Below are positions 1 to 64,000 of a DNA stretch of 64,000 nt, piece by piece. Source of the DNA: Eledone cirrhosa. Taxonomy: Eukaryota. Positions within the stretch are counted from its first letter, which is position 1; every line of letters starts with the position of its first letter. Position numbers and translations under genes: made by a program. The notes beneath the pieces were generated by a model. That model worked only from the letters and a program-made list of their open reading frames with translations, was not told the DNA's origin and did not search any database. Location of the stretch: assembly GCA_964016885.1 (NCBI GenBank), contig OZ024741.1, positions 89,590,001 through 89,654,000 of the forward strand. Direction: 5' to 3'.

Positions 1-1291
1 CAAAGTTTCATCTGACTCATGCCTGCAGAGATAAATCAAAACAGAAAAACAATCTTTGCGTGATGGTGAGAGGATTAAAACTTTATTTATATTCATGTTG
101 CACTTTGTGGGCAGTAGTGTGGTTGATTGCAGATTTCCAATGAGCCAAATACTCCAATTTTTGATAGTGTTGGTAAAGAGGGATTGTTTGTGCAATATGG
201 AGTTAATATCACAAGGGACTGTGTTAGAAAGCATTGGTTTAATAGGTATCTCTACAAAAGTTATATACACAAATTGTAAGATTGTTGGTGATAAGGGCAT
301 CCAGCCATAGAAAACTTAAGGTTTGAGCAGACTCTTCAGCTAACCTCCCTGGTCTTAGTTTATATAATAAATGCACCCAGTGCACTCTGTAAAGTGGTTG
401 GTGCTAAAAGTTATCCTGCTGTAGAAAACCTGCTAAACAATGGGTTCAGAGGACTCTTCAGCTATATCAAAGACATGACAACATTTAGAGCTGGTACCAC
501 AATAAAAAGCACTTGGTAGTGCATGGGATTATATGTGAGTGGCAGGCCACTGGTACGTCAGCACTCATAGGGTGGAGAAACAAGTGAGATGCAGGTTCCC
601 TGTCCAACCCTTGCTAGTAAAGAAAGCAAATGTTAAACAATGATTATATGGTGCATTTTATTGTAACACTATGGAGATTGACATAACTGAACAGTTTTCT
701 TGACCCTTTGTTTGGCAAGATTTAGGAATAAGTTTAGAAAGTTTAGTCTTGTAAAGCAACTCAATATATAAAGTTGTGGGAGGTGTGGTATAATTAATTA
801 ATTGACCCATTTATCATCATGCTGGCAAGGGTTGGGTAATGAAGTCTTGCTCGTATGTTCTGTAAAAAAAAAATAACATCAATGGAAGTTAATGTTGAAA
901 TAATCTTTCATTCGGAGTCTTCTAGCCTGAAACTCCATTTTGCAGTCTAGTATAAATTCTTGCTTCCCTTAATTATTTTACAATTTATTTTCTTCTATAA
1001 CTGGAATGAGTTTTGTATATCAGTTATTACAGTACAGGTGTGTTTTTTTCACTCTATTTATAGGCAGAAAATTGACAGTTATTATATCTTCATTTTAAAT
1101 GCCTTGCAGGGCTTGTTCTGTCTCTGCTCTGAGTTCAACTTTGCCTTTCATCTTTTTGTTCAGGTGGGGTTGATTGAAAATGATTATTAGAGTATTGGAT
1201 ATGCCTTTCAGTATCTGTTCTTCTGTGTGTTCTGAGTTCAAATTATGCATCCTGTCACTGGATATGATAGGATTAGGGGCTCTATAATTAA

Positions 1292-1495
1292 CCCTTCAGC
1301 ATTTAAACTGGCCATATCCAGCCAGAATTCTCTCATCCCTTTCTATTCGAACCAACTACTCATACTGATGTTAAGGTATTGTTCTCAAAATAAATATCAA
1401 TCTCATAGATTTGATACTATGCGAGATAATTGTGAGGTAAAACCTTTACCATGAAAATATAATTGTATATATAGAGTAATGTAAATGCTAAAGGG
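1292..1495. mobile_element. piggyBac-like MITE
   Basis: TTAA on both sides (1288-1291, 1496-1499); terminal inverted repeats CCCTTCAGCATTTA / TAAATGCTAAAGGG. Confidence 0.7.
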
Positions 1496-1675
1496 TTAAA
1501 ACACCTAGGAGACCTATGAAAGGCAACCTCATAGGAGGCTACACAAGTGTCATGTAACAACTAACTATAGGTGTATATCATTTTTTTTTCAATTAGGTGG
1601 AGTGATATATTATTATCCAGGCACCTACAATATATTCAGTATAACAAAGTTATATTTATTTTCTTCTTCTTTCAG

Positions 1676-1894
1676 TTACAACGTAATATCTTGGCAACGT
1701 GTCCGCGGGTGACTCGGTTTAAGATCGACTGGGATGACAATCAAGACAGTGAGAATATTCCACCTATGCAGAATACAGATGCCGAATCCAATCAAATGTA
1801 CGATGAGAAGTCAAATGATGAACTCCTGAAACCTATGCCAGGTTTCCATGATGATAGTAATAGTATGAGAATGGAGGCTGAGATGGTGACATAA
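1676..1894 (+). CDS. Probable terminal coding exon of an unidentified gene entering from the left (LQRNILATCPRVTRFKIDW...EAEMVT*)
   Basis: Polypyrimidine tract ttcttcttctttcAG acceptor ending 1675, phase 0; open frame with protein-like composition and acidic C-terminal tail; TAA at 1892-1894. Confidence 0.65.
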   Translation, partial: LQRNILATCPRVTRFKIDWDDNQDSENIPPMQNTDAESNQMYDEKSNDELLKPMPGFHDDSNSMRMEAEMVT

Positions 1895-4140
1895 GTCTTT
1901 CTTCTTCTCCATCCTCATTATACTTCACCCTCCTCCATCCCTTTGCAGGTTTTATTTATTTATTTCCCTGCCTCCTTCAACTTCTCAAATCTTAAAAGTT
2001 CTTTCCAGTTCCATCTCTGTGCCAACTATTTTTGTGCCCACTTCATGCTCTTCACCTGAAAGTAATTGGTTTAGTTCAAGAACACTAGCTGCCTAATCAT
2101 TAAATATCCTAACATTTTCAACAGCATTGGTTCAAACATTCGTCTCTTCATAAAGTTGTTGATAGAGCTCAATCATAACTGCAAACAATAGCATCTCCCC
2201 CTCTCTCTCTAATATATATACACACACACATTGATTGATCAAGTGTTTATTGTTAATATAATGAACAAATTTGAGCAGTCTGCTATAACAAAGTGTCACT
2301 TAGATGCATCTTTCACTCACAATCATTTGTCTGGATTGTTCTTCACATCTCAATAATAGAATGGACTGTTAAAATGTATAAGTTGGTTAATAGATGAATC
2401 CTTTGACTAATTTGCTTGTGGCCCACATTGGAGCTGTTATATTACTCATCGTTTCATTAATTCCTTTTAAAAAAAAAAAAAAATATATATATATATAAAA
2501 TATATGAAGTGAGTTTGTTAGTGTTGGGGTTGTCTGACAATTTAAGTTTTCATGTTTAAATAATTTGTAACTTTCTTTGTGTCCTTTAAATATCAAATGC
2601 ACAATATACTCACACGACGTGTGTAGAAAAAATGTGAATATATCTGAACATTAATATATATGAAGGTCATGCCTTTTTATAAGTTCCACTGTGTTGTTGC
2701 TTGAAACATTGTAACATTTTAAGGTTGTTTTCCCCCTGCTAAAGCAGAAGTTAGTCATGTGGGCCTAATGATAGGCTTCATACTCATCATGGGGTCATTT
2801 TTGAGGCAATGTCTTGCAGCCAAGTTTCCTTCCTGGCACCAACCTTTTTAATTGCCTCTTACAGTGTGCAAAGATATGGTGTACCTATTCTAAACCAGAT
2901 ACGCGCACATAGTTTATGATCTATCTTTGGAGTGTGTGTATTATGGCCATCTTGTTAAAATATTGGCTTGACAATCACAAGTCTCCAGATTTAATCTCAT
3001 TCCACGGCAGTTGTCAACTCAAAGCTTCTAGGTGAGTAGGGAAGCTTGATGGATGCGCTGTACTAATGATCCAAAAGCCTGACCATGGTATTTACTGATT
3101 CTGTCTGAGTATTACATTAAAGTTACAAGTATCTGTGGAATACTCAGCCATGTCAGCTATATTTGTGTAAGTGGGTAGTTCCCTTGATTAAGCAAATGAA
3201 ACACTCAACCTAAGAGTTCTTGTTCATAAGAATGAGAAAGATTTCATCAATTGTTACATTTTTCTGTGTATGTTATCTGATGTACTTCATTTCATACAAA
3301 TCCCTCCGACGTCAGCTTAGCGTTTCATCCATTCGGAGTCGATAGAAAAAAAAGTACCATTCTTTCATTATATCTCAATTCCTTTCTCTCACTCTCTATT
3401 CTTCTCTGGAAGAAATCTGCTATACTCAAGTCTGTAGAGAGAATGGGCTCTGCCAGGCTTAAAAATACCCTAAGAAATGCTGTGTGTGGAACTCCCTGGC
3501 ATTATGGGTCTATACCATAGACACAGTAGGATACATTTGTCATATCTCAGTTCGTATATGGTAGGTTGTTATAAAATAAAATTTTGTGTAACTATTATCT
3601 CATAAGATAAGATTATATTGAATATATATTCATTAGCGATGTGATTTCTTTTAATGTTTATACTCGTTATTATAGTAGTAAGACTAGATTGGAAAGTTGT
3701 TGGAGCATCTACTTTGCCTTTCATCCTGAGATCAATAAACTAAAGCACCAGTAAAGTTGTTGGCCTTGTGCAAAAATTAGATAAGATATAATTACATAAA
3801 ATATTCATTAACAATGATTTCTTTTAAAGTTTGTGCCCATTATTTTAAATAAATAAATCATAAGTGAGGTGGTGGATTGGCAGAGTTGTTAGAGTGTCAA
3901 ATATGCTTAGCAGTATTTGTTTCAACACTTTACATTCTGAGTTCAAATCCTGCTGATGTCATCTTTCCCTTTAATCATTTGGAGGTTGATAAAATAAAGT
4001 ACTAGGTTCGATACATTCAACATTCTCTTTCCCACAAATTGTTGGCTTTGTGTCTAAATTAGAATGTTTCTACTTTTGGCACAAGGCCAGCAATTACCCA
4101 GTGTATTACTGGTACTTTATTTTATCGACCCTGTAAGGAT

Positions 4141-4331
4141 GGCGGTGGATTGGCAGTATTGCTAGAGGGTCGGACGCCATTATTTGACGCATAGTTACGG
4201 CCCTTTCCATTCTGAGTTCAAATCCTGCCATGGTTAACTTTGCCTTTCATCCTTAGGGGGGGGGGGGGTCGATAAAATAAAGTACCAGTAATGTACTGGG
4301 TAATTCTGGCCTTGTGCCAAAAGTAGAAACA
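4141..4331 (+). mobile_element. tRNA-derived SINE (Meta-domain-like family), young subfamily
   Basis: tRNA-like head with B-box GAGTTCAAATCC, then GCCTTTCATCC..GGGGTCGATAAAATAAAGTACCAGT core and GGCCTTGTGCCAAAAGTAGAAAC tail; near-identical copies elsewhere in the window. Confidence 0.8.
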
Positions 4332-7300
4332 ATTATATTAGTGATATCAACCTTACCTTTCACCTTCCAGGCTTGATAAAATAAAGTACCAGTCAAATTG
4401 TAGGTTGATATAATCGACTCTCCTTCCTCACAAATTGTAGGCTTTGTGCCTTGATTAGAAATCTTTATTATATTACTAATACTTATTTTATTGACCTTGT
4501 AACAAAGAAAAGCAGTTAAGTCTTGACTGGATTTGGACTTGTGTTGTGCTTTTTCTGGTTTGCGCCAATTTTCAAGATTGAGTATTTGTACAAATCATAC
4601 TATAGTCTTTGGCTGAGCAATACCTTGTTAGTGGAATTTGGTACAGAAACTGTGGAAGCTTGTGTGTGTGTGTCTCCTAGTGCATTTATGTTGGTATGGC
4701 TTGGTCCTGCATAAACAATATTTTGTTTCATACCTCAATGGTCTGACTTGTGTTGAGCCTTACTTGAAGGAAAGTAACAAAGGTTGGTATTTGGCTGTAG
4801 AATACTGCCTGAAATAAGTCTAGTCCAACCCATGCCAGCAGGGAAAACTAAATGTAAAAATAATGATGGTAATGATATACCTGCAGTAGCATTACTTGAT
4901 TGGTGTTCCATCAGACATGCAGCTCTTTAATTCATTGTAGCCATTACATCTAAGACTATGTTGGAGCACAGCCAAAGGATTATGTTTTATTTTCAGTTTT
5001 GTAAATTATAATTATTCACCTTGTTATTTGGTGTGTGTGTGTGTTTTTTTTTAACAATGGGAAATTTGTTGAGTGTGCATTATATATGTCTAAATTGTAG
5101 AATTGTCAGTCCCATATAAATATGAAACTATATTTTTAACCTTTTCATTACCATATTTCCAATGAAATACACTACCTATTTGTTTCAAGTAATTTTGAAA
5201 ATAACCAAATATTTGGAGGAATTTAATAAGTTATTCATTAATAAGCTGATATTTAGAAGACTTAAGAAAAATTTCTAAAATATGATTAAGATGAAAGGTT
5301 TTAATATAAGGATAAACTTTTTAAAAGCAATTTTGTATAATAAATCTCTTGAGTTTTTAATCTTTTTATTTTCTCTAATTTGTAAGTTAGCATCGAATAG
5401 AATGTTTTGCTGTATTTGTTCTCTGCTGGGGCCAATTTTACCTTTCCTCCTTTTAATATTAATAATAAAATGCCAGTTCAGTACTGGGGTCAATTTTTCT
5501 TCCCTCACTCTTCCCTCACTCTTCCCTCACTCTTTCCTTCTCTAGAAGAAATCTTCTGTGTTCAAACCTGGAGAGGAGATGAGTTGTGCCAGATTTTTAG
5601 GGTGATTGTTCCTGAACCTATTCAACTTTTAATTTCCTATCAACACCAGTTCTTGTGAACATAAAACAAAATCATGTTTGAAAAAACACCCTACTGTAAC
5701 TTGTAAAGAATGTGCTATCAACTAAGATATGTTTAATATACTAATTGACTTTCTATTAAATATGGTATTTTTAATCAGCAAATGTTTTTTACATCTGGAA
5801 ATTACAAAAGATCACCAATAACTAACACATTTTTATTTATTAAAAAAGATAATTTAACATGGGACCATGTCTATATGATTTTCTTTTCTTGAGGCAGGAG
5901 GCGCTCTTTTCGCAATAAAAAAAGGATGTTAATTTGATTTAGAACTAACTCCATTGGTGTTCAACTTAATTCACCTTATTTTGTGTGCACCAAATTAAAT
6001 ATTGCTGGGATAGGAGTGGGAAAGTGATTTTATTTGTAATTACTACTTCACAGAAGTAGAATTCATTTGGCAACCACCAACTGTTTGTGTGTATTTGTTT
6101 TTGATCTTGAAACGAAAATGTAACAAAGAATTCATTGAGCTGAAAATACTGTTAATATTTAATATATATATATATATATAAAGGAATGCACATGGGGAGA
6201 AAATGAGTAATGATATTGAATAAACAGCTTCAAATGAATAAATTCTATATATATTGAGTACCTTTTCTTGTTCATGTATCAGATGTGTGTTTGTAACTTA
6301 ACATCTGTAATTGTGCAGCCGTGTATCCCTTTTAAAAGTTATTGAATAAAAAGTGGAGTCTGTTTATATATCAGTCAGGTAAACTGGGGCAAGCAGAGTT
6401 GCGTCCCTTGCTGATTAAAGTAAGCGTGACGGTAGTAAGGTTTGAAATTGTGGTTATGATTCAGCCGTCTAGCACCTTAATATCACAACCATTATATATA
6501 AAAGGTGTAAAAGTTAAATAATGGCGTTTACAATACCAAAATGTTTTTATATTAGTGTTACTAGAGGCATCCAAATTTGGTGTTCATCATCAATTGACTT
6601 GTATATATCTCATATTTTCACAGTTATATATGTGAAGGCACGTCGTTTAATGTTTGGTTCATGATCGTATGATCGTGAATTCCATTCCTGGGCTTGGTAG
6701 CATGTCCTTGAGCCAGACACTATTTCATGTTGCTCCAGTCCATTCAGCTGGCAAAAATGATTTGTACATGTAAAACTAGAGGCCAGCTTTGTCACAGTGT
6801 TATGCTCAGTCTCCTTGAGAACCACATGAAGAGTGCGCATGTCTGGAATACTCGGCCACTTACACATTAATTTCATAAGCAGGCAAGTTCTTAGTGGTTA
6901 AGATGTGCTTATGATTATAGTGTTATGTGTTCGATTCCTGGACCAGGTGGTGCCTTGAGTTTTTTAGTAAAACACTTCATTTCATATTGCTTCTGTCTAT
7001 TCAATTAAAAATCACCAACAGCTGGGTGTTAACCTTGCGGTGAACTCATGTCCTGTGAAGAAGTACTGTACTCTGTCTTGTAACGCCAATAAAACTGAAA
7101 GAAACTCTGGGTTTGGGACGAATTTTAACTTTTATTATCAGGACTAATTTTAATGTTTTGCTTTTTCATCCTCTTTATTCATGTTTTTTGTTTCCTAAAA
7201 TTCATTCTCCGAGGTGGGATATGTATAAACTATTTTATTTCTGAAGCAGCTTTTAAATATTTGGTCTGATTGTAAGATTTAAAAAAAAATGTGGGGTGGG

Positions 7301-7442
7301 GGGTTTTCATTTCTGGTATATGAAACTTGTGCAAATAATAAGCAATAACGTCTACCTTGTCCTCTTAATCTTTCACACATACACACAAAATATTGAATAT
7401 ATTACAATTTGTCTGTGTGTTTATACAATATTATTTTTTTGT

Positions 7443-7618
7443 CGGCAGTATCGGTAGGTCGGACGCCATGCTTTGACGCATAGTGTTACGGCCCTTGCCA
7501 TTCTGAGTTCAAATCCCGCCGAGGTTAACTTTGCCTTTCATCCTTACAGGGTCGATAAAATAAAGTACCAGTAATACACTGGGTATTTGCTGGCCTTGTG
7601 CCAAAAAGTAGAAACAAT
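7443..7618 (+). mobile_element. tRNA-derived SINE (Meta-domain-like family)
   Basis: Same consensus as 4141, 39107, 49003 and 55284; approximate TSD attatt..tttgtc. Confidence 0.8.
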
Positions 7619-9499
7619 TATTTCTTTGTCACAAATAGTTGAAGTAATGAATAATCCTGACTTCTGAGACGGAGGTGAGGATTTTTTTTTTTTTTTCTTT
7701 TGTGAACCTAATCTCTCTGGTTCACTGTTGTGGCTTGTGTTTGTTATTGTGGACATTTATTTATGTAAAATATGTAAATAAAATTTTAAAAATTGTTGTT
7801 TTTTTCTTTCTTGTCTTATCTATTTTATTTATTTGTTTATTTTTTTTAATTATGCATACAAATAGCTTTCTTAAATTTCAGTTGTGTATGATATTGCTTA
7901 TATATAATGATGTTGCTACAATTATGTTGTGTACAAAACCACTACATTGTTAGTCTTATGGCTTTCACCTGTGCAGTTTTAACTGACTTCCTATGCAGTT
8001 ACTTCTTAGGTGTTTTGATTGTTGGGGCTCGAGTATTGTCTCACCATTTTTATGGAGATAGGAGGCAGGATTAGAACTCAGCAGATAGTTAGCTGCATCT
8101 ATCAGTATATGTTCTGACTCATCATTGGAGCACTTTGGTTGTCTCAAGATGCAGAAGTTTCTAAGTCTTAGAACCCCAAAATGTCCTGCAGTATGTTAGA
8201 CTAACAATTACACTAATGATGAGCTCTACTTTATCAACTCTGAAAAGATGTTGGAAAAAATACTGCAAAGCATTTAATTGCACATTCTAACAACTGCTAA
8301 TTAGCTACCTAAAAATACACTTGGTACACTCTGTGATTGGTGCTAGGAAGGTCATCCAGCCATAAGCTTGCCGAACAAAGGGGCAGAAGGGCACTTCAGT
8401 TGTGGCAAAGACATGACGGTTTCCTTAGTACTGGTGCTCTGATAAAATGCAGGAACATGTGAGATGCATTCCTCTCATCCCATTCCAGTGGTCAGTCGCT
8501 CTGCTTGTGTACTAATTTGGTCTGTGAAGACCTGCCCAACTCATGTTATCAGGGAAAATGAACATTAAATGATGTTCTATGGCTTCAAAACCTAAATTTG
8601 ACTGACTGACAAACTTTCACTAAATTAGCATTTTATATGGGTAAAGTTTGACTCTCGCAAAGGGATTCAGAATAAACTCCCAAAGTATTTGTGGGTAAAT
8701 TATATATATTTGTGTATAAGCTGGCCCCCCACCTTTATTTTATGTTTGAGAAAAGAGCAAAAATTGAAACCCTGTGTATAAGCTGATACAGCTAATCAAC
8801 ACATGTTTAGATGATATGGTTTTGTAAAGTAGAGAATGTTTTTATGAAGTTTTAATATTTCAATATCTAAAATGTTTTAAGTGAAGTATAGTTTTTGATT
8901 TACAACTCCATTACATAATGGTTTTTTACCATTTCATCCATTTTTATAAAGTTCATGTTTCTCAGACAACAATAGTACAACCTACTGAATATAACCGGTT
9001 TTTATTTTACATACAAATCAAATACAATTTATGCCATTAAATGTAAATTAAGCCTGAGTACTAATCATATTTTATAAAAATTCTTCTAAAATATAATAAA
9101 ACTGTTTCGTTGTAAAGCAATCACTCCAGATATTTTGGTGCCGTTTTTAAGTTGGTGAAAATTGGCAAAATATTAACCTCAAATAAAATCTCTCCTTCCC
9201 CACTGCCATTTATCAATTAAAAAAAATATTTGTTACATTTCTCAACTTATACAAGAATATGTATGCAGCAATGAGTTAACTAGTAGATAGGAAACAGCCC
9301 ATATATGTATATTTGCTAACCAATATAACCTACTTTATAGAGCCCTAAATATGTTGGTTGTTAGTGAACCATAACCCAAACCCACCATTTACAACAACCA
9401 ACTCTTGGAGTGTGAGTGTTCTTGTATGATGCACATAGCTAATTCTAAGAGAAGAGAATCAACTTCAGTACTTGGGTTCATCAATAATTTCCACCTTCA

Positions 9500-11290
9500 A
9501 CTTCCTAGATATTTGTCTCTCTCTTCCCCTTCCACCTCTCTACAAATTCTTCATTTCTACCTTGATTTTTCTTCTTCATATCTTACTTAACCAAATCTGT
9601 TATCTCCTTATAAATCTTTGCTTCTCTACGAGAGACCTTGCCTTTTTTTTTTTTTTTTAATAGCAAATTTTCTCTCATACATATACCCAACCTATCATGG
9701 ACGTAGCCCTCCGCCAGCTTGACCATATGCATTCATCCTCCTGGTTTCTCTTCCCCTTCATCTTTCACCCTATTACTTGACCATTTTAGCACAACCTTTT
9801 TTGCAACTGTTTTCCAACCTCCCTTCTATCCTTCAAAAAAGATGAAAATTGTCATGACCTAGTTGGGAGTTCCCTTGCTCTTAGACAACAGGTATGGCAT
9901 ATCTATGTACTTCCAGCTTTGGTGTCATATTTGTTCCTTTGTCTCTCATACACTTTTTTGTACTTGTCTGTCTTTTGTGCTGTTTGCTCTGTTGCATGTT
10001 TGGACTAGGTTCTTAACTAGTGAATATCACACCCTCTAATATCTACAAGCAAAGATCTTAGACCTAAGATATATTCCTCTCTGAAGACATATCTATAGTC
10101 CGCATTTGCTGTACATACTACACTTTACATAAACCTTGTTCTAAATGGTGGTGTCTGTGCATATATAGATTCCACTTGCCTAAATATCAGTAACAAAGAT
10201 CTCCATTTACTCTAACTCAAAGTCTCCCCTTGCCTGCTCTCTAAACCTTTCTGTTCTACTCTCCAACCTCCTTAAACCACAAATAAGTCTTCTGTTATAT
10301 TGCTTCCTCCTCTGAAGTTATCATTCTCCATGACTTCAATATTTCTTGGTTCTCACACATCCCAACTAGATGTCACCAGTGCAGAAATCAAACTTTTGCA
10401 ATCCTCAACTCTACTAGTTTCATTGCTTACACTGATCTCTGACTAACACACCAAACACCTCCAAATCTAACCTGAGACAAACTATCAGCACTTCTGCGCT
10501 TAAGTTGTTTGACCACTGCTGTATTGTGACTACCCACAACATATATTATGTATTGCCACCCCTTTCCCAACATTCAAGGTCACCTGACTGGGTGGAGCTC
10601 AGCTATATCCCAAACATAATGAAAACTCACATTCCAGAGTTTGTTCAGCTGCACAGCAGCAGCACCTGCAAACAACAGAACCTATAACTTTTGGGAGAAA
10701 ATCACACTCCTACAAACTGGACAGTTTTTACCTAGCACCACAATTGCTGCAAGGCCATCATTTAACGCCTGTTTTCCCTGCTGGACAGGTTGTTACAGAT
10801 CAAGCGACTACTTAACCGGAGCCACGAACTTGTCAGATGGGCCAGGAGTACATCTTTTTACACATACAATTCTGGGAAGTTTTCAGTGGCTAGATGCCCT
10901 TCCTATCACCTGAATCATTCAAAATATGAAGAATGCTTAGGTGCATTCAAATCTAGTCAAAAGGATATCTACTAACTTTGGAATAGTCCACTTAAACATG
11001 ATGGTTGTCTAAGCACATCTACAGAGAAAGCCTTCCCATTTGCATTCAACTACTCACAAAGGTAAAAAAAACACCTGACTTTGCCAATTATTGTTCTATT
11101 GAACTTTTAAAAGGTGATGAGGATTCATTAAGAACAAACTTCTCCAACACATTGAAGCTCTCTCCTTGTCTCTTGTCACTCACCAGTGTCATCTCATCCT
11201 CAAGAAAAGCATTTGTATGCTTTTTTGGCAAAACGAGTGGCAGTCTCCTCTCAAACAACACCTGCCGTGTGTTGGAGCTACTCAGGTGCT
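9500..11290 (+). mobile_element. Highly decayed non-LTR retrotransposon (CR1/L2/Jockey group), boundaries approximate
   Basis: C/T-rich segment with residual peptides GGVCAYI, FAILN and DFANYCSIELL (resembling NYRPI.LL); many stops and frameshifts. Confidence 0.4.
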
Positions 11291-11650
11291 TCAATATAGT
11301 TTTTAAGATTGTCTTGCTACTGAAAAGCTTATCTGTATAATTGAAAATATTTTTTAAATTCTGTTAATATCATACAAACAATGAAAAGGTACAAGAAGGC
11401 AGTCTCCCCCACCCCCTCCATTATTTTGTGAGTTTCTGTTAGAAACAGTACAATGAATTAAATAAAATATGGAAAAAAACAAATTACTTGAAATTACCAT
11501 TAAGAAAAAAAGAGACGCATGAGAATATAGTGTAAGCCAGGGAGGAATTGGGACTTATTGCAGGATTATTACTGCACGTGAGATATATATATGAACGGAC
11601 GTAAATCGGTGATGATATATATATCTATCATCACCGATTTACGTCCGTTT

Positions 11651-13520
11651 ATCATCATCATCATCATCATCAACGTTTAACGTCCGTGTTCCACGCTTGC
11701 ATGGGTTTGGACGGGGGTAGTCCCACTTGAGGCAAGAGTGATTGTCTTGCTCGCATAGGACTGTCTGGCGGGTTTTCTACAGTTGGATGCCCTTCCTAAC
11801 ACCAACCACATTTACAGTGTGGGTCTGGGAGGTTTTTACCGTGTTGCCTACACGGCCACATTACAGCGTGGACTGTGTGTTTTTTTGTCGTGACACCTAC
11901 ACGATCTCATTTGTTTCGGCCTATGGCGCGGCACCAACATAACATTACATAGAACGGGGTGGTGTGGATGGGGTAGGGGTGGTGGTGGTGGGACGGGGTG
12001 TATTTTGTTAGAGATGCCTACTGGTTGGAGTAGGTTTTACTATATATTTAGGTAAGGCGGGTCTTCTCTGTTACTGAGTACCGCCAAAGGTCTTGGTCCA
12101 GTGACATTGTCTTGGAGAGGTGTAAGTGTGTGATGTCGGAGTTTATCAGCTCGTCCCAGGTTTTTCTAGGTCTGCCTATTCCGTGACTACCGTCTATCTT
12201 TATTGCCCTGCACTTTGTTATACAGCTATCGACTTTCATGCGCATCACGTGTCCATACCAACGTAGCCTTCTCTCGAATAAACATCTGATCCCTCTTATC
12301 TCTAATTTTTTCCTTAGTTCGTTTATGCTTTGCCGTTCACGTATATTACTGTTACACATCCAGCGGAGCATGCAAGCTTCGTTCCTCTCTAGTCTGCGTA
12401 TATCCTCTGCACACAATGTCCAGGTCTCACTGCCATGCAGCATTGCTGTTCGTATGCAGGCATCGTACAACCTGCCTTTCATTTTTAGGGAGAACCCTTT
12501 AGCAGCTAATAGTGGTATAAGCTCTCTGAACTTTTTCCAACCAGTTCTGACTCTAGCTACAGTACTTTCAGAGCACCCTCCCCCACTGCTGATTTTATCG
12601 CCCAGGTAACGGAAGCTGTCCACTATTTCTATAGAACCCTCTGCGCAATTGAAAGAGCTAGTATTTTGTGGGCACTTGCTGCTACTTATTGCACCAGAAC
12701 ACCGGCCACATGTAAAATCTATGTTCTTAGTTAGCTTACCTGTGATCCCACTACATCTTTTATGCACCCATACTTTGCATTTAGGACATAAAATGGAGTT
12801 TCTACCTACGCCTTTCCTACACACCGAGCACGACCATTTCCCAGAAGGGACCGCCGCCTTGTTTTCTTTCCTACAAACTAGAACTTTGGTCTTAGCCAGG
12901 TTAATTTTAAGTCCTTTTGACTCTAGGCCGTGCTTCCATGTTTGGAATTTCTTCTCTAGCTCGGCCATTGATTCCGCTATGAGTGTCAGGTCGTCTGCGT
13001 ATAGGAGTTCCCATGGGCAGCCTGTCTTGAACTCCTCTGTTATAGCCTGAAGGGCAATAATAAATAGTAGGGGGCTGAGAACAGAGCCCTGATGGACGCC
13101 AACTTTTACGCTAAACTCTTCACTATATTCGTTGTTAATTCTAACCTTGCTGACTGTTTCTTTATACATGGCTTGTATAGCCCTCACAAGCCATTCGTCA
13201 ACGCCTAGTTTTCTAAGAGCCCACCAGATAATGGAGCGGGGGACTCTGTCAAAGGCTTTCTCCAAGTCGACAAAAGCTAAGTAGAGGGGTTTACCTTTAG
13301 CTAGGTACTTCTCCTGTAGTTGTCGTACTATGAAAAGAGCGTCTGTGGTACTTTTGCCTGACACAAACCCGAACTGCATTTCTTCTAGGTCGATTCTCTC
13401 TCTGATTAGTTGCGCTATTACTTTTTCCGTGACCTTCATGACCTGGTCAATTAATTTAATGCCTCTATAGTTACTCCTATCTAGGGCGTCTCCTTTACCC
13501 TTATAACAGTTAACGATTAT
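11651..13520 (-). mobile_element. 5'-truncated RTE-clade LINE with internal PHD-like finger, 3' UTR and (GAT)n tail
   Basis: Open frame from ~13520 to stop at 12048; 3' end CCCATGCAAGCGTGGAACACGGACGTTAAACGTT(GAT)n on the minus strand. Confidence 0.92.
12048..13520 (-). CDS. RTE LINE ORF fragment: reverse transcriptase + PHD-like Cys/His finger + C-terminal domain
   Basis: NYRGIKL, QFGF, FVDLEKAFDRV, GVHQGSVLSP, LLYADD, CSVC..CPKC..HKRC..CGRC, FRYLG, RLRWYGHVMR, GRPRKTW. Confidence 0.88.
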   Translation of the reverse strand: MIVNCYKGKGDALDRSNYRGIKLIDQVMKVTEKVIAQLIRERIDLEEMQFGFVSGKSTTDALFIVRQLQEKYLAKGKPLYLAFVDLEKAFDRVPRSIIWWALRKLGVDEWLVRAIQAMYKETVSKVRINNEYSEEFSVKVGVHQGSVLSPLLFIIALQAITEEFKTGCPWELLYADDLTLIAESMAELEKKFQTWKHGLESKGLKINLAKTKVLVCRKENKAAVPSGKWSCSVCRKGVGRNSILCPKCKVWVHKRCSGITGKLTKNIDFTCGRCSGAISSSKCPQNTSSFNCAEGSIEIVDSFRYLGDKISSGGGCSESTVARVRTGWKKFRELIPLLAAKGFSLKMKGRLYDACIRTAMLHGSETWTLCAEDIRRLERNEACMLRWMCNSNIRERQSINELRKKLEIRGIRCLFERRLRWYGHVMRMKVDSCITKCRAIKIDGSHGIGRPRKTWDELINSDITHLHLSKTMSLDQDLWRYSVTEKTRLT

Positions 13521-13603
13521 ATATATATATATATCTCACGTGCAGTAATAATCCTGCAATAAGTCACAATTCCTACCTGGAGGAATATATATATATATAT
13601 ATA

Positions 13604-13985
13604 GTGGAGGCACATGTCTTAGTGGTTAGAGCATTGGCCTTGCAATCGAAAGGTGAGTTCAATTCTCAGACTGGGTGGTGTGTTGTTTCCTTGAGCAAGA
13701 CACTTTATTTCACATTGTTCCAGTTTACTCACCTGTAGAAATGAGATGATAGGGACTGGGGTCCCTATCATTACACTGCAAAGTGATCGTGGAGATGCTA
13801 CGGCAAAAAAGCACCCAGCCCACATGGTAAAGTGGACGTGTAGGCGCCACGGAAAAAAAAGCACCCAGCACTCACTGTAAATGAGGTTGGTGTTAGGAAG
13901 GGCATCGAGCTGTAGAAATCAAGCCACAATCAGTTCCCGTCCCACCCTTGCAAGCAGGGAAAAGCGGACGTAAAATGAAATGATG
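13604..13985 (+). mobile_element. CORE-type tRNA SINE with RTE-derived 3' tail
   Basis: tRNA head (TAGTGGTTAGAGC..GAGTTCAATTC), CORE-like CCTTGAGCAAGACACTT, tail GGAAGGGCATC..GCAAGCAGGGAAAAGCGGACGTAAAATGA matching the RTE 3' UTR at 11651-11905. Confidence 0.82.
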
Positions 13986-14099
13986 GAAATGATAGGATAA
14001 AGGATAAAGATCCCATAACTCCTTGTGGAGTTGTAGAGGCACCGTCAAATGGCGTGTCTAGGGAACATATAAACCCGGTGAAGACCAACTCTCTGCAAG

Positions 14100-14252
14100 T
14101 TTGAACACAGTCGATTTTTTCTATAGAGGAAGAATCAACCCCAGTACTGGACTGGTACTTTTTTTTTATTGACCTTGAATGAATGAAAGGCAAAGTTGAC
14201 CACAGCAGAATTTGAACTCAGAGCGCACAAATAGGTGGGAGAAATACCGTAA
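14100..14252 (-). mobile_element. Older Meta-domain-like SINE copy
   Basis: Reverse complement of the core (ctggtactt..tgaaaggcaaagttgacc..atttgaactcaga). Confidence 0.65.
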
Positions 14253-14499
14253 ATATATATATATATATGTTTCATTAAAATAACAGGAGGCCGGACTGGT
14301 GATGTTCCTTTAAAGTTTTATTGTTGTAAAAACATTATATATATTTCAATGGCCTGGTGACATCACCAGGTTCAGATTACATAATTATTTTATCAGTAAA
14401 GGAATTACGACATACACAGAAAATATAGAAAAAATATTTGGAATGGTTTGCAGCAACAATAATATCTAGGTCGCAGATAATTTCCAAATCAAATATTTT

Positions 14500-16024
14500 C
14501 CGCCAATTGGAAAGCAGCATGTAGATCTGATTCAAGGCATGTCCGCTTTCCACTCCATTGATAATCTTCTGGAGCTTGGAATCATTGCAAGGATTCTTAT
14601 GTTGCTGTGCTTGTTGACATCAGTAATGTCATTGATATAGATAATGAAGAGAAGTGGACCCAACACAGTGCCTTGTGGGATGCCACTACTGACTTTGGCT
14701 AGGCTTGATTGTACTCCTTCGATTGCATGTTGAACTCTGTCAGGAAACACTGGATCCATTGCAGTAACTTTCCAGAGACAATGTTAGATAGTTTTTTCAG
14801 TAGAATGTTGTGAGCAACCCCAACAAAGGCCTTGTTGAAATCAAGGTGTAAGACATCAGTGTTGGAGCCCTCTCCCAAAGCTCTTAAAATGTTGCAGGAG
14901 CTGCGTTAGGCAGTCCCTTCCATTACAGAACCCTATTTGGTTGGAGTTCAGCAGATTGTTGCTTTAAAAAAAGTGAGTTATTCGTGATCTCGCCACTTTC
15001 ACAAATACCTTCATGATATGAGAGGTGAGTGAGATTGAATGGTAATTCACTGCAAGGGACTTGTTTCCCTTTTTGAAAACTTGGACTGAAAATTTTCAGG
15101 TATATAGCTAGTGTCCAGTGAATTCCTCCACAAATAAGCTAGAAGAGATGCAAGTTGGTATCAACACACCTTCAGGGCACTAGCAGAGAACCTATCAGGG
15201 CCGACTGCTGAGTTATATTTAATATTGTTTATTGATGCTAAGACATCATGGGTGCCAAACGTTATGTCTGATATAGTGTTTGGAGATTAACATCACTGAT
15301 ACAGCCCAGATCAGCCACATCATGATTGCTGAAAACAGAGCAGTATTGTTTCTACAGCATCTCACCCATGGTTTTAGCATTGTCTTGGAGAGCCATTTTC
15401 ATCAATCTGGGGGCCAACAGTGGAGACAGTGATCTTATGTTTTTTTGTAAATGAAAAGAACACTTTGGGATTGAGTTTGATTTTCTCAATGACCGACTCC
15501 TCCTCAGCTGGTCTTTGGTTTTTGATGATGGTCTTCATGCATTGTTGGAGATTTTATTTTTTTTATTTGAGCAATAGCAGTCAAATGTGTGAGTTGCTGT
15601 TGGCATTATTTTAGTTAGTTGATTTTTTTTGTATGTTCTTTTTATTTTTCTGATAATAGTTTTTTGTTTTGGGGGATTCTGCGCTTAGTTTTGTTTCTCA
15701 GATCTTCATAGGGTATGTTTTGTACACATATTTGTAACAGTGCCTACAAACATCTGCCAGGATGTTTTGGTGTTGGTGGAGATGTGTGTGTGTGTGAAAG
15801 ACCAGTCAATATGTGATAGATTGTTAGTGATTACACCCCAGTTGGCATTATAAAGATCCATGTTATCAAATAGATGAGCTGGAAAGAGATCATTGGGTTT
15901 AATTTTCAGCTGGTGGAATCTTGGGTTACAGAGAATCCTGTCATGGTCTGAGAGAGGGCTTTTTCCACTATAAGATTATGTATATTATTAGTGTGGTTAC
16001 TAAACACTAGGTCCAATATTTCTT
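14500..16024 (-). mobile_element. Decayed CR1/L2-group LINE (endonuclease C-terminus to RT)
   Basis: Minus-strand peptides EILDLVFSNH, NYHSISLTSHIMKVF, LDFNKAF, SGIPQGTVLGPLLFIIYINDI; frameshifted. Confidence 0.8.
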
Positions 16025-16108
16025 TTGATATATATATATAAACACACATATACATATATATATATATATACATACACACACATATACATATATATATATA
16101 TATACATA

Positions 16109-16728
16109 TGGAATGAGGTAATAAAAACTGACTTTACACAATTATACCTCACCAAAACGATGACACAGGACTGCAACCTCTGGTATCATGCAGTACTACA
16201 GAAGACCCACCCTCCCATATGCTTCAGCTGAGGCATATATCTAATAGGCAACACCTCTCTCTACCATCTCCTCTCACATACACCTCATTTTGCTGTAACT
16301 ATCCCTCCCCTATTACCTACGTCCTCAATTTCCCCAAGCTTCTCTCCCCCACCCTCCCTAGTTCTCATCCCACACCATGAAGTACCTCCCACCTCTGTAG
16401 CTACAACAAAAGTGACCAACCCTCACTGTATAGTGGTCATGTATGTGTCAATACAAAAGCACCCAGTCCACACTGTAATTTGGTTGCATAGGGGTCACGA
16501 CAAACTGCCCAGTCCACACTGTAAAGTGATCTTGTTGGTGACACGACAAAAAGCATGCAGCACACTGTAAATGTTGTTGGCATTTGGAAGAGCATCCAGC
16601 TGTAGAAACTTAGCCAAAATCAGCCCCGGGTGAGCGAAACACAGTCCTCTGACCTTATTCTCTCTCAAAGGGTCAGCCCGTCCCACCCATGCTAGCCTGC
16701 AAAATGGATGTTAAACAATGATGATGAT
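16109..16728 (+). mobile_element. 3' fragment of an RTE LINE related to the 11651-13520 element
   Basis: WNEVIKTDFTQLYLTKTMTQDCNLWYHAVLQKT aligns to WDELINSDITHLHLSKTMSLDQDLWRYSVTEKT; 3' UTR with tandem motif units and (GAT)n tail. Confidence 0.75.
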
Positions 16729-16777
16729 ATACACATATATACATATACACACACACACATACACATATATATATATG

Positions 16778-16809
<32 letters not shown>

Positions 16810-16819
16810 CATATAATAC

Positions 16820-17173
16820 AAAAGACCTGACTTCCCACGGGCATAGGCCGAAGCTGAAGCATGTATACAGTATGCCCCACCTCACTTCACCCTCCCACTG
16901 TAAAGTGGTCGTGTACGTACCACAACAAAAAACACCCAGCCCACACTGTAAAGTGGTCGTGTAGGTGTCACGACAAAAACACCTAGTACTCACTGTGAAT
17001 GAGGTTGGTGTTAGGAAGTGCATCCAGCTGTAGAAATCAAGCCAAAATCAGTTCTGTATGAGCTAGACATGGTCACCTGACCTGGCACTGCCCACAACAG
17101 GACAACTCGTCTAACTCATGCTAGTGTGGAAAAATTGAAATAAAACAGTGATGATGATGATGATGATGATGAT
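16820..17173 (+). mobile_element. RTE 3' UTR fragment with tandem structured units and (GAT)n tail
   Basis: CATAGGCCGAA, two motif units, TTAGGAAGTGCATCCAGCTGTAGAAA, (GAT)n. Confidence 0.65.
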
Positions 17174-17195
17174 ATAAACATATACATATATATAT

Positions 17196-17503
17196 GGAGC
17201 GACATGGCTCAGTGGTTAGAGCATTGGCCTTGCAATCGAAAGGTTGTGAGTTCAATTCTCAGACCGGGTGATGTGTTGTTTCCTTGAGCAAGACACTTTA
17301 TTTCACATTGCTCCAGTTTACTCAGCTGTAGAAATGTAAAGTGGTCGTGGAGGTGCACGGCAAAAAAAGCACCCAGCCCTCACTGTAAATGAGGTTGGTG
17401 TTAGGAAGGGCATCCAGCTGTAGAAATCAAGCCAGAATCAATTCCCGTCCCACCCTTGCAAGCAGGGAAAAGCAGACGTAAAATGATGATGATGATGATG
17501 ATG
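17196..17503 (+). mobile_element. CORE-type tRNA SINE with RTE tail
   Basis: Highly similar to 13604-13985; ends in (GAT)n. Confidence 0.82.
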
Positions 17504-17659
17504 ATATATATATGTATATATATGTGTATATATATATATATATGTATATATATGTGTATATATATATATATATATATTAATTTGAACAACGTCAGTATTT
17601 CGTGTGTCATAATTCTCGATTATCATTGGTTCATAGGTTTCAAATGATGACACCAAACT

Positions 17660-18652
17660 TAAATTAATACGCATAATGCCAATGAGGGAGTGAGAAACAG
17701 AGAGGCAAAGTGAACGCTGTAACTATTACCATGTATGCGTGTGTATGTACATGCGCATTTATGTGTGCGCGCATGCGTGCAGCGTTCCACAGAAAGTAAA
17801 AACTATCAACATGTGTGTGTGTAAGTGCATGGGTGCGTGTGTAATTTTGCGTGTGTGTGCGCGTTTCCATGCGTGTATGTGTGTGTACGTGGGGCGTTCC
17901 ACAATCGCCACGCAGTTTATCTTTCTGTGTGCCTGTCTGTCAGTCTAACATACATAGAGTTGTGAAGGGAGTAAATAGGGACCTTTTTTTACATTGACGG
18001 ACATCTTTTATATTTATTATTGTGTCCTTTTTTGACAATTGCTCGAAATGAATACTGATAATAAAAGCAATTCGACTTTATCAAACAGTGAACTACAGCG
18101 GCGACGGCGTGCAGCCAGGAATGAAGAAAAACGGGCCGAACAGCGTCATTGGAACGCCGAACTTCAGAGGCGAAGACGTGCTGCCATGAATGAAGAAGAG
18201 CTGGCTGAACAACGCCAACGAAACACTGGAGCCAAGCAGCAACGGCGTGCTGCGATGGTTGAAGACGTACTGGCTGAGCATCATCTTTTATATTAATTAT
18301 CTATATCTACATATAATATAAAAGATTGGAACTTCCATCATCCTTTTGAGAAATGTGGAACAACCACGTCTATGCAATGATACACGTTTTACAGTCAGGC
18401 AGAAGATAAACCATCTCCTAGAGGTCACTATTCTAGGTGGGAGCACCTAGAATTGTTCATATACTATGCACAAACGGTACAACAAAGAATCTGGTATATC
18501 TGGAAGATTTTTTTTTACTGTTTTCTGTATCACACAGACACCACGGACTCGCCTCATACTGTAACCAGATAAACATCCAATACAGTCATTTTCTCTTTTA
18601 TCTGTCTTCTCTTATCATCTGTTTACCCGGGCGAAGCTGGGTACGTCAGCTA

Positions 18653-18653
<1 letters not shown>
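17660..18653 (+). mobile_element. Internally deleted Helitron (5' boundary uncertain)
   Basis: Arg-rich N-terminal repeats (ELQRRRRAA..EE..AEQR, 18039-18296); helicase C-terminus VGAPRIVHILCTNGTTKNLVYLEDF; 3' hairpin CCCGGGCGAAGCTGGG followed by CTAG|T at 18650-18653. Confidence 0.72.
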
Positions 18654-18687
<34 letters not shown>

Positions 18688-18690
<3 letters not shown>

Positions 18691-18900
18691 TCAGCATCAT
18701 TTCTGTTTAACAGCAATTTTTCCACGCTTGAATGGGTTAGACGGGTCATCCATGCCAGGAGGCAAATCTGGCCAGGGTTGGTCATGTGTCCTACCTTGCT
18801 CCAGCGAAGACTGTGAATGTGGCTGGGTATTTTACAGCTGGATCCCCTTCCTAACAACAACCACGTTTACAGTGTGGCACTGGATGGCTGTTATGAGGAG
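18688..18900 (-). mobile_element. RTE 3' UTR/tail fragment abutting the 66-bp satellite
   Basis: Minus strand reads ..CCAGTGCCACACTGTAAACGTGGTTGTTGTTAGGAAGGGGATCCAGCTGTAAAA..AACCCATTCAAGCGTGGAAAAA..ATGATG. Confidence 0.65.
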
Positions 18901-18971
18901 GTATAGGCCAGTTGGCCGCGCCAAAACCGTCTCACAATGGGAGCATATTTTCAGCCATAGTTTTGGAGCCT

Positions 18972-20500
18972 GGTACTGGGTGGCACCAATCCGAGAAGCC
19001 TAACACATCTCACAGCATAACCACAATTTTGGGGCCCGGTACTGAGTGGCACCAATACAAGGAGCCTAACACATCTCACAGCATAACCACAATTTTGGGG
19101 CCCGGTACTGAGTGGCACCAATACAAGGAGCCTAACACATCTCACAGCATAACCACAATTTTGGGGCCCGGTACTGAGTGGCACCAATACAAGGAGCCTA
19201 ACACATCTCACAGCATAACCACAATTTTGGGGCCCGGTACTGGGTGGCACCAATACAAGGAGCCTAACACATCTCACAGCATAACCACAATTTTGGGGCC
19301 CGGTACTGAGTGGCACCAATACAAGGAGCCTAACACATCTCACAGCATAACCACAATTTTGGGGCCCGGTACTGAGTGGCACCAATACAAGGAGCCTAAC
19401 ACATCTCACAGCATAACCACAATTTTGGGGCCCGGTACTGGGTGGCACCAATACAAGGAGCCTAACACATCTCACAGCATAACCACAATTTTGGGGCCCG
19501 GTACTGGGTGGCACCAATACAAGGAGCCTAACACATCTCACAGCATAACCACAATTTTGGGGCCCGGTACTGAGTGGCACCAATACAAGGAGCCTAACAC
19601 ATCTCACAGCATAACCACAATTTTGGGGCCCGGTACTGAGTGGCACCAATACAAGGAGCCTAACACATCTCACAGCATAACCACAATTTTGGGGCCCGGT
19701 ACTGGGTGGCACCAATACAAGGAGCCTAACACATCTCACAGCATAACCACAATTTTGGGGCCTGGTACTGGGTGGCACCAATACAAGGAGCCTAACCACA
19801 ATTTTGGGGCCCGGTACTGGGTGGCACCAATACAAGGAGCCTAACACATCTCACAGCATAACCACAATTTTGGGGCCCGGTACTGGGTGGCACCAATACA
19901 AGGAGCCTAACACATCTCACAGCATAACCACAATTTTGGGGCCCGGTACTGGGTGGCACCAATACAAGGAGCCTAACACATCTCACAGCATAACCACAAT
20001 TTTGGGGCCAGGTACTGGGTGGCACCAATACAAGGAGCCTAACACATCTCACAGCATAACCACAATTTTGGGGCCCGGTACTGGGTGGCACCAATACAAG
20101 GAGCCTAACACATCTCACAGCATAACCACAATTTTGGGGCCCGGTACTGGGTGGCACCAATACAAGGAGCCTAACACATCTCACAGCATAACCACAATTT
20201 TGGGGCCCGGTACTGGGTGGCACCACTATGAGGAGCCTAACACATCTCACAGCATAACCACAATTTTGGGGCCCGGTACTGGGTGGCACCAATACAAGGA
20301 GCCTAACACATCTCACAGCATAACCACAATTTTGGGGCCTGGTACTGGGTGGCACCAATACAAGGAGCCTAACACATCTCACAGCATAACCACAATTTTG
20401 GGGCCCGGTACTGGGTGGCACCAATACAAGGAGCCTAACACATCTCACAGCATAACCACAATTTTGGGGCCCGGTACTGGGTGGCACCACTATGAGGAGC
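18972..20500. repeat. 66-bp tandem minisatellite, ~24 units
   Basis: Unit GGTACTGRGTGGCACCAATACAAGGAGCCTAACACATCTCACAGCATAACCACAATTTTGGGGCCC; starts 18972, 19038 ... 19764, a 17-bp deletion, then 19813 ... 20473. Confidence 0.97.
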
Positions 20501-22723
20501 GGCAGGCATTCATTCAGCCGTGCGAAACCCACCACACAACATTGCCACAGTTTTGGGGCTTGGTGCTGTATGACACTGCTATGAAAAGGGACAGGTGCGG
20601 GACCACAGTTTGGGAGCCTGGCATTGGATGGCACCACTATGAAGAGGGATAGGCCAGTTGGCCATACCAAACCCTTTTTGAGACTGGTACCCCAGTTTCG
20701 AAACCGGGCACTCTCCACACAACTGATACTTCTCAATACAAAACCAGACTCTGGCAGCCTGGGACCGGATACACACATACACACACACATGTGTATATAT
20801 ATATTTATATTGTCCAGTCAGAGCAAGGTACAGTGTGGCCAATTCTGGCCTGACATGCCTCTTGACGTGGATGACCTGTCTAACTCATGCAAGCAGTAGG
20901 GTGTAATTTGAGGGAAATTTTCCTGCTATTTCTACCAGCTTCAGCAACCATGTAGAGGATCACTTGAGTTATGACATATCTGTATTTAAATGTGTGTGTG
21001 TATATAGATATTTTATGTGTATGTGTGGACCCCTGTAGATTTATATATCTGTGTATTTTGGCGAATGCAATTATATACATACATGCCCTAAGGATCACTT
21101 GACTCAAGATATACCTGGATTTACAGGTGTTGGTGTATATATATGTACATATGCATATCTGTAGTTATATAAATATATATTTATATAACTGTGTTATATT
21201 TGTGTGTTTGGTGACTGCATATATATACATATATACCCTAGGTATGTACCGAGGTGTTTATAAGAAAATATGTATAACTCCATATGTGTGTTAAGAAGTT
21301 GTGTTTTAAGTAGCAACAGCAGCCAGATCTTAAGAAATATGTGGTAGTTTGGGGGTATATTTTATTTGAAAGGGAAGGGGAAAAACAAACAAAGTAAAAT
21401 AAATTAACTTTTGAAAATTCTATCTTGAGGATGGTGATGATGAGGATGTTAGTAGGGGGTTGCTGGACAGTGGGTAACAGTAGAGTTATTGTAAATTGTA
21501 GTAGACTTTTGGTCTACATACAAATCTCATCTCCTGTGTGGTATTAATCAACAGTGCTAGAATGATAATGATGGTGATGATAGTAGTGATAGTGTTGCAG
21601 TTGTTGTTGCTGTTAAAAAATAACAACCACCACTGTACCCCATTTCTCATTTCTTCTGCAGCAGTAGTAACAAAAAAAAAATGTTGGTGGTAGTTAGTGA
21701 TGGTGGTATTGATGCAGATGTCTGTAACAAGCAACTCTTCTTACGTAAGTAGTCTACTGCTTTAGTTCAACAATAGTGACTAATGATGATGGTGATGCTG
21801 CTGGTGAATGAACTATTTTAATAAGAAGCAAGTTTATTTGTGGCTGTGAGACATACACACAAGTATGGACACATACACACATTAACTCTAATAAGTAAAA
21901 CAGATTTTAATATTTTCACATATAATGTAGAAGCTGAATGCTATGCTTGAAGAGGTAAAAACATAAATAAATAATGGTGCTTAACAAAAAAAACAAAAAC
22001 ACAAACCCCAAAACATGAAAATAATAAAGGTTAAAATGACATAAGACAAGACTCTGTTTTTAGAAACAATATAACTTGTTGATTTTTATTATAATAGGCG
22101 CAGGCAGAGCTGACTGGTTAAGGTGTTTGCTTTGCAACTGCTTGGTTCTCAGTTCTGTCCCACTGTATGGGATCTTGGGCAAGTGTCTTCTACTATAGTA
22201 TCAGGTTGACCAATGCCATATGAGTGAAATTTAGTAGATGGAAACTGCAGAAGCCCGTCGTATATATATATGTGTGTATGTAAGTTTGTTCATGTTTGTG
22301 TTAGTGTGTATGTCCTGCAGGTAGCGGTTTGACAAAAAAAAGCGATCAATAAAATAAGTACCAGACTTGGAAAAATAGGCGCTGGTGCCATTATAAAATG
22401 TCTTCAGTACAGAGTATAAAGTGGCTAGCATTAGGGAGGGCATCCAACCACAGAAACCATTCCAAAATGGAACATATGAGCAAGACATGGTTATCTGATC
22501 TGTTCAGTCACAGAAATTGACAACTCATCTAACCCATGCAAGAATGGAAAACAGACATAAAACAGTGATGATGATGAGACACACACACACACACACACAC
22601 ACACATGCACACACTTTCACTCTATAGTTATATGCTGCAACACCAAATAATTTGTAATTTTATGAACATTTAAGCACTTTAAAAATATACCTCACTAGGC
22701 CAATTATAGTGTACTCAGTAGAG

Positions 22724-22926
22724 CAGTCATGTCAAACATGCAGCTCTTTACAAGCACACCTGCGGCCCACACAAAGGTTTTTACAGCACGAGCATGTTTT
22801 ATCTTTGTAATATAAAAAAAAAAAAAAAAATTAGTTGTAATGTGTGCAATTAGTTGTCGTATGTGGCCCTCAGACAACACATGTGACCCATGTGGCCCTC
22901 GGGGGACCCTCAGTTTGACACGCCTG
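22724..22926. mobile_element. hAT (Charlie-like) MITE
   Basis: TIRs CAGTCATGTCAAAC / GTTTGACACGCCTG; 8-bp TSD CAGTAGAG / CTGTAGAG. Confidence 0.75.
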
Positions 22927-24153
22927 CTGTAGAGTACATGTGTGTATGTTATATATATATATATATTAACACATACATATGTGCATATACCACTTCTGTG
23001 TGCGTGGTTTTCTTTTTATAACTTTATGCCACATGTACATGTGAGGGATGACTTATTTGTTGGGGGCAATTGTTTTTATAGGTGTATGAACCAATGCCCC
23101 TTTCCTACTGCTAACCCTTCAATCATGAAGTATGTAGTGGGCACTCTTATTTTTCTATTAATCAGGCAAATATAGGTGCTAGGCTTAATCCAGTTTAACA
23201 CCACTACCTGCTGGCCCCTTGGGCTTTCAAGCAGGGTCTACTCTTTTGCAAATATTCAGGCCTGATGTCTACTCTGAGTATAACTTCCTCCTTTTCTCCC
23301 ACTGGATGCAGCATGGCTGAATGGTTAAGATGTTCACTTTGCAGCCATTTAATCCTGGGTTCAATCTCATCTTGGGCAAATGTCATTTACCATAGCTGTA
23401 GGTTGACTCAACCATGTGAGTGAAATTAGGCAGACAGAAACTTTTTGAAAGCCTGTTCGAGGGACTTTACCTGTAACAAAATTTCATATTTATAGGGAGG
23501 AAGAAAAGAAGTTGGTGGTTAAATAATTAAGTGGGATGTATGCTCATGCTTTGTTGTTTAGCCCCAGGTCAACCCTGAACCATCAAATTTTGATCAAAGA
23601 CACTCTAACCAAGACAATATCATCTTTTTGTTTTTCATCAGACATAATTTATCTAGGATTACATTTATTCAGTTTGTCCTTTGGAAGGGTGTAGCTTGAT
23701 GGAGATTTGGCTGCTATTTCTGGAAGGTTGAACAACCATATACAGGATTCCCCTTATTAGCTTGTTTGTTCATGTGTGTGTGTGTGTGTATATATATATG
23801 AGCATATATGCACGTATTAAAGTATGAATGTGCATGTAAAAGTGCATATGTATTAGTGTACATGTATGCATGTATTAATGTATGTACATATATGTAGAAG
23901 TATATGTATATGCAGGGCCTACAAAAATATCTCTGAATTTTAAGGAGCACATCCCTCCTCCCGTGTGAAAGCAGTGTTGTTTTGCCTTGAAAAATGTTTC
24001 TCAAAGGCTCCTATGTTTATGTGTGTATGTGCATATGTTAAACTATTTACATGTATGTAAAAATGTATGTGTTTATTGTGTAAGTGCATGTGTTAAAGTA
24101 TGTACATGTATGTAGAAATGCATGTGTATATATCTGTATATATGTGGAAATGT

Positions 24154-24296
24154 TTATGCAACACATATGAGACTCTTTCCTGAGAGGATATCTTCTTGAA
24201 CTTTTTGTCTGTTCATGGCATTGTTAGCTTGGATTGACAGTGTGGAACAGATGAAGATGAAGCAGATGCTGGCAATATTCAGATATAAGGCCCAAC
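24154..24296 (-). CDS. LHFPL2: LHFPL tetraspan subfamily member 2-like, last coding exon
   Basis: Acceptor ttctctctctattgcAG; phase 1; GWALYLNIASICFIFICSTLSIQANNAMNRQKVQEDILSGKSLICVA* resembles the LHFPL2 C-terminus (GWAFY..ICA.FS.QA....DKVQEEIEEGKNLICLL). Confidence 0.9.
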
Positions 24297-24359
24297 CTGC
24301 AATAGAGAGAGAAAATTGAAGAAAAATAACAACAACAATAACAATAATAATAAAACTCA

Positions 24360-24650
24360 CAAAACTGACTAAGAAGTGCCAGATTAAAACCTGAGATTGT
24401 AGGATTTCAGAAACTACCAAAAATATATAACGAGGCAGAACACAGTAAGTAGGCAGGGAAGATATAGTTAACCACACTGTCTGTGGCTGCCCAGCCTTAG
24501 CCAAAAAAGAATATATGCACAAATATGATAGAGTTAGGATTTACATATACTGGAAGTTATGCCAACACTACGAAATACCAACAGAAAAAAGGTGGTATAA
24601 ACATACATCACAAAAGGTGTTAGAGAATGACAAAACAACTATACTCTGAT
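24360..24650 (+). mobile_element. R4/Dong-like non-LTR retrotransposon fragment (zinc-knuckle to restriction-like endonuclease region)
   Basis: CGCPALAKKEYMHKYDRVRIYIYWKLCQHYEIPTEKRWYKHTSQKVLENDKTTIL; adjacent (AAT/AAC)n tract. Confidence 0.65.
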
Positions 24651-24661
24651 GTGTGTGTATG

Positions 24662-24694
<33 letters not shown>

Positions 24695-24768
24695 TATATA
24701 ATATAATATATATATATAATATAATATATATATAATATAATATATATATATAATATAATATATATATA

Positions 24769-27251
24769 ATAAGAGGCGCGCTCTGTCACGCTACTTGACG
24801 GCAAGACCACAGGAGAGGAATACGTTGCATGAGGAGCTCAGGGATGTAAAATCACGTGTTAGGCGGAGTCTTTCTCAGATGAAGGATCAGTGGTGGAGTG
24901 AGAAGGCTGGTGAGATACAAACTGCGTCTGATTGCAATAACACAAAGCTGTTGTACAGTCTCTTGCGTGAGGTTTATGGACCGTCTTCTTCTCTGGTGAC
25001 ACCGATTCGCAGCAAGGATGGCAAAGAACTTCTTCGTGACTCACAGGGAATTCTACGAAGGTGGCGGGAGCACTTTGATGATCTTTTGAATCAGCCGTCT
25101 GTCGTCAGTGAAGATTTCCTCAATCTCATTCCGGAAAGTCCTGTGAAAGTAGCTCTCGCAGAGCCTCCGACACTTGTGGAGGTTGCAGTGGCTATTTCGA
25201 AGCTGAACAGTGGAAGATCTCCAGGTATGGATGGCATACATGCTGAGCTCCTACAATATGGTGGTGAGAGACTCCTGCAACATCTTCACTCTCTGTTTGG
25301 AAGGATATGGGCTAATGAATCCGTGCCTGAGGACTGGAGAGATGCAGTAATGGTGGTCTTGTACAAGGGAAAGGGTAACAGGAATGATTGTGGGAACTAC
25401 AGAGGTATATCATTGCTTTCTGTCGTGGGGAAAGTTTTATGTAGGGTGCTTCTGGACCGTCTGCTGACACACATTGCAGATTGTGTCCTTCCTGAAAGTC
25501 AATCTGGTTTTCGTGTTGGACGCGGCACTACTGATATGATCTTCTCAGCTAGACAGCTCCAGGAGAAGTGCATTGAACAGGGCTTGGATCTGTATCAGGT
25601 TTTTGTCGATCTGACAAAGGCTTTCGATACTGTCAACAGAGATGCATTATGGAAGGTTCTCCAGAAACTTGGTTGCCCTGATAAGTTCCTTGCTTTAGTT
25701 AGGTCTTTCCATGACGACATGAAGGCTTGGGTTAATGTCGGAGGTAACATGTCGGAGCCTATCTCAGTAAAAAATGGAGTGAAACAGGGGGATATTCCAG
25801 CACCGACCCTGTTTGCCATATACTTTGCAATGGTTTTCTGTGTTGCATTCAGGAATTGCGAGCATGGTGTTTACATCCGATATCGAACCTCAGGCAGCAT
25901 ATTTAACATCAGGCGCTTTGCTGCGAAGACAAAAGTATTTACATCAGTCATAAGAGACCTCTTGTATGCAGATGATTGCGATCTTGTAGCGCACACAGAG
26001 AGTGATATGCAGCACATTTTGAATGTATTTTCTGACGCTTGCACTGCCCTGGGTTTGACTGTCAGTCTCAAGAAAACCGTCGTCATGTACCAACCTGCAC
26101 CTGGTAGGCAGTACACTGAACCAAACATCTATGTGTATGGCAAACGACTTGGAGTGGTTGATCAGTTTGTCTACCTGGGAAGCACTGTCAATCGATACGG
26201 CAATCTTGACAGTGAAATCTCACTTAGGATTAGGAAAGCAAGTGATGCTTTCGGAAAGCTAGAAAGGCGACTCTGGGGTCGGCGAGACATATGCAGGAGG
26301 ACAAAGGTAAAGGTGTACAGGGCATGTGTACTCTCTTGTCTTCTTTATGCCTGCGAGACCTGGGTCACATATCGACGCCACCTTAAGCAATTGGAGCGTT
26401 TCCATCAGATGTGTCTCAGACGGATACATGGCGTTCGCTGGAGGGACCACATCAGTGATGTCGAGATTTTGGAAAGCTCTATGTGTGACAGTATAGAAGC
26501 TCTTGTGCTTAAGCAGCGACTCCGTTGGAGTGGTCACCTTGCCAGGATGAAGGATTCTAGAATACCAAAACAACTCTTCTATGGAGAGTTGGTTAAAGGA
26601 AAACGACCGCCACATAAACCAAAAAAGAGGTATAAGGATTCCTTGAAGGCCTCTCTGAAAGACGCTAACATCTCTGCTGATACATGGGAAAATATTGCTG
26701 CTGATCGTAATAAATGGAGAAAGACTGTATATGAGGGAAAAGTTGCCTTTGAGGCATCTCGAATCGCACACGAGAAAGTAAAGCGGGACGTGAGGAAGGG
26801 TATTGCTGTTGCACTTCCAGACGGCGAGGGTCCTCCTATGTTTCTGACATGCAGCGTCTGTGCGAGACTCTGCCTAAGCAAAGCTGGACTCGAAAGTCAT
26901 CTTCGCAGTCATAAAGTAAGACCAGTGGTTGACTACCAGGCTGCTGTTGGAGATGCTACTCATCATGCTTGCCAAACATGTGGTAGAGAATGTAAATCAG
27001 CAGGAGGACTCAAGCGACATGCAAAAGTACACGAACTCCAACCACAGCCGACTATTCCCAGTAAATGTTTTGGTTGCCGACTCTGTGCAAGACATTTTGG
27101 ATCATTGGCTGGGCTAAAAAGCCACATTCGATCGCAGCACTGTTAGTTGCTATCGTGTGTGTGTGTAGATATGCTTATGTGCGTGCGTGTGTGTGTATAT
27201 ATATATGAATATGTATATTATTATTGTTGTTGTCGTTATTATTATTATTGC

Positions 27252-27300
<49 letters not shown>

Positions 27301-27366
27301 TTTTTTTTTTTTTTATTTTTTTTTTTTTTTTATTGTGCAATGGCCATACTCGATAACGAGGGGGCA

Positions 27367-27372
<6 letters not shown>
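24769..27372 (+). mobile_element. 5'-truncated copy of the young RTE/BovB-type LINE
   Basis: Colinear with the full-length copy from 29917 onward (offset 5148 through the ORF); 9 substitutions counted by eye over the ORF; same 3' end TGGCCATACTCGATAACGAGGGGGCAGCCATC. Confidence 0.96.
24795..27146 (+). CDS. Truncated RTE ORF: RT + three C2H2 zinc fingers (no endonuclease)
   Basis: [40 protein letters not shown], three CxxC...H...H fingers. Confidence 0.85.
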   Translation: MTARPQERNTLHEELRDVKSRVRRSLSQMKDQWWSEKAGEIQTASDCNNTKLLYSLLREVYGPSSSLVTPIRSKDGKELLRDSQGILRRWREHFDDLLNQPSVVSEDFLNLIPESPVKVALAEPPTLVEVAVAISKLNSGRSPGMDGIHAELLQYGGERLLQHLHSLFGRIWANESVPEDWRDAVMVVLYKGKGNRNDCGNYRGISLLSVVGKVLCRVLLDRLLTHIADCVLPESQSGFRVGRGTTDMIFSARQLQEKCIEQGLDLYQVFVDLTKAFDTVNRDALWKVLQKLGCPDKFLALVRSFHDDMKAWVNVGGNMSEPISVKNGVKQGDIPAPTLFAIYFAMVFCVAFRNCEHGVYIRYRTSGSIFNIRRFAAKTKVFTSVIRDLLYADDCDLVAHTESDMQHILNVFSDACTALGLTVSLKKTVVMYQPAPGRQYTEPNIYVYGKRLGVVDQFVYLGSTVNRYGNLDSEISLRIRKASDAFGKLERRLWGRRDICRRTKVKVYRACVLSCLLYACETWVTYRRHLKQLERFHQMCLRRIHGVRWRDHISDVEILESSMCDSIEALVLKQRLRWSGHLARMKDSRIPKQLFYGELVKGKRPPHKPKKRYKDSLKASLKDANISADTWENIAADRNKWRKTVYEGKVAFEASRIAHEKVKRDVRKGIAVALPDGEGPPMFLTCSVCARLCLSKAGLESHLRSHKVRPVVDYQAAVGDATHHACQTCGRECKSAGGLKRHAKVHELQPQPTIPSKCFGCRLCARHFGSLAGLKSHIRSQHC

Positions 27373-27897
<525 letters not shown>

Positions 27898-28301
27898 CGC
27901 CACCGCCGTCGCCATCACCATCACCAGCGACCTGGCCTTAAGAACAACTTTAATAATAATTTTTCTGCTTTTGGCACGGATCCAGCGACTGGCCAGCGCA
28001 TCACTGGTACTCTCTTTTGTTGACTCCGTGGAGAGCCATAACTCTATGCTGTAAAGCAATTATAGTAATACTGGACTGTAATACGATCGGCTTCAACTAT
28101 ACAAACTCTTGAAAGTCAACAGTTGACATAATCTGGTAATCTTGTATCAGTAATGACGGTAATATATATATATATATGTGTGTGTGTGCGTGTAAGTGAG
28201 TAGAGTAGCGTGTGTGTGTGTTTGTTGTGTGTGTGAGTGTTGCTGTGTGCACGCATATGTATGCGTGTGTGTGTATGTCGTACGTATAAGTGTCAATAAG
28301 T

Positions 28302-28338
<37 letters not shown>

Positions 28339-28639
28339 GCGGGGACATAGAAATAATCGGGCTGGATGCCCGATCGCGCAGTTAAACCACTGGGAGTGAA
28401 GAACCCCTAGCCCATGTCAGGGTATTCTTCTAGGAGAAGGCATCTCAGGAAACTGGGTTAACTCCGATATAAAACCTGCGGCTCAGTAGTTACCGATGAT
28501 GTTGATCTTTTCTTCTTTTCGGGTTATAGCTACTGTCGCTCAGAGAGTGGGATTGGTTCAGTGCACAGTCTTTCCTCACTTTAAAAATATTCGTCACGCA
28601 CAGGCATTGCACGAGTGCATTAATAATTATTAATAGTGT

Positions 28640-28680
<41 letters not shown>

Positions 28681-31600
28681 TATTATTACTTTTTTTTTTT
28701 TTTTTTTTTTTTTTCTCCCTTTTTTTTTTTTTTTTTTTTTCCAATTCAATGATGTTCCAGAACAATGTAAACGAGATAATTGCCAATTTGGGTTCTGGAA
28801 CAAAAAGGATCATTGGCAATAAGGGCAGGGGCCCCAAGTTATCACAACCTGGGCCCGCCCGTCATCGTGCCATTGTAATAGAGCCAAACAGGGCATTTAG
28901 TCTTGGCTGCTGGAACGTACGGACGCTGCTTGACGGGGATTCTTTGGAGCGTCCTGAACGAAGGACCGCTCTTGTTGCGAAGGAGCTTCGACGTTACGAT
29001 CTTGACATCGTGGCTTTGTCTGAGACGAGGTTAGCTGGAGATGGTCATCTTACGGAATTTTGTGGAGAATATACATTCTTCTGGAAAGGAAGAGATGAAG
29101 GAACCAGAAGAGAGGCTGGGGTAGGATTTGCTGTTAAGACTGTACTGGTGAATAAATTGGAAGAATTCCCAGTGGGGATTAGTGAGCGTCTTATGTCCAT
29201 GAGAGTTCCGCTGGACAGGGGAAGATATGCTACCCTGGTGAGTGTGTATGCTCCAACTATGAATTCTGTCGATGAGGAAAAACTGTCCTTTTACCATGCC
29301 TTGAAAGGTGTTTTAAGAAATATCCCTCAGGCAGACAAAGTCATCGTGCTTGGTGACTTTAATGCTAGAGTGGGTAGGGATTTTAACACATGGAATGTAA
29401 TCGGAAGGCATGGGGTGGGAAAGTGTAACAGCAATGGTATGCTCTTGCTGCAGATGTGTGAGGAGCTGGATCTGTGTGTTACCAACACCATGTTCCAACA
29501 AAAGAACAAATTCAAGACCACATGGATGCATCCTGCATCTAAGGAATGGCATCTTTTGGACTACGTCCTAGTCAGGATGCGTGACAGACAGGATGTGCGG
29601 TGTGTTCGTGTTCTTCGTGGAGCTGAGTGCTGGACGGACCACCGCCTGGTACGCGCAAAAGTGAATCTAATCACCAAACGTAAAATCCGGGCTCCTGGTG
29701 TTGCCCTGCCCAAAAGATTGAATGCTGCTCGTCTTAAGGATAAAAATGTGAAGAGGACATTGGAAGAAGAGATGCAGGCTGCAGATCTTGGTGAGGATTG
29801 GCCGACCCTTAAAAAGTCGGTTTATGATGTAGGCAGACGTGTTCTGGGATTGGTGCAGAGAAAACATCAGGACTGGTTTAATGAGAAAGATGTGCATATA
29901 GATGACTTGTTGGCTGATAAGAGGCGCGCTCTGTCACGCTACTTGACGGCAAGACCACAGGAGAGGAATACGTTGCATGAGGAGCTCAGGGATGTAAAAT
30001 CACGTGTTAGGCGGAGTCTTTCTCAGATGAAGGATCAGTGGTGGAGTGAGAAGGCTGGTGAGATACAAACTGCGTCTGATTGCAATAACACAAAGCTGTT
30101 GTACAGTCTCTTGCGTGAGGTTTATGGACCGTCTTCTTCTCTGGTGACACCGATTCGCAGCAAGGATGGCAAAGAACTTCTTCGTGACTCACAGGGAATT
30201 CTACGAAGGTGGCGGGAGCACTTTGATGATCTTTTGAATCAGCCGTCTGTCGTCAGTGAAGATTTCCTCAATCTCATTCCGGAAAGTCCTGTGAAAGTAG
30301 CTCTCGCAGAGCCTCCGACACTTGTGGAGGTTGCAGTGGCTATTTCGAAGCTGAACAGTGGAAGATCTCCAGGTATGGATGGCATACATGCTGAGCTCCT
30401 ACAATATGGTGGTGAGAGACTCCTGCAACATCTTCACTCTCTGTTTGGAAGGATATGCGCTAATGAATCCGTGCCTGAGGACTGGAGAGATGCAGTAATG
30501 GTGGTCTTGTACAAGGGAAAGGGTAACAGGAATGATTGTGGGAACTACAGAGGTATATCATTGCTTTCTGTCGTGGGGAAAGTTTTATGTAGGGTGCTTC
30601 TGGACCGTCTGCTGACACACATTGCAGATTGTGTCCTTCCTGAAAGTCAATCTGGTTTTCGTGTTGGACGCGGCACTACTGATATGATCTTCTCAGCTAG
30701 ACAGCTCCAGGAGAAGTGCATTGAACAGGGCTTGGATCTGTATCAGGTTTTTGTCGATCTGACAAAGGCTTTCGATACTGTCAACAGAGATGCATTATGG
30801 AAGGTTCTCCAGAAACTTGGTTGCCCTGATAAGTTCCTTGCTTTGGTTAGGTCTTTCCATGACGACATGAAGGCTTGGGTTAATGTCGGAGGTAACATGT
30901 CGGAGCCTATCTCAGTAAAAAATGGAGTGAAACGGGGGGATATTCCAGCACCGACCCTGTTTGCCATATACTTTGCAATGGTTTTCTGTATTGCATTCAG
31001 GAATTGCGAGCATGGTGTTTACATCCGATATCGAACCTCAGGCAGCATATTTAACATCAGGCGCTTTGCTGCGAAGACAAAAGTATTTACATCAGTCATA
31101 AGAGACCTCTTGTATGCAGATGATTGCGATCTTGTAGCGCACACAGAGAGTGATATGCAGCACATTTTGAATGTATTTTCTGACGCTTGCACTGCCCTGG
31201 GTTTGACTGTCAGTCTCAAGAAAACCGTCGTCATGTACCAACCTGCACCTGGTAGGCAGTACACTGAACCAAACATCTATGTGTATGGCAAACGACTTGG
31301 AGTGGTTGATCAGTTTGTCTACCTGGGAAGCACTGTCAATCGATACGGCAACCTTGACGGTGAAATCTCACTTAGGATTAGGAAAGCAAGTGATGCTTTC
31401 GGAAAGCTAGAAAGGCGACTCTGGGGTCGGCGAGACATATGCAGGAGGACAAAGGTAAAGGTGTACAGGGCATGTGTACTCTCTTGTCTTCTTTATGCCT
31501 GCGAGACCTGGGTCACATATCGACGCCACCTTAAGCAATTGGAGCGTTTCCATCAGATGTGTCTCAGACGGATACATGGCGTTCGCTGGAGGGACCACAT

Positions 31601-32407
31601 CAGTGATGTCGAGATTTTGGAAAGCTCTATGTGTGACAGTATAGAAGCTCTTGTGCTTAAGCAGCGACTCCGTTGGAGTGGTCACCTTGCCAGGATGAAG
31701 GATTCTAGAATACCAAAACAACTCTTCTATGGAGAGTTGGTTAAAGGAAAACGACCGCCACATAAACCAAAAAAGAGGTATAAGGATTCCTTGAAGGCCT
31801 CTCTGAGAGACGCTAACATCTCTGCTGATACATGGGAAAATATTGCTGCTGATCGTAATAAATGGAGAAAGACTGTATATGAGGGAAAAGTTGCCTTTGA
31901 GGCATCTCGAATCGCACACGAGAAAGTAAAGCGGGACGTGAGGAAGGGTATTGCTGTTGCACTTCCAGACGGCGAGGGTCCTCCTATGTTTCTGGCATGC
32001 GGCGTCTGTGCGAGACTCTGCCTAAGCAAAGCTGGACTCGAAAGTCATCTTCGCAGTCATAAAGTAAGACCAGTGGTTGACTACCAGGCTGCTGTTGGAG
32101 ATGCTACTCATCATGCTTGCCAAACATGTGGTAGAGAATGTAAATCAGCAGGAGGACTCAAGCGACATGCAAAAGTACACGAACTCCAACCACAGCCGAC
32201 TATTCCCAGTAAATGTTTTGGTTGCCGACTCTGTGCAAGACATTTTGGATCATTGGCTGGGCTAAAAAGCCACATTCGATCGCAGCACTGTTAGTTGCTA
32301 TCGTGTGTTTGTGTGTGTGTGTAGATATGCTTATGTGCGTGCGTGTGTGTGTATATATATATGAATATGTATATTATTATTGTTGTTGTCGTTATTATTA
32401 TTATTGC

Positions 32408-32441
<34 letters not shown>

Positions 32442-32497
32442 TTTTTTTTTTTTTTTATTGTGCAATGGCCATACTCGATAACGAGGGGGCAGCCATC
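27898..32497 (+). mobile_element. Full-length RTE/BovB-type LINE (5' boundary inferred)
   Basis: ~850-bp 5' region including RTE-like TCTAGGAGAAGG..AAAACCT, single 1181-aa ORF, short 3' UTR with terminal stem-loop CTCG-ATAA-CGAG; (TA)n arrays on both sides. Confidence 0.93.
28749..32294 (+). CDS. RTE LINE polyprotein: APE endonuclease - reverse transcriptase - 3x C2H2 zinc finger
   Basis: [43 protein letters not shown]; RT LLYADD; uninterrupted 1181 aa. Confidence 0.96.
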
Positions 32498-33560
<1,063 letters not shown>

Positions 33561-33852
33561 CAGTTCAAGAGTAACCAATCTTAAAGAGAGAGATGGAGAT
33601 AGGAGAGGAGAGATTGGTGAATTAGTTAGAAGCCAAAGCGTAAAGGCATGTGCTCAATGTGCAATATGCAGTGGAAAGCAGCTAGGTGGCTGGGTTCATG
33701 CAGAAGTTAGGTGCGCAGAGCTGGAAATATTCATTAGTTAAGCAAAACAAGACCACAAATTTCACAAGGAAGACATTATTAAAAGATTGTCAACATATTT
33801 TAGTTTGATGTGAGGAATGTAGAGAATAATAATAATAATATTAATAATAATT

Positions 33853-34030
33853 GTTTCTACTTTAGGCACAAGGCCAGCAATTACCCAGTGCATTACTGGT
33901 ACTTTATTTTATCGACCCCGTAAGGATGAAAGGCAAAGTCAACCTCGGCGGGATTTGAACTCAGATTGTAAAGGGACGTAACTATGCTGGAAAGCATGGC
34001 GTCCGACCTTCTACCGATACTGCCAATCCA
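33853..34030 (-). mobile_element. tRNA-derived SINE (Meta-domain-like family)
   Basis: Reverse complement of the 55284-55457 type copy; tail abuts (AAT)n. Confidence 0.8.
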
Positions 34031-35646
34031 TGTCCGTTTACAATTGTTTCGCTACTCCATATAATATTCCTGGATCAAATGATTATATATCATTATTGAT
34101 CTGGTTCAGTTGAAAATAATTAACATAGTTAAAGATAGAGCGGCTCATCGGAACTTCAAAGGAATATAAATTAAAATAAGGAAAGAATGTTACATAATGT
34201 AGTGTTCTATATATTGGTATTTCACTATGGTGTCCTGGATGTATCAATTGTCTGCAATTGATATTATTGTCTCTACATTCCTTACATCAAACTAAAACAT
34301 GTTGACAATCTTTTAATAATGTCTTCCTTGTGAAATTTGTGGTCTTGTTTTGCTTAACTAATGAATATATATATATATATATAGATCTATATATATATAT
34401 ATATCTAGATCTATATATCTATATCTATATATATATGAAACAATAGTAATAAACACATCATAATATTGAAATAAATACAAAGCAGGTAATAGGAAGGGCA
34501 TCCAGTCATAGAAAGCTTGCTAAACAAAGGGTTGGGAGGACCCTCCAGTCATGTCAAAGACATAATGGTCTCCTCAGTGTTGGGGACCTACACAATAAAT
34601 GCACCCAGTACATGTTGTAAAGTGGTTGATAGGAAAAGCATCCAGCTGTAGAAAGCTTGCTAAGCAAAGGGTTAAGAAGACCTATCAGTTGTGTCAAAGA
34701 CATGACAACTTCTGTGCAGTTCATAGAAAATGAGACCATACGTAAGATAACAAACACCCTAGCCTGTCTGGGAGGTCAGTAGACCTGCTTCAGTACTGAC
34801 TTGGTCTGTGTAGACTCAGCCAACATTTGCTAGCAGAGAATGTAGACATTAAAATGATGATGATGATGTGTATACTTATAAGAACAGTCATGGCATCAAA
34901 TTAATCCTTTATTTGTAAGTGTTTATAGGGTGCTTGATTGAACATTTTCAAGGAAGGTTTCAGAAACACGCTACACAATTGGATGAGCTTCCCTGAAATA
35001 TGAAATTACTATAGTGAAAATATTTGAAAAGCAAGACGTTGAAATTCCACCAGGGCATTGGACGTGTTAGCTCTGTATGGGCCTCCTTACTGGATAATAT
35101 TTATTACAACACCTTTGTTGGTTGTATAAAAATTACTGCCAGTAGAATGTATGAAAAATCTAATTGAAAAAAATGAAAGGAAAGGAACCAATAGTCATAT
35201 TAGACCAATGAAACAATGTTTCCATTGGCCTTTTCATTGCTTATACTATCTGCCAGTCATAGCAGGAGAAGGCAGGATTTGAACTCAGAAGGCACAGATA
35301 CTGCAAAACATCCTGTCTAATTCTTTAACAATTCCATAAATCCACTGTCCTCTGGACTGGTACTTTATCAACTCTGAGAGGATGAAAGGCAAAGTTGACC
35401 TCTGTTGGATTTGAATCTAGAGCCCATTGAGCCAGGACAAACAACAAGCAAATTAATCTCCTGTCCTAATGACTTTGTCAATTTGCTGCCTCAAGAATTG
35501 ACAAACCAATTTAATATATTGAAGCTATATATATACATACATTTAACATCCATTTTCCATGTGGTATATATATATACACACACACACACACACATCCATA
35601 CTTTATGGTTCCATAGTGAAAAATTGTTCAAAATCTACAAACTTAC

Positions 35647-35760
35647 CTATACTGCAGTTGTCAATGCTGTAAGGACTTGCCAATTCTCCACAGATCTTCC
35701 TCACCCTTTCTGTGCCCCACCCAGCTGGGTAGAGAATCAAACCAATTATACAGAATAAAC
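35647..35760 (-). CDS. LHFPL2: LHFPL2-like, middle coding exon
   Basis: Acceptor tttttacttttAG, donor GTAAGT; 114 nt, phase 1-1; (G)[37 protein letters not shown](G) carries the LHFP-family YPxGW..C......Y....C motif; too short for the ORF track. Confidence 0.92.
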
Positions 35761-36399
35761 CTAAAAGTAAAAACATTAAAAAACATTAAATTATCTGGGT
35801 TTGTTTATGGTACAATTAAATATGTGAAAGAGAGAGAGACAGTGAAATAAAAGTAGTGGAGGGAAGGAAAGAGAAAATAAAGAGTACATGTGTGTGCAGC
35901 ATGAACATGTAGTTTTGTGTATAGTGTGTATGTGTGGCTGTACTACAGCTGTCACTTGCTATCAAGTATGACTTAGTAGTATGAATCAGCCTTTTGTTAA
36001 AGATTTTAAGTGCCATTGTAGTTGCAAACATACATAGATACATTCTCAATTCTACCTTCCTTGATACAGTGGAATAACCAGGATGTGATAGCTGAAAGGA
36101 AAGAGGACTGCACCAGCACTGGGATGATGTTTTCTTTATGTACTTTGAAAGGATGAAAGACAAAGTAAACCGTAGCTGGATTTGAACTCATAATGCAGAG
36201 ACCCTAAACAAATATCCAATGCTTTTAAAACTCTGTTCGAAGTTCTATTTAAAGTGCATTAGTTTTTAAAGTAGTGGTGGTGCATTAGAATTTCATTGGA
36301 AATGGTTCACTGTGTTGAGTGCAGTGTGTGGTTGAATCAAGTGAAATCATTGTCTCTTTTGATTGAGTGCAGTGGTTAGCAGCATTAAATACCTTTTAA

Positions 36400-36567
36400 C
36401 CCTTTAACATCAACATTTTTTCCCCTTTTTCTCTGCAAACAAACGTTAACATATTCTCAAAATAAACAATATCATCATCAAAATCTCGTAGATTCAAGAT
36501 TATATGAGCTGAAGCCTTTATAGCAGGAATACAGTAGTAAATATAGAGTAATGTAAATGTTAAAGGG
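36400..36567. mobile_element. piggyBac-like MITE
   Basis: TTAA|CCCTTTAACAT ... ATGTTAAAGGG|TTAA; right end similar to 1292-1495. Confidence 0.7.
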
Positions 36568-37463
36568 TTAAGACAATAGTGCATATATTTTATCGTGTAT
36601 GTGAGTGATTAGCTTTAGTATTACCGTATTACAGAAACATCAATTATCACAGAACTGACTGAATGTGGAAGACTGTTTTCGTTGATATACATGTTAGCTG
36701 ACTGCCTGTTACATATGCACAAACATACAACAATTTATATTATAGAATTGTTTTTTTATGTAATTTGCTAGTTGGTATAAAGTCACTCCCTAGCCTCTAG
36801 CCACAGATGTGCTGTCTCCTGTCACTTCTGTTACTAAAATGATGTCTGTTTTCAGAACTTGTTAGTTTCATAAACCACTACAGAACTTGTTAGTTTCATA
36901 AACCACTACCACTCTAGACTCACTCATCACTTCTCTCATAAAGTGTTCACTAACCACTATGTCAGAGTCCTTCTGGTACAGCATACTAGCTCTCTGGAAG
37001 TCACCCCCCTGCTCCTGTCTACCCAAAAGGAATGAACCAGTAACAGTTTGAGCAGAACATCAGCAGCATCTATCTCACCAGTTTTGGTGTGTCTGTGAAG
37101 GTCATAAGCACTGCCCTTTCCTCCAGACCAACAAAGTATATAAAAGAAAATTCAGTTTTTAAATATAAATAGGGAAGAGGTAAATAGTATGAGTGACACT
37201 CTTTCTAATCAGTACTCTCTTAAAGTTTAGATGTTTCTAGGTTGAACATGTGGGATGGAGGTTTCACTAATTTTAATGATTTTCTCATCATTACTTCAAC
37301 AAGTACAGTTCTGTTGAAGAGGTTTAATATGACTGAAACATATCTGCAGTTGTCTCCTATACTTGTTGATAAAAATAATATTAATCATTAATGCTGCCTT
37401 CTCACCAACACAAATATTTCTGATTACAACACTAAATATGTTAACATTAAACTTAGCCACATG

Positions 37464-37734
37464 CAGGGACCTCATTTGCCTTAAAAATGTGAGGGGGACA
37501 AACCAACATTTGTTGATTCTTAAAGGAGCATAAATTGCTTATGGTGCCTTACCCAGACTATATCACATGAGTAAAATTTTATGCTAATTAAATTTTATTT
37601 ATTCAAATGAAGTTCAAATATAAAAAATAAGCTTAAAAAGAATTTATATTTCAAATAAACAAAAAATAAAACATAGACGTTTGAAAAAGTGGGGGAGACT
37701 TGTCCCCTGGAACCCCCCTGAAACAAGTCCCTTG
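37464..37734. mobile_element. hAT-type MITE
   Basis: Perfect 8-bp TSD GCCACATG (37456-37463, 37735-37742); ends CAGGGAC / GTCCCTTG. Confidence 0.7.
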
Positions 37735-39106
37735 GCCACATGTAATACTACCAAGTCATACAGCAGTATAGACAAAACAGTCATATAAGTCTTGTTGTAA
37801 TCAATCAACACTTGCTTGCAGAGACAACTGTACACCTACTAGGAGGCTGATAACAGGAATGGACTTTAACAGTCATGCTGTTGTTCCTGTTGAGCCCCTC
37901 CCCACTCCACTGTGTTTACCCTTCAGGCAAATATACAGTTAAAAAGTTTCAAGAATATTATTTAAACAACATTATTGCCAGGAATATAACACAAGTGAAT
38001 CCAAAGACCTAATCTTCTTAATGCAACAATTATACTGCTACAAAAAAAAACAAAAAAACAGCCATTACTCAATTGAGTATGATTTGGTAGTATGTATCCT
38101 GCTTTCATTAAGGATTTTAGGTCCCCATGCTGTCATGAGCAGACACTGACACCCTCTTGACCCACCTGCCACTGATCAAGGGGGAACATCCAGGATGTGG
38201 TAGGTGAAAGGAGAAGGGCTGCACTAGATCTGTGCTGGTACTTTATCAACCCTGAAAGGATGAAAGGCAAAGTGGACCATGACAGGATTTGAACTCAGAA
38301 TTCTGAAATCTGGAAAAAATATTCAATGCTTTACTAACTGCCAAATTGACTGTTCTGTACTAAAACTACAATTGAGCTGTGAAGCAAGGGATAATGGAAA
38401 ACCATGGATTAAACAAGAACTCGAGGCAGAAGAAATTAGTAGAGCATGAGCCAAAGAAGAAGCTTGACCTGCTAAAAATAACAATCAAATTTCTCCCTCA
38501 TTGCCCACCCAACCATCTTAAAAGAGAACAGAGACATTAGATATTCAAGTTCTAGATATAATATGTCTGAATAAAATATGGAATGTTCAAGACTGGAATA
38601 CCTTTGAACATATATCTGTTGGATCAGAGAATGATATAGTGTTGAACAACAACAGTGTCTGGTATCCCATGTAGAGTGTTGAGTTGCTCCACTCCTCATT
38701 CAACTGTTTTTGATCCATTGCTAAATAAAGCCTCAGCTTATCTGTTGTGGTTGTAAGCCTACCTGTCTACAATGGCTGAGTGCAGGTTGGATGAGATGCT
38801 CCTGTGGTCAGAGGATTAACCCTGGCCACAGTAGCATAACTAAGGAGTGAGGGGGGGGGGGGGGCTGCCTCAGGTAACCCTTTTATGGGGGCAGTACTTT
38901 AACAGGAAGTCACTGTGCAATATGTTGTATTTGTGTGGGGGAGGAGACAAACTCAAGGGCTGCCTCAATCAGGACACACTCTACCAACCCCACTAGCTAA
39001 CTATCAGCACAGACAGAATTTGAACCCAGAATTCAAAGAGCTGACAAAATATTGCAAGGCATCAATCATGTTCAATGTTCAAACAATTTTACCATACATT
39101 ATTTAA

Positions 39107-39283
39107 TGGCAGTATCGGTAGAGGGTCGGACGCCATGCTTTGATGCATAGAGTTATGGCCCTTGCCATTCTGAGTTCAAATCCCGCCAAGGTTAACTTTG
39201 CCTTTCATCCTTACGGGGTCGATAAAATAAAGAACCAGTAATGCACTGGGTATTTGCTGACCTTGTGCCAAAAGTAGAAACAA
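39107..39283 (+). mobile_element. tRNA-derived SINE (Meta-domain-like family)
   Basis: Family consensus; TSD ATTATTTAAT. Confidence 0.8.
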
Positions 39284-39440
39284 TTATTTAATATGTAATT
39301 TCCCATTTCTCTTTTTTTTTTTTTGGTAATATGGTAAGAGAGAAATACCTCAAAAAGAAATATGGTGGGTCATGATTTGAGAAAGATTTGACTTATTTCT
39401 AGCAGGTCAAGTGACTGTGCAGAGACTTCTTCATTGGTAA

Positions 39441-39806
39441 CTAGCAGATTTACCCGGCGTTGCTTGGGGTTTGAAATTATGCTAAGAATATACAGCTAGG
39501 AAGTAAAATAAGAACATTATTTGTCCCCAACCTGTCAAAATAAGCAGCCTCTTTATAAGGATTGTCAATAAAGTTGGTTATCTCCCCTTTTTTTATAAGG
39601 ATTGTCAATAAAGTTGGTTATCTCCCTTACATCAATTTTTTTATTGCTCAACGTGGGTCGATTTGAAAAATGTTTGTGATGTGACAATCTTAGCCACCTG
39701 TGCAACGTGCACAGAAAATTTGGTCAAATTCAGTTGGTAATCGTAAAAGCCTTAAGTATGCAAAGTTGTACACAGACACACATCCTCGCTTTTATATATA
39801 TAAAGA
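39441..39806 (-). mobile_element. Non-autonomous Helitron
   Basis: Minus strand begins A|TCTTTATATATATAAAAG and ends CCCAAGCAACGCCGGG hairpin ..CTAG|T; internal ~37-bp tandem duplication at 39552-39627. Confidence 0.8.
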
Positions 39807-42800
39807 TTACAGGTGGTGATTGAGATTTAGAAGAGATATGGGGTATAATATTATTTAAGGAGCTGTAATAGCTAAGTAGAGATTGTGAACCTTCTCATTA
39901 CCACCATCATGTGATCTTCACCTGTCAGTGATATGAACCCTTGCCACCCCATTTACTTAGCAGCAGAGTGGGGTAAATATTAGCTGCAGTTAATGTATAT
40001 CAGAGTAATGAGGAGGTGGATCAAACACCCTCTCAAGGAGAGTATTCAAATTACTTAAGGGGTTAAGTATCAGTAAAATAGTATCCCAAATTAACTAGCA
40101 ATTATTCCCCTACTTTCATGGTCTTTTTTACTTATTAGGTTTATTGTTATCTCTTTGATATATCTTATGCTTCTCCTTTTATCGAGTAATGTGATCCCTT
40201 TTTATGGGAAGTGCTTATATAGGATTGAAGAAGTACAGAGATAAAATTTGGTAATCCCTGGTATAACTTATCTTCTAATTTAGGTGCATGGCCAACAATT
40301 TGTGGAGAGGGGAAAGTCGATTATATCAACCCCTGTACTTTATTAGTACTTTATTTTATTGAACCTAGAAAGATGAAAGGCAAATTTAACCATGGCAGGA
40401 TTGGAACTCAGAACATAAAGGGCTGTAACTAAATGCTGTAAAGCATTTTGTCCAATGTTCTAACAATTCTGCTAATCCACCACTCTCATCATCATCATTG
40501 TTTAATGGCTGCTGTCCTTGCTAGCAAAGGTTGAGCAGTTCTATCCTTGTTTTCTAGTCATAGTAAGGAAGAGAGTTGTAACTAACTGGTGAGAGAGTTT
40601 AATAGTCCAATTCCTTTGCTTGAGAGAAGGCGGCAGCATTATATATTGATTTACTTTCTATTTATTTCATATCATCATCATTTTCTGTCCACTTTCCCTG
40701 CTGGTATGGATTGGATCGGTTGTCATGGTCGAAGGTCAAACATGTCAGAGTGACTGCATCATGCTCATTACAATCCATATTTGGCATGGTTCATTTTTCA
40801 TGGCACCAGTATTATCTGAGTGCATTTTATCATGGCACCAACACTAACATTTAACTGTATGTAACATGGCTGGTGTTAGGAAAGGCATACAGCTGTAAAA
40901 ATCCCAGTTAAATTACAGTTCCCTCTGAGCAAGGTACAGCGCAGCCAACTGGCCAGAGTTCTCTCATAACATGGATGACCATGGATAACAATAGACGATG
41001 ATGATGATTGGATGCATTTTATTGTGGCACCAGCACTAGTGAGGTTGTCACTTGCTTGGCCAGATTGAAGAGTCCCCTTAAACCCCGTTTTGTCTCCATT
41101 CAATTACCAAACACTAGCTTCCGGTCCTTCACTACACTTACTTTTAGTGCTGTAGTGTTTGTACTGATGGATGAGTATTTTGTATTATAGAATATCACAA
41201 TTGGTAAACAATAGCATTATTGATTACAGGTTTCCAATGAATCAATCTCTGGTTCATTGATTTTATGATAATGAGACTGATGAAAGTATGTTTGGGAAAT
41301 TCTAACAGAAGAAATGCTACATAGGGTACTTTTATTCCAAAGCTCAAGTTTTTCAGTTTTTATGCTGATGTTTACATCTTTCACCAATATACACTAGTGA
41401 AAAAGACACACATGCACACACACTCACATATATACATACCTACATACACACACAAACACATATATATATATATATACATACATATCTACATACACACACA
41501 TGCATAAATACTTACATACCTACATACACACACACACACATATATATTTATATACACAATGTACATATATGATGTTAATTGATGATGATGATGATGGTGG
41601 TGATATACTATGATGTAATTGCTCAAATATAAATGCAAACAAATTGATACCAAGCCCAAACCACCCATGAACTCAAGTAAATGTTATCCATAAACCTATA
41701 CTCAACCATAGCCAGTAGATACATATCACACTAAAGTAAAACCAACCATGGCCTTCAGAACCATACTGAAAACAATCTCAGCATAACATACTAATTACTA
41801 GTATGAGGGGCAATAGATGTCATCAGGCTGCAGCTGTCATATCACATGGTTCCTATATATATGTCAGACTTCTACACAATTTCCATTGACTAAATTCCCC
41901 TCACAACTTGATGTGCCACAATGGGATTAAACTCAGAATCCTGTAGTTTTAAAGTGAATTTCTTAACCAAATAGCCAATCTTGTGACCATATATTTCATG
42001 GTCAAACCATGCCTTAAAGATTCAGAGATAATATCTGTCAAGTGTTTAACCCTTTCATTATCATATTTCTAATAAAACCCACTACCAATGATTTTCAAAT
42101 AATTTTGAAAAAAAGAAAAAAAGAAAAACAGCCAGCAGGTGACCCAAGGTAGACCCTGAGCAGGATGATTGGATAATATCCATGAGCTCGACTGGTCTTG
42201 CTTGGGGATCTGAAAAACATCTGAAAATAAACAGTTTTGTATTGTTGGAAGCTGGGGTGGTTTCAGACAGTTTGGTATCAAAGGGGTTAGTGATATGAAA
42301 GCTGAGATATAGCTCATGTACATCAGAATGTCAAGACAAACATTTCACCATGAAAAGTCATGAACAAAATCCTGTTTGGCCTTTTGAAATTGCCCATAGT
42401 TCTATGATACAAAGTTATTCAATATGAAGTGTTTGTATTTATCTAAAAAAAAAAAACCTTCCATCATAATTTAATGAAAGAACCTTTGTTAAGTTATGTG
42501 CCAAACACCAGCTTAATAATGAGAAAATTAGTGATATTACAAAATCCTTCCAAATGCTCGACTATTTTCAAAAGGATCTGAAAACCCATCGGCAGTGTCC
42601 ATCAGAAATATGATACTGAAAGAGTTAATCAACAGGCATGCCTGTCAATACTCCAGAACCTTTCCCCTTCACAAATACTTGTTCAGTGACCAAGAAACAT
42701 CACCTACTTTTGTTAAACACAAAACAAATGAATGGATGAATGTATAAGTTAATGAATGAATAGGTGGAGAGGTATAAATGTTACTTTACTGCACAGCCAT

Positions 42801-44369
42801 GCCTGCACCTGTGAGTGATCTGTGTTTCTCAATGACATAATACATAATTGTATGTGATGTGTATTTGTGAATGATATATACTAGTAGAGCTTCCAGTGGA
42901 AGAAAGCTGCAGTAGAGGAAGACCAAGGAAGACCTGGGCAGAAGTGGTAAGAGTGGATCTCAAAAAGCTGAATCCCAATAGAAGAAATGAGAAAGGAATA
43001 GAACACGTAGAGGGACGCTGTGCTGGAAAGGATCCATCCAACCCATGCAAGCATGGAAAGAAGGACATAAACAAATGATGAAGGATTATGATGATTGATG
43101 TGTGTTTATGAGTGATATGTATTTGTAAATGACATATATTTACGAGTGATATGTGTTTGTAAATGATGTGTATTTATAAGTGATATCTATTTTTGGTGAT
43201 ATCTAGGCTGCCTCAAACACCCCTGCCTTGATAACAGTTAAACAGTTGAAGAGTTAAGATAAGAACTGTGAATAACTGAATGGTAGAATGTAAAATAAGA
43301 AATTAGAGAAAGTAATTTAATATTTTATGGTGAGTGCTGTTGTTAAATTCCAATCATATAAGAATGAATGGAATGTAAGATTAAGAAATAGGCAATCCAT
43401 TACCGTATTTCGAAAGACATTGCCTATGATTTTCAAAAAATTTTGAAAATAATTAAGAATTTGGAGGGATTTATTAATAACTTTCTCATTTGGTGTTTGG
43501 AAGATTATCATAAAATTATGATAGAAGGTTTTTAGATAAATATAAACACTTTAAAACAAACTGGTCTGTATCATAGAAACATGTGCAGTCGCAGATGGTT
43601 TATATCAAACGAGTTAAGAGCTGTCATATGTATAAACATCTGCATTTAAGACCCGTTGTCTCGACAGGCATGGCCATGTGGTTAAGAAGGTTGCTTTACA
43701 ATGACTCTCTGGGTGTAATTTTACTGCATGTTGCTTTGGGGGAGTGTCTTTTGCTATAGTCTCAGATTGATGAAATGTTTTGGGATACTGAAGCATTTAA
43801 TGTAATATTGTCGGTATGAGCAGCCAGTTATGACTGATTTGAACAGAAAGAGTTGAAACAATTCTGGACGGATATGGCTGGTTTAAATGCTAAAGCGTTA
43901 ATGTGATATTGAAGCCATTTAGTGTGATATTTTAGTCATCTAATGTGGTACTATTGCATCTAGCATCAGTGTTTTATTTTAAGAATATTTTAGAATTGCA
44001 CAAATTTTTGAAGCAGGTGCCATGACTCAGTGTTTGATATTCTTTGGGTCTGAGACACATTTGTAATGACTATGTTCAACATTTCGTAAGTGTTTAACTA
44101 TCATTTACCATGTAAGCATCTATAGTATTTGACACAAAATGTAAACTTACAGCACAAAATTAGATTTGGAACAACACAAGTAGGGTTCAACTGTATATTA
44201 AAATAATTTGCATCAATGTTTAAATTTGCAGACTTTTCCAACCCATGTTAATATAGAACAATGGAATTTTTTAAAATGTGTTGTACTATCTCAGTTGGGT
44301 CTGATGAAAGATGAAGATGGCTGTAGTAGTAATGGGTGAATTTAAAAAAAAATCAGACTGTTTGAACAG

Positions 44370-45230
44370 GCTATCTGGAGAAAAGAGGATGAGTAAAGAT
44401 AGCTGAAGATGTGTAGCTGATTGATGGGATGGATTTAAGAACTTTGTAGTATATTGATATATGAGGGAGAGACTGAGATATAGGATGGCCTAAAAATGCA
44501 TGAATAGGAGCTAGATTGAAGATGTTGGAATGGGGTGAATGACAAAGGCTGGATGGGGGATAAGCAAGTAGGATAGATAGGTACAAAAGTGTATGTGTGG
44601 AAAGGGTATGGGGTGGGTGGAAGAAGAAACTGTAAATAGAAGGGAAGTTCAAATAGATTTAGAATGGAGAGAAAAAGGGTATTGTTGTGGAGGTCATTGA
44701 GGTTGGGGAAGAGTGGGGGTCCGTCCACCCCTTCCTCTACCATTGCTAATGTATAATACTTTGACATTCCATGAGAGGATGTGTTGGGGTGGTGGTAAAT
44801 AGTTGGGAGTATTGTGGGGTGCGGGGTTGTATGAAAGGGGAACAAGTGTGAGGTGGGTATGAATTGTATGTGATAGGAGGGGGACTTGAAGTGTATGGTG
44901 GATGAGAGGGAGTGGTATATAATAGGAACAGGATGTAGATGGTGAATGGGAAGTTTTGAGAGGTGTAGAGGGATGGAAGGTCTGTGTTGGTGGAAGTGGG
45001 GAGAGGTTGCTCAGTAAGCTGCAGAATGACAAAAACTAAAGGAAATTAGGTGGATGTGGGGTGTTAGACACACACAGGTGATGGCTGAGAATAGTAATTC
45101 TAAGTGAAGGAAGATATGGAAAATTAACAACACCTTTTTCCTCCTCCTCCTCAATCTCACTGTCACAAATAGATGTATAGGAGCCAAAGTGGGAGTCTCT
45201 ATATCAGTACTCAATGAGTACTTTTTGAAG
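44370..45230 (-). mobile_element. Possible decayed LINE (proline-rich linker into APE N-terminus)
   Basis: Strong purine/pyrimidine strand skew; minus-strand peptide HILSWNV..NGRGRGG resembles the APE start. Confidence 0.3.
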
Positions 45231-45442
45231 TCCAGTATTCCAAGAAAAATATTTTACTTAAGCCCTAGAGAAAGAAAACCCTATTTGTTTTGCTTTGTTC
45301 TTTAGAGATGGGATAAAAATATACGAATCTAATGAAATGGTCAGGTCTTTGATACTGGCAGGTACGTTGATTTGTTAACGACAGCAACAGTTGACTGATA
45401 AAATGACAAGTCAGTCAATCATATTGGTGGCCTCCCCACAGA

Positions 45443-45765
45443 CAGAAGGCGTTTCCCCAAAGGACGGCAAGGGAGACGTGCTGGAAAAGCCATTCCAACT
45501 CGCGGGGCTCACACCTGCGGCTGGCCAGCTCAGCGCCTATGGTGGTGAGTAGGGAGGTAGCCCTAGGGCTCCACTGCCAAGGGTATGACCGCAAACCTGT
45601 CAGAGAACGACCGGTATTTGGAGAGTTTGGCCTCCTCAGCCTGACGTGCAGCAGAACCTGGATTAGTCACAGACTGCACCAGGTTGCGGCTGCAGAAAGT
45701 GTCGGTGCAAGTGGCATCCCAGACGAGGGGTTTGCCACCCCGGAACGGGAAGATGGTCATACCAT
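45443..45765 (-). mobile_element. CRE-like retrotransposon fragment (restriction-like endonuclease region)
   Basis: DGMTIFPFRGGKPLVWDATCTDTFCSRNLVQS nearly identical to the 52769-53341 frame. Confidence 0.85.
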
Positions 45766-47229
45766 CAATGGAATACTGTTGGCATTTATAACTTATTTAC
45801 TAGTGAACATTCATCCTAACCCGAACCCAATGAATGGATATGGGAGTCTACCAGAGTAAATTGGAACTGAAGGAGTCTATAAATAAATTAAGTTGAGAAC
45901 CATGGTTTTATATGGTCAGTCAAATCTGGTGTTAAAAGTAGCCCTCTCCTCTTCAAATTATAGTTTTGTGTGCAAGATACATCACTGTAGATGAGCTGGT
46001 AGGCATCATAACTGATATGATCTGAGATCATTGGGGTGTTTCAGGTCTTTCAACATTATACTTCTTTGCCCAGGTAACCCAGCCATGTTGATCAGGCTTT
46101 GATTTACACCTCAGCAGCAACCATCCATGGCTCAACCCTTTTATCTAAAACCACTTGGTAGTTTTCTCTGTGGACCAAATGGCTTTTCTCTTCACTACTC
46201 TTGTAAAGTCCCATTGGTTGAGAATCTTGCTGAGTGAGCATCCTGCAAAACTTCTACAGCCCACCTAAAAACTTACATTGTTTTTTTTCCGCCTCCTCCC
46301 TGGTACTTCTTCATTGTGCACTTCCTAGGGCACTGTAAACTCTAGCATGATTCATTGTTGGTACAATGTACAGTGGAAACTTCAACTGCTTGTTTAGATT
46401 GACATGTAGCTGCCAGTCAGAGGCTGTGTACAGGAGACTTGACCTTGTTCTTATTTGTGGACAGGGTCTCAGTCTGGTTCTTAAAAAAGGAATGGCACCT
46501 TGAACAATATAGTCCTAGTGTCTATTATTACCACAAAGAACAGGACCAGATAGAGAGAAGCCATTGTACATATTTGGGTAGTACAATCAGTAATGAGCAT
46601 AGACCAGAACCTATAAGAGACGGGTTTAGTTGGTACATAGATACATCGCCTGTGTATAGGGGAGGAGCCGAGAGACCTAAGGACTTCCCCCTTCTACAAA
46701 CATCTGACCTCATTCCTTTCCCCCCAAAATTCACTCAGCTCCTTTTTAATTTTTAGGGTAGTCCCCATTTAAAATCCATCTTTTTTTCCACTCTGTGGCA
46801 CACTCTGCAAGGAAATAGATCAGAGGGTTAAGCAAGGCCAGCTTGGTATTCAGATGTTTTGAAGTGCAACTGTAACAACAGGGTGTGCCAATTCAAATGA
46901 AAGGAAAAACATTCAGAACAGTAGTATTATTGGTGGAATGGCAGAATCGGTGGGGTGTCGGACACCCTGCTTCACAGTATAGAGTTATGGCTCTTTACAT
47001 TCTGAGTTCAAATCCCGCCGACTTTAGCTTTGCCTTACATCCTTACAGGCTTGATAAAATAAAGCACCAGTAATGCACTGGAGTCAATTTAATTGACTTT
47101 CCCCCCTCCCCAAAATTGCGGGCCTTGTGCCTAAAGTAGAAACGATTATTATCCACTCTATTATATAGATTGGAGCAATGGAATGTTTACTACAAACCAG
47201 TTAAAAAACATAAATTCATGATGAAACAC

Positions 47230-47780
47230 TTGAGATAGTCCATGAACATTGTATGGAAAAGCAAGATCAGGAATGCCACTGTCCCATAGAGAAAGCCAAG
47301 TTCTCTACTAGCTTAGAAGAGATAAGGGTACAGTGAAACCTCTGATGTATTGGGCATGTCCTCAGAATGGTGGAAACCTGGTTACCAAGTCAAATACTTT
47401 ATTTACTGTTGTCTAACATTACGAGAAATCAGACTAGATAGACCTTGACTGAGATACAAGGATATGTGATTATTTTAACATGCAGTTGACCCCTGCTAGT
47501 ACTAAATCTAGTTTTGTGTCAAATAATACATGTGCTTACATGGTAAATAGTGGTTAAAAAACTTAAAACACTCATATAATGTTAAAAATAGCCATTACAA
47601 ATGCTTCTCAGATTCAGAAAATATCAAACACTGGATCATGGCATCTCTCTCAGACATTTTTGCAGTTCTTAAATTTCCTTAAAAGAAATACTTATAAGTA
47701 TGTGGCTAAATGTAACAGGAGAAGATGGGAAAAGGACATTCATAGTTGGGCCACAGTAGCAGAGGACAGAAACTGGTGTG
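47230..47780 (+). mobile_element. Decayed RTE C-terminal fragment
   Basis: Residual LGHVLRM / LPSQILY-like and WATVAEDRNW peptides; interrupted. Confidence 0.4.
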
Positions 47781-48298
47781 TCACTTCTGTTACTTCTAAT
47801 ATAACTCACAATATGTTATGCCGACAGTCATCATCATATGTCAATGATGATGAGATTATATTATGTATGTATGGACCCATAACTTCTGATGGAATTGTAG
47901 GGATGTTGTCATGACATATGGTATGTTTTGGTCATTTTAAACCTGATGGAGCCCATCCCTCTCCCGGTCTGAACACAGCCGATTTTTCCAAAGAAAGAGA
48001 TACAGAGGAAGAATCGTTTACTGTTCTGGACTGGTACTTTTTATGTTGACTTCGAAAAGATGAAAGGTAAAGTTAACTTTGGTAGGTTTTGAATTCAGAG
48101 TGTAGAAAACCAGAAAGAAAACTGCAGCGCATTCTGTCTGATGTTCTAACAATTCTGCCAATTCACCACCTAGGATATAGTATATCTGAAAACAAAAAGC
48201 TGAGATGGTCGTTACAGCAATAATTTTAATCGAAATTGACATGGTCACAAACAACAACATTAACAATAAATAAATGTAGGAGAAGGATAAATACTAAC

Positions 48299-48740
48299 CG
48301 GCAATACTTTGGATGAGCCCAGATAAAGTGAAAATACTTTTGCTACACAAAGCTCGGGTACAGAGACTGATGACAGAGGTGGCAGTGGTAAATATCATTG
48401 CCAGTACTCCACACACAAAGAAGAATAAAGTAGCTTTCCATGTGTTGGGGAAATTTTCATTGGACATATGGAACTTTGTGACATAGGTATCACAGCTGTC
48501 TCTGTGGTAGATCCTGTTGTATTTGTGTAGACGATAACAACGGTTGAAGATACCAACCGTTGGGTGAAATGTTTCTTGGTTCTTTGAGGCATTGTCTTTA
48601 CCACTCAAGCCAATCTGTTGTGGTTTGCCTGTTAACCAGTGTGGTGAACAGATAGACACCACTAGCATGAGTGTAGTTACAATGGTAAACAGAGTCCATA
48701 TGAGCGATCGACAGGTTACTATAACTTGGCACATCGTCAT
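48299..48740 (-). CDS. LHFPL2: LHFPL2-like, first coding exon
   Basis: MCQVIVTCRSLIWTLFTIV..SPHWLTGK matches the LHFPL2 N-terminus (MCHVIVTCRSMLWTLLSIV); GIFNRC, WKA, KSIF..GLIQSIAG; phase-1 donor G|GTTAGT at 48298; exon extends 5' to acceptor tttttcttgcAG at 48949; joined CDS 442+114+143 = 699 nt in frame. Confidence 0.93.
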
Positions 48741-49002
48741 TGGTGGTTTTTTTCTTTCTTCTTTTAGTCAAGAAGATACACTTATATTTTGTTATTTAAT
48801 TTTTTAAACTAAAGAAGAGGCCGTTCGATAATAAAATCTTTGTAAGCTTGCAGTGGTCCTACTTGATTTCTGGAAGTTGTTATCAAGTAATCATTCGAAT
48901 CTGGAGTGTAGTATCAGCAGAGCAGCCAGGAAGCAGGATGAGGAGAAACTGCAAGAAAAAGAGAAAATAAATATGATAAATGTTTCATTATTACTTTACC
49001 TA

Positions 49003-49192
49003 AGGGCGGTGGATTGGTAATATCGGTAGATGGTCGGACGCCATGCTTTGACGCATAGAGTTACGGCCCTTGCCATTCTGAGTTCAAATCCCACCGAGGT
49101 TAACTTTGCCTTTCATCCTTACGGGGTCGATAAAATAAAGTACCAGTAATGCACTGGGTATTTGCTGGCCTTGTGCCAAAAGTAGAAACAAT
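49003..49192 (+). mobile_element. tRNA-derived SINE (Meta-domain-like family), full length
   Basis: GGGCGGTGGATTGG head, B-box, core, AGAAACAATTATT tail. Confidence 0.82.
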
Positions 49193-50390
49193 TATTACAA
49201 GAAGTTCGATTTCCAATTCCTTCATCCCTGTAAATAGTTATTTCTCCCAAAATACTCATAAATTTAACCGTATATGTCATTTGCACACTTATCTTGAGTC
49301 GCTCTCATGTACCAATACTCAATACAAAATATAGTATCTCTTACGCAAACTTAATTTATCAAAACGCAAATGTCCTACTTTGTATGATTGTTCATATATC
49401 CAGTAATCCTGGTATACATGGCATACTGATCCTGTATTCAAAAATTAAAAAAATTAAACGATATTTCCGGCATTATTGACGGAACTGGTCTTCTAGTATA
49501 TACATATATATATATAATGTAGGGCTATGTATTAGCAGAATCGTTAGAACATCCGATAACATGCTTTACAAATCCCACCAAGGTCAACTTCCAGAGTTGA
49601 TTAAATAATGTACCAGTGAAGTACTGGGTCGATATAATCGACTTTTTCCTCCTCCTCAAAAATGGTTAGCTTTGTGTCTAAATTATATATATATAATATA
49701 TATATATATATATAGGAAAACCCAAGGCTTTTAGAAATTTAATGCATCTTTTTTATTCTACACGCATTTCAGTAATGAAGAAAAGCAATCAATAATCGAT
49801 AATTTCAATTAATTAATTATTTTCATTTATCGCATCAGGATGAATAATTTAAGGCAATGTTAAAAGAGTCCCTTAAAGTGGAGAATAAAACAAAAATAAA
49901 AGTAAAGACCACAATGTAACAGGTAATAACGTCCACTCATTTTAAAACATATATTCATATACAAATACACTTATTCATAAGTTCCCATACACATCAAAAA
50001 TATGTAGACAAGATGTATAAACAACCATAATTCACAATACTGTGAGTAAATAAGGATAGTCGAGCCTAAGTATAGATGATCAATAGCTAGTGTTAAATCA
50101 CAAGTGGTTAGCAAAAATATGTATAACTACGGAAGAAGAAGATTCAGAAGGCTGCAAACATCTATTCTATTTAGATCTAATGAAAAATTAAGGGAAAAGT
50201 TTGCTCGTTAAATTAGCGTGTAAGTCAAAGCTAACACCAGAGCAAGTCAGAGATAGTCTTTTATACTCGACAAGAAATGTTTGTTTCGATAAATCCTGCC
50301 GAAGACGACAAACACTAGAGCTGCTTCTCGTTCGTTTGTTAGTAGACCTAAATCAGCTCTAATCAAACAGACAGATATATGTGTGGCACG

Positions 50391-50634
50391 TAGATGGTCG
50401 CCTGAAAGACTAGATACGATACAATCCATAGATGGTCGACTGAAAGACTAGATACGATACAATCCATAGATGGTCGACTGAAAGACTAGATACGATACAA
50501 TCCATAGATGGTCGACTGAAAGACTAGATACGATACAATCCATAGATGGTCGACTGAAAGACTAGATACGATACAATACATAGATGGTCGACTGAAAGAC
50601 TAGATACGATACAATCCATAGATGGTCGACTGAA
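50391..50634. repeat. 38-bp tandem repeat, ~6.4 units
   Basis: TAGATGGTCGACTGAAAGACTAGATACGATACAATCCA at 50391, 50429, 50467, 50505, 50543, 50581, 50619. Confidence 0.95.
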
Positions 50635-51099
50635 ATGAGTGTTCGTTGGTTTCGCCAATGAGTGTTCCAGCTGTTCGATCAACGGAAGTTTGCTCGTGAA
50701 ATTAACGGGTAAGTGGTCGAGCATTCCACAGGTAGGTGTGTCCTTAACGTAGTTCTCAGTGAGATTCAGTATGACATATTGTATGAGAAGATTTGCTCTT
50801 TGAAATACAGGTACAGTTCAACCAACGGGCTTCCATACAGTTTCTGTCAATCAAATTTCGTTCACAAGGCATGGGTTGACCCAAAACTATGATAAATGAC
50901 ATTTGCCTAAGATGCCACGCAGTAGGATCGAACTCAGAGCTTAATGATTGCGAAGCGAACTTCTTCATCGTCCAGCCATGTTGCGTCCACATCCACAACT
51001 CTGAATATACCATACCTCCGTGTTGGAGGCGGGAGAAGGGCAGCGCACACGTCATTCTTCAGGATTTCTAAAACTGTTGGACGGGAGAAAGTTATCCTG

Positions 51100-51805
51100 G
51101 TAATTTACTATTTTACCTTCACAAACTCAAATAAACATTATCGCTAGTTGTGTCTGGAGGTCGAAAGTGAAACTGTTAAGCGGTGAACGACAAGTAAAAT
51201 TACTGACTAGGGTTTAGGGTTAGGTTATTTATTGAAAAAGAGAGAAAAATTATTAGATACAAAAAGAGTCATAGAATTAAAAGTGATATTTTCGATGAAA
51301 AAATTTAGTTTCATCCACTTCCACCGTCATTGGTTCTCCATCCTCATTAATCCCGCCTATTTGTTGGGGATTTTGCTCAAGCCACATCTCACATGCCTCG
51401 CGACAAAAATTACACCAATCTACTGCAATACCATGTTTTGCCATCAGATATATCACCTCTATTAATTAGGAAGCATTCAACACTACAGGAGTCACAAATC
51501 AAAGTATTGCGTAAAAGCCGTCTACGTGCACACCACTGTATACAGCTCCAAGTACAGCTACATCTCTTGCAAGTTTGGTTATATTATATTTCTCAGCCAA
51601 AATTTGAGTGCTATTCATTACTTCATCTGGTGGAACAATATATTTTGGCACAGTAGCAGGTCGACCTCCGGGTCAGAAGTGAAATTAATTTTCAAAAGTG
51701 AAACTTTTAAGCTTAATTCACTGCTTAACAGTTTCACTTTCGACCTCCAGACATAACTAGCGATAATGTTTATTTGAGTTTGTGAACGTAAAATAGTAAA
51801 TTACC
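51100..51805 (-). mobile_element. Merlin DNA transposon, internally deleted
   Basis: ~88-bp TIRs beginning GGTAA; 8-bp TSD GTTATCCT/ATTATCCT; minus-strand peptides IQWCARRRLLRNTLICDSC, SDGKTWYC, DWCNFCREAC, IGG..VEVDETKF typical of Merlin/IS1595-like transposases. Confidence 0.88.
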
Positions 51806-52768
51806 ATTATCCTCATACTCAAGACCGAGACCGTATGTTTTCAACAGTGTGGACTCCGCTAAAGGCAACTAAGTGCCAGGTAGTAGTATTAAACTAGGTT
51901 ACAGATTATGTCTACTATCTAACAACAAGAACGATACCTCTGGCAGGCTTCCACACAGTTTCCGCCAACCAAATTTCACTGACAAGGTTATGGTCGACAC
52001 GTGGCTACGGTAGAAGAGACCACACAAGAGAATCATACTACACTTGCGAGATACTAGAAATGTTCTGGGCAGATCCAATCTATAAAAATTAAGATATACC
52101 AACCCTTTTGATTCCAAACCGCCAGAAAGTGCCCCCATAGTAGTAATTTTAACTCTTGTGTTGATGTTGGCAAAGTAGGTCAGTGTGACCACATGCTGAT
52201 CTTGTAGCACATAAATGTTCAAACTTCCTTTGCTTCGAATTGTCGTCAGTTTGTCTGGAGGAAAGCATCCCAATAGAGTCATTTACAGTTTATCAACGAT
52301 AAACTTTCTTGACACCATTCTGCTCTCGTCTCTCAAAAGAGACTCGCCAAAAACAAGGGGTTTTCAGCAAGCACAGAGATGTAGCATTTAGCCAAACACT
52401 CCTGTGCTCTCAACAAAGGTCAGTCCACACATCACTGAAATTAACATCGATTGAATCATTTCACGCAAGCATACACCGCAACAACATAAACCTTGTTTTC
52501 TTTATTGTCAACAATAGCCTTGTAGCAGTTATTAAATTAATAAATACATTTAAGTAGCGATTTGGTTTTTATTTCATTACCTATGTGATCAGGGTAAATC
52601 ACATAACAGAGGAATCAGCACATCATCATCATAACATAATGAACACTGTAGCTCACTTGTACACCCACAATTTCTGATCCTACTGTATCAGGCACATCAG
52701 TCCCTTTCGCCTACACTACACAAATCTGACCACATCACAAAGCAATCCACAAGTGAACAAGTATTTAA

Positions 52769-54590
52769 CTAATGTATTGGTACGCGATGGGGCCCACCCA
52801 CAGCCCCAGCGGACAGAATGGAGAAGGCGTTTCCCCGGATGACGGCAAGGGAGACGCGCTGGAAAAGCCACTCCAACTCGCGGGGCTCACACCTGCGGCT
52901 GGCCAGCTCAGCGCCTATGGTGGTGAGTAAGGAGGTAGCCCTGGGGCCTAGGACACCAGAAGTCTCCACTGCCAGGGGAACGACCGCAAACCTGTCGGAG
53001 AGCGACCGGTATTTGAGGAGTTTGGCCCCCTCAGTCCGAGGTGCAGCAGAACCTGGGTCAGTCGCAGACTGCACCAGGTTGCGGCTGCAGAAAGTGTCGG
53101 TGCAAGTGGCATCCCAGACGAGGGGTTTGCCACCGCGGAACGGGAAGATGGTCATGCCATCTGGCCTTTTGCCGTCCCCTCGACCCAGCCCCATCGGTTC
53201 GAGCTGGGAAGGGAAGCCTGCAGCGTCCAAACCATGCTTAATGACCTCGTTGAGGGCAGCATGGCGTGGATGCGGCCGGCACTGTGGCGACAGGAAAGCG
53301 GGTGGAGGCCGAAAGAGTTCACGGTGGAACCGCAGCGACATTGGTGTGGCTGGCAGATCCGGAGGCCGAGCCTCAGGGAAACGCCGATTCGCAGGCTATG
53401 GTTGTCTAGCTGCGTGCCAGTGGAAAAGCAGGGCAGGGCATGGAGCCAGGTACCACTGTGGGGTTTGGAGGCCGCACGAAAACAAGCATGCGGTGCTGGT
53501 CGAGCTGGCGCGTGAGCCTGTTTGAGGCCAGGCTGCACTGGATGGCATCCCAAGTGCGTTGGGGGGACTTGACGTCAACAGGGGGAGAAGGAGGAGGGAC
53601 GTCTACTGGGCTAAGTCCCAGCCGGTCCCACGTCACATAGGCGGCCTCACGTTCTCTGAACACAGAGGGTTCTGTTGTGTTTTGAAGAACCTTGCTGACG
53701 AGGACGCGGCACGAGGTTACCGACGAAAGATACGCCGGCAAAGCTAGTGAGATCGGGGATCGGAGGCCTAGGCCGCCATACCTGACCGGTAAAGTGGCCT
53801 GTTGCCACCCTATGTCGTCAAACTTGACGTTGCATATCTCCTCGGCTGCTGCTCGGATACAAGTATCGAGGTCAGCGAGGAGAGGTATCTGGGTGTAGCA
53901 TGGAGCGCTGCGGAGTGTATAGAGGAGCTTCGGCATGACGAAGCAGTTCCTCAGCAGAAAGAGAGCTGGGTGGCCGTCAATCAAGCCCAGTCGGCAGCTG
54001 TTGAAGCCTGGACCTGATGGTGGAGCGGATGGCCGGCGGGTGGATCGGTGACCCGAGGATGAGAACATCCTCTTTGGGGGGTCACCTGAACCTGGCGGAG
54101 AATGGACCGCACGCCCAAGACGGAGGCTGCAAAGCTCGCAGTATCGAGGCTGACGTTCACCACCTCCGACTTGGCCGAGTTGACCTGGAGGCCGATTCCC
54201 GCCAGGGCAGGAATCACCGATTGAAGGTCTTGGCAGACCGTCCATACGGGCCCGCCCAACGTAGCATCATCCAGATACCAAACGTTGAGAGGGGCCGTGA
54301 TACTCCGGGCGATGTGGTCAATACAAGTGCGAACAGGAGGGGTCCCAAAGGGTCTCCCTGTTGGACCCCAGTAGCCGAGGGTATGACCGTATCAGCAGCT
54401 AGGAGCATGCTCGGGGTTCCATATGATAGGTAGGCCAGCGGGTAGGCAGCGGGGGCTCGGCTGAGGCAGGCCTCGAGCAGATGATCCCGGCGTAAAGAGT
54501 TAAAGGCATTCCTCATGTCAAGCTTGACAATGAGGTGCCTGGAGTCCCTGGATGCCGGTACCGATGGGCAGCTAGAGAAGAACTGCCTGA
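52769..54590 (-). mobile_element. CRE-clade non-LTR retrotransposon, 5'-truncated and frameshifted (RT + zinc knuckle + restriction-like endonuclease)
   Basis: KLDMRNAFNS, GVQQGDPLGPLLFAL, LPVRYGGLG, SGTWLHALP, CQPHQCRCG..HPLSC, RHAALNE, KRPDG..VWDATC, PLAVETSG, GNA; GC-rich island. Confidence 0.88.
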
Positions 54591-55283
54591 ACCAGTACCA
54601 ACTAACACCATCTCATCTCTCGCTACATTCAAAAATAATCTATCGCTACACCTCTAGTTCTACACCACAAAGCTGTTTATTTTAAAGTGTTCATAATCAT
54701 ATGGGCATGCTTGTCAAGTGCAGATGTCGTCCCTACACAAACCGACTGAAACCACGCCTAGTTCTAAGATACAAAACTATTTATTTTAAAGTGTCTATAA
54801 ATTTATGTAAGAACCTTTGATAAGTTATATTCCAAACACCAGCTTAATAATGAAAAAATTAGTTATGTTACCCAATCTCTTCAAATTTTTGATTATTTTG
54901 AAAATCATAGATAATGTCTTTCATTAGAAATATGGTAACCGAATGATTAATAACTTTTATTAGGTTGAGTGGAAATTCTGTGAAACTTTCCCAGACATGT
55001 CACTCATGTAGGTACTCTTAAACGCTAACCTAACATACTGTGTTTTTGTACACACTTATTGACCCCTCCTCCACTTCATACTCATATTTACTGACCTCGT
55101 TAACCCTTCAACTTAACACTTCTATTACCGTATTTCTAATAGAATACAGTGCCTATTTTGAAAATTTGGAGGAATTTAATAAAATAACTAACCTTTAAGC
55201 TGCTGTTTTAAATATTACTTAACCACAATTTTTAAAACAAGTATTTGTAAACGAACAGTTATCATTATCTATAATGTATCATT

Positions 55284-55457
55284 TGGCAGTATTGGTAGAG
55301 GGTCGGACGCCATGCTTTCCAGTATAGTTACGTCCCTTTATGATCTGAGTTCAAATCCCGCCGAGGTTGACTTTGCCTTTCATCCTTACGGGGTCGATAA
55401 AATAAAGTACCAGTAATGCACTGGGTAATTGCTGGCCTTGTGCCTAAAGTAGAAACA
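55284..55457 (+). mobile_element. tRNA-derived SINE (Meta-domain-like family) with 19-bp TSD
   Basis: TSD ATTATCTATAATGTATCAT at 55264-55282 and 55458-55476. Confidence 0.85.
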
Positions 55458-55634
55458 ATTATCTATAATGTATCATAAAACCAGGGCAGTTTCTGGTGGG
55501 TAACTATCAGCCGTTCTCGAACTTTTTCAATCGTGATTTGAGGCAACACACCACCTCTGTGCATTTGCTAAAAGAGATTCGTTGAGTTTGCTGGCCTTGT
55601 GCCTAAATCAGAAACCATTGTATTTCATATGACA

Positions 55635-56300
55635 AGAATTATGAATGGAGTTCCACTGAAGCAAGTGGAGAAGTTTAAGTATCTCAGGGCCGTGTTCACG
55701 AGTGATGGAAGGCAGGAGGCTGAATTAAGTGCAAGTATTACAGAAGCTGGTGCAGTAATGCGCCAACTTCAGCATTCAGTAATCAGAAGCGGGTGGGCGT
55801 AACAGCCAAACTCGCTATCTTCAATTCGGTATTCGTGCTAACCATTAACTATGGTCATGAATTTTGGGTAATGACCGAAAGAATACGATCGCGAATACAA
55901 GCAGCCGAAATGGGGTTCCTCCGAAGGGTCTTTGGAGTAACGTTACTCGATAGAGTGCGTAGCTCGGAGATTAGAGAGTCGCTCCAGTTTGAGCCACTGC
56001 TCGGAATTGAGAGATCACAGCTCCGATACTATGGGCATGTGGTTAGAATGTCTCAGGAAAGAATTGCTGAACGCATTTAACGGGCAAAAACAACCGACAG
56101 GAGGCCCAGTGGCAGACCCCGAGCAAGATGGTTGGATAACATCCATGTGCTTGGCTGGTCCCACTTGGGGATCCAGCCGGATCAGTTAGAGATGTTTGTT
56201 TCTGACAGGCCCCGCTCGAAGAAGTGATTGAGGATTCTGCCTCCACCACCCTCTCATGAAGAAAAATAAAAAGAAAGAAAGAAGAAAAATAAAGAAGAAG
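55635..56300 (+). mobile_element. 5'-truncated RTE-clade (Rex3/RTE-X-like) LINE, frameshifted
   Basis: LKQVEKFKYL..FTSDGRQE, YGHEFWVMTERIRSRIQAAEMGFLRRV, ERSQLRYYGHVVRM; GAA-rich tail. Confidence 0.8.
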
Positions 56301-58355
56301 ACTTTTTCTGTCACTTGGTTTAACACCTCCAACTGACGCTTCCTTTGGAGCTTTTTATTTTTTTTAACGTGATCCTCTCTGTTACAAGCATTAAGGACTC
56401 TGGTTTGAGGATACATTCCTCCATCCCTCTCACCAATTTTGCAGGCCCTGAAAATGTAATGGGCACTGCCCTTTCCTCCAGACAGTAATAAAATAGGGAA
56501 CAATAGTGTCTATAGGTATCTCTGTCGATTAGTAATGTCCACTACGGGTCCCTGTATTTTCCTGTTAACCTCTTTCGTGACCCTATGTCTAATCAAGTAT
56601 ACTATTTTAATTAATTAATGAAGAATTTTCAGGGATTTGTTAAAGTTATTAATTATTTCATCACTAAGACAGTAACTTAACATATACAAAATTATATTTC
56701 AACTAATTATATATAATTGTATTTCAACTAATTAAAGAAGTTTGAGAAATTTGTTAAAACTATTAATGTTTTCGTTACTGAGGTAGTAACTTAACATATG
56801 GTTCTTATATAAAATTATGCTGGAAGGTTTTAATTGAATAATTACGTCCTGTATCGCATGAAATCACGTTAGCAAGATATTCTTGGAAAGTATGAAATAG
56901 CACTATGGCTGCATCACATTAAATAATTAGTCTTTACTTAAAGTTTACTGCAAAGTTTCATAATGAGCAATGTTAAAAGATTTTAGTTTAAAATAGAGAC
57001 CCTTTAAACTGGGTATGTTTTTTTTTCTTCTTTTTATGAGAAGCAGAACTAGTTTCGGCTGGTATCAAAAGGGTTAAAGGTTAAAGTGAAAGTTAATTGT
57101 AAGCCTCACGCCCCATCCCACTATCTAAAACAATGTACAGTAAAACTATAAACGAGTTTCATCGAAAGTACGCTAACAGTTGGTATTCTAAAAATAGATT
57201 CTTAGTGAGGCGTTTCTATTTTGAAATAAAAGTGGGTGTCTTCACAGCCAATGTGAGTGTGTGTTTCTCTCTTCTATCTCCCTGTAGATGCATTATTACA
57301 TATAAACTGCATGTGTATGAGCATGTGATTTAGTGTGTGCATGCAATGTTTCATACTCTCTCTGTCTGTGAGGCATTTGTAATGACTATTTTAAACATTT
57401 TATGAAGTCATTTAAGTCATCTACAATGCAAATAGTATTTGACGCCAACGTAAGAATACTGCAGGATACATAGGATAAGTGTGATCGTGTATGCCTGTGT
57501 CTTCATGTAAGCTTTATTTATTTCGCTGATGAAGTTTAACCCCTTTTCATACTAATCCAGCCACAACTGGATCTGATTCTATGAAACAATATCATTCATT
57601 TTAAAGAGTTTCTATAAGAACTATACGTCGAGGTACTAACTATCTTAGTAAATGCCTGAAAATTCTTCATTAATTAATTGAAATAAGAGTGTATTTTCAT
57701 TAAAAATGAGGTCAGGAAAGTGCTAATGCATTTATGAGTGTATATGAATATTTTTCTGGGCTTATACATTTATTTGCCTCCACTCTTTCTGTGCCTGCTT
57801 TGGCCGTGCTTGAAAACAGACTTAGAACAGGACGAGTGTCTCTGGAAGTCTGTTTCTGTAATAGAAAAGTGGAGCATTTTCCATATGTACAAGCACACAC
57901 ATATAATATGTGTGTGTGTGTGTGTGTATGTGTATGTATGTGTGTGTGTGTGTGTGGATTCCGAGTAAAATCGGAGTGTGTGTGTGTGTGAATAAAAATA
58001 CAGACTATCTAACGAGTAGATCCCACATTCTGGCAGAAGGAACTGCCTTACGTAAGATGGCCAATTCTGTTATTCTGCTTGTGAAACTGCAGTAATGGAA
58101 TATTTATTGAGTTTTCTAGCTTTAGGTTGCGTAACGAATACTCTATCCCAAGTGTAAGATGGTTGTGAAGTTTTTTTTTTAAATTTTCAACTACTTTACT
58201 GGGATCTATCCGTTGGATTATCTGTATTTTTATTTGAGACTCTCTCTCTCTCTGCAATTTAAAGCGTTAAACTAATATATTTCTTCCATTTACTGTGTCG
58301 TTTGTTTTGTTATTACTTTCACACACACACACACACACATTCCTGTATGTATGTG

Positions 58356-58408
<53 letters not shown>

Positions 58409-58437
58409 GCATCTATGTATGTATCTATCTCTATATA

Positions 58438-58511
58438 CTGGGTGTCCCCCCAAAAATGTATACACACTATTATTAGAACGCTGTTCTAATTTACATTTTT
58501 GGGACACCCTG
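58438..58511. mobile_element. Minimal Tc1/mariner-type MITE (74 bp)
   Basis: TA|CTGGGTGTCCCCCCAAAAATGTA ... TACATTTTTGGGACACCCTG|TA. Confidence 0.7.
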
Positions 58512-58916
58512 TATACACACACACACACACACCTACATTTGAGTGCTTGTAATTATCCGTTTTCTCTGTGTATGAGATGTGTGTGTGTTTACATATCTGT
58601 GAGTATGTGTGATGTATGAGACGTTTGTTATATATATTCGTCATCACAGTGTTTAAATGTATTGAGGGTGAAAGAAGGGGTGTGAAATGTACGGTAAAAG
58701 TTGAAATATGTCAGCGTCTGTTGGAAATTGTGATATAAATACGAGAGAGAAGGAGTGGGGACAGAGAGGGTGAGGGAGAAGTGGATAGAGTGGGGCTAGG
58801 TGATAATCATGGTATCGGGGATAATGAGGTGGGTAAGGTCAACACGAGGAAGGTTGGATAATATATTACTAAATAAAGAAATCATTATATGTGTGTGTGT
58901 GAGCATGCGTACCCAA

Positions 58917-58962
<46 letters not shown>

Positions 58963-59481
58963 CATATACATACAGCAAAGAAACAAATCGGAGTAAGGAT
59001 TTTTTAAATTCACGAAGTGTAATTGATATAGACAGAAGAAATGCGGATAGTTAGAGAAGGTTAGGTAGGTGCAAGGATTGTATGGAAATTTATAGTCATA
59101 GAAAAGAGTTAACAGTTATGAGGGGGATGAAGCATCTGTTGAAAATGTGGACGAAGTCACACATAAACCTCTCCTTTACATAGCTGGTTGGAATTGTTGA
59201 GAAACTGATGACACATTATTATGACGATTTCTAATTTTGGCACAAGGAAAGACATTTTGGGGAGGGGGGGGGGGGTCGATTATATCGACCCCAGTGCTTT
59301 TATCAACCACGGAAAGATGAAAGGCAAAGTTCACCTCAGCGGTTTTGAACTTAGAACTAAGTACTGTAAAGCATTTTGTCCAAATGTTTTACCAATACTG
59401 CCAATCCGCCACCTTCACACTTTATTATAACCATAACTGTTAAATGCTCTAACATAAACACAAAACGATTCCAAACCAATG

Positions 59482-59750
59482 AACACTAACTATGAATTCA
59501 ACACACCTAAACTTAACCTAACCAACAAACACTAACTATGAATTCAACACTCCTAAACTTAACCTAACCAACAAACACTAACTATGAATTCAACACACCT
59601 AAACTTAACCTAACCAACAAACACTAACTATGAATTCAACACTCCTAAACTTAACTTAACCAACAAACACTAACTATGAATTCAACACTCCTAAACTTAA
59701 CCTAACCAACAAACACTAACTATGAATTCAACACACCTAAACTTAACCTA
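59482..59750. repeat. 46-bp tandem repeat, ~6 units
   Basis: AACACTAACTATGAATTCAACACWCCTAAACTTAACCTAACCAACA at 59482, 59528, 59574, 59620, 59666, 59712. Confidence 0.95.
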
Positions 59751-61063
59751 TCCTCCTAAAGACACACCACACTAGATATAAAGTAAAATAAAACTAATGA
59801 CTTTCAGAACTATACCCAAAATATATTATCTATAAATGAGAGATAGGTAGACAGATAGATAAAGGAGAAAGAAAAAGGAACTGTATATGAGAGAGAGAGA
59901 GAGAGAAAGGAGGGGATAGATGTAGAGAAAATAAATGTGGAAATAGAAAGCAGAAGATAGACAAGTGAGATATGAACGAAAAATAATCGGGAAATGGAAG
60001 AGAAGGATTGAAAAGTAAAGGAATGAGAAGAACAACGAGATAAAAGAAAGAGATTATATATATGTAGCGAAAGAAATGTTTTCCAGCGGTGTCTTCTTTT
60101 CCCTTACGGACGCGGACACCAAGTAAGTGTCCCGTGACCTCGCAGAGAAGACAATAGATACCTTCTCCTGATCGTAGGATTTGCTACACCAGTCCTAGGA
60201 AGGAGAACATATTATAGGGTCATCTGTTATCTATTAGTGGAATTACTAGCCGTCATTATAGATAAGCTGTCCTGTGGTTCTAACACTCAGTTCACTGCCA
60301 CTTCGCTTGTACAACCCCTCTGCTGGTACATACTGTCTGACTACAACTTGTCACTTTTCTTTTAAGGGAAAACCCCATGGTAAATAAAACTTCGCTTCAC
60401 CTATATGTATATATATAACATGTATTCTGTTACATATATAGAACACTCATTGTCGAAACCAACAAAGGTCTATTTCTGTTCTTTCCTACTTTATTTTGTT
60501 GACCATAGAAGGATGAAAGGCGAAGATGAGCGCGGCGGAATTTGAACTCAGAACCAAATATCAGAAGATATTTTGTCGGACGCTCTACCAATCCAGATAA
60601 TGACAGCTGGACTTTTTGTTGTTGAGATGTTAGATGATACTTCTTTATATTCTGAGTCGAAGTCCCGCCGAAGTTAACTTTGCCATTCATCCACGTAAGG
60701 TCGATAAAAAAATTACCAGTTTAATACTGAGGTTAATATAATCGACTTACTTTCTTCCCCATATAAATTAGCTGGCCCTGAGCCTAAATTAGAATTAATG
60801 AAAATAAATAAATAAAATACACACACAAAGAACAAATGGTAATGGGAAGTAGTGGTAGCAGGGTGCGTAGGAGTGATAACAATGGAGGCTGGAGCGGATG
60901 TTATTATATAAAATTTTGTACAAAGAAAATAAAAGAAGGAAAAATTCAAAACCAAACAAAATTAAATAAATCTGCAAGGAATAAAAAAGAGAAAACTACC
61001 CGGGATACAAAATTTAAAATAGAATATGGTGAAACCTGTTAGCAATGATTGTCGGGTATAACA

Positions 61064-61157
61064 TCTAGGGTGGTCTAATTTATTTCGTTATAAAGAGGTA
61101 GATGGTTGCCGGCAAACTTCTGCCTCTTTATAACGAAATAAATTAGATCACCCTAGA
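61064..61157. repeat. 94-bp spacer-less near-perfect palindrome
   Basis: Arms symmetric about 61110/61111 (GCC|GGC) with 4 mismatched pairs. Confidence 0.9.
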
Positions 61158-61715
61158 CAAAGAGACAATCCATGCAGTGGAAAATCCCTTCCCCACCTGC
61201 TCTAAAGAAGGCCAAGGTTGTTTCATCTGCAGGGAAGATGATGGCCTCAGTCATGGGGGACACAAAAGGCATTGTGTATATTGACTATCTTCAAAAGGAC
61301 CACACCATCAATGGAACGTACTATACCAACTTGCTGAGGCAGTTACGAGATGCTATCAAGACCAAACACAAAAGAAAACTGACGAAAGAGGTCTTGTTTC
61401 ATCTAGGCAGTGCTCCAACACACAACTTTTAATGGCTGCTGTGCGTGACTGTTGTTTTGACTATCATCTGTTCCCAAACATGAAAAAACCTTTGGCTGGG
61501 AACACGTATCGCAGTGGTGACAAAATCATATCTGCTGTTGATAACTTTTTTTACCAACAGGATGAAAACTTCTTCACCAATGGAACCCAAACACTACAAC
61601 GCCGATGGAGGAAGTGTGCCACCGCAAGGCGGACTGTGTTGAAAAATGAACCTCATTTGGTCACATTCCATGAGAGTATCTTGGTCAGCCTATGAAACTT
61701 TTAGCCGACCCTTGC
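61158..61715 (+). pseudogene. mariner transposase remnant with 3' TIR
   Basis: KRQSMQW, SAGKMMASV, KGIVYIDYL..TING.YY.NLL, DYHLFPNMKK.LAG, RWRKC; ends AACTTTTAGCCGACCCTTG. Confidence 0.85.
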
Positions 61716-62090
61716 ATATACATATATATGTGTGTGTGTGTGTGTGTGTATATGAAGGATTCTTCTAGTAATCAAGCGTTGAACTAATACATATCTTCAT
61801 TGTACTGTATTGTTTGCTTTTTACTTCTCACATACACTCAGTGTATGTGAGTGTTTATTTATAAACATGCAAATGGCAAAGCCAGGGTGTGCCAGTAATA
61901 GTAGTATTTCTATTTATTTCTCATTCTATATAAAATGCAATCTGAAAGTAAGTCAGTAAAACATATGGTAGTTATTTTATAACATGTTGTTCTACGTTCA
62001 TCTCATTATATAATATAATTGTAATGCTGCTCACTCAGCACACCAGCTTTCAGTAGCCGCGGTACATCAGTGTCTACACACACATATATG

Positions 62091-62572
62091 CAGGGTAGGT
62101 GGAAGGAAACTATTTAAAATTGTTAATATCTTTATTAATTATAGGTATATTTTCATAAAATATGTTTTATTTTGAACAGAGTATAGTGCTAACATTCTAA
62201 ATAGATACCAGCGCTGCTCCTCAGGGCCTGTATTCATTTGGGTATATCCTGGACTGACTTTATCAGGAACTCAGGCGGTATGTTAGTCAGTCAGTACATG
62301 ACGAATTCGTTCCAATTGTGTCACAGTTTGGAGTTTTGAGCTACAAACTTCTTCCCTTACCCCCCCCCCCCCCCAGGAAAGAATCGCATGGCGTTAAGTC
62401 AGGGCTTCCTGCTGTTCATTCATGCGGACCTCGGCGACCCAGTCAACTCACGGACAGTGTGTGCAAAATGAGTAAGGGCCTCATCTTGCATGAATATGAA
62501 GTCGTTGATGTTGTCCTAAGTAGGCCAAAAGTTATAAGTAATTTTCAATAGAGATTCTTTCCACTCATCCTG
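62091..62572 (-). mobile_element. Tc1/mariner deletion derivative
   Basis: Degenerate TIRs CAGGGTAGGTGGAA / TTCCACTCATCCTG; minus-strand GRRGPHE*TAGSPDLTPCDSF resembling WPxRSPDLTPCDFFLWG. Confidence 0.7.
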
Positions 62573-63579
62573 TGTGTATATATTATATATACGCATATGC
62601 GCTGGCATACACACGCACACATCTGCTATTGAAACTGTGAAAGCTTAACCGTAGGACAAAAATCCTTTATATATATATATATATATATATAAGGGGCGGT
62701 GGGACTGGAGGGTCCATGCCCCCCACCACCAATAATAATATTTTTCTCCCCAAACTACCAAAACATCTATTTGTATATGCACTACAATTTATGTACATGT
62801 TATGTTTATCGCATATCGAATTTTTTTTTATATCTTGGTTGATATTTGATAATAAAAGCTAAACTAATCACTACAACTAAATGCTTCCACCGCCGCTGTA
62901 TGTATATATAAAATTAAATAAAAATGGCGTAGGCATTACAATACAACGGGAGGAAACATAATAGTAACACTGATGTCGCAGAAAGAACTTTCATACTATA
63001 TATATCTGTATTTTTAACCGTTGGTCAATCAATGATAAACATTGATTGCCAGATAAATTAACTATGGAGATATAAAAGATACAGAAGCGAAAACCAACCC
63101 AAACCAAACAGTGAGTGTGTTCTGTTATCATTTCTGGTAATATTATAACAATATGACCCTCCCCAAGTATAACAATATATATATATATATAAAGATGTAG
63201 ATGCATATGTAACAAATCCATTGATATTCATAAACACACAAATACGTTTCTTTCTGAATCACCTGGACATATTTGAACCACGCATCTGACTGTGTTTGCG
63301 TGCATTTGTGAATGTAAACAACACTAATTTCTTAGTGGAATGGAACTCCGTCGCTTTTGGCCAACTGATTAGCTTTCTCGTGAAATTAACGTGTATGTAT
63401 AGACACATACACAGTTAACATAATTCTTAGGAAGAATCGGCGTGACAGTGTGCGAAGAGGTTGGCCCTTTTCAATAACAGGTACAGTTCATCTGACGGAC
63501 TTTCAGTTTCCGTCTATCCAATTTCAATCAAAAGGTGTGGGTCGACCCGAGGCTATGTGTCTAAGTCGAAAGTCTGTCT

Positions 63580-63850
63580 TAAGCCATTTAAGGCTCGTTA
63601 GACCGGTGCTTATCCCGGTTTCAATAACATGAAGCGACTGAAAATATAAGACTCCCACCCACCAATGGACAGGACGCCAGTCCATCGACGGGTTAAACCC
63701 CTAGCCGTTGTTGGTACTCATTTTCAGCTGAGTATACAGGAACAAAGTGAAATGAAATGTTTTGCCCAAGAACACAACACACGACTCAGCCCAGGAATCG
63801 AACCCACGACATTATGATCGTAAGTCCAACAAACACCCTTACCACTAGTC
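63580..63850 (-). mobile_element. CORE-type tRNA SINE nested in another SINE
   Basis: Minus strand TAGTGGTAAGG..GGTTCGATTCCTGG..GTGTTGTGTTCTTGGGCAAAACATTT; flanked by two halves of a different SINE. Confidence 0.65.
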
Positions 63851-64000
63851 TATGAGACTAATAAACAATAATTGCCCAAAATGTCACCCAGAGGGATCGA
63901 ACCTCAGACCTAATGATTGCGAAGAATTTCTTAACCATTCGACCCTGCTATGTCCATTTTTAGTGGAATGTCTTTTTTTTTTTTTTCTAAATGAATGATG

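What the first reader, a model, noticed from the sequence alone, without database searches (positions are those of the whole stretch)
16956..17005. Tandem pseudoknot-hairpin RNA motif with pistol-ribozyme-like topology in RTE 3' UTRs and SINE tails
Seen in the best copy: stem GTCGTG (16956-61) / CACGAC (16969-74), whose loop TAGGTGT is exactly complementary to ACACCTA (16979-85) after an AAAA linker. This is followed by GTA, a hairpin CTCA-ctgtgaa-TGAG and GT. The ~48-nt unit occurs as 1-3 tandem copies at 11800-11905 (-), 13788-13885, 16420-16580, 16895-17005 and 17345-17395, always just upstream of TTAGGAAGGGCATCC. Stem pairing is retained despite sequence change (CCGTGT/ACACGG vs GTCGTG/CACGAC; CCAC/GTGG vs CTCA/TGAG), though pseudoknot pairing is imperfect in several copies. 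Established: pistol ribozymes have P1 with a pseudoknotted loop, an AAA linker, G-Y-G after the pseudoknot, P3, then a G|U cleavage site, and are known mainly from bacteria/phage; non-LTR elements are known to carry HDV-like, hammerhead and twister ribozymes. Difference: the P2 5' strand is missing here and the third base of the triad varies. Inference: an undescribed minimal self-cleaving RNA, or a nuclease-blocking/RT-recognition element shared by a LINE-SINE pair.
Basis: partly seen in the sequence, partly recalled or inferred. Interest (0 to 1): 0.75.

Follow-up and report, generated by a model that had tools for sequence, protein, structure and literature searches.

The report
Retrotransposon-tail tandem pseudoknot, not pistol
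A 49-base sequence repeated in the tail of a very abundant animal retrotransposon and its SINE lacks the catalytic parts of a pistol ribozyme; it likely folds into two hairpins, possibly joined by a small pseudoknot, and likely serves as a non-cutting handle on the element's RNA, in the slot where related retrotransposons carry a twister ribozyme.

Summary
The repeat is real; the pistol reading is not supported. The ~49-nt unit lies in the 3' UTR of several RTE LINE subfamilies and a tRNA-headed SINE, roughly 2x10^5 arrays genome-wide (extrapolated). The best copy's perfect 7-bp pseudoknot is a private variant (19 of 986 units); the family core is 4 bp (533 of 986). P2, the A32/G33 loop and G42 are absent (G-Y-G in 3 of 986), Rfam finds no ribozyme, and insertions do not start at the G|T, whereas 20 of 20 twister-bearing RTE copies in the same genome start at their cut site. 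Across 17 subfamily consensuses the three helices together keep pairing more than a tree simulation expects (p 0.001-0.008); the pseudoknot helix alone does not (p 0.07-0.55), despite one fixed double change. The downstream motif is an RTE 5'-UTR piece, and in related RTEs a twister sits directly before it. Descent of the unit from twister is suggestive, not significant. Best reading: a non-catalytic structured cis-element in a shared LINE/SINE tail; its function is inferred, not tested.

The parts
16957..17005 (+). Terminal unit of a 5'-truncated RTE copy; its 7-bp pseudoknot is a private variant
16908..16956 (+). Upstream (internal) unit of the same RTE copy, decayed
16813..17173 (+). 5'-truncated RTE LINE copy: last codons of the ORF, 3' UTR with two units, motif 17011-25, (TGA)n tail 17149-73
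   Evidence: relatives at 89-92% continue upstream into the same LINE
11651..13535 (-). 5'-truncated copy of the young RTE LINE (RT + PHD finger, open frame 12048-13535), 3' UTR, (ATC)n tail; top 40 genome matches 99% identical
11856..11904 (-). Internal unit of the young RTE; keeps a 4-bp loop pairing (GTGT/ACAC)
11803..11856 (-). Terminal unit of the young RTE; S1 and P3 intact, pseudoknot helix cut to 2 bp (GGCA against CTCC)
11785..11799 (-). RTE 5'-UTR-derived motif TTAGGAAGGGCATCC (also 13893-907, 16583-97, 17011-25, 17401-15)
13605..13985 (+). SINE: tRNA-like head, CORE-like stretch at 13689 (label recalled), two units 13786-13885, motif, shortened RTE tail
16160..16726 (+). Older 5'-truncated RTE copy with three decayed units (16436-16575) and motif 16583-97
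17196..17505 (+). SINE: tRNA-like head 17205-62, one unit 17344-95, motif 17401-15, RTE tail lacking about 60 nt of its middle, (ATG)n

Best explanation
The unit is a repeated part of the 3' tail shared by an RTE LINE lineage and its SINE, which likely folds in the element's RNA into two hairpins, possibly joined by a small H-type pseudoknot, and likely acts as a non-cutting structural handle for loading the RTE protein or stabilising the RNA. Shown: its place (between ORF stop and priming tail, directly before an RTE 5'-UTR motif), its abundance, its duplication into arrays, the lack of pistol and twister catalytic parts, read-through by inserted copies, and retained pairing across subfamilies for the three helices together. 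Predicted: S1 of 6-7 bp, a 1-nt L1, S2 of 4-5 bp, an A-rich L3 of 6-7 nt, then P3, which in terminal units extends by CCAG/TTGG. Inferred: selection acts on the few master elements at RNA level; the module came in with a bipartite RTE 5'+3' piece; extra copies give redundancy, so one unit may lose S2. The role in protein loading or stability is inference only.
For: Pairing retained on 17 subfamily consensuses: 233 of 272 cells canonical, 8 two-sided changes against 3.1-3.5 simulated; p 0.001-0.008 and 0.003-0.011 over four roots and one leave-out. On 16 real representatives S1+S2 score 0.216 against 0.022-0.120 for slid partners. Pair 7-13 takes T-A, G-C and C-G; P3 takes CCAC/GTGG, CTCA/TGAG, CCAT/ATGG; S2 GGTG/CACC becomes GGAG/CTCC in the terminal unit of three subfamilies. 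L3 is 6-7 nt in 861 of 986 units. In 99 of 120 multi-unit elements whose terminal S2 is under 4 bp an upstream unit keeps 4 or more (dominated by one family). The SINE kept unit and motif but lost the tail's middle. 48 of 69 and 71 of 91 unselected copies run through the whole terminal unit.
Against: S2 alone is not significant (p 0.07-0.55); it is broken in the terminal unit of the youngest LINE and of subfamily A2, and T-T and A-A intermediates exist. 171 of 1278 column pairs show a two-sided change, so no single pair stands out. G-U against A-C gives no sense-strand bias (5 against 7 distinct cases). Folding energy is not unusual. Units duplicate and may convert, so the tree null is approximate, and I anchored the P3 alignment by hand. 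Another non-autonomous family has the motif and the RTE tail without the unit (18 loci), so it is not needed for mobilisation. No experiment bears on function.
Confidence: 0.5

Rival explanations
1. Functionless minisatellite: the unit duplicates by slippage or template switching, and its hairpins are perfected by quasi-palindrome repair in master copies, not by selection on RNA.
For: Arrays of up to 46 units; 112-nt duplications too; no strand bias in wobble pairs; ordinary folding energy; S2 lost in an active family; a family without the unit also spread. Template-switch repair of imperfect inverted repeats is recalled knowledge.
Against: Two-sided changes fall in three separate helices, one of them not nested with S1; every sampled LINE subfamily of this lineage and the SINE keep at least one unit; L3 length is narrow.
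Confidence: 0.27
2. Origin hypothesis, compatible with the best explanation: the unit is a rearranged, catalytically dead relic of the twister ribozyme that related RTEs carry in this slot. Its 3' half would be twister P1/L1/P2 without the core, its 5' half the P3-P4-L4 strand.
For: Twister-P1 lies directly before the motif in 8 foreign loci (24-64 bits), four of which run into an RTE endonuclease start. The young LINE's endonuclease is closest to one of them (38% against 25-28%). Short identities at both ends, e.g. CTCA...GTAAATGAGG with L385.
Against: Local alignment is at shuffle level once the shared last 9 nt are cut (mean z -0.02 to 0.72). With a long deletion allowed, only 3 near-identical consensuses of 12 reach p about 0.01; the 5' half gives p 0.13-0.40. 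No exact twister-plus-motif pattern in this genome. Six of the 8 foreign loci were found by a pattern demanding the adjacency.
Confidence: 0.35
3. Exonuclease-blocking element: tandem pseudoknots stall 5'-3' decay and leave stable 3' fragments that hold the priming tail.
For: Tandem compact pseudoknots in a 3' UTR resemble viral xrRNA arrangements (recalled); some copies begin just upstream of the first unit.
Against: No clear pile-up of 5' ends at the first unit; the sample is small (20 and 12 copies) and several apparent ends are internal duplications. No Rfam match. S2 is short and often broken.
Confidence: 0.12
4. Minimal pistol-like or otherwise new self-cleaving ribozyme cutting at the G|T after P3.
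For: H-type topology with an A-rich linker and a G after the pseudoknot strand; it occupies a slot where relatives have a ribozyme.
Against: No room for P2 or the A32/G33 loop (L3 3-10 nt); G-Y-G in 3 of 986; no ribozyme match at E up to 10; at most 2 of 69 and 2 of 91 copies begin within 1 nt of the site and ends are scattered, while 20 of 20 twister copies begin at their site; 2-3 cutting units between ORF and tail would cripple a LINE that is plainly recently active.
Confidence: 0.05

Closest known systems
Pistol ribozyme (Rfam RF02679)
   Same: A hairpin whose loop can pair downstream, an A-rich linker, a G after that strand, a further hairpin followed by GT.
   Different: [quoted passage not shown] G33 N7 loss costs over 1000-fold (PMC7027511, passages). 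No model match.
Twister-P1 at RTE 5' ends (Perere-3 T-variants, PMC8501958; RF03160)
   Same: Same retrotransposon clade; same slot directly before the RTE 5'-UTR motif; short sequence echoes.
   Different: No P4/L4 UCCCAAGC, no GAGGG strand, no model match; lies in the 3' UTR; insertions do not start at it.
Bipartite RTE-derived SINE tails / Ceph-SINEs (PMC5786205)
   Same: tRNA head + CORE-like stretch + RTE 5'-UTR piece + RTE 3' end; the paper notes that SINEs take internal 5'-UTR pieces and suggests the 5' ribozyme as the reason.
   Different: Here the autonomous LINE itself carries the 5'-UTR piece in its 3' UTR, preceded by tandem structured units. The motif was not found in that paper's supplement text, so it may be a different 5'-UTR domain from the Ceph one.
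Classical H-type pseudoknots with A-rich L3; LINE/SINE 3' recognition stem-loops such as UnaL2 (recalled)
   Same: Helix and loop lengths fit the H-type geometry; shared LINE-SINE location.
   Different: Tandem, about 130-180 nt upstream of the priming end, and dispensable in another non-autonomous family.

Membership tests
Pistol ribozyme | P1 whose loop forms a pseudoknot | tested here: inconclusive
   4-bp core in 533 of 986 units, 7 bp in 19; helix alone p 0.07-0.55
Pistol ribozyme | [quoted passage not shown] | tested here: not met
   Only 3-10 nt (6-7 in 861 of 986), nearly all A, between S1 and the pseudoknot strand
Pistol ribozyme | A32/G33 metal-binding loop | tested here: not met
   No position for it; role from PMC7027511
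Pistol ribozyme | G40-Y41-G42 after the pseudoknot | tested here: not met
   G-Y-G in 3 of 986; third base G in 6
Pistol ribozyme | Match to the Rfam model | tested here: not met
   None at E up to 10 in 11500-17600, 16880-17070 or an old array; none in the genome search, which scored only 62 candidates
Pistol ribozyme | Self-cleavage at G|U in Mg2+ | not testable with these tools
   Indirect only: no pile-up of insertion ends at the site
Twister ribozyme | P4 with the conserved L4, UAA at the cut site and GAGGG strand | tested here: not met
   Absent from all 18 consensuses; no match, while true twisters in this genome do match
Twister ribozyme | Descent from twister (sequence homology) | tested here: inconclusive
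Bipartite RTE-derived tail | RTE 5'-UTR piece joined to an RTE 3' end with microsatellite tail | tested here: met
   Motif precedes an endonuclease start in 4 foreign loci; same 3' end in LINE and SINE
H-type pseudoknot | Two crossing helices formed at once, short L1, longer L3 | tested here: inconclusive
   Geometry fits and both helices have two-sided changes; simultaneous formation cannot be computed with nested folding, which picks S1 in most and S2 in the oldest families
xrRNA | Blocks Xrn1 | not testable with these tools
   Truncation profile inconclusive

The most novel reading that the evidence does not exclude
An RTE lineage moved its 5' ribozyme module into the 3' UTR, where the twister was rebuilt into a new, non-cutting tandem pseudoknot that the LINE and its SINE use to load the reverse transcriptase or to block decay: a ribozyme turned into a retrotransposition element, now in some 10^5 places of an animal genome.
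Probability: 0.17. Interest if true: 0.75.

Novelty: new variant of a known kind. Interest (0 to 1): 0.42.

Why it matters
How RTE LINEs, which spread widely and drive many SINEs, recognise their RNA is poorly known. A compact, very abundant unit with natural compensatory variants and natural loss variants offers ready-made constructs to test it. If the twister origin held, it would be a clear case of a ribozyme recycled as a structural element. The negative result also matters: this is not a eukaryotic pistol ribozyme.

Tried and rejected
Pistol model on window, best copy, old array and genome: nothing. A P2 made of CACC with the downstream GGTG: uses the same bases as S2 and fails in the CTCC families. 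Column-pair scan: no single pair above background. 'Junction base always paired to S1 or S2' holds in 18 of 18 consensuses (p 0.03) but I noticed it after the fact and give it little weight. Twister homology. True 5' end of the young LINE not reached; no twister or motif in the roughly 700 nt of 5' region seen. Truncation hazard: too few copies. Viral contigs: 2 chance matches of the motif. Sequencing runs: no RNA holder listed; laid contigs cannot show RNA ends and add no independent species evidence. Earlier findings: none. The Wilson 2019 pistol paper was not held. R-scape was not available; my parsimony simulation stands in for it.

Full report
Observation. All five clusters exist. The downstream motif occurs 11 times against 0.10 expected. 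The genome is 3.0 Gb. I take the animal to be an octopus from my recollection of these repeats; no call names it.

Context. 11651-13535 (-) is a 5'-truncated LINE with RT and PHD domains; its top 40 genome matches are 99% identical, from 1842 candidates. 16160-16726 and 16813-17173 are truncated copies of older subfamilies, and 13605-13985 and 17196-17505 are SINEs with a tRNA-like head. An HMM found 246 units in 103 evenly spaced 10-kb stretches and none in the reversed decoy. They form 70 arrays of 1-46 units, 56 with the motif within 50 nt. That extrapolates to about 2x10^5 arrays.

Pistol test. Of 1164 distinct HMM hits in random and targeted loci, 986 could be parsed and 178 were dropped. 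The 7-bp pseudoknot is complete in 19, the 4-bp core in 533. Pistol needs P1, P2, P3 and a pseudoknot strand in the P2-P3 junction (PMC4604425, passages), and G33 is worth over 1000-fold (PMC7027511, passages). Here only 3-10 nt, 6-7 in 861 units, separate S1 from the pseudoknot strand, so P2 and the A32/G33 loop have no place; G-Y-G occurs in 3 of 986. Rfam gives no ribozyme at E up to 10; the genome-wide pistol search was empty but scored only 62 candidates.

Cleavage, indirectly. The same genome holds twister-P1 matches (25, best 49.8 bits, under the 67.2 cut-off) at the 5' ends of two other RTE families. All 20 fetched copies begin within about 2 nt of the twister cut site, as reported for Perere-3 (PMC8501958, passages and part 1 of section 18); they were selected by the model. 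For the unit, 48 of 69 unselected copies and 71 of 91 flank copies extend through the whole terminal unit, and at most 2 in each set begin within 1 nt of the G|T, among ends scattered from -28 to +2.

Is there a structure? Clustering gave 18 subfamily consensuses; one, from 3 arrays, was left out of the tree. S1 pair 7-13 is T-A, G-C or C-G, but unpaired in 7 of 17; pair 2-18 goes T-A, T-G, C-G. P3 varies as CCAC/GTGG, CTCA/TGAG and CCAT/ATGG. S2 is GGTG/CACC in internal units and GGAG/CTCC in the terminal unit of three related subfamilies, one inherited event, with T-T intermediates in 4 of 21 old terminal votes. A simulation that keeps each column's number of changes but redraws branch and base gives p 0.001-0.008 for canonical cells and 0.003-0.011 for two-sided changes over all helices; P3 alone 0.008-0.05, S1 alone 0.001-0.25, S2 alone 0.07-0.55. 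The tool count on 16 real copies agrees: 85% paired and score 0.216 against at most 0.120 when slid. Against this: S2 is reduced to 2 bp in the youngest LINE's terminal unit and interrupted in A2, no single pair beats background, wobble pairs show no strand bias, folding energies are ordinary, and the tree ignores conversion between units. So the hairpins have moderate support and the pseudoknot is plausible but unproven. Its geometry, 6-7 bp, 1 nt, 4-5 bp, 6-7 A-rich nt, is that of a generic H-type pseudoknot (recalled).

The slot. Of 120 metagenome stretches with the motif, most belong to one invertebrate-like repeat without the unit, none showed the unit by eye, and 2 have a twister directly upstream. 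A pattern demanding twister plus motif found 6 more stretches, apparently animal DNA in prokaryote assemblies, three nearly identical. All 8 match twister-P1 at 24-64 bits and 4 run on into an RTE endonuclease start. The young LINE's endonuclease is 38% identical to L385 and 25-28% to other RTEs of this genome. So the motif is an RTE 5'-UTR piece, the tail is a bipartite 5'+3' module of the kind described in PMC5786205 (parts 1-4 of 5 read), and the unit stands where relatives have a twister. Whether it descends from one is open: shuffle tests are mostly at background and no twister-plus-motif pattern occurs in this genome.

Mechanism. Most likely the unit is a non-cutting RNA structure kept by selection on master elements, helping the RTE protein load on its RNA or protecting it; this step is inference. 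The SINE kept unit and motif while losing the middle of the tail, but another non-autonomous family has motif and tail without the unit, so it is an accessory. A neutral minisatellite with hairpins tidied by template switching remains the main rival.

Print. Searches showed no description of this unit. I also saw passages of PMC6765202, PMC9115989 and PMC4758252. Repbase, the original octopus and Ceph-SINE papers and alignment figures in supplements were not visible (searched supplement text only), so the repeat families themselves may be catalogued.

Verdict. Real, structured with moderate support, not pistol, probably not catalytic. New variant of a known kind; interest 0.42.

Noticed in passing
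L101-L120 (e.g. G000:C4:96354674-96354728): Canonical-looking twister-P1 ribozymes at the 5' ends of two RTE LINE families of this genome; copies start at the cut site, often beside (TA)n.
   Followed up: partly
L463-L482, L052:5300-5440: A non-autonomous family (3021 candidates) of about 170 nt: conserved 5' part with two possible hairpins, then the same motif and RTE tail, no tRNA head and no unit. No Rfam match in 12 of 20 loci scanned; its 5' part reminds me of HDV-like ribozyme ends (recalled), untested.
   Followed up: partly
L322-L351 and L438-L462: Two subfamilies carry another conserved module before the unit: GAGAGG/CCTCTC enclosing a variable hairpin with compensatory changes; repeat lengths of about 89 and 144 nt.
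   Followed up: no
window 13746-13773; L059:7840-7870: The SINE body holds an 11-bp inverted repeat (GATAGGGAC...GTCCCTATC) just before the unit.
   Followed up: no
L142-L261: The same motif begins a very common short repeat in invertebrate host-associated metagenomes, preceded by a GACGC/GCGTC hairpin.
   Followed up: no
window 24759-27146 and 28530-32294: Two near-identical copies of another RTE-type LINE, one with an open frame of about 1190 aa (endonuclease, RT, C-terminal zinc-finger-like motifs).
   Followed up: partly
window 18961-20500: 66-nt minisatellite of about 23 copies inside another motif-bearing element (motif at 18840-54, minus strand).
   Followed up: no
G000:C10:39160734-39163588; L053, L311, L048: The unit seeds long minisatellites (about 55 units at C10; 46, 23 and 21 in random stretches).
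   Followed up: partly
window 48294-48767 (-): A frame reading like an exon of a multi-pass membrane protein, so the repeats may lie in a host intron.
   Followed up: no
window 52769-54612: Fragments of a further reverse-transcriptase element in several frames.
   Followed up: no
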